Part shown: in pieces, positions 1 to 29,302 of the stretch
Layout: each line of letters opens with the position of its first letter
Numbering within the stretch: position 1 is the first letter of the stretch
Origin: Candidatus Schekmanbacteria bacterium RIFCSPLOWO2_02_FULL_38_14
GTDB lineage: Bacteria; Schekmanbacteria; GWA2-38-11
NCBI GenBank assembly: GCA_001790855.1
Contig: MGDH01000001.1
Location: forward strand, 79,427 to 108,728
Length of the DNA: 29,302 bases
Direction: 5' to 3'
Notes under the pieces: generated by a model
What the model saw: only the letters and a program-made list of their open reading frames with translations
What the model was told of the DNA's origin: nothing
The model's database searches: none
Made by a program: the position numbers and the translations under genes

Positions 1-984
1 CCCCTGCGATTTTTTCAGGTGGCACGGGTCGTGGTATGTGACTCTTTGCTGATTCCCTGAGATGGGAAGCTTTCTGCTTAAATCCTGTTTGCCGAATTCA
101 ATAATGAATTCTGAAATATCAAATATTTTCTTTTTTATTTCATTCCATCGTGAAAACTTTTCATTATTCTGGTTTTTAAAGTGGTAATCATAGATTTTTT
201 TGAATGCTGTCCCACAGGTTGCGCAGGCGACAACGATTGCATCAAACTGCGTTTTGGAGAATTCATTCAGGTTTGCTTCAGCCAATTTTTTTGAAGCTAC
301 AATATCTCCTGATGCAAAAGCAGGGAATCCGCAGCAATTTTTCTCCTTAGGAAAGATTATAGTGCAGTTCATTTTCTTTAAGATACCAACTGCAGATTCA
401 CCTATGTTTGGATAAACAAAATTAATCATACAACCGGGAAAGAAAAACACCTTTGGCTTTTTTGTATCACCCTGAAGCGGTTGCCTGTATCTATCAGAGA
501 ATGGTTTTCTGACAAGTCCGGGGATGAATCTTCCTCTTTCAAGGAAAAATGAAAAACGGTAATAGAGCCCACTGCTTTCAGTAATTTTTTTCAGAAACAA
601 AGGGTCAAGGATTCTGAGCAGACTAAAAATAATTTTTTTTTGAGTCTCCTTTGAAGAAAGGATACTTAAGGCTATTTTCTTTTTAAAGGGGATTCCCCTG
701 TTCTTCAAAACCTCATGGCGGGCAAATGGTATAAGTTGCTCAACCTCTATCTTGGCAGCACAGGTTTCCTTGCAGGAAAGGCAGAGAACGCACTGAGACA
801 TTACTTCTGCAAACCTTTCAGTAACTTCTATTTCTCCGTCAATCAGGGATTGGATAAGGGCAAATTTCCCTCTTGCAACCCCATGCTCTCTTTTTAGCTG
901 CAGGAAAACAGGGCATGCTGACTGACACGCTCCGCATTTTACGCAGGATGAAAGCTCTTTTTTCAGGCTCTCTGTATTTTCCAT
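1..984 (-). CDS. (Fe-S)-binding oxidoreductase, GlcF/LutA/HdrD-like (2x 4Fe-4S ferredoxin motifs plus 2 CCG cysteine-rich domains); 3' end outside window
   Basis: The minus-strand ORF starts at ATG 984-982 and runs off the window start. Its translation is MENTESLKKELSSCVKCGACQSACPV...CVLCLSCKETC. Then come CCG-like motifs (FFPGCMINF...NCCGFP, TYHDPCHL). It is missing from the ORF track only because it has no stop inside the window. Confidence 0.75.
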   Translation of the reverse strand, partial: MENTESLKKELSSCVKCGACQSACPVFLQLKREHGVARGKFALIQSLIDGEIEVTERFAEVMSQCVLCLSCKETCAAKIEVEQLIPFARHEVLKNRGIPFKKKIALSILSSKETQKKIIFSLLRILDPLFLKKITESSGLYYRFSFFLERGRFIPGLVRKPFSDRYRQPLQGDTKKPKVFFFPGCMINFVYPNIGESAVGILKKMNCTIIFPKEKNCCGFPAFASGDIVASKKLAEANLNEFSKTQFDAIVVACATCGTAFKKIYDYHFKNQNNEKFSRWNEIKKKIFDISEFIIEFGKQDLSRKLPISGNQQRVTYHDPCHLKKSQG

Positions 985-1047
985 AAAATTCTACTTTTTT
1001 TGTATAAAATAGTTATTAAAAGGTTGTTGAAAAAGTGCCTGTTCGGT

Positions 1048-1091
1048 GTCATTGCCTGCCTACCGCAGGCAGGCGCTTCGCTCGCAATGAC
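1048..1091. repeat. GC-rich palindromic intergenic repeat, family A (GTCATTGC-CTGCCTACCGCAGGCAGG-...-GCAATGAC)
   Basis: Perfect 8-bp terminal inverted repeat GTCATTGC/GCAATGAC encloses an inner hairpin CTGCC-TACCGC-AGGCAG. Related copies lie at 3981-4006, 13097-13180, 23096-23120 and 25185-25238. Confidence 0.6.
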
Positions 1092-1154
1092 AATGCTGTG
1101 AATTTTTTAACACCCTGTTAAAATTTAGTTTTTACCTAAACCCTCAAGCTTTTC

Positions 1155-2303
1155 CTATTTTTCAAGGCATACGATCTTTTTCCTGTCAACAATCACTTCC
1201 CTGCTGCCATCTTCATATTCGAGGGTTAATGTGGGTTCAAGCACTATGAAATCCTGGTGAAAACTTGTTCTCACCTTTCCTCCAAAGGATTTGTTGTCTC
1301 CAAAGGCGATGTGGATTGTTCCGGATATTTTTTCGGCTTCAAGAATGTTGTCGATTCTTGAAGCCATGTAATTTGTTCCGATTCCAAGCTCTGCAATGGT
1401 TTTGTTAAGAGGGTTTTCATCAAGCTTATTCCTCAGGCTCAAAGCATATTCTGAAACGCCCCGAACAAGGAATATTTTTCCATTTTTTATTTCAAAAACA
1501 ATCGGACTTGAGAGTTTTTCTGTTGGTGCCCATTCAATCACAAGCATTCCGTCAGCAGTATCTTCAACAGGCGCAATAAAGGCTTCTCCTGCGGGAAGAT
1601 TTCCGAAATCCCCATTGTTTTTTAAAATTCCTGTGTCAGAAAACCCGTCTCTTCCTTTTAATCCGAGCGTAATATTGGTTCCGTTTGGAGATGTAATCAT
1701 AGCTTTATGCGCCTGAGTAAGCTTATATGCTATCAGTTTTGTTCTTTTAGCGACAATCTCCCAGTCAACATCCATTGAAGTGAGAAACATTGAAGGGTCA
1801 AATAGTGGAAGGCTTGCAAACCTTGCTCCTGTCAACCCTGTTAAGAAGTCCCGGAATTTTGTATGGCTTACAGAAAAATTTGCCATTGCAATTACAACAT
1901 CCACTGCGTCATTTTTGTTTTCAATTATTAATTCTTCAGCTTCTTTAAGATCTTTTTCTTCCTCTCTTTTATTTATGAATTTTAACAGCAATCCGCTGTC
2001 CCGCAACTCTGCATATATCTTTTTACCAAATGCTTCTTCCCATATAAACTCGGGAGGTTCTGCGCCGTGAGACAATGTTGCATCGTAACTTATAAAAGTT
2101 GTACTGGTTATTTCTGAACCAGCTTCAAAGGTCTTTTTTGCGGTCTGCAAGAGTTCTTCCCGTCTTTTTCTTTCCCGCATTGATATTTTTTCGCTTTCTT
2201 TTATACAGTCCGAAAAAACAAGAACTCTTTCTCCTTTTCTGACTCCAAGGTTTATATGATATAAATTTTTAATAGCATTTACCAAATCTTTTTCTTTCAT
2301 CAA
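1155..2303 (-). CDS. aminopeptidase, M29 (AmpS/PepS thermophilic metalloprotease) family
   Basis: 382 aa ORF. The C-terminal region IAFGDN...HQDFIV and overall layout resemble M29 aminopeptidases. RBS AAGGGGT lies 6 nt upstream of ATG 2303. Confidence 0.65.
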   Translation of the reverse strand: MMKEKDLVNAIKNLYHINLGVRKGERVLVFSDCIKESEKISMRERKRREELLQTAKKTFEAGSEITSTTFISYDATLSHGAEPPEFIWEEAFGKKIYAELRDSGLLLKFINKREEEKDLKEAEELIIENKNDAVDVVIAMANFSVSHTKFRDFLTGLTGARFASLPLFDPSMFLTSMDVDWEIVAKRTKLIAYKLTQAHKAMITSPNGTNITLGLKGRDGFSDTGILKNNGDFGNLPAGEAFIAPVEDTADGMLVIEWAPTEKLSSPIVFEIKNGKIFLVRGVSEYALSLRNKLDENPLNKTIAELGIGTNYMASRIDNILEAEKISGTIHIAFGDNKSFGGKVRTSFHQDFIVLEPTLTLEYEDGSREVIVDRKKIVCLEK

Positions 2304-2491
2304 TACCCCTTGTTTCTTATTCTTTTAGAAACGATTAAATGAAAACCCAGAACTATAAATTAACAACTTGACTTGATATCACTAATCATTTCTAACTTAC
2401 AACGAGATAATAAAAATTTAAAGCTTGTCTGATTCTATTATTTATTCAGGAATTATCAAGCCAAGAAATCATATTTTAGCGAGCTAATCAA

Positions 2492-2520
2492 TTGACAGAA
2501 AAAAATATTTCTACTATATA
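2492..2520 (+). promoter_or_regulatory. sigma-70-type promoter of rsmD-coaD operon (TTGACA-N17-TATATA)
   Basis: TTGACA at 2492-2497, 17-nt spacer, TATATA at 2515-2520. This is about 26 nt upstream of the rsmD ATG at 2546. Confidence 0.45.
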
Positions 2521-2545
2521 GAGATATATCTTATGATTAAGGATA

Positions 2546-3103
2546 ATGAGAATAATTGGCGGTATTAAGGGCAGTCAGAGGATAAAGTCTTCAAAAAGCA
2601 GAAGCCTCAGGCCAACAATGGACAGGGTGAGGGAGACTGTTTTTAATATTCTCGGCAACAGGGTTTCAAATGCTTCATTTTTAGACCTCTTTGCAGGAAC
2701 AGGAAGCGTTGGCATAGAAGCCCTGAGCAGAGGGGCAAGAGAGGTTGTTTTTGTTGAAAAAGAATTCAGAACAGCTAAAATTCTCAGAGAGAATCTTGAG
2801 AGACTTGGTTTGGAAAAAGAGGGAATCATTCTGAAAATGGATTTCTCTAAAGCAATCGAAGCCATTAACAGGGATGGAAAACAATTTGACATAATTTACA
2901 TTGACCCTCCATATGCTTCAGGATTGTGCGGAGAATCATTGAAGTTGCTGGCTGATTTTGATATTATCAACCAAGACGGTCTTATTCTGGCAGAACATTT
3001 TTTTAAAGATAAATTACATGAAATGTTTGGAGGGCTTAAGCTAGCCCGTATAAAGAAAATAGGAGACACCAGTATTTCAATTTTCAAGAAAGAGATGAAC
3101 TGA
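2546..3103 (+). CDS. rsmD: 16S rRNA (guanine966-N2)-methyltransferase RsmD
   Basis: MRIIGG...RPTMDRVRETVFNIL N-terminus, DLFAGTGSVGIEALSRGA SAM motif and DPPY catalytic motif. It sits directly before coaD, the conserved rsmD-coaD pairing. Confidence 0.85.
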   Translation: MRIIGGIKGSQRIKSSKSRSLRPTMDRVRETVFNILGNRVSNASFLDLFAGTGSVGIEALSRGAREVVFVEKEFRTAKILRENLERLGLEKEGIILKMDFSKAIEAINRDGKQFDIIYIDPPYASGLCGESLKLLADFDIINQDGLILAEHFFKDKLHEMFGGLKLARIKKIGDTSISIFKKEMN

Positions 3104-3104
3104 A

Positions 3105-3626
3105 ATGCCATCTAAAAAAATAGCTGTATATCCCGGCTCATTTGACCCCATAACAAATGGCCATAAAGACATAATTGAAAGAGGACTTGCAATATTTGAT
3201 GAGGTGATAGTTGCCATTGCAAGGAATTCAGCAAAGAAAGCCCTGTTTGCTCTTAAAGAGAGAGAGAAGATGATTAAGGAAACAATGGAAGGCAGTAAAG
3301 GGATAAAGGTGGATATATTTGACGGATTGCTTGTTGATTATGTGAAAAAAGTTGGCGCGGGGGCGGTAATCAGAGGCTTGAGGGCTGTGTCTGATTTTGA
3401 ATACGAGTTTCAGATGGCTATAACAAACAGGAAACTCGGGAAAAAGGTGGAAACAGTATTTCTTATGTCAACAGAGAAATATTCTTACCTGAGTTCAGGA
3501 ATTGTCAAAGAGGTTGCTTCTTATGGAGGGAGCATTTCAGGAATGGTTCCTGAAGTTGTTATAAAGGCATTAAAAAAGAAATTTGCAAAAAAGAAACTGA
3601 GTCAGGAGATTAAAGATGGATTCTAA
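3105..3626 (+). CDS. coaD: phosphopantetheine adenylyltransferase
   Basis: IAVYPGSFDPITNGHKDII (H/TxGH nucleotidyltransferase motif) and about 170 aa length typical of CoaD. Confidence 0.9.
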   Translation: MPSKKIAVYPGSFDPITNGHKDIIERGLAIFDEVIVAIARNSAKKALFALKEREKMIKETMEGSKGIKVDIFDGLLVDYVKKVGAGAVIRGLRAVSDFEYEFQMAITNRKLGKKVETVFLMSTEKYSYLSSGIVKEVASYGGSISGMVPEVVIKALKKKFAKKKLSQEIKDGF

Positions 3627-3963
3627 TTGCATTTTTTGCAAGATAATAAAGGGTGAAATCAAGGGTGAGATTGTTTACTCGGATGACCTTGTAATAGGGA
3701 TAAAAGATATTAATCCTCAGGCACCAGTTCACATACTGCTTATTCCAAAAAAACATATTCCAACTGCTCAAGAGCTTACAGAGGAGGACAGAGATATACT
3801 TAAAAACATATTTCTGGCTGCAAAAAAGATTGCCATTGATAAGAACATAGGAGAATCTGGGTATCGGGTTGTTATGAACTGCAATGCCGGTGCAGGGCAG
3901 TCAGTTTTTCATATTCATTTCCATCTTCTTGGAGGCAGAAAAATGGAATGGCCGCCGGGATAA
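3616..3963 (+). CDS. HIT-family (histidine triad) nucleotide hydrolase
   Basis: C-terminal HIHFHLLGG histidine triad. Overlaps the coaD stop by 11 nt, consistent with translational coupling. Confidence 0.85.
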   Translation: MDSNCIFCKIIKGEIKGEIVYSDDLVIGIKDINPQAPVHILLIPKKHIPTAQELTEEDRDILKNIFLAAKKIAIDKNIGESGYRVVMNCNAGAGQSVFHIHFHLLGGRKMEWPPG

Positions 3964-4029
3964 GGAAATTTCAGCTTGCTGTCATTGCAAGCGAAGAGAA
4001 GCAATCTCGTTTATGTATACTGTATAACT

Positions 4030-4293
4030 ATGAAACAGGAAATAGTTTTACACCACTTAGAGGAATTGGCAGAAAGGCTTTCAGTTGAAATAAGCTATGA
4101 AGACCTTAAAAAAGAGGGAATCTCTTTTAAGGGCGGTTCATGCAAGATTAAAGGGAAAGAAAGAATAATTATCAGCAGAAATCTTACAGCTGCAGAAAAG
4201 GTTGATATTCTTGCTATTGAGCTTTCAAGGTATGATATTGAAAGTGTCTATATCCCGCCTGCTGTGAAGGAATTGTTGGTTTCTAAAAAATAA
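4030..4293 (+). CDS. hypothetical protein (87 aa)
   Basis: The track ORF 3976-4293 has its first 18 codons over the family-A repeat. The in-frame ATG at 4030 (MKQEIVLHH...) is the more plausible start. No recognisable motif. Confidence 0.45.
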   Translation: MKQEIVLHHLEELAERLSVEISYEDLKKEGISFKGGSCKIKGKERIIISRNLTAAEKVDILAIELSRYDIESVYIPPAVKELLVSKK

Positions 4294-4326
4294 GGGATGA
4301 ACTGTTGCGGACCAAAATTTTAATTT

Positions 4327-4848
4327 TTGATTATGTTTATCAAGGATATTTTATTCCATAGAACCGTTATTAATAAAAGAAGGCTATCTGCAGTAGCGAT
4401 AGTTCTGTTGCTTCTTTTCTCTCCTGTTTCGTGTTCCTTGAAAGGGGCAGTCAAGAAGTGCTCATTCAAGGCCGATAAGATAACAATCAGGGATTTAACC
4501 AATGACGGGTTCAAGGCAGTAGTAACTTTTAAAATAAAAAATCCAAACTGGATTGGCTTGACTGTTGAGCAGCTCGAATATTCCATACTCGTTAACGATA
4601 AAGAGCTTGGCTCAGGAAAGACTGAAAGCAGAATTTCAATACCCGGAAGAGGTAAGACCACTGTAGATGTTTCTGTGGATGTCAAGCTGACAGAGATATC
4701 AGGGTCATTATTTAAAATATTTCTTGCAGGAAAAATGGAATATCAGGTTAAGGGAAAAGCGGTTTTTTCAACTCTTTTGGGGAATGTTGAATACCCATTT
4801 GATTTGATAAAAAAGATTAAACCATTTAAAAAAAATGGAGTTTCTTGA
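4327..4848 (+). CDS. putative secreted/lipoprotein with LEA_2 (WHy, water-stress/hypersensitive-response) like domain
   Basis: N-terminal signal-like segment KRRLSAVAIVLLLLFSPVSC. The rest resembles LEA14/WHy beta-sandwich proteins (KITIRDLTNDGFKAVVTFKIKNPNWIGL..YSILVNDKELGSG...ISIPGRGKTTVDVSVDV). Start ambiguous: TTG 4327 or ATG 4333. Confidence 0.5.
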   Translation: MIMFIKDILFHRTVINKRRLSAVAIVLLLLFSPVSCSLKGAVKKCSFKADKITIRDLTNDGFKAVVTFKIKNPNWIGLTVEQLEYSILVNDKELGSGKTESRISIPGRGKTTVDVSVDVKLTEISGSLFKIFLAGKMEYQVKGKAVFSTLLGNVEYPFDLIKKIKPFKKNGVS

Positions 4849-4973
4849 TTTCTTAGACATTTTATATTATGAACCTTTTTAATTATTCCGATAGGTTTAG
4901 ATATGTGAAGAGTTAAAGGCTTGAAAAAAATATAAGAAAAAAAAGTGAAGCTGAAAATGTCCTTGACAAATCA

Positions 4974-6920
<1,947 letters not shown>

Positions 6921-6961
6921 TAAAAACCCACTTGCTATTGCATTTTTAATATAGAATATTT

Positions 6962-9400
6962 CTAATCTCCATTTTCATCCTCTACTATTCTTGCAATTGA
7001 TACAACCTTTGCACTGATTTCCATATCAATGAGACGTACGCCCTGAGTGTTTCTTCCTATTACACGGAGTCCTTTTACTTCTGTTCTTATCACCTTTCCA
7101 TCTGAAGTTATCATCATTACATCATCGTTGTCATGGACCTGCATAACTCCTACTACCTTGCCATTCCTGTCACTCGTTTTAATTGTTATGATTCCTTTTC
7201 CACCTCTCCCCTGACATCGGTATTCATCAAGCTCGGTTCTTTTCCCATAGCCGTTTTCAGTGACAGTCAGAATGGTTGCCCCCTCGCTAAGCACCTCCAT
7301 TCCTACAACCTCGTCCTTTTCTTCAAGCGAAACCCCTGTCACTCCCCTTGCACCTCTTCCTGTAGGCCTTACATTATCTTCCTTAAACCTTATGGAATTT
7401 CCGTCTTTCATTGCTAACAGAATATCCTTGTTCCCGTCTGTTATTCCTGCTGAGACAAGCTCATCATCTTCATCTATTGAAATTGCAATTATTCCTGTTG
7501 ACCTTGGGTTGCTGAAGGCATCAAGGTTTGTCTTTTTAACAACTCCGTTTTTTGTTGCCATTATCACATATCTGTCCTCGGAAAATTCCTTAACAGGAAC
7601 AAAGGAGCAGACTTTTTCTTCAGAGGATAATTTCAGAATATTCACAATTGCTCTTCCTTTTGTCGCTCTGCCAGCCTGAGGGATTTCATGGACTTTCAGC
7701 CAAAGGATTTTTCCCTTGTTTGTAAAAAAGAGGATGTAACTGTGGGTGCTTGCGACAAAGAGGGTCTCAACAAAGTCTTCCTCCTTTGTTATCATTCCAA
7801 TTTTTCCCTTTCCGCCTCTTTTCTGGCTGCGGTAAAGGCTTGTCGGGTTCCTTTTTATGTATCCTGAATGCGAAATGGTAACAACCATGTCTTCTTCTTT
7901 TATGAGGTCTTCTATGTCTATTTCAGCTTCTGCCTCTATAATCTGGGTGCGCCTTTCGTCTCCGTATTTTTCCCTGATTTCCCTGAACTCATCCTTTACA
8001 ATATTTTTAACAAGTTCCTCGCTTACAAGGATGGCTTTGTACTTTGATATGGTTTTAAGAAGCTCCTGATATTCTGCAACAAGTTTTTCCCTTTCAAGCC
8101 CTGTCAACCTCTGAAGTTTCATTTCAAGAATTTCCCTTGCCTGTATCTCCGAGAGAGGGAACCTTTTCATCAATTTTTCTTTTGCTTCAGCAGGATTTGC
8201 GGATTTTTTTATTATTGAGACTACTTCATCTATATTTTCAACAGCAGTCTTTAATCCCTCAAGGATATGTGCTCTTTCTTCTGCTTTTCGCAGATTATAT
8301 CTTGTCCTCAGTATGACAATTTCCTTCCTGAATTCAACAAAATGGTACAGTATCTTTCTGATGTCAAGAACCTGAGGCTCGCCGTTAACCATTGAAAGCA
8401 TTATAATTCCAAAGGTTGAGTGAAGCTGGGTATGCTTGTAAAGCTGGTTCAGAACTATTTCAGGGATTTCATCTCTTTTAAGCTCAATTACAATCCTCAT
8501 TCCGTCTCTGTCAGATTCATCTCTCAAATCTGAAATTCCATCAATTTTTTTATCCCTCATCAGCTCTGCAATTGATTCAAGAAGCTTTGACTTGTTTACC
8601 TGGTAGGGGATTTCAGTTATGACAATGATATCCTTGCCTCCCTTTTTCGGCTTCTCAATTACGGCTTTTGCCTTGAGCATTACCTTGCCCCTGCCTGTTC
8701 TATAAGCCTCTACTATTCCTGATGTGCCGCAGATATATGCTGCTGTTGGGAAATCAGGTCCCTTGATTACCTGAAGCAGGTCATCAACACTTGCTTCGGG
8801 GTTTTCAAGAACTATGATTGCTCCGTCAATTATTTCAGTTAAATTGTGCGGAGGAATGTTTGTTGCCATTCCAACAGCGATTCCTGATGAGCCGTTTATG
8901 AGAAGGTTTGGAATCCTTGCAGGCAGGATTTCAGGTTCATTAAGGCTTTCATCAAAGTTTGGTGTGAACTTAACTGTCTCTTTATCGATGTCAAGAAGCA
9001 TCTCCTGTGCAATCTTTGCCATCCTGACTTCAGTATACCTCATTGCTGCTGCAGAATCACCATCGACTGAGCCGAAGTTTCCTTGTCCGTAAATGAGGGG
9101 ATAGCGCAGGGAAAATTCCTGAACCATCCTTATCATTGCATCGTAAACAGCCGTGTCGCCGTGGGGATGATACTTGCCTAAAACTTCTCCGACAATTCTT
9201 GCTGATTTTTTAAAGGGCTTGTTCCACTGAAGTCCCAATTCATCCATTGCATAGAGGATTCTTCTGTGCACAGGTTTTAACCCGTCCCTTACATCAGGAA
9301 GGGCCCGTCCAATGATAACGCTCATTGCATAATTAATGTATGAATCCCGCATTTCATCTTCAATGTTGACCGGAATCAGATTCTGCTGAACTGGGTTCAT
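6962..9400 (-). CDS. gyrA: DNA gyrase subunit A
   Basis: 812 aa. N-terminus ...[29 protein letters not shown]...HPHGD(T)AVYDAM..., the QRDR region, and C-terminal beta-pinwheel repeats. Confidence 0.95.
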
Positions 9401-9455
9401 TTTTTTCCTTTCTAAATCTTTAAAAATACATTAAAAATAAGTCTTATTTGACAGG

Positions 9456-9485
9456 ATTATAATTGATATTTTCCCTATGTGTCAA
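9456..9485 (-). promoter_or_regulatory. sigma-70-type promoter of gyrA (TTGACA-N18-TATAAT on minus strand)
   Basis: Minus strand reads TTGACAcatagggaaaatatcaatTATAAT. -35 at 9485-9480, -10 at 9461-9456, about 55 nt upstream of the gyrA ATG. Confidence 0.45.
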
Positions 9486-9520
9486 GATAAAGGTTTGAAG
9501 GGTAATTTGGTGAAAACTAT

Positions 9521-10579
9521 TTATATCCCGAATTTCTCAACCACCTGCTTCATGATGTCAGGAATAGGGAGCTCATAGGGGCAGCGGGGAATGCATTCAC
9601 CGCAGGCAGTGCATTTTGAGGCAGGCACAAGAAATCCCTTTTCTACTGCCTGAAGATAAGCGATCTTTTTCTTTTCAAAACTCAACACCCCTGCAAGGAG
9701 GATATCCAGCAATCCAAAAATCATTATACCCTGGCTGCATGGGAGACAATAACCGCATCTATGGCAGTAAATTTTTGCCATACGCTTGCCAAATTCTTCA
9801 AGCTGTTTTAATTCACTTTCAGTTACTTTCTGCAGAGTTCTTCCAAAAGCAGCGTTCATTTTAACTTCTTCAACAGTCTTTGTTCCCGGGATTACAGCAG
9901 TTATTGGTTTTTCAAGAATCCATTTAAGCTGTGCTGCTGCTACCTCTCCAAACTGCCCTCCTCCAAGGGGTTTCATTACAATTGTTCCTATATCCATCGT
10001 GTTTGCGAAAGGAATGAGGTCATCAATTACTTCTCTTTCAACTATGTTAAAGGGGAACTCAACAGCATCAAAGGCACCTGTTTTAACTGCGTCTATGAGG
10101 ACTCCGCGATTATGCCCTGCAACAAGCGTATAATTTATTAAACCCTGTTTCTTTGCCTCTTTTAAACCCTCTATTGCTCCGTCAGGCGCGGTTATTTCTT
10201 TTAAATGGTAATCATAATCTACAAAGGCAAGGTGGAAAATATCTATTATCTTTCTTGATGTGCCTCTGACAAGAAGTTCATGCGCCCTTTTTATGTCCTC
10301 AAGCACTTCATCCTTTTTTTTTCTCATTGTCTTTACGCCAATATAGACCTCGTTACGGCGTGTTTTGAGAATTTTCCCGATTTTATTCTGGCTGTCAATA
10401 TATGCCCTATCGTGAAACTGGGCAGGACCCTCATCAAGGTCAAAGTAGTTCATCCCTTCATCAATTGCAGCGTTTATAACTTTAATTGCTTCTTCAGGCG
10501 GAATAAAAGTAACAGGAAGCCCGCCAAAAGAGACACAGGAAATCTCCAGATTTGTTCTGCCAAGGCGACGGTGCAGCAC
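9521..10579 (-). CDS. aldo/keto reductase with C-terminal 4Fe-4S cluster-binding extension
   Basis: GTG start at 10579 with RBS AAAGGAGAA. N-terminus LHRRLGRTNLEISCVSFGG matches AKRs. C-terminus has CHRCGYCLPC and CTACGECIPRCP cysteine clusters. Confidence 0.75.
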   Translation of the reverse strand: MLHRRLGRTNLEISCVSFGGLPVTFIPPEEAIKVINAAIDEGMNYFDLDEGPAQFHDRAYIDSQNKIGKILKTRRNEVYIGVKTMRKKKDEVLEDIKRAHELLVRGTSRKIIDIFHLAFVDYDYHLKEITAPDGAIEGLKEAKKQGLINYTLVAGHNRGVLIDAVKTGAFDAVEFPFNIVEREVIDDLIPFANTMDIGTIVMKPLGGGQFGEVAAAQLKWILEKPITAVIPGTKTVEEVKMNAAFGRTLQKVTESELKQLEEFGKRMAKIYCHRCGYCLPCSQGIMIFGLLDILLAGVLSFEKKKIAYLQAVEKGFLVPASKCTACGECIPRCPYELPIPDIMKQVVEKFGI

Positions 10580-10666
10580 AGTTCTCCTTTCGTTAGGTAA
10601 AAATACTTCATAATTTTCTAAAAACGATTATATTCTATTCTCATTTAAAATCAAATTCCCCCTCAT

Positions 10667-10699
10667 CCCCCCTTTTTTATTTCTAAAAAAATGGGGGGG
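10667..10699. repeat. homopolymer-based hairpin C6-T6-ATTTCT-A7-T-G7
   Basis: cccccc tttttt atttct aaaaaaa t ggggggg is a near-perfect 13-bp stem. A second element CCCCCTTTgaAAAGGGGG lies at 10746-10764, followed by GGGGG at 10771-10775. Confidence 0.6.
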
Positions 10700-10777
10700 C
10701 AGAAGGGGCAATCTGCTATTTCATAAATGAATCGAATTCCATATTCCCCCTTTGAAAAAGGGGGACAAAGGGGGATT

Positions 10778-12976
10778 TTAACACAGTTTTTTGATTTTAT
10801 TCAAAAGCGCAATATTATCAGAATGGCCTGAGAACCTTGCTGTTATTCTTCCTTTTACAGGCCTGCCAAGAAGGTAAAAATCTCCTATTATGTCAAGAAT
10901 CTTATGTCTTACAAACTCGTTGTTAAACCGCAATTCAGTGTTGATAACTTTTTCATCATCAAGGAGTATTGCGTTGTTTATTCTTCCGCCGCTTATATAT
11001 CCCTTTTTTTCCAACAGTTCAACATCCTTCAGGAAGCAAAAGGTTCTTGCAGGAGCTATTTCTTCCTTGAAATTTATCACATTCTTTAAAACAAAAGTAA
11101 ATTCCTGGTGACCGATGGGCTTTGGATAGTCCATTGTGTAATGGATAGAAAATTCAGGTGCAGGCTCTATGGATATGTATTTTCCCTTAGGGTCGCCAAT
11201 AAAATATGTATCATCTATGATAATTTCTTCAACATATTCATCCTGTTCCTCCAGTCCGCCGTCTTCGATTAGCTCGCAGAAGTCCTTTGCAGAACCGTCC
11301 ATTATAGGGACTTCATCAGAGATTTTTATAAGAAGGTTATTTATTCCGTATATATGAAGTACAGCCATTATATGTTCTACAGTTTTAGCCTGGCTTTTGC
11401 CGCTCCTGAGAGATGTAGCGAACTCTGTTGATTCTACGTAGTCAAGAAATGCCGGAACTGTTTCTCCTGTTGAAATATTGCCAAAGGTTATGCCTGAGTT
11501 CGGAGGCTGGGGAATCAGAATCAATCCTGTCTTAAGACCTGAATGAAGTCCCTGACCGCATAGCACAACACTTGTTTTCAGAGTTTTCTGGCGTCTTTTG
11601 TTTAATGCTTTTGTTTTTCCAATGTTAATGCTAAGGGTTTTTACCTTGCGCTCAAGACTGCGTTTTCCAAGGGAAATAACCCTTGCAGTTTTTGACATGT
11701 CCCATTCATTTTTTTTAAGGTGATAGGCAATAAATTCCTTTTCCCATGCAGTCTGGGCTTCTTTTAATGATGAGTATCCTTCAAAACGATATGAAGAGCC
11801 ATCTTTTTTCTCTCCTTTTATTCCTGCAGGGATATCATTAAAAGTGACTTTAGCCATTGGCACGGTTATTACGAGCCTTTCAATGATGTTTTTCAGTTCC
11901 TTCACATTACCGGGCCAGTTAAAAACGCTCAGAGCTACCATTGCCTCATCATCAATCTCTTTTATATTTTTACCATATTCCTCACAAAATTCTTTCATAA
12001 AATAGTTTGCAAGCAGTGGAATGTCATCCCTTCTGTCTCTCAGTGATGGTGAAAAAAATGAGATTTCTGTGAGGATTTTATAAAATTCCGGGTCGAAGTT
12101 GCCAAGCCTGACTTCTTCTGACATGTCTTTGTTTGAAGCAGCAATGAACCTGAAGTCGATGGGGATATTCTTTTTCCCGCCTGTTCGCTTCAATTTCTTG
12201 CTTTCAAAAACTTCTATAATCTTTTTCTGTATCCCGGGACTGATTTTATCCACTTCATCAAGGAACAAGGTGCCTCCTTCTACTATTTCAAATTTTCCTC
12301 TTTTGAAGGTTTCTGCTTTTTGTGAACTCTGATCCTCAAATCCAAAAAGCTGTGATTCAAGAGTATTTTCTGCAAGTATGGAACAATTGATTTTAATAAA
12401 AGGTTTGCTGCGGCGTCTGCTTTCAGCGTGAATTACCCTTGCAATGAGTTCCTTGCCGGTTCCGTTTTCACCTGTAATCAGGATATTCTTATTTGTTTCA
12501 TATGCGTTTTTAATCTTACGGCGCATTTCTGCAATTAAAGGATTTTCTCCAATGATTTCATGCTTTCTGATTAGCTCCTTTTTAAGTTCAAGGTTTTCCC
12601 TTATAAGCCTTTGCTGTTCTATGGCGTGGGTAATGGTTGTGAGAACATTTTCAAGAGAGAGAGGCTTTTCTATGAAATCAAATGCTCCAAGTTTTGTAGC
12701 CCTCACTGCAGTATCTATGCTTCCGTGTCCTGACATTATTATGACCTCAAGGTCTGACTGGAATTCCTTTACTGTCTTGAGAACCTCAATGCCATCAAGT
12801 CCCGGCATCCAGATATCAAGAAGGATTACATCAGGAGAAATTGATTTGACAAGCTCAAGGGCCTGGGTTCCGTTTTCTGCCATTGAGACATCATACCCTT
12901 CATCAGTCAGAATCCCTTCAAGGGTTGTACTGATGCTTGGTTCATCATCTACAATCAATACATGTCCTTTTCGCAT
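10778..12976 (-). CDS. single ORF fusing an NtrC/NtrX-family response regulator (REC, sigma-54-type AAA+ with degenerate GAFTGA, Fis-type HTH) to a complete UDP-3-O-acyl-N-acetylglucosamine deacetylase (LpxC) domain
   Basis: Likely start ATG 12976 (MRKGHVLIVDDEP) with RBS AAGAGGA; the track ORF extends to 13015. REC: LIVDDE...D (LLDIWMPGLDG)...K. AAA+: Walker A GENGTGKE, Walker B LFLDEVD, R-finger RDRRDDIP. HTH: WDMSKTARVISLGKRSLERKVK. Then the same frame, with no stop and no in-frame ATG/GTG/TTG, continues into KRRQKTLKTSVVLCGQGLHSG...TVEHIMAVL...EVPIMDGSA...ARTFCFLKDVE...GGRINNAIL...EFVRHKILDIIGDF...GHSDN, which is unmistakably LpxC (minus 11587-10781). Confidence 0.8.
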   Translation of the reverse strand: MRKGHVLIVDDEPSISTTLEGILTDEGYDVSMAENGTQALELVKSISPDVILLDIWMPGLDGIEVLKTVKEFQSDLEVIIMSGHGSIDTAVRATKLGAFDFIEKPLSLENVLTTITHAIEQQRLIRENLELKKELIRKHEIIGENPLIAEMRRKIKNAYETNKNILITGENGTGKELIARVIHAESRRRSKPFIKINCSILAENTLESQLFGFEDQSSQKAETFKRGKFEIVEGGTLFLDEVDKISPGIQKKIIEVFESKKLKRTGGKKNIPIDFRFIAASNKDMSEEVRLGNFDPEFYKILTEISFFSPSLRDRRDDIPLLANYFMKEFCEEYGKNIKEIDDEAMVALSVFNWPGNVKELKNIIERLVITVPMAKVTFNDIPAGIKGEKKDGSSYRFEGYSSLKEAQTAWEKEFIAYHLKKNEWDMSKTARVISLGKRSLERKVKTLSINIGKTKALNKRRQKTLKTSVVLCGQGLHSGLKTGLILIPQPPNSGITFGNISTGETVPAFLDYVESTEFATSLRSGKSQAKTVEHIMAVLHIYGINNLLIKISDEVPIMDGSAKDFCELIEDGGLEEQDEYVEEIIIDDTYFIGDPKGKYISIEPAPEFSIHYTMDYPKPIGHQEFTFVLKNVINFKEEIAPARTFCFLKDVELLEKKGYISGGRINNAILLDDEKVINTELRFNNEFVRHKILDIIGDFYLLGRPVKGRITARFSGHSDNIALLNKIKKLC

Positions 12977-13039
12977 AATATTTTCCTCTTTAATCAATTT
13001 ATTAAAAAAATACAACTGTATTTTTAGAAAAAATCTTAT

Positions 13040-13222
13040 AATGAACTACCCCGCAGCAGAGCTGCGAGGTATCAAAGTCTTAGAACTAATTGCAATTACC
13101 TGTCATTCCGGGCTTGACCCGAAATCCAGTTTTTTGTCTCTAGATTCCCGCTTTCGCCTGCCTGCCGGCAGGCGGGAATGACAATAAATACTAATTGTAC
13201 CCCGAAGCAAAGCTTCGAGGAA
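13040..13222. repeat. composite palindromic intergenic element: two direct hairpin repeats flanking an 84-bp family-A-like palindrome
   Basis: 13041-13062 CCCCGCAGCAGAGCTGCGAGGT and 13200-13222 CCCCGAAGCAAAGCTTCGAGGA are direct repeats whose differences are compensatory within the stem. Between them GTCATTCC...GGAATGAC (13097-13180) encloses CGGGCTTGACCCG and ATTCCCGC-tttcgCCTGCCTGCCGGCAGG-CGGGAAT. Confidence 0.6.
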
Positions 13223-13318
13223 TTTTTTGATTAAAAAATAACAAAGGGTAGGGGAGGCTTTAGCCTGCCCTGCCTTTCTAATAGTTATAAGTCATTAGTT
13301 ATAAGTTCTCAGTTAATT

Positions 13319-15532
13319 CTACCTCGCAGGCAGTTCTATTACAAAGGTTGTTCCCTGAGGCTCATTATCCTTTACCCGTATATAACCGTTATGCTCTGAA
13401 ATAATTGTATTTACGATTGCAAGCCCCAAACCTGTTCCCTGCTTCTTTGTCGAGAAATATGGCATAAAAAGTTTTTCTCTAAGATAAAAAGGAATCCCTA
13501 TACCTGTGTCAGATACTTCTATCTTTACAATCTGGAAATCTGATACATACTTTGTTTTGATAAATATTCCTCCGTGCCCTTTCATCGCCTCTATGGCATT
13601 TTCAAGAAGGTTGATGAAAACCCGTTTTATCTGCTCCGGGTCCAGATGAAGCAGCGGAACTTTTTCTGAAAACTCTGTTTCAATAGTTATGTCCTTCAGG
13701 GTTCCCCTGTAAAGCGCTATGGCTTCGTTTATTATGTCATGAAGATTGGTCGGGAGCGGACTTGAAGTGGGCATTCTTGCAAACTGGGAAAACTCATTAA
13801 CCATTTTTTTAATGTCATCAACTTCCTGTATTATTATATTTGTGCAATCCTCAAGGACTTCTCCCATATCTTCTGCTTTTGACTGGAATTTTTTCTTCAG
13901 TCTCTGTGCTGAGAGTTTTATTGGGGTTAAGGGGTTTTTTATTTCATGGGCGATTCTTCTTGCAACCTCTCTCCACGCAGCGACTCTCTGCGCCCGTATT
14001 AGTTCTGTAAGATTATCAAGCACTATAACCATGCCAAGATAATTTTCCTGACTGTCAAAGAGCATATTGATATTTGTCATGAATATAAAAACCTCTCCGT
14101 CAATGTTAAGGTTTATTTCTTTTTCAAGGCTTCTTGCGTTGTCATCAAGTATCTGAGAGATAATTTTCTTCAATGTTTCAAAATGCTTAATGCCAAATAC
14201 TTCTGTGTAGTGTTTGTTCATAGTATCATTTTCATTGGCATGGAGCATGTTTTCTGCTGCCTTGTTTATGGTTGATATATTTCCATTATTATCAAGAGAG
14301 ATAACACCTGTTGTTATGTTTTCAAGAACAGTTTCCATGTAAGTTCTCTTCTGTTCCAGCTCAATATTGGTATTTTTAAGGCTTATGTTTTTTTCCTCAA
14401 GGTCAGCCTTGTTTTTTTTTAGTCTGTCAGTCATCTGGTTAAATGAGCTGACAAGGACTCCTATTTCATCCTGGCTTTCAGGGTCTGGTTCAAGGTCAAT
14501 ATGAAAGTCAAGGTTTCCTCCGGCAATTTCTTTTGTCCCTTCAGCAAGTTGCTGAATAGGACCTGTTATGCCCTTTGCCATTTGAAGCCCGAACCACATT
14601 GCAGCAAAGATAATCAGTATAGTAACAATAGCAAACATTGCGATGTAGTTGTTGGCAATTGGTCTTTTAAGAATGTTTTTTTCCCTGTATTCCTTGTATG
14701 CGAGGTTTATTGATTTTATGTCCTCAGAGATTCCTTTTGGCAGGTAAAAGCTTGTTGCAACTGCGCCAATTATGTGGGTTTTATCTCCATGGGCTTTAAT
14801 TGGAGTAATTCCAATAATTAATTCGCCTTTTCCAACAGGTTTTATTTCAGTGATTTTTTTCCCCCGAAAGGCTCTTCTCAAGAATTTTTCTCCGGGTTTT
14901 TTGAATCTGTTTTCCGGAAATTTGGGATCGAGGATTTTTACAAGCTCTTTTTTGTTTGTACTGTAGATGGAGATAGAACTTAAATTATATTCCTTGCGTT
15001 TTTCGTTTACCAGATTCTTTAAATTGTCTATTCTGCTTTTTCTTATCAGATTTTTTTCTGAGACTTCCTTGCTCATCTGCCAGCTGAAATGAAGAGCCCT
15101 GCTCTCTAAATTTTTATAGTAGCTTTCAGAAACTTCAAGCGCCACGCTCAGGGAATTCTCTATTGGAAGGCTGAACCAGTACTCTATGGTCTGGGATATA
15201 AGGACTCTTGCAAATAAAAAGAGGAGAACGGAGGGTATTATTGTAAGCAGGAAGAATGAGACAATAAGTTTTGTCCTGAATTTTGCTCCGGGAACTTTTC
15301 TCTGTCTTTCAAAATACAGCTTTACAAGGTTGCGGATTACAAGGAAAAATAAAATCAGCAGGAGGATAAAATTTATATTATAAAATGAATAAAAGATGAT
15401 GTAGTTTGCAATTGGAGAAGAAGCCTTTATGTTGCGGGTATAGACCTCTACAAAAGTGATAGCAACAAGGATGAGCAGTATTGATACAACCGTTATTATT
15501 ATTCTTCTTCTTCTGATATTTGTTTCTACCAT
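13319..15532 (-). CDS. sensor histidine kinase, NtrY-like (N-terminal membrane region, HAMP, PAS, HisKA, HATPase_c)
   Basis: 737 aa with several N-terminal TM segments. HAMP-like ...GPIQQLAEGTKEIAGGNLDF..., PAS (TGVISLDNNGNISTINKAAENML), H-box IAHEIKNPLTPI, ATPase N/G boxes (NLLENAIEAM; DTGIGIP; GTGLGLAIV). Confidence 0.85.
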   Translation of the reverse strand: MVETNIRRRRIIITVVSILLILVAITFVEVYTRNIKASSPIANYIIFYSFYNINFILLLILFFLVIRNLVKLYFERQRKVPGAKFRTKLIVSFFLLTIIPSVLLFLFARVLISQTIEYWFSLPIENSLSVALEVSESYYKNLESRALHFSWQMSKEVSEKNLIRKSRIDNLKNLVNEKRKEYNLSSISIYSTNKKELVKILDPKFPENRFKKPGEKFLRRAFRGKKITEIKPVGKGELIIGITPIKAHGDKTHIIGAVATSFYLPKGISEDIKSINLAYKEYREKNILKRPIANNYIAMFAIVTILIIFAAMWFGLQMAKGITGPIQQLAEGTKEIAGGNLDFHIDLEPDPESQDEIGVLVSSFNQMTDRLKKNKADLEEKNISLKNTNIELEQKRTYMETVLENITTGVISLDNNGNISTINKAAENMLHANENDTMNKHYTEVFGIKHFETLKKIISQILDDNARSLEKEINLNIDGEVFIFMTNINMLFDSQENYLGMVIVLDNLTELIRAQRVAAWREVARRIAHEIKNPLTPIKLSAQRLKKKFQSKAEDMGEVLEDCTNIIIQEVDDIKKMVNEFSQFARMPTSSPLPTNLHDIINEAIALYRGTLKDITIETEFSEKVPLLHLDPEQIKRVFINLLENAIEAMKGHGGIFIKTKYVSDFQIVKIEVSDTGIGIPFYLREKLFMPYFSTKKQGTGLGLAIVNTIISEHNGYIRVKDNEPQGTTFVIELPAR

Positions 15533-16629
15533 GATATCCTTGCAAACAATTTTCCTGCTTCCTGTTTAATAATCCCGTTCATTTCAAGGTTTAAAAGGAT
15601 AGCAGAAACTTTGTTAACCGGCAAATTGGACTCTTTGGCTATTACGTCAATGTGGACAGGGTTCTCGTTTATAAGAGAATATATTATTGTCTCTTCTTTT
15701 GATAAACTCAAACGGGTTTCTCTGCTTGCCTCATTGCCGGCTCCTGTTTTTGATTTTTGCGGTACATTCAGCTCGCTGATAATGTCAGAGATATCTTCAA
15801 CAAGTTTTGCCCCTTCTTTAATAAGCGAATTGGTCCCTTTGCTGTTTCTGGCATTGATATTGCCGGGTATTGCAAATACCTCTCTTCCCTGCTCAAGCGC
15901 CTGTTTTGCTGTTATTAATGCACCGCTTTTTTCAGATGCCTCAACGACAAGGGTTCCAAGGGATAAACCGCTTATAATACGGTTTCTGACCGGAAAATTT
16001 TCACGGTGAGGCGGCATTTTCATTGGGAATTCTGATATAACAGCCCCTGATGTTGAAATCCTTTCAGCAAGCCTTGAATTTTCCTGCGGATAAATCACAT
16101 TTAATCCTGAGCCAAGAACTGCAAAGGTTTTTCCTCCTTTTTCAATTGCTGTGGTATGTGCTACTGTATCAATTCCTCTTGCCATACCGCTTACTATTGC
16201 AAAGCCTCTCGCCACTAATTCTCCTGTTAATTTCTCAGTGATTGCTTTTCCATAATAGGTTGGGTTTCTTGACCCTACAATTGCAATTCCGGGTTCAAAA
16301 TCTTTAATGCTTCCTTTGACATAAAGAACAGGAGGGGGATTGTGTATTGTTTTTAAAGTTGCCGGATATTCCGGGGAATCGAGGGTTAATACCTCGACGC
16401 TGTTCTCATTTATCAGCCTCAGTTCTTCTTCAATAAGCCTTCCGTCTTTAAGAGAGATTATCTCCTTTGCAAGCTTGTCTCCGATTCCCCTGACTTTAAT
16501 AAGGTCATTATAGGAAACCTTGAGAACATTGCTTGCCGTGCCAAAGTGCTGCAGGAGTCTGGTAAACAGGATTTTTCCAATGCCTGATACCAAATTGAGG
16601 GCTATCCAGTCTTTTTTGTTGTTGTCCAT
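15526..16629 (-). CDS. dprA: DNA processing protein DprA (Smf)
   Basis: Rossmann-like core GIAIVGSRNPTYYGKAITEKL...IVSGMARGIDTVAHTTAI...GKTFAVLGSGLNVIYP... and a C-terminal winged-helix region. Overlaps the kinase start by 7 nt. Confidence 0.9.
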   Translation of the reverse strand: MDNNKKDWIALNLVSGIGKILFTRLLQHFGTASNVLKVSYNDLIKVRGIGDKLAKEIISLKDGRLIEEELRLINENSVEVLTLDSPEYPATLKTIHNPPPVLYVKGSIKDFEPGIAIVGSRNPTYYGKAITEKLTGELVARGFAIVSGMARGIDTVAHTTAIEKGGKTFAVLGSGLNVIYPQENSRLAERISTSGAVISEFPMKMPPHRENFPVRNRIISGLSLGTLVVEASEKSGALITAKQALEQGREVFAIPGNINARNSKGTNSLIKEGAKLVEDISDIISELNVPQKSKTGAGNEASRETRLSLSKEETIIYSLINENPVHIDVIAKESNLPVNKVSAILLNLEMNGIIKQEAGKLFARISW

Positions 16630-16722
16630 GGGATATGACCTTAATTCTTTCCTGCCTTTTTTATCAAACGGAAGGTCTCTTCGTAAATAACTTTTCGAGG
16701 TCCTATTGCAATAATTGTACTA

Positions 16723-16956
16723 GCTCAATAATTCGGTAACTTTTTGGAGCTTATCAAAAGGTGTTTCATAATTCAATTCCCCATGTTTTCTTAAGTGATT
16801 ATACTCAAATAAAAAGTTTCCAAGATTCATTATAAGATCCTTCTCAGAATCAAAAGAATTAGGATAAAAGAATTCATTCTTGATAATTTTCCAAAAGGCT
16901 TCTATCTTACCATTGGTTTGTGTTTTATTATTAATTATACCAAAAGAGTTACCTGA
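16723..16956 (-). pseudogene. transposase remnant (C-terminal ~78 aa of an rve/integrase-core DDE transposase, IS3/IS481-like); N-terminus deleted
   Basis: Minus-strand frame gives SGNSFGIINNKTQTNGKIEAFWKIIKNEFFYPNSFDSEKDLIMNLGNFLFEYNHLRKHGELNYETPFDKLQKVTELLS*. This matches the conserved ...P.TNGK.ERF..T.K.E...............YN..R.H..L...TP end of rve-domain transposases. The upstream in-frame stop leaves no start and no catalytic core. Confidence 0.6.
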
Positions 16957-17093
16957 TTAGTGAGCATTAACAACCTATTTTTTAAGCTTCCTGAAAGTGT
17001 TAATTATGAATCTACTTCTTTAATGAAACATTTCAAATAGAATCAATAATATAACAATAGTTTTTATGGATACCATATTGTTGAGATGGAGAG

Positions 17094-17366
17094 TTAGCGA
17101 TCAGAAGACACCTTGACCATCTCTATAGGCTGCTCCTTGCCACAATGCTTGCAAACTATTGCATCTTCTTTAATAATCTCTGCACAGTAGGGACATATTT
17201 TGGTATATCCTTTAGATACCAGAGGTGGAAGTACAATAATAACAGCAATAAGTAACGGAACAATTGCACATAAGAAAAGCCACAATATCGGGCTGCGCCC
17301 TTTTCTTCTGGCTATAATGCCGCCTACAATGCCTGCAATAGTAAGCAGAATAACATATCTAAGCAA
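17094..17366 (-). CDS. small membrane protein with 2 TM helices and C-terminal zinc-ribbon (CPYC...CKHC)
   Basis: 90 aa with TTG start (track): LRYVILLTIAGIVGGII...ILWLFLCAIVPLLIAVIIVL then KICPYCAEIIKEDAIVCKHCGKEQP. Lies immediately downstream of the SPFH gene. Confidence 0.5.
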   Translation of the reverse strand: MLRYVILLTIAGIVGGIIARRKGRSPILWLFLCAIVPLLIAVIIVLPPLVSKGYTKICPYCAEIIKEDAIVCKHCGKEQPIEMVKVSSDR

Positions 17367-17385
17367 TGGGATTCTCTACTTTGTT

Positions 17386-17444
17386 ACCCCGTTAGAAAGC
17401 CCCCATGTATGGCGGGGAAAAAGCTTTTTCCTTTCTAACGGGGT
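17386..17444. repeat. family-B palindromic repeat: ACCCCGTTAGAAAG ... CTTTCTAACGGGGT (14-bp arms, 31-bp spacer)
   Basis: Direct reading. The spacer contains GCCCCCATGTATGGCGGGG. Sits between the SPFH stop and the small membrane protein start. Confidence 0.7.
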
Positions 17445-17487
17445 TTATGATTATTCGTTTAGGACATAGATAGTATATCAACGTCCT

Positions 17488-18360
17488 TTATCTTTTCTGT
17501 ACCTCACCTACGCCAATAAATGGTATTGCGCCACCACCTGTAACCTGGGGGAGTATCCCATTCCATTTATCTATTGCCTTAAGATTTGCCTCTATCTTTC
17601 TAAGCTCTATAAGATCGGTTGAAATATTTGCTCTTTGGAGCCTCAGGGACTCTGCCTCTGCTTTGGCTGCTGTAATCGTCTGCTCTGCCTCAATCTTTAT
17701 CCTCTCCAGGTCTCTCTTTGCCTTTTGTGCAAGCTGGTCTGCTGTTTGCTTTGCCTCAATAGCCTCCGTAAATACTTGTGAGAAACTGAATGTGACAATA
17801 GAAAACGCATCAACTGCTATATTATACTTCAGGAGTCTTTCAGAAAGGGCTTCTTTCATTGCCGTGCTTACTGCCGGCCTCTTTGTAATAAGCTCTTCTG
17901 CTGAATACCCCGCTGACACAGCTTTCATTACCTCTTGTATTGCAGGGTCTATCATACGCTCCTTGAATTGTACCCCAAGGGTCTGATAGACAACATTTGC
18001 CTTATCAGGTATGACATGATAGTTAAGCGCAACCGATAAAGTCACATCCTGAAGATCAGCCGAGGCAGATGCGGAATCAGTCACTGCCTTCTGCACCTTG
18101 ACATCCATTATGGCAATCTTCTGCATTACAGGCACTATGAAATGCAGTCCTTCTCCAAGCACATTCTGCTGAACAGCGCCAAAATTGAGGACAACCCCTC
18201 TTTCACCTGCTCCAATCTGAACCCATGGTTTCAAAAACAGAAAAAACACCAGAATTGCTCCAATAATCACTGCCACCCTCATAGGGCCTTTCTTCATTGC
18301 AGACTGCATTGTCTCCTTTGCCATGTAGATACCTTTCTCAATATCTTTCTCATCTAACAT
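17488..18360 (-). CDS. SPFH/band-7 (prohibitin/stomatin-like) membrane protein
   Basis: N-terminal TM (MRVAVIIGAILVFFLFL), SPFH core (GERGVVLNFGAVQQNVLGEGLHFIVPVMQKIAIMDVKVQK...) and a C-terminal coiled coil (AKQTADQLAQKAKRDLERIKIEAEQ...). RBS AAAGGAGGA. Confidence 0.85.
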   Translation of the reverse strand: MLDEKDIEKGIYMAKETMQSAMKKGPMRVAVIIGAILVFFLFLKPWVQIGAGERGVVLNFGAVQQNVLGEGLHFIVPVMQKIAIMDVKVQKAVTDSASASADLQDVTLSVALNYHVIPDKANVVYQTLGVQFKERMIDPAIQEVMKAVSAGYSAEELITKRPAVSTAMKEALSERLLKYNIAVDAFSIVTFSFSQVFTEAIEAKQTADQLAQKAKRDLERIKIEAEQTITAAKAEAESLRLQRANISTDLIELRKIEANLKAIDKWNGILPQVTGGGAIPFIGVGEVQKR

Positions 18361-18386
18361 TATGCTTCCTCCTTTTGTGATTGTTT

Positions 18387-18420
18387 ACCCCGTTTAGAAA
18401 TTGAAGATTTCTAACGGGGT
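18387..18420. repeat. family-B palindromic repeat: ACCCCGTTTAGAAAT-tgaag-ATTTCTAACGGGGT
   Basis: Near-perfect 14-bp hairpin, 25-30 nt upstream of the SPFH start codon, so it lies in the 5' UTR or operator region. Confidence 0.7.
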
Positions 18421-18463
18421 TTACTTCCCTGCCTGTCGGCAGACAGGAAGCCTTCTTATCCTT

Positions 18464-18490
18464 GGAACGTAGATTGCAAATCAACGTTCC
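18464..18490. promoter_or_regulatory. palindromic candidate operator GGAACGT-N13-ACGTTCC upstream of SPFH gene
   Basis: Perfect 7-bp inverted repeat about 105-130 bp upstream of the SPFH ATG on its strand. Confidence 0.35.
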
Positions 18491-18680
18491 TTTCTTTTTC
18501 CTTTCTTTGCCTCCTTTCCTGCATATCTGTTTGTCATGGTCGGTTCAATTTTTAAGGGATTAGATTCTTGTTTAGATTAGAATAATTTTGTTATAAGTAT
18601 ATAAGTTTAGATTTCAGTGTCAATAAGTTTTGATTAGAAACTTTTTCAGAAATCTCTTTTTGAACTTTGAGCTTTGTCAC

Positions 18681-18709
18681 TTGACATTACTACACCAGCA
18701 AACTAAATT
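18681..18709 (+). promoter_or_regulatory. sigma-70-type promoter (TTGACA-N17-TAAATT) giving a probably leaderless transcript for the methyltransferase gene
   Basis: TTGACA 18681-18686 and TAAATT 18704-18709. The ATG at 18717 is only about 7 nt downstream of the -10 and has no SD. Confidence 0.4.
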
Positions 18710-18716
18710 TAATTAT

Positions 18717-19265
18717 ATGGCTAAATTCCCTTCCTTCCTTTCCTTTGTCCTTGACAATCCTATCAGGGCTTTTTTTACGGACAGAAAAAATCTTATTGAG
18801 AAAACAGGCATAAGAGAAGGAATGACAATTCTTGAGGTTGGGTGTGGAAATGGTTTTTTCACTCCATACCTGTCAAAAGCTGTCGGTAAAGATGGAAAGA
18901 TTATTGCCATTGATCTCCAGAAAGAGATGATAGAAAAATTAAGAGGCAAGATAAAAAGAGAGGGTTTGAATCATATGGAGACAATAATCGGTGACATAGG
19001 AGAAATTAACCTTTTACAAACCAGTATTGATTTTATTTTCATTTATTATTGTTACCATGAGCTTGAAGATAAAAATGGAGCAGTTAAAAAGTTTAAAGAT
19101 GTTTTAAAAGAGCAGGGCTCGCTTTTTATAGCTGAACCCAAATTCGAGGTAAAACTTAAGCGGAAAGAGAAAATGAAAAAGCTTCTTCAAAGTGAGGGAT
19201 TTATATTGAGTGAAGAATGGGCAAGTCTTTTTAGTTATTACTTAAGATTCAAGAAAAAGATTTAA
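18717..19265 (+). CDS. class I SAM-dependent methyltransferase
   Basis: Motif I ILEVGCGNGFF, motif II-like KIIAIDL, motif post-I. The track ORF starts at 18630, but ATG 18717 (MAKFPSF...) follows the promoter. Confidence 0.7.
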   Translation: MAKFPSFLSFVLDNPIRAFFTDRKNLIEKTGIREGMTILEVGCGNGFFTPYLSKAVGKDGKIIAIDLQKEMIEKLRGKIKREGLNHMETIIGDIGEINLLQTSIDFIFIYYCYHELEDKNGAVKKFKDVLKEQGSLFIAEPKFEVKLKRKEKMKKLLQSEGFILSEEWASLFSYYLRFKKKI

Positions 19266-19331
19266 ATAAGGGGGGGGTAATGCTCACTCAAAATTTGGGC
19301 TTAAGCAAGAGAGGCTTAAATAAAATTATCA

Positions 19332-21497
19332 TTAGTTTTCAGCTAAAATCTCGGCTATATGCTTAACTTCTATCTTATCTCCTGCCTCCCTGAGTCCGCC
19401 CTTAATCTGCATGATGCATCCCGGGCAGGCTGTCGCAACTGTTGTTGCGCCGGTTTTTCTTATAGTTTCAAGCTTCCTCTCTAAAATCGCTTCAGAAATC
19501 TCAGCGTATTCAAAGGCAAAAGAACCAGCAGCACCGCAACAGTGGCAGGGGAACTCCATTTCTATAAAGTTTAAGCCTTTAACACCTTGCAAAAGCTCGC
19601 GTGGTTCTTCAGTAATCTCAAGGCCTCTATGCAAATGGCAAGAGTCGTGGTAAGTGACTTTTTTGTTACTTATACCCTTTGGCTTATAATTTAAAAATTT
19701 AATGAGGAATTCTGAAAAATCATAGGATTTTTTTGCGAGCGATTCTGCTTCTGCCTTTTGTGTTGGATTGTTTTTTAAAAGCAATGGATATTCATTTCTT
19801 AAAGCCTCAAGGCATGTAGCGCACCCGGTTATTATAAAATCAAAACTTTTTAGAACTTCGATATTCTGAAGAGCCATCTCTTTTGCAGTCCCTGTATCCC
19901 CGCTGTAAAGGACAGGTATTCCGCAGCAGGTTTGCTCAAAGGGAAAAACCGTTTCAACATTTTCCTCTCCAAGGAGTTTTAAAATACTTTTACCAATTTC
20001 AGGATATATGAAATCTATTAAACAGCCTGAGAAAAAAGCTGCCTTGAATTTCGGGTTTTCATTTTTTTTAATAGGATTTTTTTCTAAAATTTCCCTTAGA
20101 GACTCGCGGGCTATTGCTGGCAAATAACGGGACTTTGTGTACTTTGAAAAAAATAGCGGTATATGGCGGAGGGTTGTTCCCCCTTTTATAAAGGGCTTCT
20201 GAAGTTTTGAGGCAGTCTTTATTGCCATGTGAAATAGTTCCCGGTTTTTCATTAATTTTTTAAAAATAACTTTTTTTACCCATGGCAAGCCTTCTTTTTT
20301 AACAATTCTCTCGCGGAGTTTAAGAAGGAGTCTTGGAATATCAATTTTAACAGGACATACTTCTGAGCAAGCCTTGCACCCTGTGCAGGAGAAAGCCATC
20401 TCCCTTGCATTCTCAAGACCGTTAAGAAATGCAGTGAGCACTGCGCCTATCCCTCCCATGTATACATGGCCAAAGACATGCCCTCCAATCTCTTTATATA
20501 CAGGGCAGACATTCAGACATGCACCGCACCTGATGCAGTATAAAGCCTCCCTGAAATCCTCATCTTCATACATCCTGCTTCTGCCATTATCTAAAACTAT
20601 GAGATACACTTCCTTGGGACCGTGGGCTCCAAGGGTTATATTAAGCTCAATATCAGCAGTCCTGCTTGGTCCGGTGATAAAGGAAACATAAGTTGAAATT
20701 TTCTGTCCTGTTGCGCTTATGGTTAAAAGTTTTAAAAGTTTAACCGTTTCCTCCAGTGAAGTGACGAATTTTTCGATTCCTGCTATTGCAACGTGTACAG
20801 GCGGAAAACCTGATACTAACCTTGCATTTCCTTCGTTTGAGACAAGGGTGATTGTCCCTGATTCAGAGATGAGGAAGTTAGCGCCTGTTATTCCCATTCC
20901 TGCATTGCAGAAAAAATTCCTCAATTCGTTGCGGGCAACTTCTACCAGTGTTGAAGGATCTGCTGGAAGCTTTTTACCTGTAACTTGAGAAAAAAGCTTT
21001 GCAATTTCCTCGCATGTCAGATGGATTGCAGGCGCCAGAAGGTGAGATGGTTTTTCGCCTTTTAACTGAACAATCCATTCTCCCAAATCTGTTTCAACAA
21101 CCTTAATTCCTGCATCATTTAATCTTTCATTAAGATTAATTTCTTCAGTAGTCAGAGATTTTGACTTAACAATTAAATCTACATTCTTCTTCTTGGCTAA
21201 ATCTGTTATAAAACCTGATGCCTCTGCTGATGTATTTGCTTTTATTACTCTTCCGCCTACTTTTTCAAATTCACAGGTAAATTTTTTTATATTCTCAAAA
21301 AGATTCTCAAGCCCCTTTTCCCTTATTTTTCTTGCTTCCTTTCTTAACTCCTCAAAATTTTCTATATCCTTTAATGACTTCTTCCTGTTTTCATCAAACC
21401 TTTTTGTTGTTCTCTCAATAGCAAGGCGCTGAGAATCATTTTTCACAGCTTTACTGACTTTTTTGAGATATTCTTTATGGCGTTTTCTGTGAGACAT
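19332..21497 (-). CDS. fused LutB-like (LUD domain, 2x 4Fe-4S) and LutA-like (2x CCG domain) iron-sulfur oxidoreductase, lactate-utilisation type
   Basis: 721 aa. N-terminal LUD/DUF162-like region, ferredoxin motifs CIRCGACLNVCPVY and CTGCKACSEVCPVK, then CCG-type cysteine clusters (FFSGCLIDFIYP...QTCCGIP; YHDSCHLHRG...PCHCCGAAGSF; ACPGCIMQI). Confidence 0.75.
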   Translation of the reverse strand: MSHRKRHKEYLKKVSKAVKNDSQRLAIERTTKRFDENRKKSLKDIENFEELRKEARKIREKGLENLFENIKKFTCEFEKVGGRVIKANTSAEASGFITDLAKKKNVDLIVKSKSLTTEEINLNERLNDAGIKVVETDLGEWIVQLKGEKPSHLLAPAIHLTCEEIAKLFSQVTGKKLPADPSTLVEVARNELRNFFCNAGMGITGANFLISESGTITLVSNEGNARLVSGFPPVHVAIAGIEKFVTSLEETVKLLKLLTISATGQKISTYVSFITGPSRTADIELNITLGAHGPKEVYLIVLDNGRSRMYEDEDFREALYCIRCGACLNVCPVYKEIGGHVFGHVYMGGIGAVLTAFLNGLENAREMAFSCTGCKACSEVCPVKIDIPRLLLKLRERIVKKEGLPWVKKVIFKKLMKNRELFHMAIKTASKLQKPFIKGGTTLRHIPLFFSKYTKSRYLPAIARESLREILEKNPIKKNENPKFKAAFFSGCLIDFIYPEIGKSILKLLGEENVETVFPFEQTCCGIPVLYSGDTGTAKEMALQNIEVLKSFDFIITGCATCLEALRNEYPLLLKNNPTQKAEAESLAKKSYDFSEFLIKFLNYKPKGISNKKVTYHDSCHLHRGLEITEEPRELLQGVKGLNFIEMEFPCHCCGAAGSFAFEYAEISEAILERKLETIRKTGATTVATACPGCIMQIKGGLREAGDKIEVKHIAEILAEN

Positions 21498-21639
21498 GTT
21501 TTTATCTTATTCCTTAATTTATTATTTCTTCAAGATATTTCTATTGAAAAATTTTTCAAATAGTGTCTTAAGGAAAGAAATTTTATAAGAAAGTGTTTGT
21601 TGTGCTGAAAAGAGAGCTTTGTTTTTGCGGAGGTAGTTT

Positions 21640-22098
21640 ATGAATAACTTAAAATTAAACCAGTTACACCCCGGGAGCAAGATTATCCTGATTTCTTTTT
21701 TTGTCCTGATTCTTGTAGGACTGTTGCTGTCAATGAGTACGGCAAGCAAAACTGTCAAGATTCGCCAGGAAAAGGCAAAAACCCTTGGTGTAAAGTATGA
21801 TGATTTTTTTGATGAGGATGATAAGTTTCTGCACTTCAAGGATGCTCATGTCCATCTTTTCGGACATGCTCTTGTCTACTTGTCTGTAGCTACTGTTTTC
21901 TGCTTTTCAGGGGCAAAGGAGGTTTATAAGATTTTAACCGGGGTAATTATGCTTATCACCCTTCTTGTCCATACTTATGCTTTAATAAATTTAAAAATTC
22001 CCATTGAGATAGTGGCAATGGTGGTTTATACATTACTTTTAATATATATGATGCTTAGTTCTGTTATAGCAATGTACAGAAAAGAAGGTAAGGATTAA
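21640..22098 (+). CDS. hypothetical integral membrane protein (about 4 TM)
   Basis: Strong RBS GGAGG 8 nt before the ATG. Hydrophobic segments (IILISFFVLILVGLLL; ALVYLSVATVFCF; ILTGVIMLITLLV; IEIVAMVVYTLLLIYMMLSSVI) and a His-rich loop DAHVHLFGHA. Confidence 0.55.
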   Translation: MNNLKLNQLHPGSKIILISFFVLILVGLLLSMSTASKTVKIRQEKAKTLGVKYDDFFDEDDKFLHFKDAHVHLFGHALVYLSVATVFCFSGAKEVYKILTGVIMLITLLVHTYALINLKIPIEIVAMVVYTLLLIYMMLSSVIAMYRKEGKD

Positions 22099-22182
22099 GA
22101 AAAAACTTAATCCTTCATTTTTAATACTTAAGAGGTTGTAGAAAATCTCCAATCAAGGTTAAATTGCATATAACAACTATTT

Positions 22183-22235
22183 GTAGAAACAGACCTTTAG
22201 GTCTGTTAATAACTGGTCTAAAGACCAGTTTCTAC
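22183..22235. repeat. nested palindrome: outer 8-bp stem GTAGAAAC/GTTTCTAC enclosing two 6-bp hairpins CAGACC-ttta-GGTCTG and CTGGTC-taaa-GACCAG
   Basis: Read directly and followed by ATTTTCC. Could act as a Y-shaped terminator for the upstream membrane gene or as a regulatory structure. Confidence 0.6.
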
Positions 22236-22273
22236 ATTTTCCAACAGTCTATTAATACTTGAAAAAACAGATT

Positions 22274-23080
22274 ATGCGTTTAGGCTTCTCAACACACTAC
22301 TACGTTTACGAGTCTCTTGATACAGCCCATATTGATGAAATAAAATCACTCGGGTATAAGGAAGTTGAACTGTGGGGAATGGCACCAAATATTGACCTCA
22401 GGGACAAAGAAAGAATTGAGAGGGTTAAATATTGTTTGGAAAAAAATGGAATAAGAGCAGCCTCATTCCACGGACCTCTCTACCGAAGAATATCTGACTC
22501 TCCTGCAAGAGAATGGCTTTATCTGTCATCATCTGATGAACATAAGAGAGAAGAATCTGTTAGCAGGAATCTTGAAATAATCAGTTTGATGGCTGACTTT
22601 AATTCCTCAATACTTGTAATCCATTTTGACCTTGAAGAAGGGGCGATGATTTCCAGGGCATTTGATAATTTCAGAAAAAGCATTGATGTGATTCTCTGCA
22701 AAAACCCAAAAAAAGGAATAAGAATTGCAATTGAAAATACTAACGAACATACCACTTCAGGAAAGCTTATGGATTTTATCAGGGACTATCCGTCAAAAGA
22801 TGTTGGAATCTGTCTTGATTTGGGGCATGCAAACATGTACGAAAACCCCTGTGACGCAATAAAAATCTGCGGTAAAAGACTGATTCACACCCATTTATCT
22901 GACAATGATGGAAAGGGAGATTTACATCTTATTCCTGGCAAAGGGAATATTGACTGGAAAAAAGTCACAAAGACTGCCTCTGAAATCGGATACAATGGAC
23001 TTCTGATGTTAGAAATCAGGAAAGAAGCAAGCCTTGAATATCTTGAAGCAGAAAAAATAAAAGCAATCCTTGGTATCTAA
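22274..23080 (+). CDS. sugar phosphate isomerase/epimerase, xylose-isomerase-like TIM barrel (AP endonuclease 2 fold)
   Basis: Typical features: VELWG start region, IRIAIENT, ICLDLGHAN, IHTHLSDN, LEIR. These are the metal-binding E/D/H/E positions of the family. ATG 22274 is preferred over the track's TTG 22259. Confidence 0.75.
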   Translation: MRLGFSTHYYVYESLDTAHIDEIKSLGYKEVELWGMAPNIDLRDKERIERVKYCLEKNGIRAASFHGPLYRRISDSPAREWLYLSSSDEHKREESVSRNLEIISLMADFNSSILVIHFDLEEGAMISRAFDNFRKSIDVILCKNPKKGIRIAIENTNEHTTSGKLMDFIRDYPSKDVGICLDLGHANMYENPCDAIKICGKRLIHTHLSDNDGKGDLHLIPGKGNIDWKKVTKTASEIGYNGLLMLEIRKEASLEYLEAEKIKAILGI

Positions 23081-23210
23081 GAAAGTCTTATGCGTGTCAT
23101 TGCGCGTGAGTGCAATTGTCAAAACAATCTCTTCATAAGAAAATTTTGATACTCATATATTCTGCTTGTTTGCTGATAGGTGAAATGGTTACCTTGAATT
23201 TCTAACGGGG

Positions 23211-23239
23211 TTGACAACAAAAGGATATTGATTTATAAT
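23211..23239 (+). promoter_or_regulatory. perfect consensus sigma-70 promoter TTGACA-N17-TATAAT, with a solo family-B half repeat (ATTTCTAACGGGGT, 23198-23211) abutting the -35
   Basis: TTGACA 23211-23216, 17-nt spacer, TATAAT 23234-23239. Leaves a leader of about 118 nt before ATG 23363. Confidence 0.5.
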
Positions 23240-23362
23240 TAAACTTTCAATGTTAGAAATGTATAAACGTTCTGAAGAGCTTTGGGAATTCTCAGAGAAT
23301 AAAGAGAATAGACTTTTATCACTTTTTCTATATATCAAGAATTTTTCTAAAGGGAAAATACT

Positions 23363-25009
23363 ATGAAAATGCTGCTTACATCTATTTTTGGCCCATTTGG
23401 CGTTGATGATCAATATGGTGAAAAAGAAAATAAAATGGAGTTATTCCATAATCAGGTAACGCGGGAACAAGGTGTTTTTTCGTATCGCTTCAACCATGCC
23501 AGTCACGGTCTGTATTTTATCGCAGAAAACATAGACGTTCCAACTACGGTGCTGGATTTTCCGACGCTGAGGCGTTTCAAAAAGGAATTGAAAAAGGGGT
23601 ATGATTATATAGGCATAAGTTTTATTGTGTCGAATTTTGAAAAAGCCAAGAAGATGGCGCAACTTGTCCGGGAAATCTCGCCTGATTCAAAAATTGTATT
23701 AGGGGGACACGGCGTTAATATACCAAATATTGAAAATATGATCGAGCATGATTTTATCTGCTACGGTGAAGGTCTTGGCTTTTTGAGGAATCTTTTTAAC
23801 GAAGACCAGAACAAACCAATAAAACACCCCCTGTCATACAGCTCATTCAATCGTGAAGTCATGGGAGTGCCCTGGGCAGCAAATGGCGGTATTTTAATAA
23901 CAGGAGTCGGATGTTCGAATAAATGCCGTTTTTGCTCTACGTCTCATTTTTTTGGTGAATACATTCCGTACTTAAAAACAGGAAAAGAAATTTTTGATGT
24001 TTGCTGCGAATATGAAGACAAACTCGGCATAACTGATTTTGGGGTTCTTGATGAAAACTTTCTGAAATCCAAGGATCGCGCGCTTGAGTTATTAGAAATA
24101 ATGGAGAAGGAAGGACGATATTTTGCATTTGCTATTTTCAGTTCAGCAGAAACCTTGGCTGATATCGGAGATCTCGACATACTTGTGCGGCTGGGTATTA
24201 ATTTCATCTGGATCGGGGTTGAATCAAAAAAGGAAATATATGAAAAAAACAAGGGAACAGACTTTCATAACCTTTTCAAAGAACTTAAGAGAAGAGGCAT
24301 TTCGGTTATGGCTTCTGCCATCCTTTTTCTGGAAGACCATGACAAGGAAACAATTTGGGATGATATAAAATTTGTAACGTCCTTAAATCCTGATTATCTT
24401 CAGTTTATGCAGCTGGTACCAGTTCCGGGGACGACGCTTTATAAAAATTATAAAGAGAAAGAAAAACTCCTTCCTGATGTTCCGCTTCTTACTCAACACG
24501 GGCAGAAGAATATTTGCTTTCATCATGAGCACTTCACTCCTGATGAATCAAATGAATTTCTCAAGGAAGCTTTTATTTTTGACTACCAAAAGAACGGTCC
24601 GTCTTTAATCCGGGCAATACAGACATCACTACAGGGTTATGAATATTGCATTAATCATACGGATCCAAGAATAAAGCTAAGGGTTGGTAAATTTAAATCA
24701 ATGCTGGAAATGATGAGGTGTTTTCTTTTTGGTTCGAGAATATTTTGTCAAAATGATGTAACAAAAAATATGCTTGCTGAAATTAGAAAAACTTATAACA
24801 AACTCCTGGGAAAAACTAGCATTAAGACATTTGCTTTATCGCTGATATTTACCCTGTTTTCTGTTAAAGAGTATTTAAGAATTACTTTTTTTACAGATGT
24901 GAGGCAACCAAAAACATTTTATAAGAAAATAGATAAAAGCATATTGAAATCTGCAGAACAGGAAACTGCACCTGACGGCAATTACGCTTCCCTCCAATGC
25001 GAAAGATGA
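23363..25009 (+). CDS. cobalamin (B12)-binding domain radical SAM enzyme (class B radical SAM, BchE/HpnJ/P-methylase-like architecture)
   Basis: N-terminal B12-binding-like Rossmann region (IGISFIVSNFEKAKKMAQLVREISPDSKIVLGGHG). Radical SAM cluster motif GCSNKCRFCS (CxxxCxxC) then a TIM-barrel core. 548 aa. Confidence 0.8.
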   Translation: MKMLLTSIFGPFGVDDQYGEKENKMELFHNQVTREQGVFSYRFNHASHGLYFIAENIDVPTTVLDFPTLRRFKKELKKGYDYIGISFIVSNFEKAKKMAQLVREISPDSKIVLGGHGVNIPNIENMIEHDFICYGEGLGFLRNLFNEDQNKPIKHPLSYSSFNREVMGVPWAANGGILITGVGCSNKCRFCSTSHFFGEYIPYLKTGKEIFDVCCEYEDKLGITDFGVLDENFLKSKDRALELLEIMEKEGRYFAFAIFSSAETLADIGDLDILVRLGINFIWIGVESKKEIYEKNKGTDFHNLFKELKRRGISVMASAILFLEDHDKETIWDDIKFVTSLNPDYLQFMQLVPVPGTTLYKNYKEKEKLLPDVPLLTQHGQKNICFHHEHFTPDESNEFLKEAFIFDYQKNGPSLIRAIQTSLQGYEYCINHTDPRIKLRVGKFKSMLEMMRCFLFGSRIFCQNDVTKNMLAEIRKTYNKLLGKTSIKTFALSLIFTLFSVKEYLRITFFTDVRQPKTFYKKIDKSILKSAEQETAPDGNYASLQCER

Positions 25010-25010
25010 A

Positions 25011-25081
25011 CCCCGCTTCACAGCTTTACCCCTCACTGTAAAAGTGCGGGGTTTACACTCGTGGCTTCCTGTGGAGCGGGG
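25011..25081. repeat. GC-rich nested hairpins immediately after the rSAM stop (AACCCCGC...GCGGGGTT; CCCCGCTTCACAG...CTGTGGAGCGGGG)
   Basis: Inverted repeats read directly. Likely transcription terminator or REP-like element. Confidence 0.5.
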
Positions 25082-25184
25082 TGAACTTAAACCTGACTCA
25101 ACGCTTCGCTATCGCTCGTAATGTTGTTTAAGAGGATTTTTCCAGAAATTTCTCAAAGATAGTTCTGAAAAAGTCCATAGAAAG

Positions 25185-25238
25185 TCATTGCCTGCCTACC
25201 GCAGGCAGGCGATGAGCGATAGCGACGTGGCAATCTCA
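25185..25238. repeat. family-A palindromic repeat copy (GTCATTGC-CTGCCTACCGCAGGCAGG-CGATGAGCGATAGCGACGTG-GCAAT)
   Basis: Its first 26 nt are identical to the copy at 1048-1073. A partner arm CGCTTCGCTATCGCTCGTAATG lies at 25101-25121. Confidence 0.6.
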
Positions 25239-25359
25239 TATCATTCAGTATAATCATCATCATATTTTTATTGACAACTTATGCAGTTTTAGATTTGCTT
25301 TCTTTTGTCTTATAAAGTTTCACTGCCAAAAAATATCTCTTTCTTCATGAGGTATTAAA

Positions 25360-28300
25360 ATGAAAGCTGCGGGATTAAAAACAGGGTTTATTATATCTAT
25401 TTTTTTTATAATCCTGCTCTGTCCTTTCAGGCTTTTTGCCTCAGGTCCACCTGTGAGCGGGCTTCAGGTAACATTCAGTTCAGGGGTTGACCCCTATGGT
25501 AATTCGAGAATAGATGTTGATATTAGCTGGAGTCCATGGGTTTTAATGATTCAGTGTAGCCCAAACAGCCCGCCAAAAAACGCGCTGATGGAATATGTTG
25601 TTACAATTGCTACTTCAAGAGAGGTAAAGAACTGTATAAGTGGTGGCGTATCAGGAGGCGGATTTTTAAAAACCAATGAAACTAGTTATCATACCTCAAT
25701 TTCCCCCGATGCACTTTATTTTAGTGTATCAGTTTGTGCTATTCATATTTTGGAAAACTGTCAGGGCTCTACATGCTCTCCTTCTGCAGAATGGTCACAT
25801 ACTTTTTCATGTGATTACGTAGACCTTCCAAATATGCCCCATGATAACTGTACCACAAAGCTCGGGACTGCCGGAGAACCAGTAAATGTTTTTAATGGGC
25901 AGATGTATGTTACCCATACGGATTTCACTCTTCCAGGGAGAGGTCTTGACCTTAGTTTTACCCGCACTTATTCAAACAGGTTTCAAATACCTTCGCAAAG
26001 CACTCTGGTAGTATCAGGGAGTAAATCGCGCGGAGAGGCAAAATATATTGAAAGGACTAGGGTAGGGTGCCTTGTAGGTGGATATCCTTTTTCTCCTTTA
26101 ACTTTGGATAATCTTAGCAATGGAATTCCTGTTGGATACGGATGGACACACAGCTTAAGCCAGCATCTTGATTTCCTCCTTGATGGCAAGATGATAAAAT
26201 ACTTTGATGAGAACGGAACAAGTCAGTATTTTAATCAATACAAGAATGGCTCCACTGATACTTTTTATTCTCCAGCACAAAGCTGGACAACTTCAACACT
26301 TGTCAAAAACCAGGATGACACATATACAATTTCAAAAGAGGATTTACATTATAGGTTTGATTCAAGTGGCAGGCTCATAGAAATATCTGATTCTTATTCA
26401 AACCAAATATTCTTGGTATATGATGGGTCAGGCAACTTAACGACAGCTATTGATACCCTTGGCAGACAGATTACCTTTCAGTATGATGCAAACAAAAGGC
26501 TTACAAGCATCGCCGGTCCTGACGGCACGCTTGCAAGTTATGAGTATTCCCCTTTGGGGCTTCTGACAAAAGCAATCTATTCTGATAATACGAATATAAC
26601 TTACCAGTACGGCGATCCTTATGATAATATGAACCTTACAAAAATAATTGACCAGAACGGGCATAGCTATAACTACACTTATGATAATCTCGACAGAGTA
26701 ACAGAGGTTACACGTGACAATTCAAATGAGAAAATAACCTTTTCCGACTATAATACCATAAAGCCTTATTACTACTTCTATCCTCCTGATGCACCTGTAA
26801 TGTCAGCTCCAATTCAGACTACAACAGTAACCAACTCCCGCGGATATACAACAACCTATAGCTATATAACAAAAGGTAACGGATTTGAAGGCAATGGTCT
26901 TCCTTTAATGTATCAGATTTCAGGTGTTGGATGCTCAAGCTGTTCAGAAGGGAATCAGACAAATATCTGGGCTCCTGATGGAAATATGGTTAGCTCAACA
27001 GATGCAAGCGGAATGACCACAAAATACGAAAATTACGATTCAAGAGGCAATCCTGCAATCATTAAAAAAGCCTATGGAACCTCTGATGAACAGAATGAAT
27101 CCTACACATACCACCCGGTGCTGAACAGACCCATTTCTGTTACAAGGCGAAGTGTCTTAAACTCAGGCTTTAATAAGGTAACCATCTTTGACTATGACAA
27201 CGACTACGACAATATTCCAAATGAAAACCCTACATTCAGAATCTCAAGATTTGTTGAAAAGGGACTTGCAAAAAACGAAAATGGCGAAACAGAAGCCTAT
27301 GAATATGTTACAACTTATAATTACAACTCACTCGGACAGTTGCTTTCAGTTGATGGTCCAAGAACAGATGTGTCCGATGTTACAACATTTACATATTACC
27401 CTGATGACCCATTCTATGGTTACAACCGTTCCCGGCTTTTTCAGATAATAGACCCTTCAGGAAATATTTACGCCTATTCAAACTACGATATCTACAGCAA
27501 CCCCGGACAGGTTATTGATGCGAACAATGTTGCGACCAATTATACATATGATTCAAGAGGAAGATTAAAAACCATCCTTATAGAAACCAGCCTGACACAG
27601 ATTTTTTATGATCCAAAAGGAAATGTTGATTATATAATTCTACCCGAAGGCAATATCGTTGACTATACCTATGATGTTGTTGACAGATTAACAGGAATTA
27701 CAAAAATCTCTTCAGGCTCTGCTCCAATTGAATCAATCACCTATACATACGACACAGAGGGAAACAAAACCTCAGAAACCATCAGGGCAGGGGATATAAA
27801 TGGCACAATAAAAAGCCATTCCGATTTTGAATATGACCAGTGGAATAAACTGACAAAAATTATTCCTTCTGCTGATAGCCCTTCAAAGTTTTTTAAATTT
27901 TTCAATCTCCCAAATGGACCTGTTTCAAAAGAAAAAGATGGCAATACAACAGACGGCCTCTGGTCAGCAGAGTACATCTATGATTCCATGCTGAGATTAA
28001 AGCAGATAAAAAACCTTCCCGCTAATTTCATCACCGGCTTTCAGTACGATTCCCAGAATAATCTGACGCAGATAACGGACGCCAATGGCAACGCCACTAA
28101 TTACACCTATGATGATATGGGAAGGCTTGTAAGGACCCAGTCTCCTGATACAGGAGTTACTTCCTATAGCTACGATTCAGCAGGCAACCTGATTTCAAAA
28201 ACCGACGCAAAGGGTGTTACTGCAAGCTATACTTTCGATTCAGCAAACCGTTTAACAAATATTGACCTTCCGGGAACAAATGATGATATAATATTCTCCT

Positions 28301-29302
28301 ATGATTCCATATCAGTATCAAAGGGAAAGGGGCGGCTTACAGGAATGAACGATGCTTCAGGAGAAACTCTTTACTTCTATGACTCTCTTGGAAGGATTAC
28401 AAAAGAGGAAAGGGATATTGATTACCTCTCCTATGCAACAAACTACTCCTATGATAAAAATGGAAATCTGACAGGAACAATCTATCCATCAGGGATATTT
28501 GTCCATTATGCCTATGATGGCGCAGACAGAATTGCAGGGGTAACAATTACAGGAAACCAGCTAAACAGCGTGATAAATGCAGAATATATTCCATTTGGAG
28601 GATTCTCCTCCATTGCCTATGGCAACGGCGCATTAACAAATATTTCCTATGATAAGCAGTACAGAGTAGCTAATTTAGCTATAGGAAATCAGCTCTCATC
28701 ACTCAGCTACCAGTATGACAACAACAGCAACATTACAGGAATCACTGACCTGTTAGCGGCTTCAAAAACAAAAACCTTCTCTTATGATTCTCTTAACCGT
28801 CTCACCGCCTCAACACAAAACACAGGACAATATTTTCGAAACTACACCTACGACCCTGTTGGCAATAGATTGTCTGAAACTAAAAACAATAACACCACAA
28901 CCTACACTTACTCAGCCAACCGATTAACCTCTTTAACCCGAAACCCGCAAGTTGAAACCCGAAACTTCTCCTACGACTCAACCGGCAACATTACCTCAGA
29001 TGGCGAGAAAAACTTTATCTACAACCAAAGCAACAGGCTGGCAAGAGTCACAGAGAATGGAGAAACAAAAGGTGAGTATGTTTATGATGGAAGAGGAAAG
29101 AGAATCCTGAAAGAAATAAAAGGAAACTGGTTTGTTTATCATTATGATACTAATGGAAACATCATGTCTGTTTCTGACAGGAATGGAAACACCATTGCGG
29201 ATTATATCTACATTGGAAATGAACGGGTAGGAATGCTTTTGCCGGAAACTGAAACAGAGGCTTCGGGGGCGTATAAGAAAGTAGCAAGCAGCAAGGGTCA
29301 TG
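25360..29302 (+). CDS. RHS/YD-repeat protein (polymorphic-toxin/teneurin-like) with signal peptide and Cys-rich N-terminal domain; 3' end outside window
   Basis: RBS GAGGT 7 nt before ATG 25360. Signal peptide MKAAGLKTGFIISIFFIILLCPFRLFASG. I translated the whole frame to 29302 and found no stop (>1310 codons). RHS N-terminal hallmark LPGRGLDLSFTRTYSNR, then dozens of YD repeats (YxYDxxGRL, e.g. YRFDSSGRLIEI, YQYDANKRLTSI, YTYDNLDRVTEV, YTYDSRGRLKTI, YTYDDMGRLVRT, YSYDSAGNLISK, YTFDSANRLTNI, FYDSLGRITKE, YSYDKNGNLTGT, FSYDSLNRLTAS, YTYDPVGNRLSE, FSYDSTGNITSD, YVYDGRGKRILK). Confidence 0.9.
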   Translation, partial: MKAAGLKTGFIISIFFIILLCPFRLFASGPPVSGLQVTFSSGVDPYGNSRIDVDISWSPWVLMIQCSPNSPPKNALMEYVVTIATSREVKNCISGGVSGGGFLKTNETSYHTSISPDALYFSVSVCAIHILENCQGSTCSPSAEWSHTFSCDYVDLPNMPHDNCTTKLGTAGEPVNVFNGQMYVTHTDFTLPGRGLDLSFTRTYSNRFQIPSQSTLVVSGSKSRGEAKYIERTRVGCLVGGYPFSPLTLDNLSNGIPVGYGWTHSLSQHLDFLLDGKMIKYFDENGTSQYFNQYKNGSTDTFYSPAQSWTTSTLVKNQDDTYTISKEDLHYRFDSSGRLIEISDSYSNQIFLVYDGSGNLTTAIDTLGRQITFQYDANKRLTSIAGPDGTLASYEYSPLGLLTKAIYSDNTNITYQYGDPYDNMNLTKIIDQNGHSYNYTYDNLDRVTEVTRDNSNEKITFSDYNTIKPYYYFYPPDAPVMSAPIQTTTVTNSRGYTTTYSYITKGNGFEGNGLPLMYQISGVGCSSCSEGNQTNIWAPDGNMVSSTDASGMTTKYENYDSRGNPAIIKKAYGTSDEQNESYTYHPVLNRPISVTRRSVLNSGFNKVTIFDYDNDYDNIPNENPTFRISRFVEKGLAKNENGETEAYEYVTTYNYNSLGQLLSVDGPRTDVSDVTTFTYYPDDPFYGYNRSRLFQIIDPSGNIYAYSNYDIYSNPGQVIDANNVATNYTYDSRGRLKTILIETSLTQIFYDPKGNVDYIILPEGNIVDYTYDVVDRLTGITKISSGSAPIESITYTYDTEGNKTSETIRAGDINGTIKSHSDFEYDQWNKLTKIIPSADSPSKFFKFFNLPNGPVSKEKDGNTTDGLWSAEYIYDSMLRLKQIKNLPANFITGFQYDSQNNLTQITDANGNATNYTYDDMGRLVRTQSPDTGVTSYSYDSAGNLISKTDAKGVTASYTFDSANRLTNIDLPGTNDDIIFSYDSISVSKGKGRLTGMNDASGETLYFYDSLGRITKEERDIDYLSYATNYSYDKNGNLTGTIYPSGIFVHYAYDGADRIAGVTITGNQLNSVINAEYIPFGGFSSIAYGNGALTNISYDKQYRVANLAIGNQLSSLSYQYDNNSNITGITDLLAASKTKTFSYDSLNRLTASTQNTGQYFRNYTYDPVGNRLSETKNNNTTTYTYSANRLTSLTRNPQVETRNFSYDSTGNITSDGEKNFIYNQSNRLARVTENGETKGEYVYDGRGKRILKEIKGNWFVYHYDTNGNIMSVSDRNGNTIADYIYIGNERVGMLLPETETEASGAYKKVASSKGH

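Follow-up and report, generated by a model that had tools for sequence, protein, structure and literature searches.

A response regulator fused to the lipid A enzyme LpxC in Candidatus Schekmanbacteria, with LpxC as its probable output domain

One gene of the Schekmanbacteria window (the whole 29,302-nucleotide stretch of DNA analysed here) was found to encode a receiver (REC) domain, a degenerate AAA+ module, a helix-turn-helix (HTH) remnant, a linker and LpxC, the enzyme that commits the Gram-negative cell to lipid A synthesis. This gene probably encodes a response regulator with the enzyme LpxC as output domain, derived from a dedicated lpxC regulator that was fused to its own target, with phosphorylation control replacing transcriptional control. 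For the wider family, we lean slightly towards the view that LpxC is the output domain of an unrecognised class of response regulators in Nitrospinota, Schekmanbacteria, Tectomicrobia and Thermodesulfobacteria-type lineages, with the forms REC-AAA-HTH-LpxC (AAA+ and HTH parts degenerate), REC-HTH-LpxC and REC-LpxC, which arose by fusion of an lpxC-dedicated sigma-54 regulator to its target. These views start from direct observations: the domain architecture and how well it is conserved, the motifs that have been lost, the gene neighbourhoods, and the sigma-54 promoters.

The features of the locus are as follows.

13319..15532 (-): NtrY-like sensor histidine kinase, likely the cognate partner; Pfam NtrY_N, HAMP, PAS, HisKA and HATPase_c
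12977..13318 (-): spacer between kinase gene and fused gene, 342 nt, with three GC-rich (REP-like) hairpins; from the sequence
12985..12988 (-): Shine-Dalgarno sequence GAGG, 8 nt 5' of ATG 12976; from the sequence and from homologue N-termini aligning to ATG 12976
10778..12976 (-): fused CDS (REC, degenerate AAA+, HTH remnant, linker, LpxC); single frame, Pfam/NCBIfam domains, at least 120 homologue clusters
12632..12961 (-): REC domain, residues 6-115; Pfam PF00072 Response_reg, 5.9e-32, 110.6 bits
12062..12556 (-): AAA+ core of sigma-54-activator ancestry, residues 141-305; Pfam PF00158 Sigma54_activat, 4.8e-48
11798..12040 (-): AAA+ lid, residues 313-393; Pfam PF25601 AAA_lid_14, 1.3e-24
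11636..11767 (-): Fis-type HTH remnant, residues 404-447; three helices predicted by AlphaFold2
11591..11635 (-): Lys/Arg-rich flexible linker, residues 448-462; codon list, pLDDT <50 at 454-457
10790..11590 (-): LpxC domain, residues 463-729; Pfam PF03331, 267/268 profile positions (1-267), 2.6e-81

The fused CDS runs from ATG 12976 to the stop codon at 10780-10778 and contains 732 codons plus the stop with 0 internal stops; the single uninterrupted frame from REC to LpxC claimed in the preliminary description was thus borne out. An in-frame TTG at 13015, upstream of this ATG, was rejected as alternative start because the homologues begin M-x-K-G-H-I-L-I-V-D-D-E and their N-termini give it no support. 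The codon list also agreed with the claim that the linker holds no start codon, as ATG, GTG and TTG are absent from codons 446-463 (11641-11588), and the linker itself comprises about 15 residues instead of the 18 proposed; its length and sequence vary among homologues. The earliest in-frame alternative start near the junction is a GTG at residue 471 (11566-11564), and no conserved Met was found at the HTH/LpxC junction in the homologues compared. Production of a free LpxC from an internal start was rejected, with the linker lacking a start codon and the GTG lacking a Shine-Dalgarno sequence and lying inside LpxC strand 1. Elsewhere in the window, a seeming 4-kb ORF-free stretch or RNA at 25010-28990 is really a long ORF leaving the window end.

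At least 120 protein clusters (90% identity clustering) share the full architecture with 41-91% identity and 100% coverage; a search for the same domain combination had been proposed earlier. These homologues were drawn from independent ENA, JGI, NCBI and Logan assemblies; some sit on 2-4 Mb contigs, and the closed Nitrospinales chromosomes OZ253582.1 and OZ252246.1 are among the sources, as are Schekmanbacteria MAGs with OGL40300.1. The fused architecture occurs in Schekmanbacteria, Nitrospinota, Tectomicrobia and Thermodesulfobacteria-type lineages. Genome loci with the fusion, about 35 at species level, were located in Nitrospinota, Thermodesulfobacteriota, Desulfomonilaceae and Syntrophaceae. 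Shorter relatives, in which the residues were checked by direct motif inspection, consist of REC-linker-LpxC (419-461 aa, with a disordered tether of about 22-70 residues) or REC-HTH-LpxC (491-505 aa), and their existence indicates that the AAA+ part is dispensable. A rough NJ tree groups the LpxC domains of the fused-type proteins with each other; it supports this clustering and not the order in which long and short forms arose.

These sequence comparisons confirmed that the fusion is real and old and belongs to a conserved family. No published description of a REC/AAA+::LpxC fusion was found in the literature searched, in line with the earlier remark that such an architecture is not known to have been described, and the fused proteins apparently form a conserved, undescribed protein family. 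In public annotation they are labelled "LpxC" or "NtrX", which hides the architecture. In three loci from long-read MAGs (L023, L027 and L030), frameshifts split the fused gene and do not join two genes.

The receiver domain carries the complete conserved quintet (D10, D11, D54, S82 and K104), with D54, encoded by codon 12817-12815, as the phospho-acceptor. None of the 121 fused proteins deviates at D11 or K104, and all but one have D54 (120/121); at position 10, 118 of them carry Asp and the other 3 Glu, and only Ser or Thr occurs at position 82.

Directly upstream of the fused gene lies the NtrY-like kinase gene, whose identity as a membrane sensor kinase of this type was already proposed and is supported by its Pfam domains; the cytoplasmic part of the kinase spans residues about 380-737. 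A kinase of the same family was found immediately upstream at 12 other fused loci (including L001-L004, L008, L009, L015, L022, L023, L030 and L032), split by a frameshift in 2 of them, and also in 40 of 46 unfused relatives. In L001 the kinase gene and the fused gene overlap, unlike the spaced arrangement of the window, where the 342-nt spacer includes a terminator-like hairpin (13071-13047) and gave no match to a sigma-54 promoter. Within 10 kb of the fused gene no kinase gene was found at the Nitrospinota loci, and in L017 and L025 the fused gene comes after a CheA-CheB-hybrid kinase cluster.

The LpxC domain scored 273.5 bits against PF03331 (cutoff 27) and 237.3 bits against the NCBIfam lpxC model TIGR00325 (equivalog cutoff 187.25), and it matched the Aquifex aeolicus LpxC structure 1xxe with 1.9e-49. 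Its motifs TVEH (E534, H535), ARTF (T645), HKILDIIGD (H691, K692, D695, D699) and GH (H718) align with those of 1xxe, and these eight residues are invariant in 121/121 fused proteins. From the LpxC structural literature we take their roles to be zinc ligands (His/His/Asp), catalytic Glu and His, and substrate contacts (Thr/Lys). As judged by these alignments, the LpxC domain is full length and has every catalytic and zinc residue, in agreement with what was claimed for the C-terminal part. The domain ends 3 residues before the stop, and a C-terminal extension is absent. No second lpxC was found within 10 kb of any fused locus; for Nitrospina gracilis, four lipid A gene accessions are listed in the eLife 2016 supplement.

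Two AlphaFold2 models gave confident domains joined by low-confidence linkers. With pTM of only 0.49 and 0.66, they showed neither a reliable interdomain geometry nor a contact of REC with the active site of LpxC, and occlusion of this site was therefore not inferred. The predicted picture is compatible with a tethered-domain regulation.

The part between REC and LpxC presents a different pattern. Its AAA+ motifs were read from an alignment to NtrC1, NtrC4 and Brucella NtrX, together with motif tables of 121 fused and 46 unfused proteins. The best PDB matches of the AAA+ module are NtrC4 and NtrC1, and the protein retains Walker A (GENGTGKE), Walker B (LFLDEV) and the sensor I Asn. The site of the GAFTGA loop (residues about 213-226, nt 12299-12340) reads DQSSQKAETF; this position is variable and gapped in the 121 fused proteins, while the 46 unfused relatives have G-A/S-F-T-G-A. 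Both arginines of FRxDLyyRL are gone (FDPEFYKIL), and the sensor-II Arg is replaced by Lys (WPGNVKELKN), as in 115/121 fused proteins, against Arg in 46/46 unfused relatives. The loss of the arginine fingers and sensor-II Arg is thus family-wide; Walker A is kept throughout the family, and the Walker B Glu remains in only 7/121 fused proteins.

The HTH part showed similar decay. For the Fis-type HTH claimed earlier, AlphaFold2 predicts three helices (404-422, 427-433 and 438-447), but Pfam HTH_8 (PF02954) gave no match in the window protein at E<=0.01. The region scored 48 bits against a profile of the unfused HTHs, whose own members score 71-103, and even so it is the best preserved HTH among the fused proteins: HTH_8 was matched in only 4 of 120 fused clusters, and in several family members the HTH is not merely degenerate but deleted.

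We compared constraint at matched REC divergence, where the pairwise identity of REC was 0.59 in fused and 0.61 in unfused proteins. The identity of the AAA+ core was 0.27 in fused versus 0.71 in unfused proteins and that of the HTH 0.16 versus 0.58, and the fused LpxC domain had 0.60. The preliminary description assigned the AAA+ domain to the sigma-54 activator type, and this is right for its ancestry but not for a working type: judged from the lost GAFTGA, arginine fingers and sensor-II Arg, the AAA+ module of the window protein does not work as a sigma-54 activator. Within its family the window protein shows the least decay, and since it still has both Walker motifs, sensor I and an HTH that can be recognised, it may have a residual nucleotide- or DNA-binding role.

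Canonical sigma-54 regulators with GAFTGA, located beside NtrY-like kinases, are the closest unfused relatives. A standalone lpxC was found immediately upstream in at least 24 of 47 of their loci, where it precedes the kinase gene and does not follow the regulator gene. Through a scan for sigma-54 consensus matches (threshold >=10/12 positions, background rate 1.1%), we found such a match at -23 to -87 in 18 of the 21 full-length standalone lpxC genes scanned, against 0/32 upstream of the fused genes. The sigma-54 regulator DVU2934 of D. vulgaris has its only binding site upstream of lpxC, and the orthologous operon of S. fumaroxidans is directly preceded by lpxC (PMC3333781). In D. alaskensis, lpxC is the sole target of the kinase Dde_3000 and the regulator Dde_3003, via a sigma-54 promoter (PMC4045070). 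Considering taxa, synteny and promoters, we infer that the regulators of Desulfovibrio are orthologous to the unfused relatives of the present search.

An assembly error or frameshift joining two adjacent genes, raised earlier as the alternative, has a negligible probability. The same junction motif was recovered in at least 120 independent homologue clusters from the four sources, including the two closed chromosomes, and the artefact was rejected on this basis; nor could the fusion have arisen from a lost stop codon, because the unfused lpxC precedes the kinase gene and does not follow the regulator gene. Very improbable, too, is that the LpxC domain serves as a non-catalytic sensor of UDP-3-O-acyl-GlcNAc, reporting the lipid A precursor level while a separate standalone LpxC performs the catalysis. 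Enzyme-derived sensor domains do occur in other regulators, but here the zinc ligands and catalytic residues are invariant and the equivalog cutoff is passed, and no second lpxC accompanies any fused gene within 10 kb. Moreover, it is the output parts of the regulator that have decayed, and therefore nothing is left for an LpxC sensor to control.

More weight is due to the readings in which the middle part still works. The preliminary description proposed phosphorylation-driven AAA+ oligomerisation as a direct input on lipid A synthesis; in this model a working sigma-54-type AAA+ ATPase would control LpxC through ATP-driven ring assembly. The clear Sigma54_activat and AAA_lid matches, the PDB matches to NtrC4 and NtrC1, the family-wide Walker A and the Walker B of the window protein agree with it; nevertheless we regard it as quite unlikely, because ATP-driven oligomerisation is a poor candidate for the coupling device in a family that has lost GAFTGA, the arginine fingers and the sensor-II Arg, in which Walker B and the HTH are decaying and AAA+ identity has fallen so far below that of unfused relatives, and whose REC-LpxC relatives have no AAA+ domain left. 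Of that proposal, a direct two-component input on lipid A synthesis remains the best reading of the sequences. A bifunctional protein, whose N-terminal module still regulates by NtrX-like DNA binding independent of sigma-54, with LpxC merely co-translated and not coupled to it allosterically, is doubtful but deserves more credit. Brucella NtrX, a transcription factor all the same, likewise has no GAFTGA in the alignment, and the window protein keeps the best preserved HTH of the fused set together with Walker A, Walker B and sensor I. Against this stand the low HTH identity and the rarity of HTH_8 in the family, its absence from the matches of the window protein, the members with a deleted HTH, and the REC-LpxC relatives without any DNA-binding part; and it is unlikely that an uncoupled fusion would be kept across phyla.

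For the preferred reading, LpxC as the output domain, we propose the following course. The ancestor would have been an NtrY-like kinase with a sigma-54-dependent activator dedicated to lpxC transcription, and this activator would have been fused to its own target, lpxC. After the fusion, the sigma-54 loop, the arginine fingers, Walker B (in most lineages) and the HTH would have decayed or been deleted, with REC and the LpxC active site held under strong constraint. In the present protein, the NtrY-like kinase would act as phosphodonor to D54, and a change in REC conformation or dimerisation would be relayed to LpxC, through the vestigial AAA+/HTH scaffold or, in the short relatives, through the disordered tether. 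Such phosphorylation gating may alter LpxC activity, accessibility or stability in either direction, and the lipid A flux would thereby be set post-translationally. The architecture suggests that lipid A synthesis could be switched directly by phosphorylation.

The control of LpxC is known almost entirely from Proteobacteria, through proteolysis by FtsH/LapB/YejM, binding of MurA, and effects of NtrYX or ChvGI on transcription. Neither a fusion nor a receiver domain nor a two-component control of the LpxC protein is mentioned in two dedicated LpxC reviews, from 2025 and 2026. If our reading is true, a receiver-wired LpxC adds a new kind of envelope homeostasis in several phyla that have been little studied, among them Nitrospinota, the marine nitrite oxidisers, and the large group of NtrY-like kinases gains a likely role in sensing lipid A or the envelope state. 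The family would also offer an evolutionary case in which a regulator was joined to its target and then lost stepwise the sigma-54 loop, the ATPase and the HTH, down to complete deletion.

Among known systems, the Desulfovibrio lpxC system (kinase DVU2931 with DVU2934, and Dde_3000 with Dde_3003) is likewise an NtrC-family two-component regulation dedicated to lpxC (PMC3333781, PMC4045070). The unfused relatives match this type, with kinase, canonical sigma-54 regulator and adjoining lpxC with a sigma-54 promoter. However, the Desulfovibrio control is transcriptional and uses separate proteins, whereas in the window regulator and LpxC form one covalent chain, the sigma-54 contact loop and the arginine fingers are lost, and the gene has no sigma-54 promoter.

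Brucella NtrX (PDB 5m7n) of the Alphaproteobacteria resembles the window protein in being a REC-AAA+-HTH protein without GAFTGA and with an NtrY-type kinase partner. NtrX keeps the FREDL..RL arginines and carries no LpxC, and the window protein is the reverse; it scored 401.8 bits against the NCBIfam NtrX model NF051870, under the cutoff of 600, and its closest unfused relatives have GAFTGA, unlike NtrX. Brucella NtrX acts as a transcription factor.

Control at the LpxC protein level in Proteobacteria involves FtsH/LapB/YejM proteolysis in E. coli, MurA-LpxC activation in P. aeruginosa and Lon in some Alphaproteobacteria (PMC12444477, PMC13333357). There also the LpxC protein itself is the control point at the committed step, but separate partners or a C-terminal degron are used, whereas the window protein has the regulatory module in the same polypeptide and no LpxC extension. 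Public annotation contains one other widespread LpxC fusion, LpxC-FabZ (NCBIfam NF009667), which has a same-pathway enzyme as C-terminal partner, in contrast to the N-terminal signalling module found here; the window protein scored 215.4 against the NF009667 cutoff of 465, and a FabZ domain is absent.

CheB, PleD, WspR and RpfG are response regulators with enzymatic output domains, and the fused family is like them in tethering a receiver to a catalytic domain. It differs from them in that the output is a lipid A biosynthetic enzyme, for which no report as response-regulator output was found in the literature searched. The CheB-type layout of REC, flexible linker and catalytic domain is found strictly in the 419-461 aa relatives, whereas the window protein has a vestigial AAA+/HTH spacer of ~330 residues between REC and the enzyme.

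A single reading frame on the minus strand, running from ATG 12976 to the stop codon at 10780-10778, encodes a protein of 732 aa with no internal stop. A Shine-Dalgarno sequence (GAGG) is located 8 nt 5' of this ATG; the in-frame TTG upstream at 13015 was not taken as the start, because homologues begin at a Met equivalent to ATG 12976. Four Pfam domains were detected.

Pfam domains of the 732-aa protein
Residues 6-115: Response_reg
Residues 141-305: Sigma54_activat
Residues 313-393: AAA_lid_14
Residues 463-729: LpxC (267/268 profile positions, E = 2.6e-81)

The NCBIfam equivalog lpxC TIGR00325 scored 237 bits against a cutoff of 187; the protein is an LpxC family member by all sequence criteria applied. 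NtrX was the top NCBIfam model for the N-terminal part, with 401.8 bits, below its cutoff of 600. Codons 446-463 of the linker contain no ATG, GTG or TTG; the first alternative in-frame start is a GTG at residue 471, within the first LpxC strand. The uninterrupted frame, the linker free of start codons, the full-length LpxC and the NtrY-like kinase upstream, all claimed in the preliminary description, were therefore confirmed.

Genes of the fusion neighbourhood
10778-12976 (-): regulator-LpxC fused gene
13319-15532 (-): NtrY-like kinase gene (NtrY_N, HAMP, PAS, HisKA, HATPase_c)
15526-16629 (-): dprA, overlapping the start of the kinase gene by 7 nt

An assembly error at the junction, the alternative raised at the outset, was rejected through the homologue search. 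Among 5.8 billion proteins searched with the full protein, at least 120 clusters were found (query coverage 98-100%, identity 41-91%), and all matches listed had the same four Pfam domains. Their source assemblies are from ENA, JGI, NCBI and Logan and include contigs of 2.15, 2.31, 2.86 and 4.24 Mb. The junction is common to these independent assemblies: the HTH remnant is followed by a variable linker rich in Lys/Arg and then by Q-K/R-T-L-K-x-S-V-V-L-C-G-Q-G-L-H-S-G. The closest cluster among the matches listed (91% identity) includes Candidatus Schekmanbacteria proteins, e.g. OGL40300.1. A scan of one genome per species gave about 35 loci with the full fusion, in Nitrospinota (two being closed chromosomes), Thermodesulfobacteriota, Desulfomonilaceae, Syntrophaceae and others. 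Their public annotation is "UDP-3-O-acyl-GlcNAc deacetylase" or "NtrX".

Frameshifts split the fused gene into two overlapping ORFs in three MAG loci, within REC in L023 and L030 and within AAA+ in L027, none of them at the regulator-LpxC junction; they probably reflect errors in sequencing or assembly, or mark pseudogenes. Locus L011 (JAIWHJ010000348.1, 3163 nt), a short low-coverage contig binned in a "Promethearchaeota archaeon" MAG, contains a complete fused gene; most likely this is a bacterial contig placed in the wrong bin, and not an archaeal LpxC.

Residues were tabulated for 121 fused proteins, and a second comparison set 31 fused against 46 unfused proteins from one scan, the latter being the closest unfused relatives, which are canonical sigma-54 regulators. 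Constraint in the 121 fused proteins falls on REC and LpxC. In REC, D11 and K104 (numbering of the window protein) were invariant and D54 was found in 120/121; position 10 held Asp in 118 proteins and Glu in the other 3, and Ser or Thr always occupied position 82. Judged by its sequence, the window protein is a bona fide receiver-domain protein. In LpxC, E534, H535, T645, H691, K692, D695, D699 and H718 were invariant (121/121); in Aquifex aeolicus LpxC the aligned residues belong to the zinc-binding and catalytic motifs.

Walker A is the only AAA+ motif kept family-wide. The GAFTGA site is variable and rich in indels, the Walker B Glu is kept in 7/121, both arginines of FRxDLyyRL are lost, and the sensor-II Arg is replaced by Lys in 115/121. 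In contrast, each such motif, including GAFTGA and the recognition helix "ERSNLHRKIK", is kept by all, or almost all, of the 46 unfused proteins.

Mean pairwise identity by domain
REC: fused 0.59, unfused 0.61
AAA+ core: fused 0.27, unfused 0.71
AAA+ lid: fused 0.33, unfused 0.46
HTH: fused 0.16, unfused 0.58
LpxC: fused 0.60, unfused not applicable

Since REC divergence is equal in both groups, the low AAA+ and HTH identity indicates that constraint on these parts is relaxed when they are fused. Among the fused members the window protein has decayed least, keeping Walker A, Walker B (LFLDEV) and the sensor I Asn, and its HTH remnant is the best-scoring of the fused set (48 bits, against 71-103 for true HTHs). 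The preliminary description had assumed a working sigma-54-type AAA+ module, and this part did not hold: GAFTGA and both FRxDLyyRL arginines are absent, as is the sensor-II Arg, and without GAFTGA and the arginine fingers the protein is not a functional sigma-54 activator.

The LpxC part alone was searched against 1.84 billion representative proteins. The best matches were all N-terminally extended and clearly above ordinary standalone LpxCs. By domain mapping and Pfam, a REC-LpxC form without AAA+ was recognized (419-461 aa, e.g. P0146, P0147 and P0153), together with a REC-HTH-LpxC form of 491-505 aa (matches P0131 and P0137) and a form of 650 aa whose AAA+ domain has shrunk (P0123).

REC-LpxC proteins, 419-483 aa (P, protein-search matches; L, genome locus)
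P0128, P0136, P0141, P0142, P0144-P0148, P0151-P0154, P0157, P0160, P0164, P0167, P0173; L081 853-2115

Most short forms retain the EH, HKxxDxxGD and GH motifs and the REC aspartates. The REC-LpxC linkers are variable and low-complexity, with 30-70 residues, and the AlphaFold2 model of P0147 gave two confident domains with a disordered joint at 122-143 (pLDDT 86.4, pTM 0.66). A rough NJ tree groups the fused-type LpxC domains together, with only a few standalone sequences among them. Several short forms are nested among long forms in this tree, a pattern that repeated loss of the AAA+ remnant could explain. In L081, three HSP20 genes follow the REC-LpxC gene.

The fused gene adjoins an NtrY-like kinase gene in the window, and likewise in 12 further fused loci. 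The order dprA-kinase-fusion is also found in L001 (6647-9986; 56% identical), and this common order suggests that dprA is co-transcribed with the kinase gene. No histidine kinase was found within 10 kb of the fused gene in the Nitrospinota loci L005-L007, L010, L012-L014, L019, L031 and L041; in L010 its neighbours encode GreA, a TrmB-like methyltransferase, a PurN-like formyltransferase, LolA and an RseP-type protease. In two Desulfomonile-like MAGs (L017 4164-13195 and L025 4178-13171), the fused gene comes directly after those for CheA (Hpt-HATPase-CheW-REC), CheB and a hybrid kinase that has three REC domains, which suggests that a chemosensory-type pathway may have the fused protein as its output there.

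The 342-nt spacer between kinase gene and fused gene contains REP-like hairpins at about 13047-13220, one related to a 28-nt REP-like element and two of CCTCG..GCTTCGGGG type; in L001 both genes overlap instead. This element, a GC-rich palindrome, has two exact copies (GTCATTGCCTGCCTACCGCAGGCAGGCG) in the window, at 1048-1075 and 25184-25211. Two further genes were noted.

Other genes of the window
4974-6920 (+): surface-type protein with CarboxypepD_reg and IPT/TIG domains, four repeats of about 240 nt in tandem and, at about 6126-6240, a long poly-threonine run, (ACA)n
25361-29302 (+): long ORF from ATG 25361 past the window end, signal-peptide-like N-terminus followed by YD/RHS-type repeats; no Rfam matches in this region

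The unfused relatives were found in Desulfuromonadales, Geobacter, Syntrophales, Methylomirabilota, Rokubacteria, Acidobacteriota and one Verrucomicrobiia MAG. In 40/46 aligned, the regulator gene directly follows an NtrY-like kinase gene belonging to the window kinase's family (322-696 bits; six are partial at contig ends or N-terminally divergent). A standalone lpxC is located just upstream in at least 24/47 unfused loci, in Desulfuromonadales, Syntrophales, Methylomirabilota, Rokubacteria and the Verrucomicrobiia MAG.

Unfused loci with the order lpxC, kinase, regulator
L035, L037-L040, L042-L044, L046, L047, L049, L051, L054, L057, L058, L060, L061, L063, L064, L071, L076-L078, L080

Scanning for the sigma-54 consensus TGGCACG-N4-TTGCW (at least 10/12), we found a match located -23 to -87 relative to the start codon in 18/21 full-length standalone lpxC genes scanned; among random 380-nt pieces drawn from these loci, 1.1% reached this threshold, and none of the 32 fused genes scanned had such a match upstream.

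In Desulfovibrio vulgaris, lpxC is the single target of the sigma-54 regulator DVU2934, orthologues of which were noted in Geobacter and Acidobacterium, and in Syntrophobacter lpxC is directly upstream of the orthologous operon (PMC3333781). In D. alaskensis, lpxC is the sole target of kinase Dde_3000 and regulator Dde_3003, via a sigma-54 promoter (PMC4045070). In Alphaproteobacteria, loss of NtrYX raises lpxC mRNA about 9-fold and LPS about 2-fold (PMC7240162, PMC12444477). The unfused loci match the Desulfovibrio system in having a neighbouring two-component system and a sigma-54 promoter match at lpxC; from taxa, synteny and promoters, we infer that their proteins are orthologous, and these clusters place the lpxC-specific system beyond Desulfovibrio, in several phyla. 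Most parsimoniously, a two-component system whose task was lpxC transcription fused to its own target. Because lpxC is upstream of the kinase in unfused loci but downstream of the regulator in the fusion, a rearrangement was needed and loss of a stop codon is insufficient.

To the observed architecture, conservation pattern and genomic link to the NtrY-like kinase we add a proposed mechanism. The kinase would phosphorylate D54, and the change in the receiver, considering the conservation of both domains, would be passed on to LpxC, in the long forms through the vestigial AAA+/HTH scaffold and in the short forms through a flexible, CheB-like tether. LpxC activity, substrate access or stability might be altered, with either sign. 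The kept Walker A suggests that nucleotide binding may persist in a structural or regulatory role. AlphaFold2 modelled the domains of the window protein with confidence (pLDDT 83.8) and placed three helices at 404-447, followed by a linker of low confidence at 448-459; with a pTM of 0.49, no interdomain contacts were read from this model.

No description of LpxC as a response-regulator output, or of a REC-LpxC fusion, was found in the open-access literature and bioRxiv, and the fusion is absent from two dedicated LpxC-regulation reviews (JBC 2025, JBC 2026). If the coupling is as proposed, receiver-gated LpxC would be a new mode of LpxC control. The window protein differs from sigma-54 activators in the two motifs it lacks, and from NtrX in scoring below the equivalog cutoff. 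The closest systems in the way of working would be CheB-like response regulators with an enzymatic output.
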